Below are positions 1 through 64,000 of a stretch of 64,000 nt of DNA, piece after piece. Below the pieces are notes generated by a model, which saw only the letters and a list, made by a program, of their open reading frames with translations, was not told the origin of the DNA and ran no database searches. The stretch lies in assembly GCA_963838935.1 (NCBI GenBank), contig CAWITH010000035.1, forward strand, positions 84,536 to 148,535, in the 5' to 3' direction. Origin of the DNA: an uncultured Acidobacteriaceae bacterium (GTDB taxonomy: Bacteria > Acidobacteriota > Terriglobia > Terriglobales > Acidobacteriaceae). Each line of letters opens with the position of its first letter. Position 1 is the stretch's first letter. A program made the position numbers and the translations under genes.

Positions 1-19
1 CCTGTGGTTCCAGAGAATT

Positions 20-802
20 TCAGCGGTACTTGGGATCAAGAAAAGGCGGAAAGTTGCCTCTTTTGCCGGTGACAAGCAACTCCGAGTCAAAGTGCCCGTG
101 CTCGTTGACTCCAAACAACCGGTGCCGGATTTGGCTTTCTTTCAAGAAAGGCCAGCGCATGAGCTTGCCCAGTTTCTGTTTGAAACCTGGAGGATGCGCG
201 AGAGGTACATGAAAGCAAATCTCATCGAAACCGCAAATATCCAATAGTGAAGCCAGATTCCCGCTACTGAACCCATATTCGTGCGCCAGGGTTACGTACA
301 ACGACGAATTGGCGCAAGGCCCCTCCATATTGGGCGTGCGCAGCATCAGCATGCCGCCAGGCTTCAGTGCTTGGTACAACGCATCGACCACCCACAACAA
401 CGAGTACTTGGGGATGTGCTCAATCACGTGAGACATGTGGATAAACTCGTAGGTCTCGGGTTTGTCGGCAAGAAAGACACCAATATCGCTTTGGATTTCG
501 GACAGCGCCAGGGCACCGGGTGCCCATGCTTTTACGTGGGCCTTATTTGCGATGGCAAAATCAGCGCCGGAAAGGTTCGTGTACCCCAGCCGCAAACAAG
601 CCGCCAGGAACCAGCCTCCGCCAAAACCAACATCGAGAATAGCGGTTTGTTTGTTACTGGGCAGAAGGCCGCTCAATTCCTGTGCGGCCTGCAAGACCCG
701 AGGATCGTCCTTTACCTCCGCCCAGCTAGGAGCACGCCGCTCGGCACGATGCCGTAAACTCATGCGGCGATAAACTTCAGCTACAAATGCGTGGGGATCC
801 AC
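20..802 (-). CDS. class I SAM-dependent methyltransferase
   Basis: 260-aa ORF with SAM-binding glycine loop ILDVGFGGGW and downstream FIHMSHVIEH / LMLRTPN motifs. Co-directional with the glycan cluster to its right. Confidence 0.7.
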   Translation of the reverse strand: MDPHAFVAEVYRRMSLRHRAERRAPSWAEVKDDPRVLQAAQELSGLLPSNKQTAILDVGFGGGWFLAACLRLGYTNLSGADFAIANKAHVKAWAPGALALSEIQSDIGVFLADKPETYEFIHMSHVIEHIPKYSLLWVVDALYQALKPGGMLMLRTPNMEGPCANSSLYVTLAHEYGFSSGNLASLLDICGFDEICFHVPLAHPPGFKQKLGKLMRWPFLKESQIRHRLFGVNEHGHFDSELLVTGKRGNFPPFLDPKYR

Positions 803-886
803 TCGATTTTCAATCCAGAAATTTCGATCCTACCACACGCGCTATTCGATTTGAGCAAAAGTGTTCCCAGTATCAAGGAGCAGCGT

Positions 887-2617
887 TCAATGCGAAAGAA
901 CTTCCGACAGGACTTCCGGAGAAATCGCCTGCACTAGCTGGCGTGCGGTGCCCGCAGCGGGCATAACCGCACCCAACATCTCTGGAATGCGCAGCAGTTC
1001 ATCCGGGAATTCGAGCATTCGCCCCACACCGAAGCGGACATATTGAGGTGCATATCCGGTGTAAGCATGTCGCAACCAGCCGCACAAAAAAACAGGGATT
1101 CCGACCGATGCACATTCGCAAGCGACTGTGGATTCGACCGTCACTGCGCACCATGTCCTCTGAAAAATCTCTGGAGACAGCGGTGCATCCGTCACGCTTA
1201 CCAATTCGCGGTCCGCCTTGTTTAACGTCCGTGCCAACAACCGGCGCCGCTGCCGGGCACTCTCAAACGGATGCAGCTTCAAAACCACTTTCTTGCCCGA
1301 CCTGCGGGCAGCCGCGCAGAGGCGGGGCAGTAACTCGCGGTAAATCGGCTCTACCCGCCCGAAATCCACTTCATACGGCTCGGTGAACAACGTGATCCAG
1401 GGAGCCTTCTCACTCCAGACTGAAGCATTCTCGAGCGGCCGAGACGCCGCTCCAATCCGAATCCGGACGGCATCGACTCCGCAGATGCGTTCCAGATAGT
1501 CACGCTCCATCTCGCCTTTCGCGAGATAACTGGAAAAGCGAAGATTCTTGTGCGCCATGCGGCAATCGAGTGCTCCATGATGGCACGCGACCGCCGGAAT
1601 CTTCCGCTCCGCCGCCAACAGCAGAGGGATCCGCGTGTAAGGATTCGAATCGTCTGCGCTCAGACAGCCCACCACCGAATGCGTCTCAAAGACCTTCAGC
1701 CAGGCATCGCGAACCGCAAGTCCCCAGCGCAGCCAACGCGGCCCCTGTTTCAATATCTCGAGGTGAACGGGCAACCGGAATGCCGGATGTGTTTGCAGCG
1801 ACCGCTCCATGCGCGTCCAGCGGACTTCAAGTTTCTGCAATTCATGCTGGTCGCACCCTTTCGGTGCAAAACCCGCCAGAAGGACAGTCTTCACATTAGC
1901 CGGAACCGGCGAAACGGCCGCGGACTCCCGCGCGACAACCAGCAGGAATTTTTTATCGGGCAAAACTTCTGCGTAGCCGAGTGCGGTTTTGGTCACATTC
2001 GAATAGGCCGTCGGAAGCAGCACCACCGGCCCCGATTCCGATTTCCATTTTGATAACCGTGCTGGCCACCCCGCAAACCTCCTGCGCCAGCGGTAATGCG
2101 GATCGTACTTGTCGTACACCACCTGGCGGAATTGCACAAAACTCAGGTTCGCGGCTGCGACCGCGCTGCGACGCAAGATTCTGGGCACCAGGCGCTCCCG
2201 CAGTCTCCTGTGGAGCACTTGCAGCGGTATTCCCAACTGCAGTCGCAAAACTTCTGCCGTCATCGACGGCCGGCTCACTGCCAGCTTGCGACATCGGCTA
2301 AGTCTCTCGGCCAGTCGAAGCGCCAGTCTCACATCTTGCAAATCCGATTGCAGCATCAAACCGATCACGTCCCACCAGTCGATGCCAAAATCGTCCACCA
2401 CCTCTCCCATGCCGAGTTGGAGGAGGTCGCGCCAAATCTGCATGTCCTCAACTTCGACGGCAAGGTCAAAAATGCTGAAGACCGCGCAGCCCAACGCAGC
2501 ACTCTGTTCGTCGTAGAAAGATTTTGGCGCTCGCCCCAGGTCGATTACCGAATCCCAATGCTGATGGGTCCACGAGCCGTGGAAGTCATCGCCGGGATGT
2601 AAGAGGAGAACTCGCAT
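887..2617 (-). CDS. hypothetical protein; possible capsule-type/GT-B-like sugar transferase of the Pse cluster
   Basis: 576-aa ORF with coding-like composition, last large gene downstream of pseI on the same strand. The C-terminal half (KKVVLKLHPFES...VESTVACECASVGIPVF) loosely resembles HP-motif capsule/nonulosonate transferases. No family could be assigned by eye. Confidence 0.5.
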   Translation of the reverse strand: MRVLLLHPGDDFHGSWTHQHWDSVIDLGRAPKSFYDEQSAALGCAVFSIFDLAVEVEDMQIWRDLLQLGMGEVVDDFGIDWWDVIGLMLQSDLQDVRLALRLAERLSRCRKLAVSRPSMTAEVLRLQLGIPLQVLHRRLRERLVPRILRRSAVAAANLSFVQFRQVVYDKYDPHYRWRRRFAGWPARLSKWKSESGPVVLLPTAYSNVTKTALGYAEVLPDKKFLLVVARESAAVSPVPANVKTVLLAGFAPKGCDQHELQKLEVRWTRMERSLQTHPAFRLPVHLEILKQGPRWLRWGLAVRDAWLKVFETHSVVGCLSADDSNPYTRIPLLLAAERKIPAVACHHGALDCRMAHKNLRFSSYLAKGEMERDYLERICGVDAVRIRIGAASRPLENASVWSEKAPWITLFTEPYEVDFGRVEPIYRELLPRLCAAARRSGKKVVLKLHPFESARQRRRLLARTLNKADRELVSVTDAPLSPEIFQRTWCAVTVESTVACECASVGIPVFLCGWLRHAYTGYAPQYVRFGVGRMLEFPDELLRIPEMLGAVMPAAGTARQLVQAISPEVLSEVLSH

Positions 2618-2623
2618 AGAAAC

Positions 2624-2708
2624 AGGTGTCAGGTCTTAGGTCTTAGGTCTTAGGTCTTAAGGTTCTAGGGCTGGGTGAATTTCCTAAGACCTGACACCTA
2701 AGACCTGG
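2624..2708. repeat. tandem heptamer (AGGTCTT x4) embedded in a 17-bp perfect inverted repeat
   Basis: AGGTGTCAGGTCTTAGG at 2624-2640 is the exact reverse complement of 2683-2699. AGGTCTT repeats four times at 2631-2658, and CCTAAGACCTG occurs twice at 2683-2708. The element overlaps the pseI stop codon and ends 6 nt before the ATG of the next gene. Confidence 0.9.
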
Positions 2709-3780
2709 TTGTTCTCGCCACCATCGCCCAACTCAACGGTGTTCCACGTTCCACATCGCAGGCCGCGCGCCTTCCCAGAACTTCGTCGAGGTGACGAGGG
2801 TGCAATCCGTCCGCTGGACGAATCGAACGCACGTTCTGCTTCGTAAACAAATCGCCCTTCTTGATATCTTCGACCACAAACAGCGAGCGCCGAAACTTCC
2901 GGCTGTTGGCCTCGTGGAGTCCGGGGACAAGCTGGACCGAGCCGAGAGCCTTCTCGGCCGTGCGCACTGCTTCCACCATCGCCTTGAATTCTGCGGGTTC
3001 GAGCGAAAACGCGCTGTCCGGCCCGCCATCTGCTCGCCGCAGACAAAGATGTTTCTCGATGATGGAAGCTCCGAGCGCCACCGCGGCGACCGGAACCGCG
3101 ATTCCCATCGTGTGATCGGAAAGTCCCACCGGACAGCCGAAACGGCGCGCCAGTTCCGGAATCGTGAGCAGGTTTGCCTCTTCCGGCGGCGCCGGATAGG
3201 CGCTGGTGCATTTCAGCAACGCAATCTGAGTTGCACCGGCTCCGCTGGCCGCTTCCACCGCTTCGGCAATTTCCTCTTCGCTGGCCATTCCCGTGGACAT
3301 GATCATCGGCTTCCCGGTTCGAGCCATCTTCTGGATCAAGCCAATGTCCACCAGTTCAAACGATGCCACCTTGTGCGCCGGAACATTCATCTGTTCGAGA
3401 AAGTCGACAGCACTATCGTCGAACGCGCTCGAAAACAAATGCATTCCGAGTTCGCCGGCAATCTCTTTCAGCTTCGGCTGCCACTCCCAGGGCGTAAACG
3501 CTTCCTGGTAGAGGTCGTGAAGTGTGCGCCCATCCCACAGCGTGCCCCCCGTGATCTGAAAACATTCTTTGTCGCTGCGCAGCGTGATGGTATCGGCCGT
3601 GTAGGTCTGGAGTTTGACGGCGTCAGCGCCGGCGTCCTTGGCGGCGCGAAGAATCCGGACCGCCTGATCAAAGCTCTGATTGTGATTGGCGGAAAGCTCG
3701 GCAACGACATAGGTCCCGCAGCCCGGACCGACTCGCCTTCCAGCAATCATTATTTCTGTCGATGGTCTCTCACTCGGCAT
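2698..3780 (-). CDS. pseI: pseudaminic acid synthase (NeuB/PseI family)
   Basis: NeuB-family motifs VVAELSANHNQSFDQA and DAVKLQTY, plus a C-terminal SAF-like domain. Start placed at ATG 3780 (alternative 3750) rather than the longest ORF start 3819. Sits in a cluster with pseB, pseC and pseG/H. Confidence 0.85.
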   Translation of the reverse strand: MPSERPSTEIMIAGRRVGPGCGTYVVAELSANHNQSFDQAVRILRAAKDAGADAVKLQTYTADTITLRSDKECFQITGGTLWDGRTLHDLYQEAFTPWEWQPKLKEIAGELGMHLFSSAFDDSAVDFLEQMNVPAHKVASFELVDIGLIQKMARTGKPMIMSTGMASEEEIAEAVEAASGAGATQIALLKCTSAYPAPPEEANLLTIPELARRFGCPVGLSDHTMGIAVPVAAVALGASIIEKHLCLRRADGGPDSAFSLEPAEFKAMVEAVRTAEKALGSVQLVPGLHEANSRKFRRSLFVVEDIKKGDLFTKQNVRSIRPADGLHPRHLDEVLGRRAACDVERGTPLSWAMVARTTRS

Positions 3781-5293
3781 GAGCTGGGGCCCCGCCCTCC
3801 CACGTAAACAACAAAGCATCCTGGCCGGCTACTCGTTCTCTCCCGGCGGGCCGAAACCCGATAGCTTCGAACAAGCGAACTGAAGCGCGATTGTCCGGCC
3901 TCACGAATGCCTGAATTCGCCTTATAGCGTGTGTGCGCACCACGGAACCCGTAGAAAACGCGATCAGATCCCTGCCCCAGCCCTGGCCACGAAACTCCGG
4001 GGCGACGTTAATCGAGAGCACTGCATTTTCGTCTTTGATCTGGAATCGCACCACGCCCACCGGCTCTCCGGCTGCGTTCTCGCCAATGTAGATTACGGAC
4101 TGCGTATCCTGAAGCCGCTCGGCAAACCAGCGGACGTGGTCGTCCCAGGAAATAGCAGCGGAATGAAACGACGCCGCGCGTGCCACTGGGTCATCTGCCC
4201 ACTTGAACAATAATCGGGAGTCGTTCTCACCCGCCATCCGCAAGTTCAATTCTCTGCCGAGAAGTGCAGCGCGTACTCTCTCGCTGCCCAAGCCATCCAC
4301 CAGTTGCCTCCCCGCTTCCGACATCTTGAACCGCCGGTCCCCATTCTCCAATAACTGGGCCGTGATGAGCGCGAGAGAAGAACAATTGAGCAATTGCGCG
4401 GAGCCCGCATTGACCGCCGCTCCAATCCCTGCCAGATGCTCGGCGATGAACCGCTGATTCTCGGCCGCAACCACCAGGACCGCTGGCACGCCCAATAGAC
4501 ACATCTCCCAGCAAGTGGTACCCGCACCAGCGATAGCCAGATCGGCCCACGCCATCAGATCCGCCATGTTGGCCACATTTGACATCACTTCGACTCGGTC
4601 GGAAAACTTTTCTGCTTCTTCCGCGACGCCATCCCCATTTTCCGCACTGCCGCCCACGACCACACGAATTCGCAGGTCATCAATTGACAACTCGGCTAGT
4701 ACTGACAGAATGCGCGGTGTGAGGTTCTGGGGATCGCTCCCGCCCATGGTAAGCAAAACTCGTTTGCCGCGCTCCGGCACCTTTCGCGTCCAATTCCGGT
4801 AATTCGTAAACTCGCTTCTGAGTAGCGCATAACGCGGGCCGAGAAGGAGGCGAGTTCGCGGCGCTCGTTTCGCGTACATTTCCGCTCGTGCGTGCATATT
4901 TTGATTCAGGATGAGGTCAGCCGAGTAGGATTCGAGTTCGCCATTATCATCGATGACCAAAAGTGGACGGACATTCTGCAACTCTGACACATAATGTGCA
5001 TGGAAGTGGTAACCATCCACTACGAGCCATTCGGCATTGTGCCGCAGAACCGCCGCGATGGTATCCCGGACATCCTCGGAGCTGCCAGAATCTGCTTCGA
5101 GGTCCACAATCCTTATCTGTTCCGATCGAAGCCGTTCCCGAATGGCGGCGGTAGCCTCTGCCATGGCCAAGATCACATCTCCGCCCGCATGTTGCCAAGC
5201 CTGAGCGAGGGCGAGGCAACGCATCACGTGCCCGGTACCGGACGTCACGGTGGCATCTGCACGAACCAGAAGGATGCCACGCTTCATCTGCAC
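3770..5293 (-). CDS. pseGH: bifunctional PseG-like UDP-2,4-diacetamido-2,4,6-trideoxy-L-altropyranose hydrolase / PseH-like GNAT N-acetyltransferase
   Basis: The N-terminal ~340 aa carry RADATVTSGTGHVMRCLALAQAW, typical of PseG. The C-terminal ~160 aa form a GNAT fold (FRGQGWGRDLI) as in PseH. Single uninterrupted 507-aa ORF. Confidence 0.8.
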   Translation of the reverse strand: MQMKRGILLVRADATVTSGTGHVMRCLALAQAWQHAGGDVILAMAEATAAIRERLRSEQIRIVDLEADSGSSEDVRDTIAAVLRHNAEWLVVDGYHFHAHYVSELQNVRPLLVIDDNGELESYSADLILNQNMHARAEMYAKRAPRTRLLLGPRYALLRSEFTNYRNWTRKVPERGKRVLLTMGGSDPQNLTPRILSVLAELSIDDLRIRVVVGGSAENGDGVAEEAEKFSDRVEVMSNVANMADLMAWADLAIAGAGTTCWEMCLLGVPAVLVVAAENQRFIAEHLAGIGAAVNAGSAQLLNCSSLALITAQLLENGDRRFKMSEAGRQLVDGLGSERVRAALLGRELNLRMAGENDSRLLFKWADDPVARAASFHSAAISWDDHVRWFAERLQDTQSVIYIGENAAGEPVGVVRFQIKDENAVLSINVAPEFRGQGWGRDLIAFSTGSVVRTHAIRRIQAFVRPDNRASVRLFEAIGFRPAGRERVAGQDALLFTWEGGAPAHAE

Positions 5294-5375
5294 TCGTTAT
5301 TCTCCAGGCTTTGCTTCCTACTCATGCACAGCTTCGGGAAAGGCACCGACATTGCGAACCGGAACACTTCTTGCC

Positions 5376-6047
5376 TTATTGCCCCTTGCTACGCAGAAGG
5401 AACATCGAATCCACGTTGTCGTTTTCCAGATATTTCAGTCTCTGCTCCAAAACCAATTCGAGATCAGGGAAGCTCTGAGCGTAGAGGTGGGCGTAGTCGG
5501 CCTTCCAGAGAAGTCCGGCCTGGCCGCGATATACAACTTCGGTCATCTGCGGCGCACAATATTCAAATCCCCAAATCCAGCGTTTTGCACAACGATGGAT
5601 CTCATTCATGGCGACTCGGAGATCCTGCGGAGCAATATGGATCAGAAGCCCCGAGGTAAAAACCAAGTCAAACCTCGCGTCGTCAAAAGGAATCTTGAGT
5701 GCAGAGCCCTCCATCACTGTCGCCCAGGGGACCCGAGAATGAGCCTTCTCCACGATTTCTTCGCGAATCTCAATTCCGCTTAGATTCTCAAATCCCATTT
5801 GTTTGAGGAGAATCAGCTGGTTGCCGAGATTACACCCAACTTCAAGGATCGATACCGATCGTGGAATGTCAGCGAGAAAGCGGCGGTTGAGTGCAGTCCG
5901 GGTCACTCCGTAGTTGCGCTGGTAGATCTTGTCCAGATCCTCCGGGCCCAGAAGGTTTCGCTCACTGTATTCCTTGCCAAATTCTCCTCGCCATTTCTCG
6001 CTTTGCTTTGTTTCGGGCAGATTTCCCGGCCCTGAACCGTCGCGCAT
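5376..6047 (-). CDS. SAM-dependent methyltransferase (pseudaminic-acid-cluster-associated methylase type)
   Basis: 223 aa. SAM loop ILEVGCNLGNQL. The N-terminal WRGEFGKEYSERN resembles methylases found in Pse loci. Position between pseGH and the fusion gene supports the assignment. Confidence 0.65.
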   Translation of the reverse strand: MRDGSGPGNLPETKQSEKWRGEFGKEYSERNLLGPEDLDKIYQRNYGVTRTALNRRFLADIPRSVSILEVGCNLGNQLILLKQMGFENLSGIEIREEIVEKAHSRVPWATVMEGSALKIPFDDARFDLVFTSGLLIHIAPQDLRVAMNEIHRCAKRWIWGFEYCAPQMTEVVYRGQAGLLWKADYAHLYAQSFPDLELVLEQRLKYLENDNVDSMFLLRSKGQ

Positions 6048-6073
6048 GAAAACCTCTCTGTTCCATCTTAAAT

Positions 6074-9000
6074 TCAGCGCACCCGGAACACCGGTTGAAT
6101 CATTTCACCTTCCAAATGCGTTTCAGGATGCGCCGCGCTCAGCCATTCCGACACGGTTTTGCACACGTCCGCGTACACGCGCAGGGTCTGTTCAACCGCC
6201 AGCGGATCATGCGCTGCCGTCATGTTATGCGAGGTCAACAGCAGCACTCCACGTTTTACGCACTCTTGTGTGAACAGACTTCTTACCAGAAAACTATCTT
6301 TGCCGTCGGCATCGAGGAACTTTATCAGCGACCAAACGGGATAACCAATGCACTTGACGCGAGTCTGCAGTCCCGCCTGCTTTGCGAGCGCGTTCAATCC
6401 CTCCTGCAGCACGCGCCCATTTGCATCCATGCGAGCTAGCGCGTCGGTAGTTTCCAGTACATCAAGCACCTTCATGGCCGCCGCCATCGACGCCACTTCG
6501 CCCCCGAAGGTGAAGCTAAAAAAGATGTCTTCAAACACCTTCATGACGTCTGCTCTTCCCACCACGCACGAAATGGGAAATCCGTTGCCCATCGCTTTCC
6601 CAAAACAAGCGAGATCAGGAGTCACGCCGAACTTTTTTTGCGCGCCGCCCAGCCCAAAATGAAAACCGCTGCAGATCTCGTCGAAGATGAGCAGCGCCCC
6701 GTGCTCGTGCGCCAGATCTCTCACGCCTTCCAGAAATCGCGCCCCCGGAGGCCAGAAGTTCACCGGTTCCATGATGACGGCAGCGAACTCGCCTTTGTGT
6801 TCGCTCAAGAGCTTTTGCAGCGATCCCAGATCGTTGTATACGAAGGGATGCGTCAATGCCCGCACCGCTTCTGGAACGCCAGCATTTCGCGTGGTGCTGC
6901 CGATGTACCAGTCCTGCCATCCGTGGTAACCACAGCAGGCGATCCGCTCGCGTCCGGTGAGGGCGCGCGCCGCGCGCACCGCTCCGGAGGTGGCATCCGA
7001 TCCGTTCTTGCCAAAGCGCACTTTCTCCGCGCAGGGGATGAACCGGGTCAACCGCTCCGCCAGTTCCACTTCCAGCGGGTGCGGCAGCGAAAAACTGTGC
7101 CCTTGTCCCAGTTGCGCCGTCACTGCCGCATTCACCTCTTCGTGCACGTAGCCGAGAATGTTCGGCAGCAGTCCCTGGATGTAGTCAACGTATTCATTCC
7201 CGTCCACATCCCAAACCCGGCAACCTTTGCCCTTCGCCAGAAACACGGGCGCGACACCGCGGACGTGCTGATTCCAGCCCTTACTGAAGGTCTGCGCAGA
7301 GCCGGGAATCACCTTCTGCGCCCGCTCCAGCCAGGCGTTCGATTTTTCAATCGGCCGGCCCGGCGCTGCCGCCGCACGCGCATCTTCGTAAAGGCTTTTG
7401 TAGTATCCGACGTTGGAAACAATATCCGAATTCATCTTTTCCAATCCCGGATTCTTCTCGATCAATTGCAAAACATCTTTCATCCCAAAACTCTCTTGTG
7501 CGCGAAAAGCCCTGTACACCGCCCGGATGAACTCCAGGTCGTTCGGCTCGTCCACCGTCCACCGGTAATGTTGGTACAAGATTATCCACTCGTTTTCGAC
7601 GTTGGCAGTGCGAAACTTTTCTGAACGCAGGTATGGAGTCACGTGCTCGCGCTCCGAAGTCTTGCCCGCCTCGTGCCATGCCCGTTCCAGCGCGGAAAAC
7701 GAAAAGATCTCCGTATCCAGTCCATCGGGATAGCTTCGCACCATGGCATTGGAGGCGTAATCAAGATCGCCGCTTTGAAAACGGCGGACAACTCGATCAA
7801 TCACTTCGGGATCAATCAAGGGACAATCGGCCGTGATGCGCACTACCTGCTCGGCTTTCTCCGCACGCGCCGCGTGGTAGAAACGATCCAGCACATCGTT
7901 CTCGCTGCCCCGATGGCATGGGACATCGTTCTCCCGGCACATCTTTTCGATGGCATCGTCCGCCGGAGCGGTGGAAGTGGCCACCACCACTCGATCCACC
8001 ATTCGGGAACGCTTCACGCGTTGTATGACGTGCCACAACATTGGACGTCCTTCGATCTCCGCCAAGGTCTTGCCCGGCAACCGCCTCGATCCCATTCGCG
8101 CCTGAATGATCGCAACCACCGGTCCCTCGCTCGGTTCGCTCGTCCAATTTAGCGGCTGCGGCCTTTCCTCCGCCGACGACTTCTTGGCTGCTTCCACCAC
8201 CCGGATCACATCTCGTCCTTGCTCAAGATCAACCATGGGCCCCGTTTTGCTGCCGAGAGATTCCAGGAAGTGAACCATCTCCGCCAAATACATATCGTTG
8301 GTTTCAAATTTGTACGGGATACTGTTCCACTCCAGCTTCTCGGCGAAAAACCAGCGCACTTCCTGGAGATTGAAATCCCACAACGCAGTACCAGCCTCGC
8401 CCACAACTTTGCAGCTCCGGGTGTATGCCCGCTGCACGAAATCCAGATGCAATTCCGCGCGACGCCGCTCCGGAAAACTCAGGTAGATCCACGCCGAGTC
8501 TTCCACGTCCACGTCCAGACTGCTGAGGTGCTCCGCCCGGCAGGTCACTTCCGTGGGACGCCCCAACAGCCAGCAAATGTAATCCAGTTCGTGAGAACCA
8601 TCGAGAATGATGCCCCCGCCCAGTTCCTGGCGCGCGCTGTAGCTTTCGCGGTAGTGCTGCCACGGGCGCCAATCCGGAAGGTATTGCCCCGCCTCCACAT
8701 TCAGCCAGAGCACGCGCCCGATCTTTCCCGTATCGATCAGCTCTTTCAATATCTTCAAACCGGGATGAAACCGCATGTTGTACCCGATCTGAACGATCCG
8801 GTCGTGGCGCCGCGCCTCGGCAATCAGCGCCTGGATTCCGCCCGATTCATGCGAGAGAGGCTTCTCGATGAAAACGTGGGCTTGAGCCTCCAGTGCGGCC
8901 AATGCCTCCTCCACGTGGCATACCGGTGGAGTGCAGATCAGCACGATATCGGGCTTGAATTTTTGCAGCGCCTCATTGTATTCGCCGAAGATTTCCCCGC

Positions 9001-9160
9001 CCAGTTCATCACGGCACTGCTTCAGCGTTTCGGGACTGGTGTCGCAAAGCCCAAGATTCCGCACCCCAAGCGACTTTAGATTTCTCGCGTGCCGGCGGCC
9101 AATAGACCCGCAACCGACCACCAAAGCCCGATATCCTACCCAGTCGGAAATGCTGGACAT
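6074..9160 (-). CDS. three-domain fusion: Gfo/Idh/MocA oxidoreductase + SpsF-like cytidylyltransferase + class III (GSA-aminomutase-like) aminotransferase
   Basis: 1028-aa ORF. Residues 1-335 hold a Rossmann fold (VVGCGSIGRRHA, EKPL). Residues ~348-575 carry VAIIQARMGSRRLPGK, typical of SpsF/acylneuraminate cytidylyltransferase-like enzymes. Residues ~600-1028 are a PLP aminotransferase (IFDEICSGF, CFGKAMGNGFP). Confidence 0.8.
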   Translation of the reverse strand: MSSISDWVGYRALVVGCGSIGRRHARNLKSLGVRNLGLCDTSPETLKQCRDELGGEIFGEYNEALQKFKPDIVLICTPPVCHVEEALAALEAQAHVFIEKPLSHESGGIQALIAEARRHDRIVQIGYNMRFHPGLKILKELIDTGKIGRVLWLNVEAGQYLPDWRPWQHYRESYSARQELGGGIILDGSHELDYICWLLGRPTEVTCRAEHLSSLDVDVEDSAWIYLSFPERRRAELHLDFVQRAYTRSCKVVGEAGTALWDFNLQEVRWFFAEKLEWNSIPYKFETNDMYLAEMVHFLESLGSKTGPMVDLEQGRDVIRVVEAAKKSSAEERPQPLNWTSEPSEGPVVAIIQARMGSRRLPGKTLAEIEGRPMLWHVIQRVKRSRMVDRVVVATSTAPADDAIEKMCRENDVPCHRGSENDVLDRFYHAARAEKAEQVVRITADCPLIDPEVIDRVVRRFQSGDLDYASNAMVRSYPDGLDTEIFSFSALERAWHEAGKTSEREHVTPYLRSEKFRTANVENEWIILYQHYRWTVDEPNDLEFIRAVYRAFRAQESFGMKDVLQLIEKNPGLEKMNSDIVSNVGYYKSLYEDARAAAAPGRPIEKSNAWLERAQKVIPGSAQTFSKGWNQHVRGVAPVFLAKGKGCRVWDVDGNEYVDYIQGLLPNILGYVHEEVNAAVTAQLGQGHSFSLPHPLEVELAERLTRFIPCAEKVRFGKNGSDATSGAVRAARALTGRERIACCGYHGWQDWYIGSTTRNAGVPEAVRALTHPFVYNDLGSLQKLLSEHKGEFAAVIMEPVNFWPPGARFLEGVRDLAHEHGALLIFDEICSGFHFGLGGAQKKFGVTPDLACFGKAMGNGFPISCVVGRADVMKVFEDIFFSFTFGGEVASMAAAMKVLDVLETTDALARMDANGRVLQEGLNALAKQAGLQTRVKCIGYPVWSLIKFLDADGKDSFLVRSLFTQECVKRGVLLLTSHNMTAAHDPLAVEQTLRVYADVCKTVSEWLSAAHPETHLEGEMIQPVFRVR

Positions 9161-9186
9161 GGGATTACATTGACTCCTTGGAAAAT

Positions 9187-9274
9187 CATTCGTTCGTCGC
9201 AGGTCGTTAGTCGTTGGTCGTTCGCGATGCGACGATGAATCTGACCAAAGACTAACGACCAGCTACTAACGACC
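9187..9274. repeat. GTCGTT-rich imperfect palindromic intergenic element
   Basis: GGTCGTTAGTCGTTGGTCGTT (9202-9222) is near-complementary to ACTAACGACCAGCTACTAACGACC (9251-9274). A second arm pair is ATTCGTTCGTCGC / GCGACGATGAAT. A related element lies at 42642-42726. Confidence 0.7.
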
Positions 9275-10480
9275 ATAATGGCCCACAACTTTACGCAGCG
9301 CGTGAATCACATCCTCCACATCCTGCGCGGTCATGGAGTGGAACATAGGCAAGCTGATCAGACGCTCATAGGCGTCTTCGGCCACGGGATAGCTGTCTTT
9401 GGCATTGGATTGGAAGCGCTCGCGATAGTACGGATGTTGATGGACTGGAATGTAATGGACAGTGACTCCGATATTTTCCGCCCGCAGCGCTCGAAAAATC
9501 TCACCTCGCCCCACTGAAAGGTTTCCCAGGTTGAGTCGGATGGGATATAGGTGCCACGCCGGATTGACGCCGTCGCGCACCGCGGGAACCAAAATTGCGG
9601 ACAAATCCCGGAAGGCCGCCTTGTACCGCGCCGCAATTTCCCGCCGTCGCGCCAGGTTCGGATCCAGCCTCTTCAGTTGTGAGAGTCCCAGCGCGCAGGC
9701 AATATCCGTCAACCTGTAATTGAAACCCAGCAGGACCATCTCGTAAAACCACTGGCCCGCTTCCTGCCGCTCGCGCGCTTCGCTGCTGATGCCGTGATTG
9801 CGAAAGCGCTGCAGCGTCTCGGCGAGCCGCGCATCGTTGGTCGCAACCATGCCGCCTTCCCCGGTGGTCAGGTGCTTCACGGGATGAAAGCTGAACACGG
9901 TCATGTCGGCAATGCCGCCGACGCGTTTCTCCCGGTATTCCGCGCCGAGCGCGTGGCAGGCATCTTCAATCAGGAGGGCTCCACAGGTTTTCGCCAGCTC
10001 CCCCAATTCATCCAGCGCGGCGGGATGTCCCGCGTAGTCGACAGCAAGAATAGCTTTCGTGCGGGAAGAAAGTTTCCTCGAAACTTCGCCCGGATCAAGG
10101 TTCAGTGTGTCCGGCGAGACGTCGGCGAACACCGGCGTTGCGCCCTGGTACAAAATGCAGTTGGCGGTCGCACAGAACGTCATGGGGGTGGTAATCGCCT
10201 CATCCCCGGGCCCCAGACCGGCGGCAAACGCCGCACCGTGTAATGCGGCCGTACCCGAACTGAAGCTGACCGCGTGCCGCGCCCCGATCCAAGCCGCAAA
10301 CCGTTCCTCGAACTCAGCAACCTTCGGCCCCGTGGTCAGCCAGTCCGACTTCAGAACTTCAACCACCGCCTGGATATCCGCGTCATCCAGGCTTTGCCGC
10401 CCGTACGGCAACAATTTTCCACGCACGGGCGTACCCCCATGCATGGCGAGCGTTTCCAGTTTTGTGGATATAGGACTCAT
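9266..10480 (-). CDS. pseC: UDP-4-amino-4,6-dideoxy-N-acetyl-beta-L-altrosamine transaminase (DegT/DnrJ/EryC1 family)
   Basis: 404 aa. PLP-lysine region FSFHPVKHLTTGEGG and family-typical FNYRLTDI. Lies immediately downstream of pseB with a 1-nt gap. Confidence 0.8.
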   Translation of the reverse strand: MSPISTKLETLAMHGGTPVRGKLLPYGRQSLDDADIQAVVEVLKSDWLTTGPKVAEFEERFAAWIGARHAVSFSSGTAALHGAAFAAGLGPGDEAITTPMTFCATANCILYQGATPVFADVSPDTLNLDPGEVSRKLSSRTKAILAVDYAGHPAALDELGELAKTCGALLIEDACHALGAEYREKRVGGIADMTVFSFHPVKHLTTGEGGMVATNDARLAETLQRFRNHGISSEARERQEAGQWFYEMVLLGFNYRLTDIACALGLSQLKRLDPNLARRREIAARYKAAFRDLSAILVPAVRDGVNPAWHLYPIRLNLGNLSVGRGEIFRALRAENIGVTVHYIPVHQHPYYRERFQSNAKDSYPVAEDAYERLISLPMFHSMTAQDVEDVIHALRKVVGHYGR

Positions 10481-10481
10481 G

Positions 10482-11492
10482 CTAAGCGGAGGTTGGAAGC
10501 GCCTCCGTGGCGCTGGTTTCTGGCGCTACCAGTTCTTCCAGTTCGCGCCGCGTCAGCCAGCGCTCGTTCGTGTCGCTCGAGTAACGAAAGCCCTCCGGCA
10601 AGGGCTTGGCGTTCACCCAGTTTTCCGATTTCCACCACGGATGCGACGGCTGAATTACGTACATGTCCTCGGTTTCGAGCGTTTGCCGCGACTCGTCTTC
10701 CGAGACCAGCACTTCATGCAGCTTCTCTCCGGGACGAATCCCGATGGTCTCCACCTGGCATCCGGGAGCGATGGTCTCCGCCAGGTCCAGCAGCCGCATG
10801 CTGGGAATCTTGGGAACGAAAATCTCGCCGCCGTGCATCTGCTCCAGGCAGTGGATCACAAACTTTACGCCCTGTTCCAGCGTCAGCCAGAACCGGGTCA
10901 TGCGAGGATCGGTGATCGTGATCTTCCCGCGCCGGCGCTGTTCCACAAAAATCGGAATCACGCTGCCGCGGCTGCCCACCACGTTCCCGTAGCGCGCGCA
11001 GCTGAAGTGCGTATTCTTCGCGCCCGCGTATGCATTGGCCTGCACAAACACTTTTTCCGCGCACAGTTTTGTAGCCCCATAAAGGTTGATCGGATTCACC
11101 GCCTTGTCGGTGGAGAGCGCCAGAATGCGGCGCACACCCTGATCAATGGCCGCATCAATCACGTTGCGGCCGCCCATGATATTGGTCTGGATCGCTTCGA
11201 ACGGGTTGTACTCGCAAGCCGGCACCTGTTTGAGCGCCGCCGCATGCACCACCAGCGTCACGCCCGCCAGCGCCCGTTTCAGCCGCTCGACGTCCCGCAC
11301 GTCTCCAATGAAATACCGCATGCTGGGATGGTCGAAGCCTGATGTCCTCATCTCATGCTGCTTCAGTTCGTCCCGGCTGAACACCACCAGCCTGTGCGGG
11401 TGGTAGTCGCGCAGCATGATCTCCACAAACTTCTTTCCGAACGATCCGGTTCCACCCGTCACCAGTATTGATTCTTGCGGCCAATTCACCAT
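10482..11492 (-). CDS. pseB: UDP-N-acetylglucosamine 4,6-dehydratase (inverting), FlaA1/PseB type
   Basis: 336 aa. Motifs LVTGGTGSFGK, STDKAVNPINLYGATKLCAEK (YxxxK) and ARYGNVVGSRGSVIP are typical of PseB/Polysacc_synt_2 enzymes. Confidence 0.85.
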   Translation of the reverse strand: MVNWPQESILVTGGTGSFGKKFVEIMLRDYHPHRLVVFSRDELKQHEMRTSGFDHPSMRYFIGDVRDVERLKRALAGVTLVVHAAALKQVPACEYNPFEAIQTNIMGGRNVIDAAIDQGVRRILALSTDKAVNPINLYGATKLCAEKVFVQANAYAGAKNTHFSCARYGNVVGSRGSVIPIFVEQRRRGKITITDPRMTRFWLTLEQGVKFVIHCLEQMHGGEIFVPKIPSMRLLDLAETIAPGCQVETIGIRPGEKLHEVLVSEDESRQTLETEDMYVIQPSHPWWKSENWVNAKPLPEGFRYSSDTNERWLTRRELEELVAPETSATEALPTSA

Positions 11493-11596
11493 TCCTGTCC
11501 CTTCAAAACCCCAGAGGAGCCTTGTTTTATCGGGTTAGTCCTTGTGCTCGATAGTATAGCTGAGGAGCATCAAGGTAACAGCATTTCAGCGTAGCG

Positions 11597-13384
11597 TTAA
11601 GCGCTCGCTCCCTCAAAGTGCGCTTCGATTTCTTCCAGCGTCTTCCCCTTCGTTTCCGGCAGGAAGACCGCAGCCGTTATGAAGTAAACCACAGTGCAGG
11701 CGGCAAAACCAAAAAACATGGCGGCATAACCGTGCTTGCCGACCGTCGGCAGAAATATGGCAGCGATACTGGTCGAAACCGCCTGGTTGATCAGCAGCGC
11801 GATGCTCATGCCGTTGGAGCGAATCCGCGTCGGCATCAGCTCCGAAAGCGCCAGCCACACGCAGACTCCGGGGCCTATCGCAAAAAACGCCATGAACACG
11901 AAAAGCGTGATCGCGACCAGCATTCCACTGCGTACGCTGGGAAGTGGTGTGATCAGCGCGTTGTCGATTCGCAGCGGCGCCTGGCGCGCGGCATCGAGAT
12001 TGCCAAACGGATTCGAAAAGAACGCCACCACTTTGTTGGCGGGCACCGAGCTCTCACGCGTGATCTGGATCGGGGTCGCAGCGGTATCGTCGGAACGCGC
12101 CGCCGTGGTTGCAGCGCGGAAGTCCCCATACGAATAGATGACGACCAAAGAGGTAGGACGACTCCCCATCCGCTGGGTCGCGCCGCCCGGTGTGCTGAGT
12201 GATGCGCCAAGCAACGTCTCCGCCAGCTTCTGGTTATACGTGATTGTGACTTTCTGGTCCGCCGTAACCATCGACTGAACCGAGTTTCGAGCATCCAGGC
12301 GCAGGCGCTCCGTCTGGCGGAAGAGTAGGCCGGTGCAGATCAGCGAGAGAATAATCCCGGCCGTCCCCACCGACAGCAGGAACTTGCGTCCTTTGCGATC
12401 CACCAGCAGGACGCCACCGATGGTCATTAGAAAATTAACGATGGTGAAAAGAACGTAGCCCCAATGCGCCTGAACGTCGGAAAGACCACTCTGCAAAAGA
12501 ATGTTGGTGTTGTAGCCGATGATGGAATTGATCCCCGTCGCTTGGTTGCACGCCAGAATGACGCAAGCCAGCACAAACGGAATTACGTACTTGCGGCGCA
12601 AGAGCGACTCCCTAACCTTGGCCCCGGTTGAGGTTTTCGCTTTTTCTGCGGCTGCGACTTGTTCCATCTCCGCCAGCTCAACATCCGCTTGCTGGTTGGT
12701 GCGAGAGCGCAGAAGTGCCGCGTAGGCCGCATCCCGTTTCCCGCGCAGAAACAGCCAGCGCGGAGATTCCGACACCATGAAGCCACCGATCACGAACAGT
12801 ACACCGGGAGGCAGCGAAACCCAGAAGATGCTGCGCCAGGCAGTGTCTTTGAAAGCGAGGAGGCGCGCGGCATCGCCCAACCTCGCCACTTCTTCGACGC
12901 GGCGGCTGAAATACATGCCCACGATGGCCGCCGTCACAATCCCAAGCGTCAGCAGCCACTGGAAAATTCCCGTCCCCTTGCCGCGGCTCGCCGCCGCCAG
13001 GCATTCCGCCAGATAAAGCGGGACCACGACACCGATCAAGCCGGCACTGATGCCCTGCAGCAGGCGGCCCAGCACCAGCGGCTCATAGCCATGCGAGAGC
13101 GCAATGATGGGAATGCTACAGACAAAGAGCAGCCCGCTGAGGATCATCAGAGGCTTGCGCCCCATCCAATCCGCCAGGGCACCGGCAAACAAGGTCGAGA
13201 TCACACTGCCCAGGAGCACGGCCGCGACCACGAAGGAAAGCTGGCCCGCGTTGAACCCGGACGTGGCCTCCAGATATGGATATGCTCCCGCAATAATGCC
13301 CACATCCACGCCGTACAGCAGTCCGCCAAGCCCTGCGACCAGCAGCAGGAATCGGTTGTAACCAGCTTTTTCGTCGTTTGCCAC
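11597..13384 (-). CDS. MFS sugar porter with a ~130-aa extracytoplasmic loop insertion
   Basis: Sugar-porter signatures DWMGRKP, PESPRWL and PETKGKTLEEIE, with 12 hydrophobic segments. Residues ~356-486 (coordinates ~11927-12319) form a non-hydrophobic insert between predicted TM9 and TM10. Confidence 0.8.
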   Translation of the reverse strand: MANDEKAGYNRFLLLVAGLGGLLYGVDVGIIAGAYPYLEATSGFNAGQLSFVVAAVLLGSVISTLFAGALADWMGRKPLMILSGLLFVCSIPIIALSHGYEPLVLGRLLQGISAGLIGVVVPLYLAECLAAASRGKGTGIFQWLLTLGIVTAAIVGMYFSRRVEEVARLGDAARLLAFKDTAWRSIFWVSLPPGVLFVIGGFMVSESPRWLFLRGKRDAAYAALLRSRTNQQADVELAEMEQVAAAEKAKTSTGAKVRESLLRRKYVIPFVLACVILACNQATGINSIIGYNTNILLQSGLSDVQAHWGYVLFTIVNFLMTIGGVLLVDRKGRKFLLSVGTAGIILSLICTGLLFRQTERLRLDARNSVQSMVTADQKVTITYNQKLAETLLGASLSTPGGATQRMGSRPTSLVVIYSYGDFRAATTAARSDDTAATPIQITRESSVPANKVVAFFSNPFGNLDAARQAPLRIDNALITPLPSVRSGMLVAITLFVFMAFFAIGPGVCVWLALSELMPTRIRSNGMSIALLINQAVSTSIAAIFLPTVGKHGYAAMFFGFAACTVVYFITAAVFLPETKGKTLEEIEAHFEGASA

Positions 13385-13427
13385 AGTGCCAGCCCTTTCG
13401 TCTTTACCAGCAGAAGTCGATCAAATT

Positions 13428-13455
13428 GTGATCCTGAGCGAAGCGAAGGACCTGC
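13428..13455. repeat. REP-like element (GTGATCCTGAGCGAAGCGAAGGACCTGC)
   Basis: Shares the core ATCCTGAGCG...CGAAGGACC with the element at 45654-45712. Intergenic between glk and the sugar porter. Confidence 0.6.
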
Positions 13456-13485
13456 TTTTGCGCCGCGCCCAGTTAAAGCCGGCGA

Positions 13486-14475
13486 TCATGGCTGAATCAA
13501 GCTGCTCAAGGCCTGATAAGCAGCTCCCAACATCGGGGCGTCATCATTCACGACCACCGATATCGGGACGCGCGCCAGCACCGCTGCCAGTTTGCCCGCC
13601 CCACAGAAAACCTTGAAGAAGGCGTCCTCCTGAAGCTTGGGCAGGATCTTTGCCGCGATGCCGCCCGCGATGTAGACGCCACCAACCGCCATGGTATGCA
13701 ACACGAAATTTCCCGTCGTCGCAGCATAGATTTCAGTCCAAAAATCAAGCGTCTCTTGGCAAACGGCGCAGGACTTCGCAAATGCCCGCTGCGTAATTTC
13801 GCTCGCGGCATTGCCCTCTGGAGATTCGAACGACGCATGACGAACCGCAGGATTCAGAAATTCGTGAATTCTGCGAAAGCCCCGCCCGGAGACAATCTCC
13901 TCGCACGACACATGCGGCAACTGCGACCTTAAATGGCTCAGCAATTGCAACTCACGTTCCGTGCGTGGTGCAAAATCCGCTTGTCCTCCTTCGGCTGGCG
14001 CGACGCGATGCTTTTCGCCATCCCAGAAAAGAAGAGCCTCTCCCAACCCGGTTCCCGCCGCAATCACGCCTCTGGTCGCATGATGCCCGGGGACTCCGGG
14101 GTTCAGCGTTACAAAGTCTTTCGCAGGCAGCCGTTCCAGACTCAGAGCGGTGGCGATGAGGTCGTTCAACAATTGTATGTTGCTCAGGTTCAGCTTTCGG
14201 GTAAGCGCTGAGGGGTCGAGCTCCCAAGGCAGGTTTTCGGAGTAGCGCTGTCCCTCGACCACCGCGCCCGCCACGGCGAACCCCGCGGCGTCGATTGCCG
14301 GCCCGCTTGCGTCTTTATCTGCCGCTTGTTGGAGGAAAGCTTCGATGAGATGTTCGAATCCAGTGTAGTCCTGGGTTGCGAGACGGCGCTGGAAGACGGA
14401 ACGAAGAACACGCCCTTCTGGCTGAAACAACCCCAGGTTGCACTTAGTGCCTCCGATGTCCCCGGCCAGAATCAT
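13486..14475 (-). CDS. glk: glucokinase
   Basis: N-terminal ILAGDIGGTKCNLGLF ATP-binding motif and glucokinase-family length. ATG 14475 is preferred; the longest ORF begins at 14523. Adjacent to the sugar porter. Confidence 0.8.
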   Translation of the reverse strand: MILAGDIGGTKCNLGLFQPEGRVLRSVFQRRLATQDYTGFEHLIEAFLQQAADKDASGPAIDAAGFAVAGAVVEGQRYSENLPWELDPSALTRKLNLSNIQLLNDLIATALSLERLPAKDFVTLNPGVPGHHATRGVIAAGTGLGEALLFWDGEKHRVAPAEGGQADFAPRTERELQLLSHLRSQLPHVSCEEIVSGRGFRRIHEFLNPAVRHASFESPEGNAASEITQRAFAKSCAVCQETLDFWTEIYAATTGNFVLHTMAVGGVYIAGGIAAKILPKLQEDAFFKVFCGAGKLAAVLARVPISVVVNDDAPMLGAAYQALSSLIQP

Positions 14476-14612
14476 GATCGTTCGATCAGTCCCTGCGCCC
14501 GTTGAATTGGCAGCGGTTCGCAATAACTAACGAAAGGGTGAATCTTATCAGAGATGCTTACAGACAGTTGGCAGGACAATCAATTCAGAAGACTAAGCAG
14601 GCCTCATGGCCC

Positions 14613-15329
14613 CTACACGTCCGCTTCGGGCGATGACCGCATTGGCTCAATCGCGTGCAGACCGCACTCCGTCTTGCTCGTGCCCGGCCAGCGTCCCGCC
14701 CTCGGATCTTCGCCCGGTCGGATGGCCCGTGTGCAATGTGTGCAACCGATGCTCGGATAATTCTGATCATGAAGAGAGTTATAAGGCACGCCGTGTTCGT
14801 GGAGATAGCGCCAAACTTGTTTTGCTGACCAGTCGGCGATCGGATTAACCTTCACCAGCCCGAACTTCACGTCCCACTCGATTTTGCGGACGTTCTTGCG
14901 AAATGAGGTCTGGTCGCGGCGGATACTAGTGATCCAGGCGTCTAATTCGCTCAGCTTGCGGCGGAGCGGCTCGACCTTCCGCAGGTTGCAGCATTGGTCG
15001 GGATCGCGGGCCCAAAGCGCCGTTCCGTGAACACGTTCCTGCTCCTCGGGCGAGAGCGCCGAAAACACTCGCTCGACTTTGATTTCATATCTTTGCTCGA
15101 TCCGGTCCATCAAGCTGTAGGTCTCGGGAAACAGGAATTCGGTATCAATGGTGAAAAGGCGAAAGTCCTTGCGTAAGCGCGAAGCCATATCAATCACCAC
15201 CATGCCCTCGGCGCCAAACGCCGACGAAATGGCCACTTCATTGCCAAAGGTTTCAAACGCCCAGGACAGCACACGCTGCGGATTCCAACTCTCTGCCGTC
15301 AACTGCACTTCTGCAATTTTGTCTTTCAC
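14613..15329 (-). CDS. cysH: adenylyl-sulfate (APS) reductase, thioredoxin-dependent, Fe-S type (CysH family)
   Basis: C-terminal KTECGLH catalytic motif plus the cysteine pairs CCNLRKVEPL and SIGCTHCT. These distinguish APS reductases from PAPS reductases. Confidence 0.85.
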   Translation of the reverse strand: MKDKIAEVQLTAESWNPQRVLSWAFETFGNEVAISSAFGAEGMVVIDMASRLRKDFRLFTIDTEFLFPETYSLMDRIEQRYEIKVERVFSALSPEEQERVHGTALWARDPDQCCNLRKVEPLRRKLSELDAWITSIRRDQTSFRKNVRKIEWDVKFGLVKVNPIADWSAKQVWRYLHEHGVPYNSLHDQNYPSIGCTHCTRAIRPGEDPRAGRWPGTSKTECGLHAIEPMRSSPEADV

Positions 15330-16165
15330 GCAATCGTATCCTCATTCACTCGTGGGTGCGTTTCTTGCGACAGGGCTGTTTTGAAAAGCATTTCGGGCGC
15401 GACAAATTCCGCCGCCATCGCGGCAGCATCGGCCAACCGCACGACTTTGCCAACGACCAGCAGCGTTGGCGACGCCAGTTGTGGCGCGCGATGCAGGTCC
15501 AGCACAGTCGTGCGATAGGTTCGCTGGTAACGGGTGGTGGCGCGCGAGATTATAGCGCAGGGTGTCTCACCAGCTACCCCGGCAGCCGTCAGCCTTCTGG
15601 CAATGTCCGAGTAATTCTGCCCCGGCATGTACATCACGAGCGTCGCTCCACACGCGACAAACTTGCTCCAGTCGGAGTCATCTTTCTCGGCAGCGCCTTC
15701 TCCCGAAGGGCGGCGTTCCGAGGCTCGATGGGCAGTGACCAGCACTAGCGCCGACGACGTTCGCCGATCCGTCAGCGGAATCTGTGCCGCAGCGGCCGCT
15801 CCCAGAGCCGAAGTCACGCCCGGAACAATCTCGAAAGCAATTTTGTTGCGGCGCAAGCATTCGATCTCTTCCCCGGCGCGTCCGAAAATCAGCGGATCCC
15901 CACCCTTTAACCGCACAACTTTCAGACCGGATGCCACCAGCGCAACCATCAAACCGTTGATCTCCCCTTGCAGGATTTTCTTTTTCCCGCAGCGTTTGCC
16001 CACGTTATGAATCTGGGCGGTCGACGGAATCAACTCCAGGACCTCCGGCGCAACCAGGTCGTCGTGCAGAACGGCGTCGGCGTTTCGCAGCAGCCGAAGC
16101 GCTTTCAACGTCAACAACTCTGGATCGCCCGGCCCCGCGCCCACCAGATAGACTTTTCCTGTCAT
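15326..16165 (-). CDS. cobA: uroporphyrinogen-III C-methyltransferase
   Basis: Begins MTGKVYLVGAGPGDPELLTLKALRLL. The start ATG 16165 overlaps the stop of the upstream gene (ATGA). The 110-aa N-terminal extension of the longest ORF is Arg/Gly-rich and was rejected. Confidence 0.85.
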   Translation of the reverse strand: MTGKVYLVGAGPGDPELLTLKALRLLRNADAVLHDDLVAPEVLELIPSTAQIHNVGKRCGKKKILQGEINGLMVALVASGLKVVRLKGGDPLIFGRAGEEIECLRRNKIAFEIVPGVTSALGAAAAAQIPLTDRRTSSALVLVTAHRASERRPSGEGAAEKDDSDWSKFVACGATLVMYMPGQNYSDIARRLTAAGVAGETPCAIISRATTRYQRTYRTTVLDLHRAPQLASPTLLVVGKVVRLADAAAMAAEFVAPEMLFKTALSQETHPRVNEDTIA

Positions 16166-16776
16166 GCTCCCTCTCTTTTCACAATCATTCCTTCGCGTAG
16201 CTGTGGAACCTTGGCCAGCGCCGCTTCGAACGCTTCCCGGCTTGCCAGGGAGTGCAGCAACTCCCACTTGCAGTCCTGATCGAGATTGCTGGCGAGAATG
16301 AGCCGTCGAGTCTCGCCCAGCTGCCGAACCCACTCCGCGTATCCCTCTCCAAACTGCCGTTCCAGTAGCCGCCGCAGTTTCTGCGCCAGGGCTGGACTTT
16401 GCCCATTGGTCGAAATCGCAATCTGCAGGTCTCCGCGCCGCACCACCGCGGGATAAAAGAAATCGCAATACTCCGGAACATCCGCCACGTTGCACAGCAC
16501 TCCGCGTCGCTGCGCCTCGCGATGAATGAGTTCGTTCAGCCGGCGCGAAGCCGTTGCCACCACGGCGAGATACTTGCTGTCGAGGTCAGTCGCCAGGAAA
16601 GAGCGCAGATCCAAATTGATCTTCCCTGCGCTGGCCCATGCACGGACTTGTTCGCCAGCCGTGAGCGCAACCACCTGGATATGTGCACCGGTGTCGATAA
16701 GCCCACCGATCTTGGGCTCGCCGACTTTGCCCGCGCCCACGACCAGGCACGGCTTCCCCGCGAGCTTCATGAACAT
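16162..16776 (-). CDS. precorrin-2 dehydrogenase / sirohydrochlorin ferrochelatase (CysG N-terminal / Met8-SirC-like)
   Basis: Begins MFMKLAGKPCLVVGAGKVGEPK (Rossmann fold), followed by LQIAISTNGQSPALA. The start at 16776 lies 11 nt after the sulfite reductase stop. Confidence 0.75.
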   Translation of the reverse strand: MFMKLAGKPCLVVGAGKVGEPKIGGLIDTGAHIQVVALTAGEQVRAWASAGKINLDLRSFLATDLDSKYLAVVATASRRLNELIHREAQRRGVLCNVADVPEYCDFFYPAVVRRGDLQIAISTNGQSPALAQKLRRLLERQFGEGYAEWVRQLGETRRLILASNLDQDCKWELLHSLASREAFEAALAKVPQLREGMIVKREGA

Positions 16777-16786
16777 TGGGAACAGG

Positions 16787-18517
16787 CTAGTCACCGTCTC
16801 CTCCAGCCAATTGCGCCAGACTTTCAGATCCGGCGGCACTGGCCGCGGGCATCTCGCGCGGGACCGCGTCCACGACCTCGCCCGCCAGGAACTCCCGCAA
16901 CTCCGTGTCGGTGTGGCGGGCAAAAAACTGCCGCAGGTTCTCACCCGCCGTACGCGCCGCGAGATAATGCCGCAGCAATCTCTCGATCGCATCCGGAACC
17001 TGGGTCGCAAGGCAGCGATATCCCACGGGCCGTGCCGTCGCCTGATGCAGTCCGAGCGCGCCGCCCAGGCAGAAGTAATACGCATCGACCAGGCGCCCAT
17101 CGACCTTCATCTTTTTGCCGTCGATGCCGATGTCGGCAATCCAGTGCTGTCCGCAACTGTTCGGGCATCCCGTAACGTGCAGCTTCAGGTGCTGATCGAA
17201 TCCGGGCAGGCGCTCTTCCAGTTCTTCCACCAGCCAGCGGGAAAAGCTCTTGGTTTCCGTGATCGCGAGCTTGCAGAATTCCGTTCCGCTGCACGCTATG
17301 GTGCCGCGAAAAAAAGACGAGCCGCCTACGCGCAACCCAATGCCATCCAGTTCCTTGGCCAAGTCCTCCGCATTCAACCGGGGGACGTTCACGATGAGCA
17401 GGTTCTGCATGTTGGTCGTACGCAGTTCGCCGCCTGCGAAGCGGTCGGCGAGATCGGCAGCGGCGTGCATCTGCTCCGCCATAATTCGCCCGCGGAGCAC
17501 CGCCGCTCCCACGTAGCTGTAGCCCGGTTGCTTCTGCGGATGAATTCCGACGTGGTCGCGATAAACATCCGCGGGTGGCGTTTCCTCGACCGCAGGATCG
17601 AATTCAAATCCAATCCGCCGCTGTAGTTCGTCCAGAAAACTCTCTGCCGTCCACCCATGCCGCAGGAAAAGAAATTTCAGCCGCGCCCGCTCGCGATGTT
17701 CCCGCAACACATCTGAGTCGCGAAACAGCTCGGCAATCCCCTTAATGGCGGGCAAAACCTGGTGCCAACCGACGAACGCGTTTAATCGCGCTCCCAGGTA
17801 CGGTTCGGTGGAGAGCCCTCCGGCAACTCGCAAGGAAAAACCCGTTTCGGGCGTTCCGCCCAGCGTGCGCGTCGCTGCCGTCAACCCAACATCATTAATC
17901 TCCGGATACGGGCACCACACCCGGCATCCCGTAATCGAAATCTTGAATTTTCGGGGAAGGTTGTAAAAGTCGCCATTCCCTGCCAGCATTCGCGACGCTT
18001 CCAGCGCTAAGGGCGAAGCATCGCAAATCTCGTCCGCGTCCACCCCCGCGACCGGGCATCCAGTGACATTTCGCGTGACATCGCCGCAAGCGCTCGTCGT
18101 GTTCAATCCCACGCGTCCGAGCGCTTCAAGCAGATCCGGAAGCGCCTCGATCGTGACCCAGTGCAACTGAATGTTTTGGCGTACGGTGATGTCGGCAATG
18201 CCGTGCGCATAGCGGCGGGCGAGGTCGGCAATGGTTCGCAGTTGTTCGGAGCGCAGCAGACCGTTGGGGATACGGATTCTCACCATGAAGCGTTGCAGAG
18301 CCCGGCCTTCCCCGCCCTGGCCGCCGGTTACGCCCGCTCCATCGCCCTGCGTGTACACGCCCCACCAGCGAAAGTAGGTCCCCAGCCACTCCGGCGGAAT
18401 GGACTCGAACCCCTCGCGCGCGAAGCGCCTTATTTCCTCCAGGCCTTCCCATGGATTCTTGGCGCGCTTAAGTCGCTCGACTCTCTGCGCCTTGGTTTCT
18501 GTGGCTGTGTTCGTCAT
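16787..18517 (-). CDS. sir: ferredoxin-type sulfite reductase hemoprotein (nitrite/sulfite reductase family)
   Basis: 576 aa. N-terminal NPWEGLEEIRRFAREG...YFRWWGVYTQ and siroheme/4Fe-4S cysteine clusters (TGCPNSCGQ). Operon context with cysH and siroheme synthesis genes. Confidence 0.85.
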   Translation of the reverse strand: MTNTATETKAQRVERLKRAKNPWEGLEEIRRFAREGFESIPPEWLGTYFRWWGVYTQGDGAGVTGGQGGEGRALQRFMVRIRIPNGLLRSEQLRTIADLARRYAHGIADITVRQNIQLHWVTIEALPDLLEALGRVGLNTTSACGDVTRNVTGCPVAGVDADEICDASPLALEASRMLAGNGDFYNLPRKFKISITGCRVWCPYPEINDVGLTAATRTLGGTPETGFSLRVAGGLSTEPYLGARLNAFVGWHQVLPAIKGIAELFRDSDVLREHRERARLKFLFLRHGWTAESFLDELQRRIGFEFDPAVEETPPADVYRDHVGIHPQKQPGYSYVGAAVLRGRIMAEQMHAAADLADRFAGGELRTTNMQNLLIVNVPRLNAEDLAKELDGIGLRVGGSSFFRGTIACSGTEFCKLAITETKSFSRWLVEELEERLPGFDQHLKLHVTGCPNSCGQHWIADIGIDGKKMKVDGRLVDAYYFCLGGALGLHQATARPVGYRCLATQVPDAIERLLRHYLAARTAGENLRQFFARHTDTELREFLAGEVVDAVPREMPAASAAGSESLAQLAGGDGD

Positions 18518-18560
18518 AGTCGGTCACCCCGGACTGTTTCCCCCACGCTGTCTGAGCCCC

Positions 18561-18600
18561 AAAAAACAAAAACCCACCGCCAGCTTGATCTGGCGATGGG
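18561..18600 (-). terminator. intrinsic terminator / attenuator hairpin in the sir leader
   Basis: On the minus strand, CCCATCGCCAG-ATCAAG-CTGGCGGTGGG forms an 11-bp stem with one G-U pair, followed by TTTTTGTTTTTT. It ends 43 nt upstream of the sir ATG. Confidence 0.65.
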
Positions 18601-18629
18601 TTATAAGTGCCGGTATTTAAAGAGTTACT

Positions 18630-18719
18630 TTAGGTCGGCAGCCTCCCCGCGCCAGTGCACACGCACACGCAACAACAACAAGCGCAGACGCACATCGCGG
18701 AAAGATGCCGACTTGACAT
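18630..18719 (-). CDS. candidate poly-cysteine leader peptide (MSSRHLSAMCVCACCCCVCVCTGAGRLPT)
   Basis: Short ORF with two in-frame ATGs (18719, 18695), 8 Cys codons within 12 codons, and a TAA stop at 18630-18632. It lies between a promoter-like sequence and the terminator, upstream of a cysteine-biosynthesis operon. Confidence 0.5.
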   Translation of the reverse strand: MSSRHLSAMCVCACCCCVCVCTGAGRLPT

Positions 18720-18729
18720 AGTGATTTGC

Positions 18730-18758
18730 ATTCCAGGTTGACCAATTCCAACGGTCAA
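18730..18758 (-). promoter_or_regulatory. sigma70-like promoter candidate for the Cys leader / sir operon
   Basis: Minus strand TTGACC-N17-TGGAAT. The -35 hexamer is part of a 7-bp inverted repeat (TTGACCgttggaattGGTCAA). The predicted start site is only a few nt upstream of ATG 18719. Confidence 0.3.
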
Positions 18759-18874
18759 CAAGCTTCGATAGGGGCTTGGACGCATAACTTCGATCCCGCG
18801 ATTCAGAATTTTTCGCGCCATCCGTTCACGGCGCGGGGGGCAGGAGATAATCCCGGGCTGCCCAGTCAGAAAAA

Positions 18875-19891
18875 TTATCTCGCGTATCCGTCTGGATGAG
18901 TGCGATGCCACTGCCACGCGCTTTCAACGATCGTTTTCAAATTCGGAAATTTCGGCTGCCAGCCCAAGTCGCGACGAATTTTTTCCGAGCCGGCAATTAA
19001 CGCTGCTGGATCTCCAGCGCGGCGAGGCGATTCGATCACCGGGATGGCATGCCCGGTAACCTCCCGCGCCACTTCGACGACCTGGCGCACGCTGAATCCC
19101 TGCCCGTTTCCCAGGTTATAGATGAGCGGACTGGAATTCTCGCGCGCATCCTCCAAGGCATCGAGCGCCAGCAGGTGCGCCCGCGCCAGATCGCTGACGT
19201 GGATGTAATCGCGGACGCAGGTGCCATCGGGCGTCGGATAGTCTGTCCCGAAAATGTTCACGTGTTCCGCGCGGCCGAGGGCGACTTGCAGAATCCGCGG
19301 GATGAGATGCGTCTCCGGCTGGTGCGCTTCCCCTTTGTCTGGACGGGAAGCGCCGGCAGCATTGAAATACCGCAGGCTGGCATAGCGCAGGCCGTGAATC
19401 TGGTGGAACCAGGCCAGCATGCGCTCCACCAGCAGCTTCGATTCACCGTAGGCATTCGTTGGATGGATGGGATCATCCTCCCCAATCGGAGTGCGGTCGG
19501 GATTGCCAAACAGCGCGGCCGTCGACGAAAAAACGAAACGTTTGACCCCAGCGGCCAACATCGCTTCAAGCAGCGTCAGCGCATTCGCCGTGTTGTTGCG
19601 GAAAAATTCTTCCGGAGCCTTCATCGACTCGCCCGCTTCGATCAGCGCCGCAAAATGCATGACGGCTTCGATCCCGCGCAATCGGAACACCTGGTCAAGG
19701 TGATGGCGGTCCGCCAATTCGCCTACGATCAGTTCAGCGTTCTTCGGCACTGCCTGACGATAGCCGCGACTCAGGTTATCGAAGACGACAACCTGGTGCC
19801 CTGCCTGCAATAGCTCCTCAGCAACCACGCTGCCGATGTAGCCTGCTCCACCCGTAACTAGAACTTTCATGTTCTGCATGATTTGCCGCAA
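18875..19891 (-). CDS. galE: UDP-glucose 4-epimerase
   Basis: Motifs VTGGAGYIGS and YGESKL (YxxxK); ~330 aa SDR. The probable true start is MKVLV at 19870. Confidence 0.85.
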   Translation of the reverse strand: MRQIMQNMKVLVTGGAGYIGSVVAEELLQAGHQVVVFDNLSRGYRQAVPKNAELIVGELADRHHLDQVFRLRGIEAVMHFAALIEAGESMKAPEEFFRNNTANALTLLEAMLAAGVKRFVFSSTAALFGNPDRTPIGEDDPIHPTNAYGESKLLVERMLAWFHQIHGLRYASLRYFNAAGASRPDKGEAHQPETHLIPRILQVALGRAEHVNIFGTDYPTPDGTCVRDYIHVSDLARAHLLALDALEDARENSSPLIYNLGNGQGFSVRQVVEVAREVTGHAIPVIESPRRAGDPAALIAGSEKIRRDLGWQPKFPNLKTIVESAWQWHRTHPDGYAR

Positions 19892-19930
19892 GCCAGATCC
19901 TAAATTGCTCGGTCAAGATCAGCAAACAAG

Positions 19931-19966
19931 AAAACGTCCCGGAGGAGATATCCGGGACGTTTTTTC
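19931..19966 (-). terminator. bidirectional intrinsic terminator
   Basis: AAAACGTCCCGG-aggagata-CCGGGACGTTTT is a perfect stem flanked by T-runs on both strands. It lies 22 nt downstream of the stop of the 19988-20917 gene. Confidence 0.7.
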
Positions 19967-19987
19967 GTTTCGGATTTGCGCGAAACG

Positions 19988-20917
19988 TCAGTGCGAAATG
20001 GCCGCGAACAACGGCGAGCTCATCAATGATTGGAACTTCTGGTCGTCGCTCTTGAAGTGAATCTGCACGTTCGAGCTGTCGGAATCGACGGTGGTGGCAT
20101 CAATGGCAGTCTTCTCGACCGGACTGGCGTTGAGCTTCTTGTAGAGCATGCCGGCCTTTACGATCGTGGAAAGCGTCGCTGCTGTCATCGAATCGGCCGT
20201 GAGCACGCTTAAATCAAAATTCACTCCACTCGAAAAGTTCATGGTGTAGCGGGAAGCCAGAATGCGTTTCTTGATGGTCTCGTAGTCGGCAACCTTGGCG
20301 GCATCGCCCATCGCCGAATACATCATGGCCTGGGTTCCCTTCTGGTCGAGGATGCTCCACACGGGCTCACTATCAACCGCCGACATCTGCTCCGTCATCA
20401 CCGGATTGGAATCGAGCGACGTGCGCTTGCCGTCGCGGGTATCGAGCGCGCTGTGCAACCCTGCCTCATCGCTAAAGGCCAGTGTGTTGTCGTCCAGAAA
20501 CGTCATCACCAGACCGCTCTCCATCGGATAAATGCTCGCGGTGCCGTATTTGGTGGCCGCGATCTTTTTCACCTTCAATTTCTTGAGAACGGCCTTGGCC
20601 GAGAAGGACCCTTGCGCGATGTAGACGGTCTGAACACCCTTCTTCTCCGTCCGGAACGAGGCGACATCGAGCTGGTCGAGATCGCGCTCGACGTCAATGC
20701 CGATACGCTTCAGGGCGGTCTCGGATTCCTTCACGTTTTCGGGCAGAACTTTTTCTTTGAGCGCCTGTGCGGTAGGAGAATCCTTGAGCGCGCGGTAGTC
20801 GATGCCGAACATCTGCTGAACTTCGGAAGGCACCATGGAACGTGCCGATGAGGCGATCGGCATGGCATAGCCAGCCGTCGTGCACAAAAGCAAAGCCGCG
20901 AAAAACAAATTCTTCAT
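19988..20917 (-). CDS. secreted hypothetical protein
   Basis: Start set at MKNLFFAALLLCTTAGYA, a signal-peptide-like N-terminus. Coding-like composition, no recognisable family. Confidence 0.6.
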   Translation of the reverse strand: MKNLFFAALLLCTTAGYAMPIASSARSMVPSEVQQMFGIDYRALKDSPTAQALKEKVLPENVKESETALKRIGIDVERDLDQLDVASFRTEKKGVQTVYIAQGSFSAKAVLKKLKVKKIAATKYGTASIYPMESGLVMTFLDDNTLAFSDEAGLHSALDTRDGKRTSLDSNPVMTEQMSAVDSEPVWSILDQKGTQAMMYSAMGDAAKVADYETIKKRILASRYTMNFSSGVNFDLSVLTADSMTAATLSTIVKAGMLYKKLNASPVEKTAIDATTVDSDSSNVQIHFKSDDQKFQSLMSSPLFAAISH

Positions 20918-21128
20918 AAATTTCCTCAAAAACGAATTCCTCAAAACGAGTCTGCACGGTTTAGATGCAAACCGCAAAGCCTGCGTTGGCGACCTTTGAC
21001 GGTGTTTAAGCTGTTCTGAGACCATTTTAGTCCCTAAATCCGTGAGGCATGGCGGTAACTAAAGTGCGTCCTCCGCGCTCGGTCTTAGAACGGTCGAACC
21101 GGGGTAGCTTGCGTGGAAAGATGAACGA

Positions 21129-21644
21129 CTAGCGGCTTGGTGGACGGGCAGGAGGGCTACTGTTAGGGACTTCTTTCTCTGTTTCTTTCAACGCCTTAAC
21201 TAAACGGATCAATGCGTCTGCCGCTCTGAGCTGGTCTCCGGGGGACAGGGCGTTCTTGCTGGGTTTACTTTTCAGGTAACCGTAGTTCTCGATGGGTGCA
21301 CCTGATGCTTGCGTCGTGTCGATACTCAGATAGGCTTCTCCAAGTAGCCCCTCGGTATCGATTCCGGCAATCGAATCTTGCGGAATCCTCACTTTGTAGG
21401 TCGTAGTCAGAGCCATTTCGACTTCCGCTGGGCAACTTCTGTCCTGTGGATTGGCTCGAACGCTGCGCACGGTCCCGATTTCCACTCCGGCAATCCGAAC
21501 TGGAGCCCCCACCTTAAGTCCCCCAGCATCGTCAAAGCAGGACTTGATGTCTTGACGGGAATAACGCAGTGGGTTAATAAACAAACTGCCAATGGCAGCA
21601 ACCCCGACGACAATCATCAGCGCGAGGATCGATTTTCTCAGCAC
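21129..21644 (-). CDS. MlaD/MCE-domain protein
   Basis: 171 aa with an N-terminal TM helix and the MCE-domain motif GLKVGAPVRIAGVEIGTVRSV. Confidence 0.7.
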   Translation of the reverse strand: MLRKSILALMIVVGVAAIGSLFINPLRYSRQDIKSCFDDAGGLKVGAPVRIAGVEIGTVRSVRANPQDRSCPAEVEMALTTTYKVRIPQDSIAGIDTEGLLGEAYLSIDTTQASGAPIENYGYLKSKPSKNALSPGDQLRAADALIRLVKALKETEKEVPNSSPPARPPSR

Positions 21645-21646
21645 GG

Positions 21647-23122
21647 TTACACCCTCAGAGCGAGCGCCCGTTTCCGCGTCTCGCTCACAAACCCCTCATC
21701 CTTCAGCGAATCCAGATTGATCTCGACATTCGCCAGCGCGCCTTCGAGTGCGGCTTTTGCCAGAGCAATCGCCGTCGTCAGATCGGATTTCATGTTGGGG
21801 TTGGTAATTGGCTTCAACGCGGCGGCGATCTTCGCCACTTCAACGACTCTTTCGGCAACGCCCAGAGGAACGCTGGTTGCTTGTTTGAGAGCCGCGCCAA
21901 TCGCGGCATCGCCGTCCGAAGATTCTTTGGCCGACTTGTAGGCCTTCATCACGGAATTGTAGGACGCGGCATCAGCGTCGATCGCAACCTTAAGTTCCTC
22001 GCGAAGCTGGCCAAGCCGGGCGATGGCTTCGCTGAGCTGGCTTTCGTACTGCAGATACGCCTTTTTGCCGCGTGACATGGACGCGACCATGCTTGCGAGT
22101 CCCGCGGCCATGGCGCCGCTAGCGGCAGCGGCGCTGCCTCCTCCGGGAGTCGCCGTGGGAGCGGCCAGTTGTTCAATGAAAGGTTCGACCCCGGCGCGCA
22201 GCCCACCGACGGCCATCTTTCCTCCCATCACGGCGGTCAGGCGGTTTTCCAGAATCAGCGAGGAGTCGAAATTTTCTACTTGCAGGAACCATTCCGCTGC
22301 CTGCTCGAGCGCCTTCTTTGGAATAAGTCCCACGATCTCGCTGGAGACTGGGATGACGCCGTAGCGCGCGGCCTCGCGTTTTACGTATTCGAAGACGCGG
22401 TGGATGGGAGTCTGTTCGAAGTCGGTCAGGTTCATCGAGACCTGAGCCATGCCGCGCACCAGGAATCCAGCGCCCTTGACGAAGCGCAGGCCGCCATTCG
22501 AAGCGCGCACCGCCTTCGCGACCTTCTTGGCGATATCAACGTCCGGCGTATTCAGGAAGACGTTATAGGCAATGAGAAATTTGCGCGCGCCGACAACGGT
22601 GGCCCCAGCCGTCGGATGCACGCGAGGTTCGCCGAAATCAGGCTTGCGCGCGGGATTGGTGGCAATTTCCGCGCGGATGCCTTCGAACTGGCCGCGGCGA
22701 ATATTCTCCAGGTTCTGGCGTTCGGGCGTGGCTGCAGCGGCCTCATAGAGATAAACCGGAATCTGGAAGCGCTTTGCGATTTCGGCTCCAACGTGGCGCG
22801 CCATGGCGACGCAGTCTTCGATGGTGACCCCGTCAATCGGGATAAACGGCACGACGTCGGCTGCGCCCATGCGCGGATGCGCGCCTTGATGTTTGGTGAG
22901 GTCGATCAACTCGGCAGCTTTCCCTACGCCGCGAATGGCCGCTTCCTGAATGGCTTCTCGTTCGCCTACCAGCGTGATGACGCAGCGGTTGTGGTCGGAA
23001 TCCATCTCGCGGTCGAGAAGATAGACTCCGGGGATTTTCATGGCTTCGATAATGGCGTCAACTTTGGCCGCGTCGCGGCCTTCGGAAAAATTCGGTACGC
23101 ATTCCACCAGAGTACTGGGCAT
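21647..23122 (-). CDS. ftcD: bifunctional glutamate formimidoyltransferase / formimidoyltetrahydrofolate cyclodeaminase
   Basis: N-terminal VECVPNFSEGRD transferase motif. The C-terminal ~190 aa carry GGGSAAAASGAMAAGLASMV, typical of the cyclodeaminase domain. Confidence 0.85.
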   Translation of the reverse strand: MPSTLVECVPNFSEGRDAAKVDAIIEAMKIPGVYLLDREMDSDHNRCVITLVGEREAIQEAAIRGVGKAAELIDLTKHQGAHPRMGAADVVPFIPIDGVTIEDCVAMARHVGAEIAKRFQIPVYLYEAAAATPERQNLENIRRGQFEGIRAEIATNPARKPDFGEPRVHPTAGATVVGARKFLIAYNVFLNTPDVDIAKKVAKAVRASNGGLRFVKGAGFLVRGMAQVSMNLTDFEQTPIHRVFEYVKREAARYGVIPVSSEIVGLIPKKALEQAAEWFLQVENFDSSLILENRLTAVMGGKMAVGGLRAGVEPFIEQLAAPTATPGGGSAAAASGAMAAGLASMVASMSRGKKAYLQYESQLSEAIARLGQLREELKVAIDADAASYNSVMKAYKSAKESSDGDAAIGAALKQATSVPLGVAERVVEVAKIAAALKPITNPNMKSDLTTAIALAKAALEGALANVEINLDSLKDEGFVSETRKRALALRV

Positions 23123-23371
23123 GGCCTGAAGGATAACGGGCGGAGGTTGGGTGAGGCAACTCCGGCGGAATTCTGAATTTGACAGCGCGCCGCCTCAACA
23201 GGCAGACTTGCGAAACTATACTCAGAGCATATCCCGAACCATGCGCTGCCTGCCTCAACTCTCCGGCCGCGGTTTTACTTGACGATAGTCCCGCCTAAAA
23301 CGTCCGTCGGCCGTTTCCCTGCTCAGTAAGCACTGCTCAAAAAAAGCGATCTGTCCTCGAAAGGATGCCTC

Positions 23372-24392
23372 ATGCTGCGCCAATCTCTGCTTTTCTTGCT
23401 GCTTGTCTTGTCGTTTCTGCCGGCTTTTGCCCAGCCGACTCTCGCTCAGAAGGAGCGCCATTTCAATTTGCACTACGTGTTCACGGTGAAAAATGTCAGC
23501 CCCGGCGAACGGGTACGGATCTGGATTCCGCTGGCCCACTCCGACGTTTTCCAGGATGTGAGGGTCACTTCCAAAAGTGGCGACTTGCCGCTCAGGCAGG
23601 TTCGCCAGTCGGAATATGGGAACGAGGTTCTCTACGCGGAGACGGCGAAAGCAGACAAGGGTGAGTACAAGTTCTCCGTGGATTACGACGTGGTGCGGAA
23701 AGAGCATGTTGTCCTGGTAAACGGAAAGCCGCTGCTTGACACGCCATCCGCAAAAGTGCCGCGAGTCGAGTTGGCGCGATTTCTTGAGGCGGACCGACTG
23801 GTGCCGGTGACAGGAGTTCCCGGCGCAACTGGCCGAGCAGGAAACCAAAGGCGCCACCACACCGCTCGAAAAAGCGCGCGACATTTACGAATACGTTTTC
23901 CACAGCATGAAATATGACAAGACCGGAGAGGGTTGGGGACACGGCGACACGCTCTGGGCCTGCAATTCGAAGCATGGCAACTGCACCGATTTTCACTCGG
24001 TCTTTATTTCAATGGCGCGGTCAGAGAAAATTCCGGCGCGTTTTCAGATCGGCTTTCCACTTCCTGCCGATAAGCACTCCGCCGAGATTCCCGGATACCA
24101 CTGCTGGGCAGAGTTTTATCTGGATTCGACCGGCTGGGTCCCGGTAGACATTTCGGAAGCCTGGAAGCATCCGGAAAAGCACGATTACTTTTTCGGCGCG
24201 CACGACGTGAATCGGGTGCAGTTCACCGAAGGACGCGACCTGAAACTCAAGCCCGCACAGGACGGTCCGCCGCTGAACTATTTCGTGTATCCCTACGTTG
24301 AGGTCGGCAGAAAGGAGTATCCGAATGTTTCCATCGCATTCTCGTTTGAGGATGTCGACTCCACGCCAAAAGAACGCGCCGCCTCGCGGTAG
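23372..24392 (+). pseudogene. transglutaminase-like cysteine-protease-fold protein, frame-disrupted as assembled
   Basis: ORF 23372-23917 holds a signal peptide and N-domain. After a +1 shift near 23811-23816 the frame continues as EFPAQLAEQETKGATTPLEKARDIYEYVFHSMKYDKTG... up to the core motif GNCTDFHSVF. Confidence 0.7.
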
Positions 24393-24480
24393 AAAAATTG
24401 TGGTGTCTGCGGAACTTCGGGCAGTGCTAGAATCCGGATTCGTGGTTGCAGCAGTCAGACCTCAACCGCAGGAGCCCACC

Positions 24481-24756
24481 ATGCCGAAATATGTCATCGA
24501 GCGCGAAATACCCGGCGCCGGCAAATTGACCCCAGAGCAACTGCAGGCGATCTCGCAGAAATCCTGCGGCGTTCTGCAGAAGCTTGGTCCGCAGGTGCAA
24601 TGGCTTGAAAGTTTCGTCACCGACGACAAGATCTACTGCGTCTACATTGCACCCAACGAAGAGATGGTCCGCGAACATGCCCGCCAGGGAGGTTTTCCGG
24701 CCAATCGAATCTCCGCCATCCGGTCCGTCATTGGTCCGACCACCGCGGAAGGTTAA
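24481..24756 (+). CDS. small DUF4242-like protein
   Basis: 91 aa, MPKYVIEREIPGAGKLTPEQL...IYCVYIAPNEEMVREHA. The ATG at 24481 is preferred over the longest ORF, which overlaps the previous gene. Confidence 0.65.
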   Translation: MPKYVIEREIPGAGKLTPEQLQAISQKSCGVLQKLGPQVQWLESFVTDDKIYCVYIAPNEEMVREHARQGGFPANRISAIRSVIGPTTAEG

Positions 24757-24768
24757 ACTCTGTCCATT

Positions 24769-25581
24769 GTGCCCAATTCACGCAGGCCGACTATTGGCGT
24801 TTTTGACTCAGGTGTGGGTGGCCTCACCGTGCTGCGCGCGCTCGTCAACCACGTCCGCGACGCCAGCTATCTCTACTTCGGCGATACCGCTCGCCTGCCC
24901 TACGGGTCGAAGTCAGCGGCTACCGTAGCGCATTACGCGGTTGGAGCGGTTCGCTATTTGCAGGATCAGGGAGCAGAACTGCTGGTGATCGCCTGCAACA
25001 CTGCGACCGCGCTGGCACTCAACGAGATCAAAGCGGCGGCGGGAGTGGAAGTAATCGGCGTGGTTGAGCCGGGAGCCGAGGCGGCGGCGGCGGCCAGCCG
25101 GAAGCGGAACGTGGTCGTCATCGGCACCGACGCCACCATCAGCAGCCATGCCTACCGGCGGGCGCTCGAAGCACGCAACGTCGCCGTGCGCGAGAAGGCT
25201 TGTCCTCTGTTTGTGCCGCTGGTCGAAGAAGGCTGGGTGGAGCATCCGGTCACCGAGCAGGTGGCGAAGATTTATTTGTCGGAAGCGTTTTCAGGCGATG
25301 CAGAGGATGCCGACGTGCTGGTGCTCGGCTGCACCCACTATCCCCTGATCAAGCCCCTTTTGCGCCGAGTGGCGCCGGAGCACATCGCCATCGTGGACTC
25401 GGCCGAGTCGACTGCGCTGCAGGTGGCGCGCCAACTGGAGCGCGAACTGAAGCTTGAGACCAGAGGCATTCCCCAACTCAAGTTCTTCGCCACCGATTCG
25501 GCGGAGAAATTCAAGAAAATGGGAACGCGGTTCCTCGGGCTTGCGGTAGAAGATGTCGTGCACGTGGATTTGAAGGAGTAG
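24769..25581 (+). CDS. murI: glutamate racemase
   Basis: Motifs IGVFDSGVGGLTVL, IACNTA and LGCTHYP. Confidence 0.9.
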   Translation: MPNSRRPTIGVFDSGVGGLTVLRALVNHVRDASYLYFGDTARLPYGSKSAATVAHYAVGAVRYLQDQGAELLVIACNTATALALNEIKAAAGVEVIGVVEPGAEAAAAASRKRNVVVIGTDATISSHAYRRALEARNVAVREKACPLFVPLVEEGWVEHPVTEQVAKIYLSEAFSGDAEDADVLVLGCTHYPLIKPLLRRVAPEHIAIVDSAESTALQVARQLERELKLETRGIPQLKFFATDSAEKFKKMGTRFLGLAVEDVVHVDLKE

Positions 25582-25620
25582 GCGGCGGGAAGACTGTCAA
25601 CTCGCGCCGGTTTTGGGAAG

Positions 25621-25692
25621 GGCACGAGTTTACTCGTGCCGCAAATCGCCGAAAATATCCTGCCCTTTAGCGCCTGAGGTGTGTTTTTTTTC
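25621..25692. repeat. REP-like hairpin followed by a T-tract (possible murI terminator)
   Basis: GGCACGAG-ttta-CTCGTGCC is a perfect 8-bp hairpin (25621-25640). A CCTTTAGCGCCTGAGG segment and a T8 run (25685-25692) follow. Confidence 0.4.
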
Positions 25693-25789
25693 GTTTTCGA
25701 CCAGTTTTTTCGCTGCCACCACAGCCGTGCTTTCGCGCGGCTGGGCAGGTCAGCGCACTTGCCCCTACGCGAGCTTCTTACAGCGGGGG

Positions 25790-26779
25790 TCAGTACAGGC
25801 GGAAAGTGACTTCGACGTTAACCATCGTGGCCACTGGCTTGCCATCTTTCATACCCGGCTCGAATCGCCAGGTTTTCACAGCTTCGATGGCCTTTTCATC
25901 CAGGCCCAATCCTAAAGTGCGAGCTACCCGGATGTCGCGCGGCTTGCCGTCCGGACCGACCACCAGCCAGAGCACGCAAGTACCCTGAAATTTGGCTTTG
26001 CGGGCTTCCTCCGAGTACTCAGGGTCCGGGGCATAAACCGGTTTTGGACTCGAAACGCCGCCGCCCACGCGAAACGCTCCACCTCCGGTGCCGCCGCCGT
26101 GACCAGGGCCGTATCCGGGACCCTCGCCCGAACCGACACCGCCGCCGCTGCCAGTGCCAATGCCACCGCTAGAACCAGTTCCATTCGAAGCCACCGACGG
26201 CAAATGCGACATCGGATCGCCCAGGTCGGGCAGGTTGGGCGAGGGCAAGGGTGGAGCTACGATCGACGGCGGAACTTCAAGCTTTGGTTCCTGGTTTCGC
26301 ACTACCGCCATGGGCGGAGTGATCTGCTGCATCGACTGCTTGGGTAAACGGCCCTGCGATGCCTGTAATTTATCGTGATCGCCGCCACCACCACCGCCGC
26401 CGCTCATGGTCTTTGAGGCTGGCAGAGGAGGAATATCGTCGGGCGCAATCAACACCACGGTCTCCTTCGGCTGGTTGACGATAATCCTCCGGCCCACGTA
26501 GGTACCAGCGATGATGGCTGCCAGCGCCAGCACATGGATAACCGTTGACCCCGCGGCTCCCCGTCCTTTGTAGTTGTAGAAGCCCCAGATGTCGCGCACC
26601 GGGACGGGCTTCGAAGTCAAGACCAGCGGAGGAAGTTTCTTGGGGAAGAAGAAGTCGTCAATGTTGCGAAACAGAGACTTCCATATCGGCTCGTCCAGAG
26701 TCTGATTCTGCAGGAGAAGATTCAGCTCGGGCTCTGGACCCATCGCTGGCGCATTCTGAAGTGTTTCAAGTTCTGCCAT
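25790..26779 (-). CDS. TonB-family energy transducer
   Basis: N-terminal TM helix, Pro/Gly-rich spacer, and a C-terminal TonB domain (GTCVLWLVVGPDGKPRDIRV...AIEAVKTWRFEPG). Confidence 0.8.
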   Translation of the reverse strand: MAELETLQNAPAMGPEPELNLLLQNQTLDEPIWKSLFRNIDDFFFPKKLPPLVLTSKPVPVRDIWGFYNYKGRGAAGSTVIHVLALAAIIAGTYVGRRIIVNQPKETVVLIAPDDIPPLPASKTMSGGGGGGGDHDKLQASQGRLPKQSMQQITPPMAVVRNQEPKLEVPPSIVAPPLPSPNLPDLGDPMSHLPSVASNGTGSSGGIGTGSGGGVGSGEGPGYGPGHGGGTGGGAFRVGGGVSSPKPVYAPDPEYSEEARKAKFQGTCVLWLVVGPDGKPRDIRVARTLGLGLDEKAIEAVKTWRFEPGMKDGKPVATMVNVEVTFRLY

Positions 26780-27075
26780 AGCTTCCCGAGCACTAACCCC
26801 AAGTTGACGGTACAGGCGATCGCTGATTTAGATGCGCGAGCGCTTCTCAGGGCCGACAAAAAAAATTGCCTCTCAAGCGGACGAACCTGCCCGCCCAAAC
26901 GTCTCCCTGTCAGTTAGATGCGCGCAGGTTCCAATCTGGTAAAAATTGTACACGCTTTTTGCAGGAGGGGAACAGTACTTTTAGAATTCGTTCCCGGAAC
27001 CGCCGCCCGAATAGACCTGTACTTCCGCGCTCCCTATATAATGAAAAGATTCAATCAGTTGGGAGAACCTTGCGA

Positions 27076-29943
27076 GTGCCGACGGACCTGAAATCCACCA
27101 TCAATTTGCCCAAAACCGGCTTCCCCATGAAGGCAGGGCTGCCCCAGAATGAGCCCAAAATGCTCGAGCGCTGGGAGCAAATGGGACTCTACCAGCGCAT
27201 TCGCCAAGCCCGCCAGGGAAAGAAGAAGTACATCCTGCACGACGGCCCGCCCTACACCAGCGGACCTATCCATTTGGGCACGGCCATGAACAAGTGCCTC
27301 AAGGATTTCATCGTCAAGTCCAAAACCATGTCCGGCTTCGACGCCCCCTACGTCCCCGGATGGGACTGCCACGGCCTGCCCATCGAAATCAAGGTTGACA
27401 AGGAACTCGGCGGCAAGAAGCTCGAAATGCACCCCACCGACGTACGCGCCGAGTGCCGCAAATACGCACAGAAATTCCTCGACCTGCAGCGCCAGCAGTT
27501 CAAGCGCATCGGCGTTTTCGGCCGCTTCGAACGGCCGTACGCCACCATGACGCCGCTCTACGAGTCGGTGGTACTACAAGCTTTCTTCTCGTTCTACGAA
27601 AACGGATTCGTCTACAAAGGCCTGCGCGCCGTCTACTGGTGTATGCACGACGAGACTGCTCTCGCCGAAGCTGAAGTCGAATACGAAAACCATACCAGTT
27701 CGACCGTCTGGGTCAAGTACGCGCTGCTCGACGATCCGGCAAAACTCGACGCCGCGCTTGCCGGCAAGAAACTGTTCACCATCATCTGGACCACGACTCC
27801 CTGGACGCTGCCCGCTTCCATGGCCGTCGCCTTCCATCCCGACGAGGAATACGTAGCGCTGGAATCAGGCAACGAGGTGTACATCGTTGCCTCCAGGCTT
27901 GCGAAAGACGCCGCCGAGAAATGCGGCATCGCGAACCCGCGCGAACTCGCTCACTTCCCTGGCCGCAAGCTCGAGCGCCTCAACTTCCGGCATCCGTTCC
28001 TCGACCGCAAAGTTCTCGGCGTGCTCGCCGACTACGTCACTATGGACACGGGAACGGGAGTCGTCCACACGGCGCCCTCGCACGGTGCTGAAGACTTCGC
28101 CACCGGCGTCAAGTACGGCCTCGACGCCACCAGCAACGTCGACGAAAAAGGCATCCTGCGCAACGGCCTGCCCGAGTACGACGGCAAGCGCGTTTGGGAC
28201 GCCAATCAGCCCATCATCGACTTGGTCAAGAGCCGCGGTGCCCTGCTGCACACGGAAAAAACCGAGCACTCGTATCCGCACTGCTGGCGCTGCCACAATC
28301 CCGTGATCTTCCGTGCCACCGAACAATGGTTTATTTCCATGGAAACGCCCATGCCCGGCGGCAACTCCAATGCCAAAGACGACACCCTGCGCACGCGCAC
28401 GCTCGCCGAGATCAAGAACGTCAAATGGGATCCGGCCTGGGGAGAAGAGCGGTTATCGAACATGATTCAAACGCGGCCGGACTGGTGCATCTCACGCCAG
28501 CGCGTGTGGGGCGTTCCGATCGCCGTTTTTCTCTGCGAAAGCTGCGGCAAGCCGCTCAACGACCATGCCATTAATCGCAAGGTCGTGGAGGCGTTCGCCC
28601 GCTCGGGAGCCGATGTCTGGTTTACCAACGAACCCGACACCATTGTTCCCACCGGAACCAAGTGCCCGCAATGCGGCGGCACGAAGTTCGAAAAGGAAAC
28701 CGACATCTTCGATGTCTGGCTCGAATCCGGAGCCAGCTATCTCGCGCTGATTGCGGACGAACCCGAATACCCCTGGCCCTCCGATCTTTACCTCGAAGGC
28801 GGCGATCAGTACCGCGGGTGGTTCCAGTCTTCCCTGCTCTGCGCCATGGGCACGCACGCCACGCCTCCGTATCGCGGTGTGGTCACGCCCGGCTGGACGC
28901 TCGACGAAAAGGGCCAGGCCCTGTCAAAATCGCGCGGCAATGATGTCGACCCGGTGGACATCGCCAACCGCCTCGGCGGGGAGATCGTGCGTCTCTGGAC
29001 CGCTTCGGTTGACTTCCGTGAAGACGTCGTCGGATCGGAAACACTGATGCTGCGCGTCGCGGAAAACTACCGCGAGATTCGCAATAAACTGTTCAAGAAC
29101 GCGCTCGGCAATCTCTACGATTTCGATCCGCAGACCGACTCCGTTCCGTTTGAAAAGCTCGAGCCGCTTGACCAATACATGCTGCGCCAGACCTGGGCCC
29201 TCGCCTGCGATGTTCGCAGCGGCTACGACGAGTTTGCTTTTCACCGGATTTATCACCGCGTGAATCACTTCTGCGTGGTCGATCTCAGCGCCTTCTACTT
29301 CGACGTCATCAAAGACCGCCTCTACACCTACGCCCCCAACTCGCGCGGCCGCCGTTCGGCCCAGACTGCGGTTTGGCGCATCTGCGAGGCCATGGTCCGT
29401 TTGCTGGCGCCCATTCTGAGTTTTACCTGTGAAGAAGTCTGGCAGCATTTGCCCGCGGTGCCAGACCGTCTCGCCAGTGTTCATCTGGCGGAATTTCCTA
29501 CCGCCGCCGAAGTGCTCGGGAGCGCTTCCGTGCCGCAGGAGGATCCGCAACAGCAGCAGGATTGGACTACGCTCCTCGGGGTGCGCGAGCAGGTGATGAA
29601 AGCGCTCGAAGAAGAACGCAACAGCGAGCGGATCGGCAAGGGTCTGGAGGCGCAATTGACCATCACCGCAACCGACCCGACCTATTCGGTTCTAGCGCGC
29701 TATCAAGACCAACTGCGCTACCTCTTCATCGTCTCCTCTGTGAAACTGGCAAGAGACTCTGGTAATGGAACGGGCACCGTGCATATCGAGGTCAAGAAAG
29801 CCGATGGCGCCAAATGCGAGCGCTGCTGGAATTTTTCCACTCGGTGGGTGAAGACAAGAACTATCCGACGGTGTGCGAGCGTTGCAGCGCCGTGCTCAAA
29901 GAAATTGACGGGGCGTGACCGCAAGGGTCCGCAAACGCGATAA
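27076..29943 (+). CDS. ileS: isoleucine--tRNA ligase (3' end frame-disrupted as assembled)
   Basis: HIGH-type motif PPYTSGPIHLGTA and KMSKS-type KALSKSRGN. GTG 27076, with GGGAGA 9 nt upstream, is preferred to the TTG at 26866. After WNFS the -1 frame encodes HSVGEDKNYPTVCERCSAVLKEIDGA with a stop at 29916-29918. Confidence 0.9.
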   Translation: MPTDLKSTINLPKTGFPMKAGLPQNEPKMLERWEQMGLYQRIRQARQGKKKYILHDGPPYTSGPIHLGTAMNKCLKDFIVKSKTMSGFDAPYVPGWDCHGLPIEIKVDKELGGKKLEMHPTDVRAECRKYAQKFLDLQRQQFKRIGVFGRFERPYATMTPLYESVVLQAFFSFYENGFVYKGLRAVYWCMHDETALAEAEVEYENHTSSTVWVKYALLDDPAKLDAALAGKKLFTIIWTTTPWTLPASMAVAFHPDEEYVALESGNEVYIVASRLAKDAAEKCGIANPRELAHFPGRKLERLNFRHPFLDRKVLGVLADYVTMDTGTGVVHTAPSHGAEDFATGVKYGLDATSNVDEKGILRNGLPEYDGKRVWDANQPIIDLVKSRGALLHTEKTEHSYPHCWRCHNPVIFRATEQWFISMETPMPGGNSNAKDDTLRTRTLAEIKNVKWDPAWGEERLSNMIQTRPDWCISRQRVWGVPIAVFLCESCGKPLNDHAINRKVVEAFARSGADVWFTNEPDTIVPTGTKCPQCGGTKFEKETDIFDVWLESGASYLALIADEPEYPWPSDLYLEGGDQYRGWFQSSLLCAMGTHATPPYRGVVTPGWTLDEKGQALSKSRGNDVDPVDIANRLGGEIVRLWTASVDFREDVVGSETLMLRVAENYREIRNKLFKNALGNLYDFDPQTDSVPFEKLEPLDQYMLRQTWALACDVRSGYDEFAFHRIYHRVNHFCVVDLSAFYFDVIKDRLYTYAPNSRGRRSAQTAVWRICEAMVRLLAPILSFTCEEVWQHLPAVPDRLASVHLAEFPTAAEVLGSASVPQEDPQQQQDWTTLLGVREQVMKALEEERNSERIGKGLEAQLTITATDPTYSVLARYQDQLRYLFIVSSVKLARDSGNGTGTVHIEVKKADGAKCERCWNFSTRWVKTRTIRRCASVAAPCSKKLTGRDRKGPQTR

Positions 29944-29982
29944 AGTATAGAGAAGAAGTTTTTGGGTCACTTTTTTCTACCC

Positions 29983-30468
29983 ATGCGCAAATATCATTTC
30001 CTGATCGCGTTGCTCGTCATCGCTCTCGATCGCGTCACCAAGTGGACGATCGCACACCGGCTCTCCCTGCACGACAGCATTCCCGTCATTCCCGGATTCT
30101 TTCGCATCATCCATGCTGAAAACCCGGGCGCCGCGTTCGGTATTTTTGCGGATTCTCCCTCGCAATGGAAGGTCGCTCTGCTGATTGCGTTCTCCATAAT
30201 TGCGTTGCTGATCGTCTCTTTGCTCCTGTGGAAAAACAGCCACCGCCTGACCACGACGGGAATCGGGCTCGCATTGATTCTGGGCGGCGCGGTCGGCAAC
30301 CTGTGGGACCGCCTAGTCAGCCGGCACGTGGTGGATTTTCTTCTCTTCTACATAGGTCCGCACCAGTGGCCGGCCTTCAACGTGGCTGACAGCGCCATCG
30401 TGGTGGGAGCGGGTCTGCTGGTGTTTGAGATCGTGTTTACGAAGCCACACCAGCAACAGGCGGCCTAG
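29983..30468 (+). CDS. lspA: lipoprotein signal peptidase II
   Basis: Motifs NPGAAFG, GGAVGNLWDR, VVDF and FNVADS. Conserved ileS-lspA gene order. Confidence 0.9.
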   Translation: MRKYHFLIALLVIALDRVTKWTIAHRLSLHDSIPVIPGFFRIIHAENPGAAFGIFADSPSQWKVALLIAFSIIALLIVSLLLWKNSHRLTTTGIGLALILGGAVGNLWDRLVSRHVVDFLLFYIGPHQWPAFNVADSAIVVGAGLLVFEIVFTKPHQQQAA

Positions 30469-30499
30469 ACAGGATGCTCTCGGCTTCGATGAGCGGGAA

Positions 30500-31660
30500 T
30501 CATTCGAGTGTCTTGGTGAGGTCGAACAAGCTCAAGTAGAAGGACGAAAAGATGATTTGGAGGCCGAGCAGGAATAGGAAGATGCAGAAGGCGGCAAGTT
30601 TGGTGACCGGAATACTTACCTGAGCCAGCGGTTTTGAAATTTCCATCAACCGATGAATCGTAAACGTGCCTAAAATCACGCTGAACAGCAAAATCGAAGC
30701 ACCGCTCACCAAACCCCACTCCAGACGGAAGTACTTCTTGATCGATCGGCTGATCCAGTCCTCCTCCGCAAAGCCTTGGGAGGTACTGAAGGCGATAGCA
30801 TAGACGCCGAAAAGAGCAATCTGAATCCCCATGAAGGACAGAGCATTCACAAACATGGTGGCCGATAAGCCCAGCGGAATATGGGAGACGCTGACGTCTT
30901 CCAGCAGGAACAGCAGAGAAAAGCCGAAGCCGAGGCCGGACATGATCAGTCCCGGGAATAGAAACACATATTTGGGCGCCAGCATGAGCATGAAACGCAA
31001 GTGACGCCAGCCATCGCGAAAAGTGTGCAGATTGGGCACCCGGCCGGGCAAGGCAACGTAGTAGTCGATGGGCGTCTCCCGGATGACCAAGCGCTTCTGG
31101 GCCGCCTTGACGACCATCTCCGAAGCGAACTCCATGCCGTTGCACCGCAGGTTCAAAGTGCGGATCGCGGCGGCGCTGAAGCCACGCAAGCCGCAATTCG
31201 CGTCGGAGATACGGGTCTTGAATAAGAGGTTCAGCACCGCGGTCAGGAAAGGCGTGCCGACCCAGCGGTGAAGCCAGGGCATTGCGCCGCGCTGGACCGT
31301 CCCCCGAAGACGGCTGCCCATCACCAGATCTGCGCCTTGTTGAAGGAGTTGAACGAAATCTGGCAGAGCGCCGAAATCATAGGTCTGGTCGCCGTCGCCC
31401 ATGATGATGTAACGCCCACGGGCCTCGGCAATGCCGCGCTTGAGTGCACTGCCGTAACCCTTCACCTCGTGCCGGACAACCCGAGCGCCAGCTGCCGCGG
31501 CCAACTCCGCGGAACGATCCGTGGAACCGTTGTCCACCACAATCACTTCTCCAGTCGCGTGGAGGCGAGCGATAGCCGCGGTTGCGCTGGCAACGCAGGC
31601 CGCGATGGTGCGCTCTTCATCGAGACAGGGGATTACAACGCTGACCAGCGGCTCAGTCAT
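30500..31660 (-). CDS. family 2 glycosyltransferase with C-terminal membrane domain (polyprenyl-phosphate sugar synthase-like)
   Basis: N-terminal VSVVIPCLDEE, VVDNGSTD and GDGDQTYD motifs. About 4 C-terminal TM helices. The start overlaps the upstream radical SAM stop by 8 nt. Confidence 0.8.
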   Translation of the reverse strand: MTEPLVSVVIPCLDEERTIAACVASATAAIARLHATGEVIVVDNGSTDRSAELAAAAGARVVRHEVKGYGSALKRGIAEARGRYIIMGDGDQTYDFGALPDFVQLLQQGADLVMGSRLRGTVQRGAMPWLHRWVGTPFLTAVLNLLFKTRISDANCGLRGFSAAAIRTLNLRCNGMEFASEMVVKAAQKRLVIRETPIDYYVALPGRVPNLHTFRDGWRHLRFMLMLAPKYVFLFPGLIMSGLGFGFSLLFLLEDVSVSHIPLGLSATMFVNALSFMGIQIALFGVYAIAFSTSQGFAEEDWISRSIKKYFRLEWGLVSGASILLFSVILGTFTIHRLMEISKPLAQVSIPVTKLAAFCIFLFLLGLQIIFSSFYLSLFDLTKTLE

Positions 31661-33095
31661 GATTTGTAGTTGCCCGGAATCCGACCAGATTCATCCAATC
31701 GCCGAAGTTGGCCAGACGCAGTGTTTGGCGGAGAGAGATGTCGTGGAAGATTTTCGTGAAGATGTAGCCTGGCCGAAAGTAGAAACGCCTAAACGCCTTG
31801 CGGCGGAAATAGTCGACGTCCTCGCGGGTCATGGTATCGGTTTGGAGAATGGAATTGCCGCCGAAGTCGTACTCCGACCATTTTTCCGCGCGGATCCAGC
31901 CGCGGGCTTTGGCCATCTCACCAAGTTCAGTCTTGGGATAAGGAACGGCGCAATAACTCTGCATGTAATCCAAATCCAGGTCGAGCATGAAACGGATCGT
32001 TTCTTCAGCGGTTTCCCTGGTCTCACCGGGCAAGCCGAAGATGAAATGGCCCATGGTCTGGATCTTGGCCTGCTTGGCGAGCCTCACGGCGCGCCGGGTT
32101 TCCTCCAAGGTCTGCTTCTTTTTGGCCGCGTCGAGGATGGATTGACAGCCGCTTTCGATTCCCAAGCCGACCAGGTAACAGCCCGCGCGCCGCATGAGCG
32201 CCAACGTCTCTTCATCGAGGGCGCCAACCCGGGTGGTGGCAGCCCAGTGAATATCCCAGCGATTGTCGATGAGAGCCTGGCAGAATTCATGCACGAAGTC
32301 TTTGTCGAGCGAGAAGACCTCTTCCCAAAGCAGAAACTCCTGGATGCCAAACCTTTCCCGGCAGATCTGAATCTCTTCGAGGATATGGGGCAGCGAGCGA
32401 CGCCGCCCTTTCCTGCCGTAATAGGTGTTGACGATGCAATAAATGCAGGGGTAGGGACATCCTCGCGCGGTATTGATCAACGTGAAAGCCTGGTTGTTAT
32501 GGGGCAGCCGGTAACGCTCATTCTTAAGCAGCGCCCGATCCGGCAAGGGCAGCGCATCCAGATCCGCCAGCAAGGGGCGCGGCGGATTGACCCGGAGATC
32601 GCTTCCCTCCCGGTACATCAGGCCTTGTATCCGATTCAGGTTAGGCTGCTTTTCATTCAAGCTTCGCAGCAATTCTTCGAACGTTGTCTCCGGCTCACCC
32701 ACAATGCAGAGATCAAGGAAGGGGTAGTTTTGGAATGCTTCCCTTTCAAGCATGGTGAAGTACACACCAAAGCCCAATATCAAAGTTTGGGGGAAGGCGT
32801 CCTTGATGTGCTTGGCAATCTCCATGTCACTGTCGATGCTGGGGAAGCCGGTGTTGACGACCACCAGGTCGGGAGCGAAAGCCCGCATGTCCGCAAGCAG
32901 TTCATCCATGGTCAGGCTTTCCACGTCGCCATCCACCAAGCGCACCGGGCCCCACTTTTCGGCCAGGGTTCCTAGCAATGCCAGAGTGATGGGCGGCCAT
33001 ACCGTAGCCCACGAGGACGCCTTTTGCATGCAACGTCCTTCACGGATGAACTTGGTGTGGTCCTTGAGCGTGGGATTTAGTAAGTAGGTTTTCAT
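31653..33095 (-). CDS. B12-binding-domain radical SAM protein
   Basis: N-terminal MKTYLLNP...IREGRCMQ...VWPPITLA (B12-binding-like region) and a radical SAM cluster motif RGCPYPCIYC. ATG 33095 is preferred to TTG 33125. Confidence 0.8.
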   Translation of the reverse strand: MKTYLLNPTLKDHTKFIREGRCMQKASSWATVWPPITLALLGTLAEKWGPVRLVDGDVESLTMDELLADMRAFAPDLVVVNTGFPSIDSDMEIAKHIKDAFPQTLILGFGVYFTMLEREAFQNYPFLDLCIVGEPETTFEELLRSLNEKQPNLNRIQGLMYREGSDLRVNPPRPLLADLDALPLPDRALLKNERYRLPHNNQAFTLINTARGCPYPCIYCIVNTYYGRKGRRRSLPHILEEIQICRERFGIQEFLLWEEVFSLDKDFVHEFCQALIDNRWDIHWAATTRVGALDEETLALMRRAGCYLVGLGIESGCQSILDAAKKKQTLEETRRAVRLAKQAKIQTMGHFIFGLPGETRETAEETIRFMLDLDLDYMQSYCAVPYPKTELGEMAKARGWIRAEKWSEYDFGGNSILQTDTMTREDVDYFRRKAFRRFYFRPGYIFTKIFHDISLRQTLRLANFGDWMNLVGFRATTNHD

Positions 33096-33375
33096 GTCGG
33101 CCTGCGTTCTCCTAAGTGATGGCAACTACGCAGGGCTGGGACGAAGATTCCCAAAGAACCAGCGGAATACGGCCAGTGCCCCGCCTCTGGTACGGGGATC
33201 GTCAAGACTTTAGGCGAAAGCAACACGTATGTCTGTGAGACAGATCACACCGGCACCCACGGACGGATTCGGACGGCATGGCGTAGAGCCATCCATCTGC
33301 CCTGCCTTACGTCGGTAACTGGAGTCTCCTCCGTGCTAATGCCAAGATCAGGCGATACCTGACAAGAGACTCTTC

Positions 33376-34371
33376 ATGCGAAAATCTGCGGCCGTCATTC
33401 TTTCTCTGATCTTGTCGAGCGGCACCAGCCTGTGGGCCAAGAGCACCACTCAGGAAGCTCCACAAACTGCGCGGCAGGCTTTGATGGAGATGTTTTTCAG
33501 CAAAGAGCCCGGGACCTTCCTCAAGCACCTGCCTGCGGTCACGCGTGCCACGCTCGAAAAATCCGGGGCGCTCGCCACCGTGCAGCAGTATTCCGTGCTC
33601 GCCGGGCAGTTTCAAACCCAGGGAAAGAGCTTTCAGACATTTGAGACGGGACCGGTGATGTTAGCCACGGAAGATCTCAAGACCGGACAAAAAACTGAGA
33701 TCGTCGTCGACAACGACTCGCTGCAAGGGGATCAGGACGACATCGAGCTGTCCTTCCGCACTTACAAAGACAACCAGGCACAAAAGACCCCGTTCATGCC
33801 TCGCCTCGTCTTCTCCATGAAAATGGAATCGGGGCTCTGGACGTTGAACAACATCGCCATCACCATCAACCTGCCGCTGGCCGACCCCGATTTGTTGCAA
33901 CGCATCACCGACGGAATGAAGGCGCGCGCGGCCGCTGGCGGTCCTCAGATTCACATGCTGGGCATGGGGCAGGTTCCGGGGCAGATTCCCTCCAGCAACT
34001 TCGGGAGTGATGCGAGCACTCTCGCCGCGGTGCGTAAGATTCTCGCTGCGGAGACTACCTACGCGGCGAGCTATCCGGCCGTGGGATACACCTGCACCCT
34101 TTCCGATCTCGACGGCTTCGGAGCTGCAGAGGCGAATGAACATCAGGCCATGCTCATCAGCAGCAGTCTGGCCAGCGGTAAACATCTGGGGTACATCTTT
34201 TCGCTTTCGGGATGCGCCGGCACACCCGCAGCAAGCTTCCGTCTCACAACCGCACCCATGGGGAACAGTTACGGTCGTCGAGCATTTTGCAGCGATCAAT
34301 CCGGAGCAATCCGTTCTTCGGCCGATGGCAGCGCCGCTACGTGCCTGAGTAGCGGCACGCCTGTCCCATAG
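33376..34371 (+). CDS. secreted hypothetical protein
   Basis: Signal peptide MRKSAAVILSLILSSGTSLWA. The C-terminal AAVRKILAAETTYAASYPAVGYTCTLSDLDG resembles the globular part of acidobacterial pilin-like proteins, but there is no prepilin N-terminus. Confidence 0.6.
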   Translation: MRKSAAVILSLILSSGTSLWAKSTTQEAPQTARQALMEMFFSKEPGTFLKHLPAVTRATLEKSGALATVQQYSVLAGQFQTQGKSFQTFETGPVMLATEDLKTGQKTEIVVDNDSLQGDQDDIELSFRTYKDNQAQKTPFMPRLVFSMKMESGLWTLNNIAITINLPLADPDLLQRITDGMKARAAAGGPQIHMLGMGQVPGQIPSSNFGSDASTLAAVRKILAAETTYAASYPAVGYTCTLSDLDGFGAAEANEHQAMLISSSLASGKHLGYIFSLSGCAGTPAASFRLTTAPMGNSYGRRAFCSDQSGAIRSSADGSAATCLSSGTPVP

Positions 34372-34421
34372 GCCGCGATCCCGTGGGAAACAGGAGGTCG
34401 TTCCCCTTCGACTAGGAGGAG

Positions 34422-36755
34422 CTACGGCGTCCCGTAGAGCTGCCGGTAGACATTCGCATTCCGCAAAATAGCCTGCACGTACTCGCGCGTTTCGGTGAAA
34501 GGAATGGACTCGACGAATTCCTGCGGATCGCGGTAGTGACCCTGTCCCAGCCACTCTCCCACCCGGTCGGTACCGGCATTGTAGGCGGCGAGAGCGTATT
34601 CGAATTGTCCGCCGTACTTGTCCACCATATCTTTGAAGTAGCGCGTGCCGAGTTGCAGGTTTACGGCCGGAGTGAACAGTTGCGGCGCGCTGTATCCCTT
34701 GAGCTTGACCTGCTTCGCCACGGTTTTGCCCGTCTTCGGCAGAAGCTGCATCAGGCCAACGGCGTTAGCGCGCGACATCGCCAGCGTGTTGAACTCGGAC
34801 TCCTGCCTGATCAGCGATGCCACCAGATAAGGATCAAGACCGTTGAGCACTGAGTATTTCCGCAGATCGGTCCAATAGGCTTTGGGAAAAAGCGCCTCCC
34901 AGTAGGGTCGCGGCAGGTCGGGAATGTCGACCGCAAAATAGCTGGGCGTGATGTGCTTCATGATCTCGATGCCGCGATCGTAGCGGCCGATGTCCTGATA
35001 CACACGCGCCATTTCCGGAGGCGCCCAGGTTCCACCCTCCTGGCTGGCGGCAGCTTGCAACTCGCGCACCGCCAGATCCGCCAGTCCACCGTTGGAGAGC
35101 AGGCGCGCCCGTTCCACGCGCAGGTTGTCGTCGGGAGGGTCAGTCACAGTAATTTTTTCCGCGGGTGGAAGCGCGGGAATGTGGTCGAGCAGCGCGTAGT
35201 GCGTCAGGTCTTCCTTCAGCGACGCTTCTTTGGCCGGGCCTTGGTTTGGCGATGCCTCGCCCGGCAAGCCTGGCAAGCGCTGCCGTCCGAACTCCGCGTA
35301 ATAGTAGTTGCGAAAACGGTCGCTGAGTTTCTGGTAAAACGCCCGTGCCATGGCCGGCTTTCCTTCTTCTTCGGCGAGACGCGCCCGCCAGTACAGCGCA
35401 GCGGGAATCTCCGCGGAATCGGGATAGAGCGCGATTTGCTGTTCGAATTCTTGCCGCGCCTCATCCGTTTTTCCTTGCCGGAAGGTCAGCCACGCCGCCT
35501 TCCAGTGCGCCGAGGATGCGTGCCCGCCGTTCGGGAAGCGTTGCTGCAATTCCCGGAAGTAGTCGATGGCGCGATCGTAGTCGCGCTTCAGCAGGTACAT
35601 GTTCCCGGCCGAAAGCAGCGCTTGTTCGAGCCACGGGCTAGCGGGACCAAATTGCCGCAATTCGTTCAGCGTCCGTTGCACGGCGTCTTCATCGCTGGTG
35701 GAACGCGCGGTCTCACTCTGCAGATAGAGGCGCTCAGCTTCGGCGTCACCGGTCTGCACGCCCATGGCGGTCAGAACCTGGCGCGCTTCATGGCTGCTGC
35801 CGCTTTTTTCCAACGCTTCCGCCAGCGCCAACTGCACCTGCGGACGGTCCTCTGCACTGACTTCTCCAACAAGATCGTGATAATCGTGGGCTGCATCGCT
35901 GTAACGCTTACCTTTGAACAATAGATCGGCGCGCGTGCGGCGCTCGGCAACCGAGCCGGAGATTCCCAGCTTGCGTAATTCCACCAAGGCCGCATCCGCC
36001 TCGGGACTGTTGGGAAGATTGAAGTAAACATTGCGCAGCGCGCTCGAGGCTTTATCTTTCTCGCCCGCCTCTTCGTAGGCGCGCCCTATGGCAAGCTCTA
36101 CATCGCTGCGCACCGGTGCCCGCTCTTTTTCCAGCAGAGCCGCCGATTCCATCGCCCGGCCTTCCTCAAGCAGCGCGCTGGCATAGACGAGGTGCGCATC
36201 GCGGATCAGAAGCGAATCGGGAAAATTCTTGCTGAAATCCGCCAGCGTGGCCAATGCCTCGGCATTGTGCCCGGTCTTTAGATAAGCATCCCCCAGATAG
36301 TAGGCAACGTAGTCTCCTAGTTCGCTGGCGCCGGCTTTGGCCCGGTTGAACGGATCGATAGCTTTGCCATAGTCGTGATCGACGGTGCGGGCATAGCCAA
36401 TGACGAGCCAGGCCAGTGCTCCGGCATCTTCTTTAGCGTGGCGGCGGGCGTAAGCTTCGACTCCGGCATAGGCGGTGGGAGTGCGGTCCTGCAACAACTG
36501 CTGCGCCATGGGACGAAGACTGGCGGAAGCGACAAACGCCCGTCGCACCCGGCGCATGCGCGGAGAAACGGCCTTGCGCTTCTTCTTAGTAGTCTTAGTG
36601 TGGGCGCTGGTGGAAGACGCAGTCTTTGTCTTTGGCTTCGCCGGCGTGCTCTGAACCGGCGTGGATGACTGGGACTGGGCGGCTGCAGGCTGCAAAAACC
36701 CGAGCCCGAGCAGGGAGAAAGTTCCAGCGAAAACTACAACAGCAAAACGGCGCAC
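34422..36755 (-). CDS. soluble lytic murein transglycosylase (Slt70-like)
   Basis: 777 aa with a signal peptide and a long superhelical/TPR-like region. The C-terminal SLT catalytic domain carries LIRQESEFN and AVGLMQL. Confidence 0.85.
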   Translation of the reverse strand: MRRFAVVVFAGTFSLLGLGFLQPAAAQSQSSTPVQSTPAKPKTKTASSTSAHTKTTKKKRKAVSPRMRRVRRAFVASASLRPMAQQLLQDRTPTAYAGVEAYARRHAKEDAGALAWLVIGYARTVDHDYGKAIDPFNRAKAGASELGDYVAYYLGDAYLKTGHNAEALATLADFSKNFPDSLLIRDAHLVYASALLEEGRAMESAALLEKERAPVRSDVELAIGRAYEEAGEKDKASSALRNVYFNLPNSPEADAALVELRKLGISGSVAERRTRADLLFKGKRYSDAAHDYHDLVGEVSAEDRPQVQLALAEALEKSGSSHEARQVLTAMGVQTGDAEAERLYLQSETARSTSDEDAVQRTLNELRQFGPASPWLEQALLSAGNMYLLKRDYDRAIDYFRELQQRFPNGGHASSAHWKAAWLTFRQGKTDEARQEFEQQIALYPDSAEIPAALYWRARLAEEEGKPAMARAFYQKLSDRFRNYYYAEFGRQRLPGLPGEASPNQGPAKEASLKEDLTHYALLDHIPALPPAEKITVTDPPDDNLRVERARLLSNGGLADLAVRELQAAASQEGGTWAPPEMARVYQDIGRYDRGIEIMKHITPSYFAVDIPDLPRPYWEALFPKAYWTDLRKYSVLNGLDPYLVASLIRQESEFNTLAMSRANAVGLMQLLPKTGKTVAKQVKLKGYSAPQLFTPAVNLQLGTRYFKDMVDKYGGQFEYALAAYNAGTDRVGEWLGQGHYRDPQEFVESIPFTETREYVQAILRNANVYRQLYGTP

Positions 36756-36766
36756 TCAAACCCTAC

Positions 36767-37930
36767 CTAGTGCCGAAAATTGGCACCCATGATGGAAAGA
36801 TCGTCTTCTGCGAGACTTCGTATTATTTCATGCTGAAAGTAATTGCCGGAAGCTGCCGCTGTGTTCCCGTAACGCTTTTGGTACGTCGTACGGCTTTTCT
36901 CGATCGCTTCCTTCAGCCGATCGTAGAGATCCTTGTTCTTCCGGCCTTCCGCAACCTTGGCCTGATTGTAGAGTTTGATCTCATCCACCAGTAGACGGGC
37001 AAAGCGCTGGGCTTTGTGATGAATTTCCTGATCGTCGGGCGCGGCCGAGGAAGCCGGCGGCGTCTCGGGCGTTGCTGTCTTGGCATGACCGACCGGGAGC
37101 GGCTCGGCCAGAGCCGCCTCCGCAGCGCTCGCGACGGGCGCTGGAGCTTCACGCGCTGACGCCGCTGCTGCCATCACATGGCTGGGCGCATGCGAGGCGA
37201 AGGGATCGTTGAAAGCCGGCGCTGGCTGCACCGGCGCCTGCGATGACGGCGCCGTCGTCGCAGCACGGTCGCTGTCGGAAGGCGTCGCCTGCGCTTGCTT
37301 GCGGAGCGAGTTGACTTCGAGCCATGCGCTGGTCGAAAGCACCAGCAGTTCGAGGGCGCCGGCATCGAGCGAACCTCCCTCGCCAGTTCCGCTGTCGGCG
37401 TACACCAGGGCGGCCACTTTCTCTTTCAAGATCAAAGGAAGGATCTGGCATTCGCCGCTGGCTGGTTTTCCAAACTCCCGCAGGAAACGCGAGTCGAAAT
37501 CGGCAATTGGGGCGCTCGCCACCACGCGCTCGCCGATGGCGCGAGCCACAGCCGGAGCGTTTTCGTTGAGCGAGAAATCTTTCACCGCATCACTATTGGC
37601 GAAGCCGCGTGCCTGCCAACCCGTGCCATGGCTGCCCTTCACCACAAACAGCGCAACTCGAGCCGCATAGCGAGCGCTGGCATCGAGCAAGGCGCGCAGA
37701 ATCTCGCGCTGAGAAGTGCCCAGCTGGATTTCCCCCACCGCGCGCGCCAGATCCGCCGGACCGGACGCCGAAGCTGCATGTTGTGTGCTGGGCTCGCCGC
37801 TCCCAGGTGCAGCGGCGATTTCTTCCATTACCCGCCGGACAATCTCGCTGCGCAGTTGGCCCGTGTGTTGGTCCAAAACCTGGCCAACCACCCGTTCCAC
37901 AATCGGCTCAATCCAACCGCGCTCCTTCAT
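36767..37930 (-). CDS. hypothetical protein (GAF-like middle region, Pro/Ala linker, conserved basic C-terminal module)
   Basis: 387-aa ORF. The C-terminal segment HHKAQRFARLLVDEIKLYNQAKVAEGRKNKDLYDRLKEAIEKSR looks like a conserved module. No confident family call. Confidence 0.5.
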   Translation of the reverse strand: MKERGWIEPIVERVVGQVLDQHTGQLRSEIVRRVMEEIAAAPGSGEPSTQHAASASGPADLARAVGEIQLGTSQREILRALLDASARYAARVALFVVKGSHGTGWQARGFANSDAVKDFSLNENAPAVARAIGERVVASAPIADFDSRFLREFGKPASGECQILPLILKEKVAALVYADSGTGEGGSLDAGALELLVLSTSAWLEVNSLRKQAQATPSDSDRAATTAPSSQAPVQPAPAFNDPFASHAPSHVMAAAASAREAPAPVASAAEAALAEPLPVGHAKTATPETPPASSAAPDDQEIHHKAQRFARLLVDEIKLYNQAKVAEGRKNKDLYDRLKEAIEKSRTTYQKRYGNTAAASGNYFQHEIIRSLAEDDLSIMGANFRH

Positions 37931-38159
37931 TCGTGCTCCGAGGCAAAGCTCTCTTGACCAAGCTCTTGTTGGGGGAAGAAGGGAGCAGCCCTTCTAACCT
38001 CTTATTATATGGCCGCTTACAGGCGCTTTCCGCACACCTTGGTACCTGCCCTACAGGGTACCGGAGGCACCCATCGCCAGCCTGAGTGACATTTCTGGCG
38101 CGGCTGGGTCTAAACTCCGCGCCAAAAAGTCGGCCACCAAGTACAATAGCATTTCGACC

Positions 38160-39083
38160 ATGGGTCGTGTTGCTGGAAAAATCTGCATCAAGCAACGAAT
38201 GAGTACCATCCAACCCAACATAGAGCAACCGGTCAGCGAAGAGATGCAGCTGGTCCGGCGAGCCAAACGCGGCGACGATCAGGCGTTTGAAGAATTAGTG
38301 CGGCGCTATGATCGCAACGTTTTCCGCATTGCACAGCACATTACGCAGAACCGAGAGGACGCCGAAGATGTGGTTCAGGAAGCGTTCCTCAAAGCGTATA
38401 GCAACCTGGAAAAGTTCCAGGAACAGTCCAAGTTCTATACCTGGCTGGTGCGCATTGCGGTTAACGAAGCGCTGATGAAGTTGCGCCGCAGGAAGCCGGA
38501 ACGCACGGTTTCTCTGGACGAAGACGTAAAAACTGAAGATGACTCGCTGCCTCGTGAGGTTGCGGATTGGAGCCCCAATCCTGAGCAGATGTACAACCAG
38601 GCTCAGTTGCGGGACATTCTGACTCGCACCATTCAGGGATTGCCGGCTGGGTTCCGGACGGTGTTCGTGCTCCGTGACGTGGAAGGCCTCTCAACCGAAG
38701 AGACGGCCCAGGCGCTGGAGTTGAGCATCCCGGCGGTGAAGTCGCGGTTGTTGCGCGCGCGCCTGCAATTGCGCGAGCGGCTGAACCGGTACTTTCAGAA
38801 ACGAGGCGAGTGGAGATGGCGACCAGTGAAGTGTTCTGAGTTTCTTAACGAGTTAACCAACTACCTCGATGGCGCGCTGGACGCCCGGACCAAGTCCGAA
38901 CTCGACGATCACCTGGCGTGGTGTCACAACTGCTACGTGGTCTGCGACACCACTCGCAAAACCATAGAAATCTACCGCAACTCCGAACTCTACGAATTGC
39001 CCGACGATTTGCGCGCCCGTCTCCAGGCCGCCATCATGACCAAGTGTTCCGGGCACAAGAAATCGGGCCCGGCGAGCGGCTGA
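38160..39083 (+). CDS. ECF-type sigma-70 factor continuous, as assembled, with a zf-HC2 anti-sigma domain
   Basis: Region 2 (AFEELVRRYDRNVFRIAQHITQNREDAEDVVQEAFLKAY) and region 4 (LSTEETAQALELSIPAVKSRL). From 38826 (GTG) follows KCSEFLNELTNYLDG...HLAWCHNC, typical of anti-sigma N-termini. See the corresponding finding. Confidence 0.75.
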   Translation: MGRVAGKICIKQRMSTIQPNIEQPVSEEMQLVRRAKRGDDQAFEELVRRYDRNVFRIAQHITQNREDAEDVVQEAFLKAYSNLEKFQEQSKFYTWLVRIAVNEALMKLRRRKPERTVSLDEDVKTEDDSLPREVADWSPNPEQMYNQAQLRDILTRTIQGLPAGFRTVFVLRDVEGLSTEETAQALELSIPAVKSRLLRARLQLRERLNRYFQKRGEWRWRPVKCSEFLNELTNYLDGALDARTKSELDDHLAWCHNCYVVCDTTRKTIEIYRNSELYELPDDLRARLQAAIMTKCSGHKKSGPASG

Positions 39084-39104
39084 GCGCCGCGTTTTGGCTT
39101 TTTG
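39076..39104 (+). terminator. weak intrinsic terminator candidate
   Basis: GCGGC-tgagc-GCCGC followed by GTTTTGGCTTTTTG. It overlaps the stop codon at 39081-39083. Confidence 0.3.
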
Positions 39105-39202
39105 TGCTCCTGTTTGTTCCCCCTGACCTTCCCCCGTGGTTGCTTGAGTGTGTGCAAGTGCTTGATTCCGGTACGCCTATGGGACTGACCTGCCCCCCAT
39201 TT

Positions 39203-40186
39203 TTAGTCCAGGGATAATGAGACTTTCTCCGGGTTTGAGTTCTCTAACACAGCCGTCGTAACTCGCTTCTCGCCGCCGTCGAGGCTGTGGGAAAGTGGGA
39301 AACGCGGAGCGTTTTCCAAGCGGGCCCCGCCCGCGTCTTTTCCACAGCCCGTCGCCGCCCACGATTTTGCGAACTCCTCCGGGGTGAGATAGCCGAGCGC
39401 CGAATGCGGCCGCACCTGGTTGTAGTCGCACCGCCAAGTCTCGATCTTCTGCCGCGCGTCGGCCAGATCGAGGAACCAGTTCTCGTTCAGACACTCGTCG
39501 CGGAACTTGCCGTTGAAGCTCTCGATGAAGCCGTTCTCCATGGGCCGTCCGGGGGTGATGAAGTGCAGCTGCACCTGGTTCTCGTATGCCCATTGATCGA
39601 CCACCTGACTGGTAAACTCGGTCCCGTTGTCGATCACGATCGCCTCCGGCTTGCGGCCCCTTCTCTTCAGGTCTTCCAGCACTCGCACCACGCGCTGACC
39701 CGGCAACGAGGTGTCCACTTCGATGCGCGGCGCGTAGCGCGTGAAGCCGTCCATCAGGTTCAGAGTTCGGAACTTGCGCCCACTGGCGAACGCATCCTGC
39801 GTGAAGTCCATGGTCCAGACCTGGTCGGGGCGCACCGGTAGCTGCAGGGGTACGCGTGCGGCGCTCGTCGGCATCCTCCGCCGTCCTCGCTTCCGTCGCA
39901 GCCCCAGCTTCTCCTCCACGTACAGTCGGTACACCCGTTTATGGTTCACCGCGAAGCCCTCGCGTTGCAGCAGGATCTTCAGCCGTCGATAACCGAACCG
40001 TCGCCGGGTCGCAGCCAGTTCGCGCAGCCGCTCCCGCAAACGCGGATCGTCGACCCTGCGCCGCCGATACCGGCAGGTCGCCCGATGTACCTTCACTAGC
40101 CCGCAGGCGCGTCGCTCCGAAACCGTGGCTTCCGAGCGCATCACTCCCACCGCCTGCCTCTGCATCTGCGGGCCTACCACTTTTTT
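39203..40186 (-). CDS. IS3-family transposase OrfB (DDE/rve integrase core), expressed as OrfAB by -1 frameshift
   Basis: The frame is open from the slippery site. It carries rve-domain features (WTMDFT..., IVIDNGTEFTS, ...ESFNGKFRDECLN). The stop lies inside the terminal repeat. Confidence 0.85.
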   Translation of the reverse strand, partial: KKVVGPQMQRQAVGVMRSEATVSERRACGLVKVHRATCRYRRRRVDDPRLRERLRELAATRRRFGYRRLKILLQREGFAVNHKRVYRLYVEEKLGLRRKRGRRRMPTSAARVPLQLPVRPDQVWTMDFTQDAFASGRKFRTLNLMDGFTRYAPRIEVDTSLPGQRVVRVLEDLKRRGRKPEAIVIDNGTEFTSQVVDQWAYENQVQLHFITPGRPMENGFIESFNGKFRDECLNENWFLDLADARQKIETWRCDYNQVRPHSALGYLTPEEFAKSWAATGCGKDAGGARLENAPRFPLSHSLDGGEKRVTTAVLENSNPEKVSLSLD

Positions 40187-40440
40187 GTGACCACCGCCTG
40201 CAACGCTCGCTTGTCCAGGAGCAGTTCGGCCACGGCGTGCTTCAGCTGCCGGTTTTCCTCCTCCAGTTGCCGCAGGCGCCGCGCCTCGCTCACTTCCATC
40301 CCGCCGTACTTCGCCTTCCAGCGGTACAGGCTCCCGCGTGTGATCCCGTGCCGCCGGCACAACTCGTCGGGTGCTATCCCAGCCTCCGCCTCCTTCAGGA
40401 CGGCGATGATCTGTTCTTCGTTAAAACGACTCTTGCGCAC
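40174..40440 (-). CDS. IS3-family transposase OrfA (HTH)
   Basis: 88 aa, MRKSRFNEEQIIAVLKEAEAG...LYRWKAKYGGM, followed by a leucine-zipper-like region. It ends just after the slippery heptamer A-AAA-AAG (40186-40180). Confidence 0.85.
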   Translation of the reverse strand: MRKSRFNEEQIIAVLKEAEAGIAPDELCRRHGITRGSLYRWKAKYGGMEVSEARRLRQLEEENRQLKHAVAELLLDKRALQAVVTKKW

Positions 40441-40659
40441 GACTCCTCCTCTCTGGCCCTGAGCGGGCCATCGTAAATGGAGAAGTCACATTTCCAATGG
40501 ACTAATTTCCGGGGGGCAGGTCAGGACGTACCTGCGGGGCCATGGGTAGTCAGAACCTTTTCCGCACAGAACGAATCTAACTATGTAGAGCCCGTTCCAG
40601 ATATTCAAACAAAGGGAACGAGCCAGCTTTCTCGCTCTTAATTCTGTGGAGGTCACCCA

Positions 40660-40887
40660 ATGTTTTCGAAGTTGTGGGATGCCATGTTTGGTTGTCGGCA
40701 CGCTCGCTATACCTTTCCCATCACGGTACGCGCCGGTTCGCGTCGCACTTCGGCCCAGCGGACGGGCACTTACGTCGCGTGCCTGGATTGCGGCAAGGAA
40801 TTCCGCTACGATTGGCGCGAAATGAGGATCGTGGGATCGCAGACAAGAGAAATTGCGCACTCCCTGACAACGAAAGAAGCCGCGTAA
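40660..40887 (+). CDS. small zinc-ribbon-like hypothetical protein
   Basis: 75 aa with GGAGG 7 nt upstream of the ATG. Contains CRH...CLDCGKEF cysteine/histidine pairs. Confidence 0.5.
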   Translation: MFSKLWDAMFGCRHARYTFPITVRAGSRRTSAQRTGTYVACLDCGKEFRYDWREMRIVGSQTREIAHSLTTKEAA

Positions 40888-41038
40888 GGGCTCGCATTTT
40901 AGGCCCTCGCGACCGAAATTGAACATCCACACTTAGCCCTCCCCAGTTCTTGCTCCGCGTTTTCCCATTTTTGGATCGCATTCCGAACCACTCTCGAATT
41001 TCTGGATCGCACACTCGCATCCCAGCTAGAGAACTCCA

Positions 41039-42010
41039 TCACTTTGCTTGTATCCAGAACGAACACCCACTTTGGGGAACGTCGGCGAGTTGAGGCTCAC
41101 TCCAAAACGTGTCCAGCACTTTAGCGAGATGAGGGGTCATGCTGACGTAGTGATTGGGCAGGATTATGTCGTAGCTGCTGTGTCCCGCCAGCAAACTGGC
41201 CGCCAGTAAGTACTGTTCGGACCAATACCGGTGGGGGTAAAACCGCTGCAGCCACCAAGGCTTGTAATCGATGGGCAAAAAGATGTCGTGGATGTGAACC
41301 AGCACGCCCGGCCGGAGTCGGGGAAGAATCTCAAGGAAAAAGACCGTCACATCCGAATTCATGAAACTTCGATGCGATCCATCCATGAACAACACATCTC
41401 GCGCACCAAGCCGGTTAATCACGTTTAGGTCGCACTCTTCGAGCGGTTGCCGGACGATCTCGTCGCATAGTGGATCGACTTCCGCTCGCGGGTGGGGATC
41501 GATCGAGATGATTTTCGTTTGCAGTTGATGATCGCGAATAGCCCGCCGAGCCAACTTGGTTGAGTTCCCCGATCCTATCTCCAGCAATAGCGCTGGGTTT
41601 CGGGTGGCGAGAAACCCATACAGCGCGAACGTGTCAAGTCCGTCCAGCCATTCGTTGATCCAACCCGGCTCCGGAGACGAACTGGGTTGGCGCAGAGGTA
41701 AGCGCAGCATGTCATGGGAGAAATCCAAGAACTGTGCAAGCAGAGAGCGATAATCCTCCTCGTGCGCAGCGAGGATGCGGGCAATTTCGGGATGCGGCGG
41801 TCTCCCGTAGCCGTAACGAGGAAGCGCCTCGACTTTGTAATCGAGAAAAATCGGCTGATATCCGTTGGCAACTCGCCGAAGATTCATCAAGATCGGCAGG
41901 AAGCCAGGACCGTCCGCGAGCTTCCTCATCAGCTTCTTTTGCATACCGTAGGTTGGAGAGCCCAAGTCTACTATCGCGTCGGGTGCAGTGCCAAGGGCTG
42001 AAAGCGCCAC
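41039..42010 (-). CDS. class I SAM-dependent methyltransferase-like protein (Methyltransf_24-like)
   Basis: 323 aa with LLLEIGSGNSTKLARRAI and DVLFMDGSHRSF motifs. The local GC appears lower than in flanking genes. Confidence 0.6.
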   Translation of the reverse strand: MALSALGTAPDAIVDLGSPTYGMQKKLMRKLADGPGFLPILMNLRRVANGYQPIFLDYKVEALPRYGYGRPPHPEIARILAAHEEDYRSLLAQFLDFSHDMLRLPLRQPSSSPEPGWINEWLDGLDTFALYGFLATRNPALLLEIGSGNSTKLARRAIRDHQLQTKIISIDPHPRAEVDPLCDEIVRQPLEECDLNVINRLGARDVLFMDGSHRSFMNSDVTVFFLEILPRLRPGVLVHIHDIFLPIDYKPWWLQRFYPHRYWSEQYLLAASLLAGHSSYDIILPNHYVSMTPHLAKVLDTFWSEPQLADVPQSGCSFWIQAK

Positions 42011-42160
42011 TATCCAACAACAAACATGGTTAAAATTCCACTAACTCCCTTGCCTCTGACGAGCGCATAATTGAGTTGGCGCCGACCCGCGGAGCATACT
42101 TCGGCCCTTGAGAAGCGTTCCCGCTTGCGGTTCGGACGGGAGGTGTCTGTGCCTCTTTCC

Positions 42161-42631
42161 ATGCTTCGGGAATTCCTGGATCGTAACCGCATTCAATATC
42201 TGGTGATCTCGCACTCGGTGGCCTACACGGCTCAGGGGATTGCCGCCCTTACCCACACACCTGGAAAAGAACTGGCAAAAACCGTCATGGTCATGGTCGA
42301 TGGACGTCTCGCCATGGCGGTGGTGCCGGCTTCATTCCGCGTAGATCTGTACCGGCTGAAAAAATACCTGGGGGTAGACTCGGTGGAACTGGCCAGCGAG
42401 TTCGAATTTCGCGACCGTTTTCCCGACTGCGAAACCGGTTCCATGCCGCCGTTCGGCAATCTCTATGGCATGGATGTTTTCGTGGACCAAGCCCTGGCCG
42501 AGGACAAGGAGATCGCCTTCAACGCCGGTTCACATCGTGAACTGGTGCGCATGAAGTTTGCCGATTTCCGCGATCTGGTGAAACCGGCAATCATCCCGCT
42601 GGCGGGCAAAGCCCATATTCACGCGGCTTGA
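42161..42631 (+). CDS. YbaK/aminoacyl-tRNA deacylase-domain protein
   Basis: MLREFLDRNRIQY...ELAKTVMVMVDGRLAMAVVPA...GSMPPFGNLYGMDVFVD...IAFNAGSH matches the YbaK/EbsC-like fold pattern. Start set at the internal ATG. Confidence 0.65.
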   Translation: MLREFLDRNRIQYLVISHSVAYTAQGIAALTHTPGKELAKTVMVMVDGRLAMAVVPASFRVDLYRLKKYLGVDSVELASEFEFRDRFPDCETGSMPPFGNLYGMDVFVDQALAEDKEIAFNAGSHRELVRMKFADFRDLVKPAIIPLAGKAHIHAA

Positions 42632-42641
42632 GTGCTGCGAC

Positions 42642-42726
42642 AGTCGTCGGTCAATAGTCGCTGGTCGTTAGCGTTTGTAGCTGGAGTCGTTGCTCGCAAA
42701 CGACGAACGACCATCGACCAACGACT
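42642..42726. repeat. GTCGTT-rich long imperfect palindrome
   Basis: AGTCGTCGGTCAATAGTCGCTGGTCGTTAGCGTTTG is near-complementary to CAAACGACGAACGACCATCGACCAACGACT. Same motif family as 9187-9274. Confidence 0.7.
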
Positions 42727-42871
42727 TGTTGCCGAAACCGCCAAGCCGGCGATCGTCGGGCAAGGTGGGATATCCCTCTTTTTTCATACAATCTTCACAA
42801 ATCACTGTGTTAGATTTGCCCTTCTCACCTCAAATCGAAATTTCCTGGAGGAAACTGAATTGGGCAAGGAC

Positions 42872-43417
42872 ATGGTCCCCAAGAAAATCTTCTTCACCAA
42901 AGGTGTGGGGAAACACCGGGAACGCCTCACTTCTTTCGAACTCGCCTTGCGCGACGCCGGCATCGCGGCGCAAAATCTGGTCCGTGTCTCGTCCATCTTT
43001 CCGCCCAACTGCAAACTCGTTCCGCGTTCGCAGGGACTCACGTATCTGCACCCGGGAGAAGTGGTATTCGCGGTGGTTGCCGAAAATTCCACCCACGAAC
43101 CGCACCGCCTGCTGGCCTCTTCGATTGGCGTCGCCATCCCCGCCGATCGCAATACCTACGGATATCTGAGCGAGCACCACTCGTTCGGAGAGACCGAAGA
43201 CGCCGCCGGAGACTACGCGGAGGAACTAGCCGCTGAAATGCTGGCCACCACGCTGAACGTGGAGTTCGATTCTGACCGGTCCTGGGACGAGAAAAAAGAG
43301 ATCTATCGCATTTCCAACAAAATCGTCCGCACCGCCAACGTGACGCAGTCAGCAGTCGGCGATAAACGCGGCCTTTGGACCACCGTAATTGCCTCGGCCG
43401 TCCTCATCTTCGACTGA
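42872..43417 (+). CDS. pdaD: pyruvoyl-dependent arginine decarboxylase
   Basis: 181 aa, [15 protein letters not shown]..., with the self-cleavage serine pair in [13 protein letters not shown] 42872 is preferred; the upstream part of the longest ORF runs through the repeat. Confidence 0.85.
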
Positions 43418-43446
43418 TTTGTGTAGAGCGGACACTCCTGTCCGCC

Positions 43447-44580
43447 CTACATGAGTTGAGCCACCGTCTTCTCCGCGGCCGGTTTCTTCTTCAACCGCTC
43501 CAGCACGGCCGCCACGATCAGCGGCAGACCAACGGTCGCATCCACGAACACTTCGCCGAACTTTCCACCTTCCGCCGTAGGCACGAACTTGCCCCAGGAA
43601 ACCGCTTCGCTGTAAGGACTGCCCGAAAGTCCGCCCCAGTACACCGGTTCCGGACAGATGCGCAATCCATAGTGATAGCGCTTCAGCGGCAGGTCTTCTC
43701 CGCCGCGGCGATGACGCAGTTCGATGAACGGCCCGAACTGTTGCGACCAGTTGCGCGGAACGCCGCCGCCGATGGTGAAGATTCCCAGCCGCTTTTGACG
43801 GAGCAGGGTCGCGGCAAAGTGTTCCAGGTCTTCAAACGGATCGAAGCGGAATCGCGGCTTCTTTAGCTTGTCACGCTCGCGGTTGGTCAGCGCAAAATCC
43901 AGGCCGAGTTCAGAATCGGAGAACGCGGGCACAAACACGGGGACATTCTTCTCATAAGCCGACTTCAGGATGCCGCGCTCTTTGCCACGCTTCGCGAGAT
44001 GCGCTCCGATGGCGCGGTTCAGCTTATACGAGCACATCACTTCGTCCGAGTCCCAGGCGCTGAATACCGCGTGCATGACGCGCTCCACATCATCGAGATT
44101 CTGCTCGGGCTCGAGCGTGTCATAGACGCGGTTGTATCCGGCCTCGTAAAGCTCCTCGTCGCTGAGCTCGGGATTGTGCCGGAAATGCGCGCGCCCGGTG
44201 GCTTCGACCAGCCCATGAGCCATCAGCGCGCCGGTAGAAACGATGGCATTCACGATGCCGCGATCGATCAACTCCGCAATCACCAGGCCTTGCTTGGCCA
44301 CGGTCATCGCGCCCGCCAGCGTCATGACGACAAAGCAGTCCTGGTCGCGCGCCATGGCTTCGAGCACGTCAGCAGCCTCACCGAGCTGGCGGCCAGTAAA
44401 GGCCGTCCTGGACATGGCGCGCACCAGATCGTCAATGGATTTGATCTTGGCGAGATCGAGCGGCTCCAGCGGAATCAGGCGGTCGGCAACTGGGTCATGC
44501 AGTTTGCGGTCGATCCCCGCGCCCTCGTCACGTCTAGCCTCATCATGAGTACCGTGCTTCGCGCTGCTTTTGTGCTTCAA
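43447..44580 (-). CDS. deoxyhypusine synthase-like protein (candidate homospermidine synthase)
   Basis: DHS-family motifs TLAGAMTVAKQG, IVSTGALMAHG, TIGGGVPRNW and GGLSGSPYSEAVSWGK. Confidence 0.8.
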   Translation of the reverse strand: MKHKSSAKHGTHDEARRDEGAGIDRKLHDPVADRLIPLEPLDLAKIKSIDDLVRAMSRTAFTGRQLGEAADVLEAMARDQDCFVVMTLAGAMTVAKQGLVIAELIDRGIVNAIVSTGALMAHGLVEATGRAHFRHNPELSDEELYEAGYNRVYDTLEPEQNLDDVERVMHAVFSAWDSDEVMCSYKLNRAIGAHLAKRGKERGILKSAYEKNVPVFVPAFSDSELGLDFALTNRERDKLKKPRFRFDPFEDLEHFAATLLRQKRLGIFTIGGGVPRNWSQQFGPFIELRHRRGGEDLPLKRYHYGLRICPEPVYWGGLSGSPYSEAVSWGKFVPTAEGGKFGEVFVDATVGLPLIVAAVLERLKKKPAAEKTVAQLM

Positions 44581-44733
44581 GAAGGAACCTCCAGAATGAA
44601 AACCGATTTTGATCGAAGAAACAATTTACTAGAAGTGGGAGAATCGCGGCGACTCGCTTTTACATCGCCGTAACATTCACGCCCGCAGCGGGCACTTTGG
44701 TATCCTAGGACGCAATCACAGGTTGGAGAACAC

Positions 44734-45639
44734 GTGCCAGACAAATTCACCGTCGCCCTGATCCAGATGTCGTGCGGCCGCGAGCCGGCCGACAATCTGG
44801 CCAAAGCGCTCGATCGCGTTTCGGATGCGGCCCGCAAGGGCGCCAACGTGGTCTGCCTGCCTGAGCTCTTTCAGACACAGTATTTCTGCCAGCGCGAAGA
44901 TGCCGCTCTGTTCGATCTGGCCGAGACGATTCCCGGCGCGGGCACGGAGAAGCTCGCCGCGGCTGCCCTGAAGAATAAAATCGTGCTGATCGCATCGCTC
45001 TTCGAGAAGCGCGCTCCTGGCCTCTATCACAATACGGCGGTGATCTTCGACTCGGATGGCGCGCTCCGCGGCACGTACCGCAAGATGCACATTCCCGACG
45101 ATCCGCTGTATTACGAAAAGTTTTATTTCACGCCCGGCGATCTCGGCTTCAAGGCCTTTGACACGTCTGCCGGAAAACTCGGCACGCTGGTCTGCTGGGA
45201 CCAGTGGTATCCAGAGGGCGCGCGCCTCACCGCATTGCAGGGAGCAAGCATCCTGTTTTACCCCACAGCGATCGGATGGCATCCCGCGGAAAAGGCTGAA
45301 TTTGGCGAGGCGCAACACGATGCCTGGCGCACCATCCAGCGCGCTCACGCAATCGCAAACGGTGTTTATGTCGGAGTGGTGAATCGCGTCGGCTTCGAGA
45401 CGGGCAACATCCGCGGCAATTCCGCGCCTGGCAAAGGCCTCGAATTCTGGGGAGGGTCGTTTTTCTGCGATCCCTTCGGCCGCGTGCTAGCCGAAGCTTC
45501 GCACGATAAAGAAGAGATTCTGCTGGGCGAGGTGGACTTGCGGCATCTTGAGGAGACGCGGAGGAATTGGCCATTTCTGCGCGACCGGCGGATTGACAGT
45601 TACGCGGCAATCACGAGCCGAATGTTGGATGAAAAGTGA
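44734..45639 (+). CDS. aguB: N-carbamoylputrescine amidase (CN-hydrolase)
   Basis: VALIQMSC, CLPELF, and GTLVCWDQWYPE (catalytic Cys), as in N-carbamoylputrescine amidohydrolases. GTG start. Confidence 0.8.
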   Translation: MPDKFTVALIQMSCGREPADNLAKALDRVSDAARKGANVVCLPELFQTQYFCQREDAALFDLAETIPGAGTEKLAAAALKNKIVLIASLFEKRAPGLYHNTAVIFDSDGALRGTYRKMHIPDDPLYYEKFYFTPGDLGFKAFDTSAGKLGTLVCWDQWYPEGARLTALQGASILFYPTAIGWHPAEKAEFGEAQHDAWRTIQRAHAIANGVYVGVVNRVGFETGNIRGNSAPGKGLEFWGGSFFCDPFGRVLAEASHDKEEILLGEVDLRHLEETRRNWPFLRDRRIDSYAAITSRMLDEK

Positions 45640-45653
45640 GACTCTTGATGCTT

Positions 45654-45712
45654 GTCATCCTGAGCGCAGCAGAAACTTCACGACATGAAGTTTTTGCGGA
45701 GTCGAAGGACCC
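45654..45712. repeat. REP-like element with inserted hairpin
   Basis: GTCATCCTGAGCG + AAACTTCA-cgaca-TGAAGTTT + GAGTCGAAGGACC. Shares its outer core with 13428-13455. Lies between aguB and aguA. Confidence 0.6.
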
Positions 45713-45763
45713 CTACACCTCCCAACCTCCGCAGCCATCTTCTATCGCCGGAGAAACACGTTA

Positions 45764-46870
45764 ATGATTCCACGACCTTCCACTTCCAAACTCCCCGCCG
45801 CTCTCGGCTACCGCATGCCCGCCGAATGGGAACCGCATGAATCGACGTGGCTCGCCTGGCCGCACCTGCGCGGCGACTGGCCGGGGAAGTTCGAACCCAT
45901 TCCGTGGGTCTACGCCGAGATCATCAGGAACCTGGCACGGCATGAACGGGTGGATCTGATCGTCAAGAGTGAGCGAGCGGAAAACAGCGCAAGAGCCGTG
46001 CTGGAACAGGCCGACGCGCTCCCTGACAACGTTTGTTTCCACCGCTGGCGCACCGACCGCGTCTGGACGCGCGATTCCGGCTGCATCTTTCTGGTTCCCT
46101 CCACCGGCCGCCGCAACCCACGGCTGCTCGCGCTGCATTTCCAGTTCAACGGCTGGGCGAAATATCCGAATTACCAGTTCGATGAAAAGATTGGCGGTCG
46201 CATGGCCAAGGCCGCCGGCGCGCGCGCGGTACGACCGGTCTCCGGCGATCCTTTCAATGAAGACCACCGCGTCGTTCTGGAAGGTGGATCGATCGACGTC
46301 AACGGCTGCGGCGCTTTGATCACTACCGAGGAATGCCTGCTCTCCACCACCCAGCAACGCAATCCGGCCATGGACCGCGCCGCCTACGAACAGATGTTTG
46401 CCGACTATCTTGGCGCACAGTCCGTCATCTGGCTCGATAGCGGAATCGCCGGCGACGACACGCACGGCCACGTCGACGACATTACGCGTTTTGTTGCTCC
46501 CAATACCCTGGTCGCGATGGTCGAGCAGAATGAGCAGAGCGAGAATTACGCGCCGCTCTATGCCAACCTAGGCCGCCTGAAAGCCGCCCGCACTGCCGAC
46601 GGACAGAAACTCGATATCGTCGAAATCCCTATGCCGCGTCCGGTCGTGTTCGAGGGCCGCCAGTTGCCCGCCAGCTATGCCAATTTCTATATAGCAAATG
46701 GCGCGGTGCTGGTGCCGGTCTTCAACGATCCGAACGATCGTATTGCGCTCAACACGTTGGCGGAATTGTTTCCCACACGCGAGATCGTGCCGATTTACTC
46801 GGGCGATTTGATCTGGGGGTTTGGTGCCCTGCACTGCATGACGCAGCAACAACCGGCGGTCGGCAGCTAG
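45764..46870 (+). CDS. aguA: agmatine deiminase
   Basis: PAD_porph family motifs WTRDSG, GGSIDVNGCGALITTEECLL, HGHVDD and the catalytic Cys in GALHCMTQQQP. Confidence 0.85.
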   Translation: MIPRPSTSKLPAALGYRMPAEWEPHESTWLAWPHLRGDWPGKFEPIPWVYAEIIRNLARHERVDLIVKSERAENSARAVLEQADALPDNVCFHRWRTDRVWTRDSGCIFLVPSTGRRNPRLLALHFQFNGWAKYPNYQFDEKIGGRMAKAAGARAVRPVSGDPFNEDHRVVLEGGSIDVNGCGALITTEECLLSTTQQRNPAMDRAAYEQMFADYLGAQSVIWLDSGIAGDDTHGHVDDITRFVAPNTLVAMVEQNEQSENYAPLYANLGRLKAARTADGQKLDIVEIPMPRPVVFEGRQLPASYANFYIANGAVLVPVFNDPNDRIALNTLAELFPTREIVPIYSGDLIWGFGALHCMTQQQPAVGS

Positions 46871-46898
46871 GCATCTGTGGGGCAACTAAAGTGGCGCA

Positions 46899-46927
46899 TA
46901 TACATTGTCATCATTTGATGCTATAAT
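46899..46927 (+). promoter_or_regulatory. promoter candidate for vapBC with overlapping palindrome
   Basis: TATACA-N17-TATAAT. CATCAtttGATG lies in the spacer, and AGGAG lies 5 nt before ATG 46946. Confidence 0.45.
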
Positions 46928-46945
46928 CGGTGCTTAGGAGTTTCC

Positions 46946-47143
46946 ATGAGAACGACTATTGCGCTGGATGATGAGCTGGTACGAATCGCCCAGATGTTCA
47001 CTGGGGTAGCGGAGAAGACAGCGCTGATTCGGGAAGCTCTCAAGGCCCTGATCGAGCGCGAAAGCGCGCGGAGACTGGCGTCCCTGGGAGGCACCATGCC
47101 GGGATTGAAGAATATTCCGCGGCGCAGGGGGGCGGCGAATTGA
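46946..47143 (+). CDS. vapB: type II antitoxin VapB (ribbon-helix-helix type)
   Basis: 65 aa, MRTTIALDDELVRIA...ALIREALKALIE. The stop overlaps the vapC start by 4 nt. Confidence 0.8.
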   Translation: MRTTIALDDELVRIAQMFTGVAEKTALIREALKALIERESARRLASLGGTMPGLKNIPRRRGAAN

Positions 47144-47517
47144 TTCTCGCCGATACCTCGGTTTGGATCGAACACTTCCGCTCCGGCAACCAGGAACTGC
47201 ACCAGCGGCTCAGTCAGGGGCAGATTGTGATCCATCCCTTCGTCATTGCCGAACTGGCGCTTGGATCGCTGAAAGAACGCTCCCGGACGCTTGCCTTGCT
47301 GGACCTTTTACCGTACGTGCGAGTGGCACAGCTGAACGAAATTCGAACCTTGATTGAGGCCCGTCATCTGTACGGCCTCGGCATCGGTCTGACCGACGCA
47401 CACCTGATCGCTTCGGTTCTCATCAATCCGCCCACGCGCTTGTGGACGAAAGATAAGCAACTGCGCAAAACCGCCGAGGCTCTCGGCATTCACGCCCGCC
47501 TACGCCGAGATCATTGA
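47140..47517 (+). CDS. vapC: PIN-domain ribonuclease toxin VapC
   Basis: 125 aa. N-terminal ILADTSVWIEHFR and conserved acidic residues (D5, E, D of TDAHL). Confidence 0.8.
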   Translation: MILADTSVWIEHFRSGNQELHQRLSQGQIVIHPFVIAELALGSLKERSRTLALLDLLPYVRVAQLNEIRTLIEARHLYGLGIGLTDAHLIASVLINPPTRLWTKDKQLRKTAEALGIHARLRRDH

Positions 47518-47592
47518 CCTCCGTATTTCTGTCGCCCCCTCCGGGGCGGTTGATCCGAGCCGTCCCTACGTAGATCATTTACACTTCTACCC

Positions 47593-48837
47593 GTGAACGC
47601 CGAGATCATCGCGGTTGGGTCTGAGTTGCTGACTCCCCACCGCCAGGACACCAACTCGCTCTACCTCACCGAAAAATTGAATGACCTTGGCGTTGAAGTG
47701 CGCTTCAAGTGCATCGTGGGCGACGACCTTGAAGGGCTGACCGCGGCCGCCAAACTCGCCATGCGCCGGTCGGACATCATTATTTTCACCGGTGGCCTCG
47801 GTCCCACCGAAGATGACCTGACGCGCGAAGCAGTGGCCGAAGGCCTCGGCCTGAAACTGCAATGCGATCCGGAGGTCATGGGGAAGATCGAAGCACGCTT
47901 CGCCAAGCGCGGCATGAAGATGACGGCCAACAATGCCAAGCAGGCCGACATCCTGACCAGCGCCGCCGTATTGCCGAACATGCTCGGCACCGCGCCCGGC
48001 CAGTGGATTGCCGGCAAGTATGACGGGCAGGAGCGGCTGCTGATGCTGCTTCCCGGCCCTCCCTATGAACTGAAAGCGCTGTTCGAAACCGAATGCATCC
48101 CGCGACTGCGCGCCCGAATCCCCGTGCAGCACATCGCCACGCGCACGCTCAAGATGGCGATGATGCCGGAATCGCAGGTGGACGCGCGGGTCGCGCCGAT
48201 CTACAAAACTTATAGTGACGTCGAGACCACGATCCTGGCGGGCCGGGGCGAGATTCAACTCCACCTGCGCTGCCGCAAGGATTCGCAAGCGGATGCTGAG
48301 GCGCGCGTCCAGGAGCTTGCCGACAAAATCGAGGACGAACTCGGCGACGCCATTTTTTCCCGCAAAGGCGAAACCATCGAGCAGATCGTCAGCTATCTGC
48401 TGCAGATGCGCGGCATGACGCTGGCGGTGGCGGAATCCTGCACCGGCGGACTGCTGGCCGAGCGCATCACTACGCTCAGCGGCAGCTCACGCTATTTTCT
48501 CGGCGGCGCTGTGGTCTATTCGAACGAATTGAAAACGCAATTTGCCAATGTTCCCAAGCAGTTGATCGAAAAGCATGGAGCGGTCAGCCGCGAGGTGGCG
48601 ACTGCCATGGCTGAAGGCATCCGCAAGCGCTGCCTGTCGAGCTATGGAATCGGAATCACCGGAGTCGCCGGCCCGAGCGGCGGAACCGAGCAGAAGCCCG
48701 TCGGCCTGGTCTATATCGCGCTCGCGGGAGAAGAAGGCACACAGGTCGTGGAGCGCAATTTTCCCGGCGACCGCAAGCGCATCCGCCAGTTTGCCACGCA
48801 ACAGGCGCTGGAGATGATGCGCCGGGCGCTGTTGTAG
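47593..48837 (+). CDS. cinA: competence/damage-inducible protein CinA (MoCF-binding + PncC nicotinamide-nucleotide amidase domains)
   Basis: N-terminal AEIIAVGSELL...DTNS. The C-terminal domain carries LAVAESCTGGLLA. 414 aa. Confidence 0.85.
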   Translation: MNAEIIAVGSELLTPHRQDTNSLYLTEKLNDLGVEVRFKCIVGDDLEGLTAAAKLAMRRSDIIIFTGGLGPTEDDLTREAVAEGLGLKLQCDPEVMGKIEARFAKRGMKMTANNAKQADILTSAAVLPNMLGTAPGQWIAGKYDGQERLLMLLPGPPYELKALFETECIPRLRARIPVQHIATRTLKMAMMPESQVDARVAPIYKTYSDVETTILAGRGEIQLHLRCRKDSQADAEARVQELADKIEDELGDAIFSRKGETIEQIVSYLLQMRGMTLAVAESCTGGLLAERITTLSGSSRYFLGGAVVYSNELKTQFANVPKQLIEKHGAVSREVATAMAEGIRKRCLSSYGIGITGVAGPSGGTEQKPVGLVYIALAGEEGTQVVERNFPGDRKRIRQFATQQALEMMRRALL

Positions 48838-48854
48838 AGCGCTTATATTGATGT

Positions 48855-48904
48855 TGTGGTGACGGGGCTTTGCCCCGTGGACGGGCCTGAGGCCCGTCAC
48901 CACA
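48855..48904. repeat. compound hairpin element (GACGGGC family)
   Basis: Outer arms TGTGGTGACGGG / CCCGTCACCACA enclose two competing inner hairpins, ACGGGGCtttGCCCCGT and GACGGGCCtgaGGCCCGTC. Confidence 0.7.
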
Positions 48905-48915
48905 CAAACAGAACA

Positions 48916-49509
48916 ATGCGAATATTTGTCGGCATCGATCTAGACTCGGAAGTGCGCGGCCGGATCTCGCGCTTCCTCGAAGGCGTCGAGAGTTTTGCGC
49001 CCGAGGCGCGCTGGGCGCGGCCGGAGTCGCTGCACATTACATTGAAGTTCATTGGAGAGCAAACAGCGGAGCGGGTGGAGGCCATTGCACAGCATTTGCG
49101 GCGGGTAGGGGGCAGCCCGTTCGAAATTCGCTCCGCTGGATACGGATTCTTCCCCACGGCAAAGGCTCCACGCGTATTCTGGATCGGGATCCACGCCGGA
49201 CCGCAACTGGTCGAACTGGCCAGAAGCATCGACACAGCTACCGCCGAACTCGGCATTCCGCGCGAGGAACGGCCTTACAGTCCGCATCTGACGCTGGCGC
49301 GCGGCGGCGCCGGAAGAAGATCGGGCTCGCCGAATATACGCCAAGACGGCATCCCGAACACTATTTTCGCGGTGCTCGAAAAGCGGCTCGCCGCCATGGG
49401 CGAACTTGATTTCGGCACCATGACGGCCCACGAGTTTATTCTCTATCACAGCCAGCTTTCACCCGGAGGATCGAAGTACACGAAGTTGCAGCGCTTTCCG
49501 CTTCATTGA
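48916..49509 (+). CDS. thpR: RNA 2',3'-cyclic phosphodiesterase (2H family, LigT/ThpR)
   Basis: MRIFVGIDL start and two HxT/S motifs (LHITLKF, PHLTLAR). ATG 48916 is preferred to the longer ORF through the repeat. Confidence 0.8.
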   Translation: MRIFVGIDLDSEVRGRISRFLEGVESFAPEARWARPESLHITLKFIGEQTAERVEAIAQHLRRVGGSPFEIRSAGYGFFPTAKAPRVFWIGIHAGPQLVELARSIDTATAELGIPREERPYSPHLTLARGGAGRRSGSPNIRQDGIPNTIFAVLEKRLAAMGELDFGTMTAHEFILYHSQLSPGGSKYTKLQRFPLH

Positions 49510-49532
49510 AATAGTTAGCCTAAATCGACCCA

Positions 49533-50180
49533 ATGACCGCGATTCCCTACCTCATCACCGCCGCTGCAAGCTATCTGCTGGGATCCATCCCGTTCGGCTA
49601 TCTGCTCGTGCGAATCTTCAAGGGCGAGGACGTGCGCGCGAGCGGCAGCGGCAACATTGGCGCGACCAACGTGGCCCGCAGATCACCGGCACTTGGGGCC
49701 GCAACTCTGCTGCTCGACGCCGCTAAGGGCTTGGCAGCGGTCCTGGCGGCGCAGGTGCTGTTCGGCGGACCGCATCCGCAACTCATCATGACCACGGCGG
49801 CGTTCTTTGCCGTGCTTGGCCATTTGTTTCCGGTCTGGCTAAAATTTCGCGGCGGCAAGGGCGTCGCCACCAGCTTCGGAGCTTTTATCCTGCTCACCCC
49901 AAAATCCATTTTGTGTATGGTCGTTCTGTTCTTAATCCTGGCAGTCGCCTTCCGCTACGTTTCGCTCGGATCGGTCGCGGTAGCGGCGGCTTTTCCGCTG
50001 CTGGCGTGGGCCATGCACGAATACACTGACTCGCGGCAGCTGGTTTTGATCGCCGCCGTGGCGGCGCTCGTCATCTGGAGGCACCGCCAGAACATCGGCC
50101 GTCTCGCCAACGGAACGGAGTCCAAGTTCGGCACAAAATCAGGAGCGGAGTCCGACGCGTCAGGAGCAGGCGGCAAATGA
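49533..50180 (+). CDS. plsY: glycerol-3-phosphate acyltransferase PlsY
   Basis: Motifs GSGNIGATN and FRGGKGVAT, with multiple TM helices. Confidence 0.9.
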   Translation: MTAIPYLITAAASYLLGSIPFGYLLVRIFKGEDVRASGSGNIGATNVARRSPALGAATLLLDAAKGLAAVLAAQVLFGGPHPQLIMTTAAFFAVLGHLFPVWLKFRGGKGVATSFGAFILLTPKSILCMVVLFLILAVAFRYVSLGSVAVAAAFPLLAWAMHEYTDSRQLVLIAAVAALVIWRHRQNIGRLANGTESKFGTKSGAESDASGAGGK

Positions 50181-51201
50181 GCCACATTGCCATCATCGGC
50201 GGAGGCGCCTGGGGCACGGGACTGGCGATTGTCCTCGGACGCAAAGGGACGCCCGGTTTCCGGCACGAAGTCCGGCTCTGGGCCAACGAACCCGAAGTGG
50301 TGGAGAGCATCACCAGAGCGCACATCAACGAGCGCTTCCTGCCTGGGTTCATCCTGCCCGAATCGATTGCCGCGACCGGCGATCTCGCGACCGCGCTCGA
50401 AGCGGCGGAGATTGTGGTCAGCGTCATGCCCTCGCAGCATTGTCGAGACCTATTCGAACGCATGGCGCCGGCGCTCCACCCCGAGACGCTTTTTGTGAGT
50501 TGCACCAAGGGTCTGGAAGACGGAACTTTACTGCGCATGACCGAAGTGATCGCCGACGTCTTGCGCAACCGCAGGATCACGGCGCGGGTGGCGGCGCTCA
50601 GCGGCCCGTCATTCGCCAAAGAGGTAGCGCGCGGCGATCCGACGGCGGTTACCGTAGCCTCGATGGATGGAGGAGTGACGCGAGCCGTACAGCAGGCGTT
50701 CAACGATTCCCGTTTTCGCGTCTATACCAACGACGACGTGATAGGCGTCGAACTCGGCGGGGCGCTGAAAAACATTATCGCCATCGCAGCCGGCGTTTGC
50801 GATGGCCTGGGCCTCGGCCACAACTCGGTAGCCGCGCTGATCACGCGCGGCCTGGCCGAAGTGGCGCGCCTGGTGGTGGCCTGCGGCGGCCGCCTCGATA
50901 CCATGGCTGGACTCGCCGGACTGGGCGACCTGGTTCTGACCTGCACCGGAGACCTCTCGCGCAACCGCAGCGTCGGCGTTGAACTCGGCAAAGGCCGCAA
51001 ACTGCCCGACATCATCGCCGGCATGCACGGAGCCGTCGCCGAAGGAGTTTTCACCACCAAAGCCGCAGTCGGTTTAGCCCGCAAGAAAAACGTCGAGATG
51101 CCGATTACCGACAGATGTTCGCCATCCTTGAAAACGGCAAACCGCCGCAGCAGGCCATCGAAGAACTGATGACGCGCGCGGCAAGGTCCGAGATCTATTG
51201 A
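50177..51201 (+). CDS. gpsA: NAD(P)H-dependent glycerol-3-phosphate dehydrogenase (3' end frame-disrupted as assembled)
   Basis: IAIIGGGAWGTGLA and family-typical body. The assembled frame stops at 51169. After ~51110 the -1 frame encodes QMFAILENGKPPQQAIEELMTRAARSEIY with a stop at 51199-51201. Confidence 0.85.
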
Positions 51202-51348
51202 GTGTGGACTGAAGCAGGCCGCCGAAACCTGCGATCCGCCTGACTTTCGTCACCCCCCGACCATCACCTTCGGTAATCTCGCGGTCGCTCTCGGCGGCAA
51301 CTTCGCAGGAATCCCGGGGTTATGCTTTGGAGAGGGAGTTACTGACCC

Positions 51349-52041
51349 GTGCATCTGGGGGTAGCCGTGAATAGATTCTCGCTCAGACTGACGTTCCTGG
51401 CATTGCTCGCTTCCACCGCTTTCGCCCAACAAGCGCCGGAAAGCGCGCCCACGGCCGACACGGTCAACCGACAGCAGCAAACTACGGAGACAAAGAAGGT
51501 CGCGCCAAAGAAGAAAATCTATCACAATTCCGACTTAGCTTCTCCCGACACCAAGCCGGAGGCGGAGATCGCTGCGGCCAAGCCGGTCACAGGCAGCGCC
51601 GCCACCGTGAATGCCGCTCACTCCTCGACTCCCGTCGCTCCCGCAGCCAGTCGCTCCCAGAAAGCGAACCTTCCGAAAGCCGATACCATCCGTTCGTCGA
51701 TATTTGATTCTCCCAAAGACAACGCACCCGACGTCATCGTGGTTCCGGCAGGCACGAAGATCCAGGTGGACATCATCGACGGGAAGGTTACGGTACCGGT
51801 ACGGGTCGGATGGGCAACGCCAATCCCAGCCTCGTCGAAAGTGACAGTCGAGGTCTCCGTGCCTTACAGCCCGGTCTACTACGGACGGTACTACGACAAC
51901 CTGTATTCTGCGGAGGTCGCGCAACTCACGGCAGTGACGCTGGACGGCACAACTTACGAGCTGCAGACCGACCAGATTTCCGTGCTGCTCGGCTCCGAAG
52001 CGACTTTCACCTTGCTCGCCGACCTCACGCTGAAACCCTGA
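51349..52041 (+). CDS. secreted hypothetical protein
   Basis: Signal-peptide-like NRFSLRLTFLALLASTAFAQQ, a low-complexity Ala/Pro/Ser region, then a beta-rich C-terminus. No family call. Confidence 0.55.
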   Translation: MHLGVAVNRFSLRLTFLALLASTAFAQQAPESAPTADTVNRQQQTTETKKVAPKKKIYHNSDLASPDTKPEAEIAAAKPVTGSAATVNAAHSSTPVAPAASRSQKANLPKADTIRSSIFDSPKDNAPDVIVVPAGTKIQVDIIDGKVTVPVRVGWATPIPASSKVTVEVSVPYSPVYYGRYYDNLYSAEVAQLTAVTLDGTTYELQTDQISVLLGSEATFTLLADLTLKP

Positions 52042-52077
52042 GACGACTGCTGCCTCCCACTGCGGTAAAGATCTAAG

Positions 52078-52166
52078 TGGTGCCCGGAGACGGAATCGAA
52101 CCGTCACGTCCTGTTACGGACCCGGGATTTTAAGTCCCGTGCGTCTGCCAGTTTCGCCATCCGGGC
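52078..52166 (-). tRNA. tRNA-Leu (anticodon UAA), long variable arm, CCA encoded
   Basis: The minus strand reads GCCCGGATGGCGAAACTGGCAGACGCACGGGACTTAAAATCCCGGGTCCGTAACAGGACGTGACGGTTCGATTCCGTCTCCGGGCACCA. It has a 7-bp acceptor stem, anticodon loop CUUAAAA and a T-loop GTTCGATTC. Confidence 0.9.
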
Positions 52167-52287
52167 CACGCGGTGCCGCTACTGAATTCTACGATAACCG
52201 CCTGCGAGCTCCCGGAACATTCGATACAACTATTTAAGAGCTTCCGGGTTCCATAATATGTAGGGGTGTGATTACCGGGAGGATATC

Positions 52288-52911
52288 TTGAACGTATCGC
52301 ATTGGTTTCGTAAAGCAATTGGTTCCAGCTTGGCGGCGAAAACCGCTTTTTTGTCCCTGGCAGCTATGTTCGTGGTCGCGGGCGCAGCAGCAGTGGCGTG
52401 CGCCCAGAGTGGTGCCATGACTCCTTATCAGGGCGAATCGGACGGCGTGAGCGCCGGTGGCAAGTGGCTCGAGTTCGACTCCACCGACAAGATGACGGGG
52501 GCGAAAAAGGCGCGCTTTGAACTCCAGTCGGACAACTATTTTCGTGAGGACCCACAGTACAAGCCCAGAGTGAATCTGGTGTGCTATGACGGCAAGCTCA
52601 AGTTTGCCGACTTTAATCCCGGAGTCCGGCTGGCTCCGCCCAACCGCCCCGGCTTCTGGGGACAGCCGCAGTTGGAAGTGGAGGTCCGGGTTGACGATGT
52701 TCACTACCACAAAGGCTGGAACTGGGAGCGTGGCCGCTTCCTCTCCATGGACAAAGGCACCGTGCGGGGCCTGCTCGGGGCCACGGTTTTCAACGTGGAG
52801 CTCCCCACCCGGAGCGGCCGGCAGATCGCGGAGTTTTCTCCCAGCGGGCTGAATTTCGATCGAGTCAAGCAAGCCTGCGATCTGACGCCGAAAAAGCCGA
52901 GCAAAGACTAA
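52288..52911 (+). CDS. secreted hypothetical protein
   Basis: 207 aa with a signal/TM-like AAKTAFLSLAAMFVVAGAAAVACAQ and coding-like composition. Confidence 0.55.
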   Translation: MNVSHWFRKAIGSSLAAKTAFLSLAAMFVVAGAAAVACAQSGAMTPYQGESDGVSAGGKWLEFDSTDKMTGAKKARFELQSDNYFREDPQYKPRVNLVCYDGKLKFADFNPGVRLAPPNRPGFWGQPQLEVEVRVDDVHYHKGWNWERGRFLSMDKGTVRGLLGATVFNVELPTRSGRQIAEFSPSGLNFDRVKQACDLTPKKPSKD

Positions 52912-52970
52912 AGATTGAAGACTAGGCCTAGCGCCACGGACTTCGCACAGCCCAAGGAGGCGCAACGAGG

Positions 52971-53378
52971 GTGAAGCAGTCGCTTGCGATTGTCGTTGCG
53001 CTTGCCTTGTTTGAGGCCGCTCTGCCTGCAAAGGCCCAGGATCAACCATCCAAACTTGAGGTGTATGGCGGCTACTACTACGTGCGCTTTAATGTAAATG
53101 CCAACCTCCCTGGGGTCGCACCCTCGGCAACATACAACGGAAACGGTGGGGGCGGCCAGCTTGCGTACAACGCCAACCACTGGCTCGGTGTGGTGCGAAT
53201 CTGGAACCGGCGAAGAGGCAAGCCACACCGAACAAACCGCGCCAATGTCGGAGGAGCGTTTCCGAAGCTCTTTCCGCCAGCAGTAAACCGCCTTCGCTGC
53301 AGGATCTGGGTTTTCCGGCGGGGTAATCCAGGGAGACGCCTCGCTCAGACCCTCTCGATAAACGAACGCACATGCTGA
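52971..53378 (+). pseudogene. outer-membrane beta-barrel (porin-family) gene, only the N-terminal ~75 aa look intact
   Basis: Signal peptide plus LEVYGGYYYVRFN...NGNGGGGQLAYNANHWLGVV is typical of small OMP barrels. After ~53195 the frame becomes Arg-rich nonsense and no single alternative frame restores a barrel. Confidence 0.4.
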
Positions 53379-53778
53379 AGATCCATCAGCGGCTGGGTTT
53401 GATCACGACCATTCCGTTGATTGCCACCGTTGCCACTTCCCTCAACGCCGGAGGCAAGAACACCAGCACGACGTCGCGCGATCTGCATGCGGCTCTCGGC
53501 GGGGTGACCGGGGACTTGTACTTCATGACCGCGTACTATGCCATCTGCGCGCCCCGCGTGCCCGGGACCGAAACGCGCGGACCCATTCGCTTCCACAAAG
53601 CCATGGCCAGGATCATGGCCCCGGAATGATCCTGACGCCCATCCTGGGAGCCATCGCTTTCGATCAAAAGAGCAAAGGCGAAAAGGTCCACGGAATCGCC
53701 TCCGCCCATGGACCGGTGGCCATCGTGACCGCCGGGGCCTTTGGAGCATCTGTTCTGGCCGTAACCTTTAAGTGGTAA
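53372..53778 (+). pseudogene. four-TM histidine-rich membrane protein, frame-disrupted as assembled (possible b-type cytochrome-like partner of YceI)
   Basis: ORF 53372-53629 continues in the -1 frame as HGPGMILTPILGAIAFDQKSKGEKVHGIASAHGPVAIVTAGAFGASVLAVTFKW, with a stop at 53776-53778. Restoring one C at ATCAT (53612-53616) joins them. Confidence 0.45.
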
Positions 53779-53787
53779 GCCGCGTTT

Positions 53788-54327
53788 ATGAAAAGGAACA
53801 TTCTTCTGGCCTTCGCGCTTCTGGCACCGCCTGTGCTTGCCGCAGCGGACGGCCAGTGGGTTCTGGAACAGTGCACCCTCACCTACCATGTGTCCCATCC
53901 GCTGCATCAGAGCGAGGGGGTGAGCCACGCGGCTCGGGGCAAAGGAGTCTGCCACGCCGGACAATGCGATTTCCTGATCGCCGTGCCCGTCAAGTCGTTT
54001 GATTCCGGAGACAGTAACCGCGACCTTCATATGCTCCAGGTCACGCGCGGAGCAGAGTTCCCCATGGTGGTCGTACGAACCCGCCTGCCCGAATCGGATG
54101 CCACATCCGCAACCATCAGCGCCGATCTCGAAATTCAGTTTGCCGGACAGATTGCCCAGTACAAGCAGGTTCTGTTCAAACTGGCGACGCAGGGCGGCGA
54201 GACCCGCATTACAGGGACAATTCCAGCCACACTCGCTGATTTCAAAATCGACCCGCCATCGCTGCTGACCATGCCCGTCAAGAACGAGATTCCCATTCGC
54301 GTGGAAATGACCTGGCGCCCGCAGTGA
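53788..54327 (+). CDS. YceI-like periplasmic protein
   Basis: Signal peptide and the YceI motif KSFDSGDSNRDLHM. Confidence 0.8.
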   Translation: MKRNILLAFALLAPPVLAAADGQWVLEQCTLTYHVSHPLHQSEGVSHAARGKGVCHAGQCDFLIAVPVKSFDSGDSNRDLHMLQVTRGAEFPMVVVRTRLPESDATSATISADLEIQFAGQIAQYKQVLFKLATQGGETRITGTIPATLADFKIDPPSLLTMPVKNEIPIRVEMTWRPQ

Positions 54328-54382
54328 ATGCACGGTGCGCCGAAGCCACGAGTTTCCGTGGAAGGCCGGGCCCCAGGCAAGT

Positions 54383-54805
54383 TCAGATCGGCACTCTACC
54401 CAGGGCCACGATGAACTGGATGCCGTCAACGTGCCTGCCCTGGAGCCGTTCGTCATTGGTGACGAACAGATCCACGTTCGCGCTTGCGGCGCAAGCCAAC
54501 TGAATGGCGTCGGGAGCCTTAAGTGATCTCTCCGTTCGAAGCGCCGCATATACCTTGGCTGCTTTCACGTCGAAGGCGATCATGGTCGCGGCGGTTGAAA
54601 TTGCGCGTTCGTACTTTCTGCAGAGTTCAGTGTTGCTCCGCTCGGTGGGTTTCACCAGAATCTCACCCAGCGTGAGTGTGGATGTCAGCAGTTGATCGCC
54701 CCGGTCGAGCATCTTGGAACGAAGCTGCACCACGGCCTTGGAGAGCGCCCCATAGTCCTCGAACAGGTAAATGAAGAGGTTGGTGTCCCAGAAAACGCGA
54801 CTCAT
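54383..54805 (-). CDS. PIN-domain toxin (VapC-like)
   Basis: MSRVFWDTNLFIYLFED...LTLGEIL...DAIQLACA. ATG 54805 overlaps the upstream stop (ATGA). Confidence 0.8.
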   Translation of the reverse strand: MSRVFWDTNLFIYLFEDYGALSKAVVQLRSKMLDRGDQLLTSTLTLGEILVKPTERSNTELCRKYERAISTAATMIAFDVKAAKVYAALRTERSLKAPDAIQLACAASANVDLFVTNDERLQGRHVDGIQFIVALGRVPI

Positions 54806-55334
54806 TCCCAACCCTCACGCAAGCGACGTACATAATCATCCGCGTGCTCGTCCGCCCAGAGACCTTTTCCGGAGCCACGGAGAGCCATTAAGGGATCGTC
54901 TTCGACCGCTCGCTCTGCCGCTTTTGCGCACCAATCGCGATACCACGAGAGAGCTCCTTTAAACCAGTTTTCGGGCAGGTCTTCGGACTTAGGCGAAATC
55001 TTTCCTCCTTCTCGTTGCGGATGATAAGCATCGCCAGGACCGAAACAGAGCGGCGGCGTCCAGGTGAGGTTTCGAGAAGCATCCGGTAGCGTCCCGGGTT
55101 CGGAGGCCGATTGGCGACGCAATGCTGCACCACGTGGACATAGAATCCGGGCCGCAGTGGTCCCATAATTCTGAGTTCTTTCGCTGTGGCTGCGAATTCC
55201 ATGATTTCTTCGATGGAGAAATCCAGACACTCCGGGTGCCGCTGGTGAAGCATGAGGGTCGCGAGCCAAACCTCGTCGGCCACTTTGATGGCTGGCGCAA
55301 TCGTGCTCGGCTTGGTCGTCGCGGTCGTTGGCAT
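54802..55334 (-). CDS. putative cognate antitoxin, unusually long (~177 aa), frame-disrupted as assembled
   Basis: ORF 54888-55334 (N-terminal part) and ORF 54802-55269 (C-terminal part ending LWADEHADDYVRRLREGWE) join with a 1-nt correction in the CGG repeat at ~55045-55058. Confidence 0.5.
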
Positions 55335-55361
55335 TGGCTACCTCCTCTCCCGCACTAATAC

Positions 55362-55390
55362 ATTATTACTTGGTATTATATAATTGTCAA
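55362..55390 (-). promoter_or_regulatory. strong sigma70-like promoter for the PIN-toxin operon
   Basis: Minus strand TTGACA-N17-AATAAT in an AT-rich island, overlapping the palindrome TAATAC...GTATTA. GGAGAGGAGG precedes ATG 55334. Confidence 0.5.
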
Positions 55391-55524
55391 CGTGAATTGT
55401 TCCCGCTGCGGCCAATCATGCAGTTGACCAATCTCTAGCCTCTTGATTTCGGAGCACTTGACGGCTCCCCTCCCTGCATCCCCAGCCCTTCCCGCGAATC
55501 CAATGATGTTATGGTGGGAGTCGC

Positions 55525-56700
55525 ATGAAGATAGGCATCACCTGTTATCCGACCTACGGCGGCAGCGGAGTTGTGGCCACCGAACTGGGACTTGAGCTGG
55601 CGCGCCGGGGGCATGAGATTCATTTCATCTCCTATTCGCAGCCCATTCGCCTGACCGGGCCGGAACCTAACATTCACTATCATGAGGTCGAGGTCACGCG
55701 CTATCCGCTCTTTGAATATCCTCCGTACGACTTGGCGCTGGCCACGCGCATGGCCGAGGTGTCGCAGCTCTACGAGCTCGATTTGCTGCACGTGCACTAT
55801 GCAATCCCGCACTCGGTGAGCGCGATGCTGGCCAAGCAGATGCTGGCGGCGACTCCGCCGCGGCGGCATTTGCCGTTTGTCACCACCCTGCATGGCACCG
55901 ACATCACGCTGGTCGGGCTCGACCGCTCTTATCTTTCGATTACACGCTTTTCCATCGAGCAGAGCGACGGCGTGACCGCCATTTCGCAGTATTTGCGCAA
56001 CCGTACCCTCAAGATTTTCGACATCAAGAACCACATCGAGGTCATCCCGAATTTCGTCAACTGCGACGAGTATCTGCGCAAGCCGGAATGGCTGGAAAAG
56101 CGCACTGAGTATGTCCGGAACGACGAGCGGCTGCTGGTGCACCTTTCCAACTTCCGGCCGGTGAAACGCATCCTGGATGTGATCGAAATCTTCGACCGCG
56201 TGCGCAAGAAAATTCCCTCCAAGCTGCTGCTGATTGGCGACGGGCCCGACCGGTCGCAGGCGGAGTGGCTGGCGGTGCAGAAAGGCATTCACGAGCACGT
56301 GCTGTTTCTTGGCAAACAGGATCAGATCCGGGAAAAACTCGCCATCTCAGATGTGTTGTTGATGCCGAGCGAGCTGGAAACCTTCGGACTGGCAGCCCTC
56401 GAAGGGATGGCATGCGAAGTTGTCCCCATCGCCACCCGCACGGGCGGAGTACCGGAACTGATCGAGCATGGCGTGACGGGATTCCTGGCCGATGTCGGCG
56501 ACGTGGAGACGATGGCGCGTTATGCCATCGATCTGCTGGGTGACGAATCCGCCCTGCGCACCATGGGGAAACGGGCGCGTGCCGCCGCCCAGGAAAGATT
56601 CTGTTCCAGCCGGATTATTCCGCTTTACGAAGACTTTTACCGAAAGGTGCTGGAGCGCTCGCCGCAGTCGGCGCAGCCGTCATTAGCTCTTCGGGGTTAG
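55525..56700 (+). CDS. bshA: N-acetyl-alpha-D-glucosaminyl L-malate synthase (GT4)
   Basis: N-terminus MKIGITCYPTYGGSGVVATELGLELARRGHEIHFIS is characteristic of BshA. GT4 C-terminal E-x7-E region (PSELETFGLAALEGMA). Confidence 0.8.
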   Translation: MKIGITCYPTYGGSGVVATELGLELARRGHEIHFISYSQPIRLTGPEPNIHYHEVEVTRYPLFEYPPYDLALATRMAEVSQLYELDLLHVHYAIPHSVSAMLAKQMLAATPPRRHLPFVTTLHGTDITLVGLDRSYLSITRFSIEQSDGVTAISQYLRNRTLKIFDIKNHIEVIPNFVNCDEYLRKPEWLEKRTEYVRNDERLLVHLSNFRPVKRILDVIEIFDRVRKKIPSKLLLIGDGPDRSQAEWLAVQKGIHEHVLFLGKQDQIREKLAISDVLLMPSELETFGLAALEGMACEVVPIATRTGGVPELIEHGVTGFLADVGDVETMARYAIDLLGDESALRTMGKRARAAAQERFCSSRIIPLYEDFYRKVLERSPQSAQPSLALRG

Positions 56701-58033
56701 GCAGAATGGGCAGGCGCAGCCGGATCAACGTGCCGCCGCCTTCGCGGCTTTCAATCTTCATCCTGGCAGCATCGCCGTAGAGCACCTTGAGCCGCTCGGC
56801 AACGTTGGCCATGCCGATGCCTATGCCGCCAAAGCCACCGGATTGCTCAGCCAATTGCACCGCTCCCATGCCCACACCGTCGTCTTCCACTTCCACCACC
56901 AGCCGCGATTTGATCAAACGGCTGCGCAGCGTGATGCTGCCGCCTTCGACTTTCGGAGCAAGTCCGTGCTTGATGCAATTTTCGACCAGCGGCTGCAACA
57001 ACATGCTGGGGACCATGGCTTCGAGCGACGCCGGATCGAGATCCTTGACCACCTTGAGCTTGTCGCATCCAAAGCGTACGACTTCAATGTCCAGATAATT
57101 GTCGATGAATTCCACTTCCTCGTGCAGCGGAACGAACGAATCCGTGCTGTGCAGCAGGCGGCGCAGGATGGTAGCGAGCTTTTGGATCATCTCGCGCGCC
57201 GTGTCCGGGTCCAGGCGCACCAACGACGAAATGGAATTCAGTGTGTTGAACAGGAAGTGCGGGTTGATCTGATTCTGCAGCGCCGCCATGCGCGCCTGCA
57301 GCAGCAGCCGTTCCTGCTCTTCCAGTTTGGCCTGAATACGGACGCTGTTGAAGATTTTGAGTTCCGTGCCCACCACCATGACCACGGCCAGGTAGATGGC
57401 GCTCTCCACCAGATAAGCGTTCGGTGTCGCCGGGGCGCCGGGCGTCCACAGACCGGGGCTTTCCAGACTGAAGATGGAGTTTGGCCAGAAGTGCCAGATT
57501 TCCGTCTGCAGGAAACGCAAGCCGACGATGGTCGCGAAAAAATATATCTGCCAATCGAACACCCGCGGCCGTGGCAGATTGCGGCGAATCATGCGATAGA
57601 GGGTGAGATCGATGAAGGGCGAAAACGACCAGATGTCTTCCTGTTCGGGCGCGAACCGGCGCAACTGCCCGGCAATAATTCCGGCAAACACGTTCAGGGG
57701 CAAGGTGGCCCACTCGCCGTGCAGGGCCGCGGGCAGCGACATCAACGCACCGCCCAAGCCGCCCGACAGGCGTCCGCCGATCACGCCCAGCAGCAGCGCG
57801 GTTTCAAGCGACAGGTCGCCGGAGAGGAAGCTCTTGACGTTGAATCGTATCCAGACGCCGATAGCGATAGGGATGCCCATCGCCAAGGCCAGATAAATCT
57901 TGTGCCGGGTATCGCGGTGCTCGCGAAAGATCAGGTTCTTGAACTCTTTGGAACGCACCAGCGCGCTCGACAAGGCGGCGGCCACGCCCAGCTTGAGCAT
58001 GAGATATACGAGAATCAGCCGCGGTTCCAGCAT
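56615..58033 (-). CDS. LytS/YehU-type sensor histidine kinase
   Basis: N-terminal multi-TM (5TM-Lyt-like) domain, the His_kinase motif QINPHFLFNTLNSI, and an HATPase_c domain (GGFGGIGIGMANV). No response regulator is adjacent. Confidence 0.8.
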   Translation of the reverse strand: MLEPRLILVYLMLKLGVAAALSSALVRSKEFKNLIFREHRDTRHKIYLALAMGIPIAIGVWIRFNVKSFLSGDLSLETALLLGVIGGRLSGGLGGALMSLPAALHGEWATLPLNVFAGIIAGQLRRFAPEQEDIWSFSPFIDLTLYRMIRRNLPRPRVFDWQIYFFATIVGLRFLQTEIWHFWPNSIFSLESPGLWTPGAPATPNAYLVESAIYLAVVMVVGTELKIFNSVRIQAKLEEQERLLLQARMAALQNQINPHFLFNTLNSISSLVRLDPDTAREMIQKLATILRRLLHSTDSFVPLHEEVEFIDNYLDIEVVRFGCDKLKVVKDLDPASLEAMVPSMLLQPLVENCIKHGLAPKVEGGSITLRSRLIKSRLVVEVEDDGVGMGAVQLAEQSGGFGGIGIGMANVAERLKVLYGDAARMKIESREGGGTLIRLRLPILPNPEELMTAAPTAASAPAPFGKSLRKAE

Positions 58034-58069
58034 GGAGTGAATCTTTCCCGTGAGCGCGTGCGTCCGGGT

Positions 58070-59320
58070 TCAGGTTCCGATTGTAACCGCTGCCTGTTGC
58101 AAAAGCTGCTCCAGGTTGATCTTCGAGCCTGCTGGAACCCCGCCCTGGGCGAAATCGCGGCTGCCCCCGCCGCGGCCTCCAATCGATGACAACACTTGTT
58201 TCAGCAGCGCACCCATGTCAGCAGAGCCGCCGGGAGCCTGCGCAAAGACCAGGCCCGGCGGATCCACGGCGCTCGCCACCAGCGCGATAGCCGGCTCGCC
58301 CACTCGCGTCACTTTCTGGGCAAACAGTTTAGCGAAGCTGATGTCGCGATCGGAAAAGACGCGCACGATGACCTTGCGCCCCTTGGTCTCAGACGCCGCA
58401 TTCAGAGCGGCCAAGGCCGTGAACTCGGCCAGTTGATCAAGCGCATCGTCCTTCTGCTTGCGCAACAGCTTGCTCTCTTCGGCATTCTTCCGGATCTGCT
58501 CCGGCACATCCCAAAGCTGGGCTGAGAATAGTGCAGCCGCCTCGCTGAGGGCGCTGTAGTCACGCCGCGCCATGCGCACCGCACGATTGCCGCAGACAAA
58601 CTCCACGCGTGTCCCCTGCCGCACTTTCTCGGTCTTCCGCAGCAGAATCGAACCGATCTGCCCGCTCGAACCAACGTGAGTTCCGCCGCACGCCGAGAGA
58701 TCGAAATCCGCAACCTCAATAAGCCGTAGTTCATCGCGCTCCGCCGGAGGCAGTTTGCGCAAGCCAAGCCGCTCCGCCTCCGCCCGCGAAACGTAGCGCA
58801 CTCGCACCGGGCGGTCCTCAAACACAATCTGATTCGCCCGCTTCTCGACCCCCGCAATCTGCTCGGCACTCACTGACGCCACGGCCAGATCAATCGAGCA
58901 GTAGTCTTCGCCCATATGAAACGAGACGGTCGGCATCTGGTAAAGCTCGATAAACGCTGCCGAGAGAACGTGCTGTCCGGTGTGTTGCTGCATGTGATCG
59001 CGGCGGCGTTCGCGATCGATGCTGCCATGGATAACGGCTCCCGCCACCGGCAATTTCGGCGGTGCTTCCAGGTAGTGCACGATCCTGCCGTCTTCAGCAT
59101 CGGCAACTTCCGAGACGCGCAGGCGGTCTTCCGTGCGGCCACCACCGTCCAGCGTCAGCCATCCAGTATCGTGGACCTGCCCGCCGCTGGTGGGATAGAA
59201 CGCCGTTTCCCGCAGGATGACGGCTGGGCGGGCCTGCTCAGGCGAGGGAGGCGCGACTTCCTCGACCACAGAATCGAACTCGTGGATTTCAGAGCTGTCG
59301 TAATAGAGGCGTTTGGTCAT
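58070..59320 (-). CDS. alaX: alanyl-tRNA editing protein AlaX-L (AlaRS editing + DHHA1-like domains)
   Basis: Zinc-site motifs HMQQHTGQHVL and ACGGTHV. 416 aa. Confidence 0.8.
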   Translation of the reverse strand: MTKRLYYDSSEIHEFDSVVEEVAPPSPEQARPAVILRETAFYPTSGGQVHDTGWLTLDGGGRTEDRLRVSEVADAEDGRIVHYLEAPPKLPVAGAVIHGSIDRERRRDHMQQHTGQHVLSAAFIELYQMPTVSFHMGEDYCSIDLAVASVSAEQIAGVEKRANQIVFEDRPVRVRYVSRAEAERLGLRKLPPAERDELRLIEVADFDLSACGGTHVGSSGQIGSILLRKTEKVRQGTRVEFVCGNRAVRMARRDYSALSEAAALFSAQLWDVPEQIRKNAEESKLLRKQKDDALDQLAEFTALAALNAASETKGRKVIVRVFSDRDISFAKLFAQKVTRVGEPAIALVASAVDPPGLVFAQAPGGSADMGALLKQVLSSIGGRGGGSRDFAQGGVPAGSKINLEQLLQQAAVTIGT

Positions 59321-59345
59321 TATGAAAAAAGTGCGGTGGGCAGAT

Positions 59346-59456
59346 AAAAGTCAGGCACCGGCGACCCACTGCACACGAAAGAGCCCGTTACCGTTGCTTC
59401 CTTCCGGACCTGGCGGGGTTGGCGGGAAAACGTCGCGCGGAACCGATGCCTGACTC
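59346..59456 (-). ncRNA. ffs: signal recognition particle RNA (small 4.5S type)
   Basis: The minus strand contains CCAGGTCCGGAAGGAAGCAACGG, the conserved domain IV with GGAA tetraloop. It is closed by the long-range helix GTCAGGCA...TGCCTGAC and followed by TTTT. Confidence 0.85.
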
Positions 59457-59526
59457 TACATCTTAGCAAGAGATCGCCAAAAACAGGAATGGACACTCGG
59501 GTGTTCGACTATCATCAAATCACGCT

Positions 59527-59749
59527 ATGGCCGAGTCAGAATGCGCCACCTACAAAAAGCTAAAAGATCGTGAGACCCGTGCCCACGCGGCCTGGACTTC
59601 TTTTCTGTACCGCAATGAAGTCAAACCGAAGGCTATCGGAGAAGGCAAAACGGAAGCATCAGAAAGAAGAAATGGAAGCGTATCAGCAGGCTCACAAGGC
59701 GCGTCTGGCCCATGCAAAGACCTGTCCCATCTGCACTCCAAGCCTCTAA
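59527..59749 (+). CDS. small hypothetical Cys-containing protein, frame-disrupted as assembled
   Basis: MAESECATYKKLKDRETRAHAAWTSFLYRNEVKPKAIGEGK continues, after removing one A from the A4 run at 59647-59650, as RKHQKEEMEAYQQAHKARLAHAKTCPICTPSL. No clear RBS. Confidence 0.3.
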
Positions 59750-59757
59750 GCCCTCAG

Positions 59758-60057
59758 TCACTGGAACAATTCGTAGTGCATCACCGTGGGTTCGAATTCC
59801 AGCAGGTATTTCTCATCTTCCGGATAGTACTTGGCGACCTCGATATTCGAACCGGCAAAGGCCACAATTGCGTCGCGCGATTCCCAAAAGGAAAGCGTGA
59901 CAAAATGCGCTACGTCACCCTCCATTCTGCGTAGCACCCAGGCCCCCTTATTGCCAGTCGTCGTTCGGTAGGCGGGGATTCCGGACTTGAAGAGATATTC
60001 GAGATACGTTTCCGCATCGCTCGCGTTCGTTTTACCGTGCCAGATTCGGGCGATCAT
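59758..60057 (-). CDS. ABM (antibiotic biosynthesis monooxygenase-like) domain protein
   Basis: 99 aa, MIARIWHGKT...HFVTLSFWESRDAIVAFAG, typical of a ferredoxin-like ABM fold. Confidence 0.65.
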   Translation of the reverse strand: MIARIWHGKTNASDAETYLEYLFKSGIPAYRTTTGNKGAWVLRRMEGDVAHFVTLSFWESRDAIVAFAGSNIEVAKYYPEDEKYLLEFEPTVMHYELFQ

Positions 60058-60074
60058 ACGCTCTCCTCAAAGCC

Positions 60075-60767
60075 TCAGCGCACCACCAGCACTTCCCGTA
60101 TGGCGTCGCGCGCCAGGAAGAACTTGATCGACGCAAAATCGTGGAAAAGATTTTCAATGTGCCGGTTGGCGAATACGCGCTGCAGGCGGGGAGATTTTTT
60201 TTCGGATGCGGGCTGGCCAGGTGGCGCAAACTTTACCTCATGCATCCCCAGCATGTCGGTGCCGTTCACGTGATAGCGATAGCAGATCGAGTCCGGCCCC
60301 GCGTCGCGGGTGTGAAAGAACGCCAGCAGGAACCCGCCCGGCTTCATCACCGACCACAAACGATCGATGGTCGGCTTCACCAGGCTCTCTTCCATGTAAT
60401 CCGGCAGATTCCAGCACAGCACCACGTCGAACTGAGCGTTCTCGTAGACCAGGTTTTCTTCCAGAAATTTCTTGCTGTCCACAGCCGGTTTGCCGGCGCT
60501 GTCCTGAATTCGGAGCGCGGGATCGAGGGACGACCAGAGCAGGTCTTCGCTGTAAATCTTGTGTCCTTTATCGGTGAAAAAACGGATATTGCTGGCCGAG
60601 GTCGAACCCAGATCGAGCACACACAATCCGTCCTCGCAATTCAGCAGCCGCGAAATCTCCCCCATCCCGCTCGACCGGCGGGTGAGTTTCTGCGGGACTG
60701 CGGGACTCACCGTCTGGTTCGAAGAACTCCGAAAGAATTTCATTACGTTGTCAGAAACAGATGCCAT
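60075..60767 (-). CDS. class I SAM-dependent methyltransferase
   Basis: VLDLGSTSASNIRFF and FDVVLCWNLPDYM motifs. Lies 23 nt downstream of the bactofilin gene. Confidence 0.7.
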   Translation of the reverse strand: MASVSDNVMKFFRSSSNQTVSPAVPQKLTRRSSGMGEISRLLNCEDGLCVLDLGSTSASNIRFFTDKGHKIYSEDLLWSSLDPALRIQDSAGKPAVDSKKFLEENLVYENAQFDVVLCWNLPDYMEESLVKPTIDRLWSVMKPGGFLLAFFHTRDAGPDSICYRYHVNGTDMLGMHEVKFAPPGQPASEKKSPRLQRVFANRHIENLFHDFASIKFFLARDAIREVLVVR

Positions 60768-60790
60768 AAGCTCGATCGGCGCGCGCTTCC

Positions 60791-61147
60791 CTATGCAGAC
60801 GCCTTTCCGGGCTCTTTCTGAATATCCACTTTCCCTCGCAGGAACGCGCCCTCTTCAATGGCAATGCGCTGCGCGGTCAGGTCGCCGGTTACCACCGCCG
60901 TCTTTCGCAGTTCCACACGATCGGAGACGTTCACGGCGCCCTCCACTTTACCCTGAATCACGATGGCTTTCGCGCTGACATTGGCCTTCACATTTCCGTT
61001 GGGGCCAACCGTCAGGCTGTTGTTGCGAAGCTCAATCTTGCCTTCGACGTGGCCATCCACGTACAAATCTTCTGATCCCGACAGCTCTCCCTTAATGACC
61101 ACCGACTTGCCGATCAGGGCGAACTCTCCGGTTTGCGGAGTTTCCAT
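60791..61147 (-). CDS. bactofilin (DUF583 polymer-forming cytoskeletal protein)
   Basis: 118 aa of beta-helical repeats: VIKGELSGSEDLYVDGHVEGKIEL...VIQGKVEGAVNVSDRVEL...VTGDLTAQRIAIEEGAFLRGKV. Confidence 0.85.
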   Translation of the reverse strand: METPQTGEFALIGKSVVIKGELSGSEDLYVDGHVEGKIELRNNSLTVGPNGNVKANVSAKAIVIQGKVEGAVNVSDRVELRKTAVVTGDLTAQRIAIEEGAFLRGKVDIQKEPGKASA

Positions 61148-61326
61148 GCTGGGCCTCCATCTTCCTCGCGCTCTGGTCGCCGCGAATTCACCGATTGTAA
61201 ATCATCGGCCCGGTTCCAGTGCTGGTTGCCACCCGGATATCCTCCGTCCGAGACTTACAGTAGTGGCCCCACCCGACCTGCGGTTTGCTACCATCGTTCA
61301 ATAGGGTCAACGTTCCCAGTCTAGTC

Positions 61327-62260
61327 ATGACGGTCGTCAACTCCAGTTTGCGCTCCATCGCTCGCCGCATCGCACAGACGAGTGCCTGGATTCTACTGCT
61401 GACCGCGAGCCAGTTTTGCCGGACAGCCAGCGACCGTTTCTTCGTATCGGGATCCCGCGGCACTGGTGCGCAAAGCGGTGCAGAACGAAATCAAGTCGGC
61501 CAATGACGACACCGCCCGCTTTCTGTTTCGCGGCACCAGAACGACGCCCAAGGGATCCACGACCAAGCTCTACGTCGAGACCAGGGAAGCTACTGCCGGT
61601 CTGGTCGTCGCCTACAACGGCAAACCTCTGACTCCGGAACAACGCCGCGACGAAGAATCGCGCATCGAACGTTTCGTCAACAATCCGGAAGAATTGAAAA
61701 AGAAACGCGAGCAGGAACATGACAGCGCTGAGCGCACGCTGCGCATCGTGCGCGCGCTGCCCGATGCTTTCTTGTACGAATACGCCGGAGAAGAACGGGG
61801 ATCGGAAGGCATTGGCCGAACCGGCGACCCTCTGGTCAAGTTGCAGTTCCGTCCGAATCCCGGCTACCAGCCGCCCTCTCGCGTAGAAGAGGTCCTCACC
61901 GGAATGCAGGGCTACGTGCTGGTGGACGCCGTCGGTTACCGCATTGCCAGCATTGACGGCACGCTTTTCAAGGAAGTCAGCTTCGGCTGGGGAATTCTCG
62001 GACACCTCGATCGCGGCGGCCGCTTCGTGGTTCATCAGCAGGAGGTGGGCGACAATCTCTGGGAAATTTCCAGCATGAGCTTGAGCTTCACCGGAAAAAT
62101 CCTGCTGGTGAAAAATCTCTCCATTATTTCGACGGAGGTTTTCAGCGGCTTCAAGCAGATCCCCTCGGACCTGACCTTCGCCCAGGCGCTGGAACTGCTG
62201 AAGAAAGAGGAACCTTCCGTGGCAGGAGATCCTGACGCCAGCAAATTCGCCCACAAGTGA
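61327..62260 (+). CDS. secreted hypothetical protein, signal peptide separated by a frame disruption as assembled
   Basis: MTVVNSSLRSIARRIAQTSAWILLLTASQF (frame of ORF 61285) joins AGQPATVSSYRDPAALVRKAVQNEIK... (frame of ORF 61466) if the T4 run at 61414-61417 is T3. Confidence 0.55.
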
Positions 62261-62284
62261 TGTAGGCAGGACGCCTTGCTCCAG

Positions 62285-62344
62285 TGGGGACGGGTTTGTG
62301 TGGGGACGGGCGCCCTCGCCCGTCCAGGCCGAGCGCAGCTCGGC
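62285..62344. repeat. GACGGGC-family hairpin cluster between convergent genes
   Basis: Direct repeat TGGGGACGGG x2. Two perfect hairpins: GGACGGGCG-ccct-CGCCCGTCC and GCCGAGC-gca-GCTCGGC. Confidence 0.7.
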
Positions 62345-62376
62345 AACTGCCGGCGATCACCGCGACCGTGGATTCG

Positions 62377-63495
62377 CTAGCCCTTCCCGGCGCGAAACGT
62401 TTCTTCGCGCACGGTGAACTTCCTCACCAGGTCTTCGCATACCTGGTAGCCCGTCCCCGGCGCGTCGCTGATCGCAATGGTTCCATCGGCGCGGACTTCC
62501 ACTTCGGGTTCGATGATGTCCTGTTTCCAATAGCGCTTCGAGGCCGACACGTCTCCCGGCAAACGAAAATTCTCCAGCGTCGACAAAGCGATGTTGTGCG
62601 CCCGTCCCACTCCCGATTCCAGCATCCCGCCGCACCACACGGGAACGTTGTGCCGCAGGGCGACGTCGTGGATTTTCTTCGCCTCGCTAAATCCGCCCAC
62701 GCGGCCCACCTTGATGTTGAGGATCCGGCAGGCCCCGATCTCCAGCGCAAAATCCGCGTCGCGGGCACTCGAAATCGATTCGTCCAGACAAATCGCCGTC
62801 CGGATGGCTTTCTGCAGCCGCGCATGAAGGTAGATCTCATCGTTCCATAACGGCTGCTCCATCATAAGCAGGTTGAAGGCGTCGAATTTGCGCAGGTGCT
62901 CGACTTCGTCGAGCGTGTAGGCGGAATTCGCATCCACACTGAGCGTAATATCTGCCCAGCGGGCGCGGACCTTCTCCAGCACATTCAGATCCCATCCCGG
63001 CTTCACCTTGATCTTGATCCGCCGGTATCCCGCCGCCAGCTCAGTTTCGATCTTCTGCAGCAGTTGTTCCGGCGAGTCCTGAATGCCAATCGAAACCCCA
63101 CAAGCGATCTCGCGCCGGGTTCCGCCCAGTAATTTCCAGAGCGGCTCTTGTTTCTGGCGCGCCTCCGCATCCCACACCGCGTTCTCAAGCGCCGCTTTGG
63201 ACATGTGGTGGCCCCGGACTCTGGCAAACCGCGCCGCACAATCGCGCCCGGAAGCTAACTCGCTCTGCAGCAGCAACGGCGCCAGGTAATGCTTGATCGT
63301 GGGCCACGCGGCTCCGATCCATTCCGAACTGTAATACGGATCTTCCCCCGCGACGCACTCGCCCCATCCGCGCACTCCATCGGCCTCGACACTCACCAGC
63401 AGAATGCGACGGCTGTAAGTTCGGCTAAAGCTCGTTTCAAAAAAATGCACGAGCGGCATGTGAATTTCACGCAGAGTTACGGATTCGATTTTCAT
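62377..63495 (-). CDS. enolase-superfamily o-succinylbenzoate synthase / N-acylamino acid racemase-like enzyme
   Basis: 372 aa, MKIESVTLREIHMPLVHFFETSF...GWGEC, with metal ligands in the VDANSAY, MMEQP and CLDES contexts typical of the MenC/NAAAR subgroup. Confidence 0.75.
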   Translation of the reverse strand: MKIESVTLREIHMPLVHFFETSFSRTYSRRILLVSVEADGVRGWGECVAGEDPYYSSEWIGAAWPTIKHYLAPLLLQSELASGRDCAARFARVRGHHMSKAALENAVWDAEARQKQEPLWKLLGGTRREIACGVSIGIQDSPEQLLQKIETELAAGYRRIKIKVKPGWDLNVLEKVRARWADITLSVDANSAYTLDEVEHLRKFDAFNLLMMEQPLWNDEIYLHARLQKAIRTAICLDESISSARDADFALEIGACRILNIKVGRVGGFSEAKKIHDVALRHNVPVWCGGMLESGVGRAHNIALSTLENFRLPGDVSASKRYWKQDIIEPEVEVRADGTIAISDAPGTGYQVCEDLVRKFTVREETFRAGKG

Positions 63496-63623
63496 GACTT
63501 AGTTATCGCTGGAGGACTGGCAAGTATAGAAGGGCGTCGCAGCAAGGGCAAGGGAGTGCCGCATATGCTGTTTTACTCATAATTTCAGCTGCAAACTATG
63601 ACCTGAAATTGCGGGAAACAGAT

Positions 63624-64000
63624 CTAATATCGCCAGTCCTCGTTCCACTTTCCCAGCAGGAATCGCCCTTTCCCGTGCTCGTCGCGCTCATAGCCAAGCA
63701 CGCTCAGCCCTTCGGCGAACGCCTTTTGGAAGCGCTCGCGATTGCTCCCCTGCACCGCCAGCGCCTGCGCACGCGTCGCCGCCGCGGCTTTCCAGGCATA
63801 GATTTCCGCCGGCACTTCGATGCGCGCCTTGCATTCGAACTTGGCGCGTGGAGCCTCGGTCAAGACCGCGTTGACCCGTTTGGACTTCATCCACCATTCC
63901 GCCACCAGCCGGTCCGTGGGCAAGCCGCCCTGCAACGGAGACGAAGTGATTCCATACTGGTTCACGTTGTAGCGCCGCGCGATCGCACCCAGCCTCTCGA
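63624..64000 (-). CDS. hypothetical protein, 5' end outside the window
   Basis: The frame stays open to the window edge (upstream residues ...ERLGAIARRYNV precede the first Met of the tracked ORF). No family call. Confidence 0.5.
   Translation of the reverse strand, partial: ERLGAIARRYNVNQYGITSSPLQGGLPTDRLVAEWWMKSKRVNAVLTEAPRAKFECKARIEVPAEIYAWKAAAATRAQALAVQGSNRERFQKAFAEGLSVLGYERDEHGKGRFLLGKWNEDWRY

Follow-up and report, generated by a model that had tools for sequence, protein, structure and literature searches.

The window, a 64-kb stretch of DNA from the MAG of an uncultured Terriglobales bacterium (Acidobacteriota), carries on its minus strand the genes sir, sirC-like, uroporphyrinogen-III methyltransferase-like and cysH, preceded by a short leader element (Table 1). 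Pfam supports the identities of galE, sir, the sirC-like gene, the tetrapyrrole methylase gene and cysH, and thereby the gene context given in an earlier note on this DNA. Relatives of Sir are named 'sulfite reductase (ferredoxin)' in the source records, and the role of the regulated genes is to provide sulfide for cysteine synthesis. In some database entries for sulfite reductase, the start is apparently over-extended and runs into the leader element.

Table 1. Features of the sir leader and of the genes that follow it (positions in the window)
Feature	Positions	Strand	Remarks
Predicted -35 hexamer, TTGACC	18753-18758	-	TTGAC(G/C/A) in 64/67 leaders whose extracted stretch reaches there
Predicted -10 hexamer, TGGAAT	18730-18735	-	Family consensus TAGAAT; 17-nt spacer to -35
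Leader ORF	18719-18630	-	29 codons + TAA; translation MSSRHLSAMCVCACCCCVCVCTGAGRLPT; Cys-run ORF in 80/80 related genome loci
Segment 1, GUCGGCAUCUUUCCGCG, codons 3-8	18696-18712	-	5' strand of the anti-antiterminator helix
Putative regulatory Cys codons, codons 10-21 (8 Cys)	18657-18692	-	TGT TGT TGT TGC run at 18680-18669
Segment 2, CUGGCGCGGGGAGGCUGCCGAC, switch strand	18634-18655	-	Pairs with segment 1, or with terminator 5' arm and spacer
Spacer element CGGCA	18608-18612	-	Pairs with UGCCG (18640-18636) in the inner antiterminator helix
Terminator 5' arm (segment 3), CCCAUCGCCAG	18590-18600	-	Common to antiterminator and terminator
Terminator loop	18589-18584	-	
Terminator 3' arm (segment 4), CUGGCGGUGGG	18573-18583	-	Compensatory changes in the alignment
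U-tract, T5GT6	18561-18572	-	Ends 43 nt before the sir ATG (18517)
sir, ferredoxin-type sulfite reductase	16787-18517	-	First regulated gene; Pfam NIR_SIR, NIR_SIR_ferr
sirC-like gene (precorrin-2 dehydrogenase / ferrochelatase type)	16162-16776	-	Pfam NAD_binding_7, Sirohm_synth_M
Uroporphyrinogen-III methyltransferase-like gene	15326-16165	-	TP_methylase; ATG overlaps the sirC-like stop
cysH, APS-reductase type	14613-15329	-	Pfam PAPS_reduct; CC...CxxC motif

The short leader ORF (sORF) possesses 8 Cys in codons 10-21. In the minus-strand sequence, its ATG is at 18719-18717, its TAA is at 18632-18630, and an additional in-frame ATG occurs at 18695. The coordinates of the earlier note (ORF 18719-18630, second ATG 18695) were exact to the base on the minus strand. 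The same was true of its terminator, with the 5' arm CCCATCGCCAG at 18600-18590, the 3' arm CTGGCGGTGGG at 18583-18573 and T5GT6 at 18572-18561, and of its two pairing segments, CTGGCGCGGGGAG at 18655-18643 and CTTTCCGCG at 18704-18696. On folding, the Cys run forms the apical loop of the sORF hairpin. Within the Cys-codon region, TGTTGTTG shows no variation across 81 leaders. The sequence TGYTGYTGYTGY occurs twice in the window against 0.13 expected, the other copy being within a coding region. TGT makes up 57% of the leader Cys codons, compared with 12% in the Pfam-supported genes of the window.

A promoter is predicted about 10 nt upstream of the ATG. The -10 box reads TAGAAT in 44 of 81 leaders and TAG(T/C)AT in 16 more, and in 76/81 leaders a spacer of 17 or 18 nt separates it from the -35 box. 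The sORF ATG lies 7-10 nt past the -10 hexamer in 71/81 leaders. Thus, there is no space for a Shine-Dalgarno sequence, and the sORF probably begins at or very close to the 5' end of the transcript (leaderless); the transcription start would follow from the promoter position. We found no description of leaderless translation in Acidobacteria in the literature, and the sORF would need Shine-Dalgarno-free initiation. An operator-like inverted repeat over the -35 box was also considered. It has 7 bp in the window, and it was rejected: the mean arm in the family was 4.03 against 3.58 in shuffled sequences, which is non-significant.

To place the leader among its relatives, 80 sir loci from species-level reference genomes were compared (77-90% Sir identity). 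In 79 of the 80 loci, a short ORF upstream of sir has 5 or more Cys within 12 codons (range 5-9); L002 carries a decayed leader with 4 Cys. The whole unit, consisting of a TTGAC(G/C)-17/18-TAGAAT promoter, a near ATG, the Cys run, a fixed stop and the terminator, was present in 80/80. The sirC, methylase and cysH genes follow sir in 77/80 loci, with sirC on the strand of sir. GalE is encoded upstream in 7/80; of the 73 remaining loci, 51 have a divergent upstream ORF. The leader unit travels with the sir-sirC-methylase-cysH operon, not with galE. The hairpin was also considered as a galE terminator, and this was rejected because GalE is upstream in those 7 loci only.

At least 19 metagenome contigs carry the leader unit (19 genuine among the 120 matches listed), by a pattern that demanded a window-type terminator arm, which divergent paralogous leaders would escape. 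Among the matches listed, all 18 metagenome leaders with downstream sequence were directly before sir (74-87% identity). The earlier note had expected relatives to share the ORF and the terminator, and the two are co-conserved in 80/80 loci and in at least 19 metagenome loci, with compensatory changes. In the Sir protein search, the matches listed with at least 85% identity were all from Terriglobales MAGs or metagenomes. No further leader copy was found within the window, and no other convincing Cys-run sORF was found in the flanks of the 80 sir loci. The 95-aa extended ORF had no match among 5.8 billion proteins; therefore, the sORF is effectively unannotated. When positions 18300-19100 were searched against Rfam 15, including known leaders, SAM riboswitches and T-boxes, the best hit had E >= 0.55, far under the gathering scores. 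The same search over the whole window detected the SRP RNA and one tRNA only. Protein collections do not annotate the Cys leader, and Rfam has no family for it.

The terminator hairpin of the window has 13 pairs, 8 of them G-C, and it ranked first among the terminator-like sites in a 12-kb scan. A terminator was detected in 80/80 related loci, 23-35 nt past the ORF stop, with a near-invariant stem of 12-15 bp and then a U-run. In the alignment of 12 pairs, the changes were few and compensatory: A-U to C-G or G-C, C-G to U-A, and A-U to G-C twice. The distance from the U-tract to the sir ATG is 17-136 nt in most loci and only 6-11 nt in five relatives (L054, L055, L075-L077).

The terminator 3' arm has a weakened copy within the ORF, namely segment 2 (CUGGCGCGGGG), whose core reads CUGGCG-CG-GGG where the arm has CUGGCG-GU-GGG. 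Segment 2 has two pairings, with segment 1 (1:2) and with the terminator 5' arm (2:3), and both are conserved with compensatory changes. The 243-nt leader folds with -99.4 kcal/mol (z = -3.89 against dinucleotide shuffles). The earlier note had assigned 9 bp to the 1:2 helix. However, in the minimum free energy (MFE) fold segment 1 pairs with 18651-18634 over 17 bp with one bulge. The long 1:2 hairpin formed in all 80 sORFs folded alone. The mean energy of the 1:2 duplex was -23.1 kcal/mol for native partners, -20.5 for swapped partners and -14.1 for shuffled 5' halves, and 0/5000 permutations reached the native pairing in the swap test.

The 2:3 antiterminator was paired in 94.9% of the alignment cells as against 26-57% with slid partners; since the aligned leaders are kin, the shuffle statistics of the column counts are inflated. 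Its interior had -22.4 kcal/mol as against -19.6 +/- 3.8 with shuffled interiors, which is little gain. The outer antiterminator helix was observed in 97 of 100 single-sequence folds and the inner helix in 81 of 100 single-sequence MFEs. The inner helix (columns 165-169/199-203) was paired in 92.8% of the cells, with U-A 31, U-G 29 and C-G 16 at the pair 168/200. With moderate confidence, we assign the spacer element CGGCA as the partner in this inner helix. In L067, joint changes in segment 2 and in both terminator arms make up a three-way compensatory change. In the window, the antiterminator (segment 2 through the 5' arm alone) has an energy of -24.2 kcal/mol and the terminator -23.4 kcal/mol; the family medians are -22.8 and -26.6 kcal/mol, respectively. 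The two energies are thus similar in the window, and the 2:3 pairing is longer than the 6+3 bp given in the earlier note.

From the whole leader, RNAalifold yielded the terminator and one small hairpin at the CCCC codons, and the long-range helices were not recovered. On the realigned antiterminator region, its de novo recovery was limited to the outer helix because the pairing register and the spacer length vary among subclades. Therefore, single-sequence folds, the swap test and explicit column counts were used. The paired columns are near-invariant, and true covariation events are few.

The effect of ribosome position was analyzed by modelling the ribosome as a 30-nt mask on the folded leader (81 leaders). 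When the mask was placed on a Cys codon, back-pairing of the 5' arm into the ORF was seen in 81/81 leaders in this model. With the mask at the stop codon, the same pairing appeared in 12/81. This mask folding agrees with the logic of the earlier note, in which segment 2 is released by a stalled ribosome but covered by one that has reached the stop codon. In the window leader, segment 2 was freed only by stalls at the first three Cys codons under the 30-nt mask. The stop codon lies inside the antiterminator and keeps a constant distance of 23 nt to where segment 2 starts. Thus, a ribosome at the stop codon would cover segment 2 and the spacer. When the full-length leader was left unmasked, the terminator formed in 81/81. 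With the truncated nascent RNA without a ribosome, the 1:2 pairing dominated in 48/81 leaders and the 5' arm paired with the ORF in 33/81; thus, the 1:2 lock is not always dominant at equilibrium folding. Furthermore, when the full-length RNA was folded with the mask of a stalled ribosome, the terminator was still the structure of lowest energy. Therefore, antitermination must be kinetic. Antitermination at the E. coli trp attenuator is likewise kinetic.

We consider it likely, from the arrangement and conservation of these parts, that the element acts as a classical trp/his-type ribosome-mediated attenuator, which would sense charged tRNA-Cys and control sir-sirC-methylase-cysH. The attenuator reading of the earlier note had implied co-conservation of the ORF and terminator, a 2:3 pairing and a 1:2 pairing, and all of these sequence-level predictions were borne out. 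That the ORF is translated, where transcription starts, that the ribosome stalls and that the switch responds to cysteine are inferred. In the proposed mechanism, transcription would begin at the AUG of the 29-codon leader ORF or a few nt upstream. In the OFF fold, segment 1 (codons 3-8) would pair with segment 2 (codons 22-29). The 3:4 terminator would then be free to form, and RNA polymerase would halt at the U-tract, 43 nt before sir. A ribosome reaching the stop codon would also yield the OFF fold. When Cys-tRNA is scarce, the ribosome would stall on the early Cys codons and occupy segment 1, and segment 2 would stay free. In the resulting ON fold, segment 2 would capture the terminator 5' arm upon its emergence, the terminator would be blocked, and the operon would be transcribed. 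Segment 2 would be freed neither by a non-stalling ribosome nor by an untranslated leader. Most likely, the sir operon is on only at low cysteine.

Other explanations of the element were weighed against this. The polycysteine leaderless sORFs of M. smegmatis act at the level of translation, according to Canestrari et al. 2020 (10.1101/834739), and the hairpin before sir might similarly serve mainly to sequester the sir ribosome-binding site (RBS), with the Cys-run sORF controlling ribosome access. The five relatives in which the U-tract ends 6-11 nt before the sir ATG are in keeping with this, and the G-rich 3' arm there could be a Shine-Dalgarno sequence hidden by the hairpin. However, the window and most loci have a textbook terminator with a U-run placed 17-136 nt before the ATG, and the Cys run finds its partner inside the sORF hairpin rather than at the sir RBS. 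As a replacement for attenuation we regard translational control as very unlikely; it could be a second layer in some lineages. The extensive and conserved RNA structure would also suit an untranslated riboswitch or protein-binding leader, in which a U/G-rich loop merely happens to contain the Cys codons. The TGT/TGC variation is synonymous in the overlapping Leu frame too; thus, wobble variation alone is no proof of translation. Nevertheless, one frame only has an ATG at a fixed promoter distance and a stop at a fixed column that varies among the stop codons (TAA 64, TAG 16 and TGA 1 of 81 leaders). The element has no Rfam match, its loop shows no conserved core resembling a ligand pocket beyond the codon run, and Cys codons before a cysteine-pathway operon would be a coincidence. 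We regard such an RNA as highly improbable.

The peptide itself is strongly conserved, including the non-Cys ...SGAGRL(L/P)T tail, as would be expected of a functional Cys-rich micropeptide (metal- or sulfide-binding, or the precursor of a modified peptide) whose hairpin ends its own small transcript. The conserved tail, however, is exactly segment 2. In L007, a +1 frameshift ruins the peptide tail while the segment 2 nucleotides stay; therefore, segment 2 is conserved as RNA. The F/L and K/R differences mostly track the pairing partners, TTT occurring with AAA (6/8 AAA leaders) and CTT with AGG. Moreover, the element was seen only before sir in the 80 loci and the metagenome matches listed, and no homologous protein was found among the 5.8 billion. 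A micropeptide function therefore has, in our view, a very slim chance. The earlier note had named use of the Leu/Arg frame (GTG CGT CTG CGC TTG TTG...) as a possible refutation; leucine or arginine would then be sensed. This frame is open in the window, to TAA 18626-18624. However, across the 81 leaders the Cys frame alone combines a conserved ATG past the -10 box with a stop whose column is fixed. In the other two frames, 0/81 and 23/81 leaders have an ATG beyond the -10 box and the stop positions vary, and the regulated genes are unrelated to Leu or Arg. We consider this frame an almost negligible alternative.

The cysteine attenuator proposed here can be compared with known systems. The classical trp, his, leu, thr, ilv and pheA attenuators of E. 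coli/Salmonella also have a short leader ORF rich in codons for the end product and likewise a four-segment 1:2 / 2:3 / 3:4 pairing. Their intrinsic terminator is likewise just before the first structural gene, and their leader stop is placed for the terminating ribosome to block the antiterminator. In contrast to them, the leader described here concerns cysteine and Acidobacteriota. Its sORF lies about 10 nt past the -10 without a Shine-Dalgarno sequence and is probably leaderless, and it has no sequence similarity to any Rfam leader. We found no description in the literature of a classical attenuator of a Cys biosynthetic operon, and to our knowledge none is known.

In mycobacteria, polycysteine leaderless sORFs have been described (Canestrari et al. 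2020, 10.1101/834739) and had been predicted earlier (Seliverstov et al. 2005, PMC1262725). They also have a Cys-codon run in a short, apparently leaderless first cistron of a cysteine/sulfur operon, and the presumed signal is likewise charged tRNA-Cys. According to the former report, the Cys tract pairs with the Shine-Dalgarno sequence of the following gene, and transcription termination was not seen with a reporter; the targets named there are cysA2 and cysK1-cysE, and sir and cysH are absent from its main text. Seliverstov et al. found no terminators at the mycobacterial elements (PMC1262725). In contrast, a strong terminator and an antiterminator form the conserved core here, the Cys run is in a hairpin loop, and there is no sequence relationship between the two. 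A further case is uORFC-8-2 upstream of cysS in Rhodobacterales, for which Cys-tRNA-responsive ribosome-mediated attenuation has been predicted (Brewer et al. 2021, PMC8632094). It is likewise a bioinformatic prediction, in which a terminator stem and a U-run come after a uORF containing Cys codons. However, its Cys codons are two in tandem (near positions 14-15) and its architecture has two stems, whereas 79/80 relatives of our leader have 5-9 Cys; it also controls a tRNA synthetase gene, cysS, in Alphaproteobacteria and not a sulfate-reduction operon. In sequence and architecture it is unrelated to the Terriglobales leader, and both cases are predictions. The earlier note knew of no terminator-based Cys attenuator in this lineage; such a claim thus stands only for this lineage and this operon, since elsewhere uORFC-8-2 precedes it.

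A more specific reading of the attenuator is possible, and we put it forward tentatively, regarding it as somewhat doubtful. The element would be a leaderless classical attenuator, with 70S initiation on the 5'-terminal AUG of a nascent transcript of a few nt. A single 160-nt device would read promoter firing, Shine-Dalgarno-independent initiation and the charge of Cys-tRNA. In the five relatives with the short U-tract-to-ATG distance, the terminator 3' arm would double as the sir RBS, and Acidobacteriota would have in this element their first cis-regulatory RNA with a defined mechanism. If this leaderless reading is true, those five relatives add translational control on top of termination.

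Cysteine has so far been a gap among the amino acids under classical leader-peptide attenuation. The mycobacterial Cys-run leaders act on translation, and the sole terminator-type candidate that we found is the predicted cysS motif of Rhodobacterales. The leader described here is predicted to be a complete trp/his-style switch for cysteine, placed before sulfate-reduction and siroheme genes, and it offers a clean case for attenuation on a probably leaderless mRNA. Its host phylum is dominant in soil and poorly understood, and almost no regulatory RNAs were found described there. As a compact element of about 160 nt, the leader is a candidate cysteine-responsive switch and a marker for annotating Terriglobales genomes.

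The minus strand was re-read from 18400 to 18900, and the coordinates which the earlier note had assigned to the Cys-run leader ORF (sORF) and the terminator between galE and sir all proved right. A second in-frame ATG of the sORF lies at 18695, and codons 10-21 hold 8 Cys. In A1, an alignment of 81 leaders, the leader promoter consists of TTGAC(G/C), a spacer of 17-18 nt and TAGAAT. The sORF ATG follows the -10 hexamer by 7-10 nt in 71 of the 81 leaders. Since this geometry leaves no space for a Shine-Dalgarno sequence, a leaderless or almost leaderless sORF is probable. A 7-bp inverted repeat (GTTGACC/GGTCAAC; 18759-18753 and 18743-18737, minus strand) covers the -35 box and the promoter spacer of the window. 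Some relatives have a 5-bp version (GTTGA/TCAAC), but family-wide the repeat is no better than in shuffles; it could be an operator or a chance occurrence.

Positions of the leader elements and of two operon genes in the window
Feature	Position	Strand	Remark
Leader -35 hexamer	18758-18753	minus	alignment A1
Leader -10 hexamer	18735-18730	minus	alignment A1
Leader ORF (sORF)	ATG 18719 to TAA 18632-18630	minus	encodes MSSRHLSAMCVCACCCCVCVCTGAGRLPT
Terminator 5' arm CCCATCGCCAG	18600-18590	minus	29-nt spacer after sORF
Terminator 3' arm CTGGCGGTGGG	18583-18573	minus	after 6-nt loop
U-tract T5GT6	18572-18561	minus	directly after 3' arm
sirC-like gene	16162-16776	minus	NAD_binding_7 + Sirohm_synth_M; hidden in longer spurious ORF 16162-17100
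Tetrapyrrole methylase	15326-16165	minus	real start ATG 16165, overlaps sirC-like stop

A scan with the Sir protein (one genome per species) gave 80 loci at 77-90% identity. All belong to the order Terriglobales of the Acidobacteriota, under the labels Acidobacteriaceae, Candidatus Sulfotelmatobacter and similar, with a few bins that are probably mislabelled. The Cys-run ORF and the terminator are co-conserved in these relatives, a point on which the earlier note had made its reading depend. A short ORF with 5-9 Cys per 12 codons was found within 500 nt upstream of sir at 79 loci (the exception, L002, has 4), and a terminator with arms near-invariant in sequence lies 23-35 nt past the ORF stop in 80/80. 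Six of these terminators have one mismatch or a shorter T-run. The consensus of the leader peptide is M..S.NLRAMCCCTCCCCACVCSGAGRLLT. When metagenomes were searched for a Cys run plus terminator arm, independent of sir, at least 19 further genuine instances were present among the 120 stretches listed; among the matches listed, all 18 with downstream sequence stand directly before sir (74-87% identity). No second copy of the element was detected in the window or in the flanks of the 80 loci. galE is the upstream gene in just 7 of the 80; among the other 73, the longest upstream ORF runs in the opposite direction in 51. In 77 loci, sir is followed by the sirC-like gene, methylase and cysH, all on its strand. 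By this comparison of loci, the leader unit goes with sir rather than with the gene upstream.

Pfam identified the upstream neighbour of the leader as an NAD-dependent epimerase (galE-like), and the downstream genes as NIR_SIR sulfite reductase, the sirC-like gene, tetrapyrrole methylase and cysH. The apparent 291-nt gap after sir is the sirC-like gene, and cysH starts at GTG 15329, overlapping the methylase stop. Because of the stop/start overlaps of the sirC-like gene, methylase and cysH, the four genes look translationally coupled. The window CysH possesses the CC...CxxC motif, a mark of APS reductases. The operon is thus composed as previously described (sulfite reductase, siroheme synthesis, APS reductase), the sirC-like gene falling under siroheme synthesis. 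Many database entries of close Sir homologues are 586-614 aa long versus 571-576 aa (P0034, P0037, P0068, P0103, P0108 and others), which suggests that their start codons were called too far upstream, into the terminator or leader region. On the other side of galE, a strong terminator-like hairpin (19931-19963, minus strand; 13 pairs, AAAACGTCCCGGA...TCCGGGACGTTTT) separates it from a 345-aa ORF (19988-21025, minus strand) with no Pfam match. Its neighbours are genes for an MlaD-domain protein (21129-21644) and a formiminotransferase-cyclodeaminase (21647-23122).

The hairpin before sir was the top terminator-like site in 12 kb in a consensus scan (13 pairs, 8 G-C). Terminators of the family have 12-15 bp and a median energy of -26.6 kcal/mol (-23.4 in the window), and the few stem substitutions in the alignment are compensatory. 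Folding of the 243-nt leader gave -99.4 kcal/mol (z = -3.89 versus dinucleotide shuffles). The U-tract ends 43 nt before the sir ATG (18517). Since no comparable terminator was found between galE and the leader promoter, readthrough transcripts from galE would stop at the attenuator terminator.

Segment 2, the switch strand in the 3' part of the sORF (CUGGCG-CG-GGG, 18655-18645), repeats the terminator 3' arm (CUGGCG-GU-GGG) in weakened form, and can therefore pair with the 5' arm by 6+3 bp around a 2x2 internal loop. UGCCG (18640-18636) and CGGCA (18612-18608) form an inner antiterminator helix. Together, these pairings are present in 94.9% of the A1 cells, versus 26-57% when the partners are slid by 1-3 columns. 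The A1 pair 168/200 is U-A in 31 leaders, U-G in 29 and C-G in 16, and a three-way change in the related locus L067 (segment 2 CUGACA, 5' arm CGUCAG, 3' arm CUGACG) preserves both structures. Folded alone, segment 2 through the 5' arm of the window leader matches the terminator in stability (-24.2 kcal/mol; median -22.8). The antiterminator pairing proposed in the earlier note is thus supported and competitive in energy, but the 6+3 bp ascribed to it was too low. Single-sequence folds contained the outer helix in 97/100 and the inner helix in 81/100; the sORF stop codon was base-paired in 74/100, and keeps a constant distance of 23 nt to the start of segment 2. RNAalifold recovered only the outer helix de novo, and the antiterminator interior exceeded shuffled ones in stability by only a modest margin (-22.4 vs -19.6 +/- 3.8 kcal/mol).

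The pairing of segment 1 (sORF codons 3-8) with segment 2 is likewise supported, but is longer than had been claimed: in the window, GUCGGCAUCUUUCCGCG (18712-18696) forms a 17-bp helix with 18651-18634. Each sORF, when folded alone, yielded this long hairpin, for which the examples listed give -35 to -43 kcal/mol. Its apical loop holds the CCCC codons, and in most of these examples the pairing leaves out the first 2-10 nt, AUG included. Since the pairing register varies by subclade, a swap test was used in place of column counts. The duplexes of 5' half and segment 2 had a mean of -23.1 kcal/mol in native combination versus -20.5 when swapped, and 0/5000 permutations were as good; with shuffled 5' halves the mean was -14.1 kcal/mol. 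The F/L and K/R differences of the peptides mostly follow base pairs: of 8 leaders with AAA, 6 have TTT, and AGG is accompanied by CTT. A small 5-bp hairpin surrounds the CCCC codons (A1 columns 109-113 with 134-139; window 18686-18682 with 18670-18666). One of its pairs varies (A-U, 33; G-U, 21; G-C, 13) and connects the fourth Cys codon, at its wobble base, with a Thr/Ala codon. The hairpin might serve for pausing, or just keep the Cys run exposed.

The ribosome was modelled as a 30-nt mask, from 18 nt upstream to 11 nt downstream of the first base of the A-site codon, and pairing of the 5' arm with the ORF was counted at 6 nt or more in the nascent transcript. With a Cys codon in the A site, the 5' arm paired back into the ORF in 81/81 leaders; masking permitted this at a mean of 84% of the Cys codons. 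With the mask at the stop codon, the pairing was observed in just 12/81. Truncated transcripts without a ribosome showed it at equilibrium in 33/81. In the window leader, only the first three Cys codons freed segment 2. Full-length leaders without a ribosome formed the terminator in 81/81. As the terminator always wins thermodynamically in full-length RNA, antitermination would have to be kinetic, with the 5' arm caught before the 3' arm is synthesised. The trp attenuator of E. coli shares this asymmetry.

We therefore consider it quite probable that the element is a classical leader-peptide attenuator of the sir operon, as the earlier note had proposed. The whole case rests on comparative sequence analysis and folding models. 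These establish the elements, how well they are conserved and that they can pair; from them we infer that the ORF is translated, that ribosomes stall, where transcription starts and how the operon responds to cysteine. When Cys-tRNA is ample, the ribosome would reach the stop codon inside the antiterminator, and the terminator would form; in an untranslated leader, segment 2 would be locked in the 1:2 helix with the same outcome. Transcription would then end before sir. When Cys-tRNA is scarce, stalling at the early Cys codons would place the ribosome on segment 1; segment 2 would then capture the 5' arm, and RNA polymerase would read into sir-sirC-methylase-cysH, whose products would supply sulfide and the siroheme cofactor for cysteine synthesis.

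The Leu/Arg frame, whose reading the earlier note had raised, is not conserved. TGT/TGC exchanges are silent in the overlapping Leu frame as well as in the Cys frame and alone do not tell the two apart. TGT makes up 57% of the Cys codons in the leaders vs 12% in eight Pfam-supported window genes. After the -10 box, a conserved ATG is seen in the Cys frame only, and the stop of this frame stands at one fixed alignment column (TAA 64, TAG 16, TGA 1). The other frames have the ATG in 0/81 and 23/81 leaders, with scattered stops. An untranslated riboswitch-like RNA does not explain this frame-specific conservation of ATG and stop. No matching Rfam family was found; the gathering-level matches in the window are only a bacterial small SRP RNA (59352-59449, minus strand, 65.3 bits) and tRNA-Leu(TAA) (52078-52166, minus strand). 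It is also unlikely that the sORF encodes a functional micropeptide, since peptide conservation coincides with the pairing segments, the conserved tail ...SGAGRL(L/P)T with CUGGCGCGGGGAGGCUGC(C/U)GAC, and the element is, among the loci listed, associated exclusively with sir. In the related locus L007 (L007:2788-3000), a 1-nt insertion after the CCCC run causes a +1 frameshift; the tail becomes RIAVRWRGEVADLK with a stop two codons past the usual position, whereas the nucleotides of segment 2 and the spacer are unchanged. By this comparison, the tail is conserved as RNA. A homologous protein record is likewise absent. A 95-aa GTG ORF (18630-18917, minus strand), which spans the galE end and the promoter into the sORF, was rejected as an artefact; no similar protein is on record among 5.8 billion, and the leader peptide is thus unannotated everywhere.

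Control by translation, as in mycobacteria, is unlikely as the main mode, because the conserved core is a textbook terminator with a U-run. In L054, L055 and L075-L077, only 6-11 nt separate the end of the U-tract from the sir ATG (region upstream of sir, about 2990-3000 in locus coordinates), and the G-rich 3' arm (GGCGGUGGG) is the sole candidate RBS of sir. This suggests that control is both transcriptional and translational in these five loci, where a translational layer may be added to attenuation.

The predicted attenuator would work like those of trp and his, and has every sequence-level feature expected of such attenuators. The mycobacterial polycysteine family does not include it. According to Canestrari et al. 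2020 (10.1101/834739), the leaderless polycysteine sORFs of mycobacteria work by unmasking the Shine-Dalgarno sequence of the next gene, transcription termination was not seen with a reporter, and uORF-mediated attenuation for cysteine was previously undescribed; a 2026 Mtb paper still cites this as translational attenuation. In Seliverstov et al. (PMC1262725), terminators were explicitly not found. The earlier note knew of no terminator-type Cys attenuator described for this lineage. This stands for the lineage and this operon, as full-text searches gave nothing relevant on leader-peptide attenuation in Acidobacteria, in sulfate assimilation or for sulfite reductase, but elsewhere a candidate had been predicted: for cysS of Rhodobacterales, Brewer et al. 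2021 (PMC8632094) proposed the upstream motif uORFC-8-2, which has two Cys codons and a terminator. The window element does not belong to this family. The mechanism itself is unsurprising to a specialist. What is new, as judged from sequence and folding, is a putative cysteine-specific classical attenuator of a sulfate-reduction/siroheme operon. It is conserved across Terriglobales and has neither an annotation nor an Rfam entry. It would fill the cysteine gap in classical attenuation, give Acidobacteria a well-defined cis-regulatory RNA, and be a clean example of how attenuation proceeds on an mRNA that is probably leaderless.
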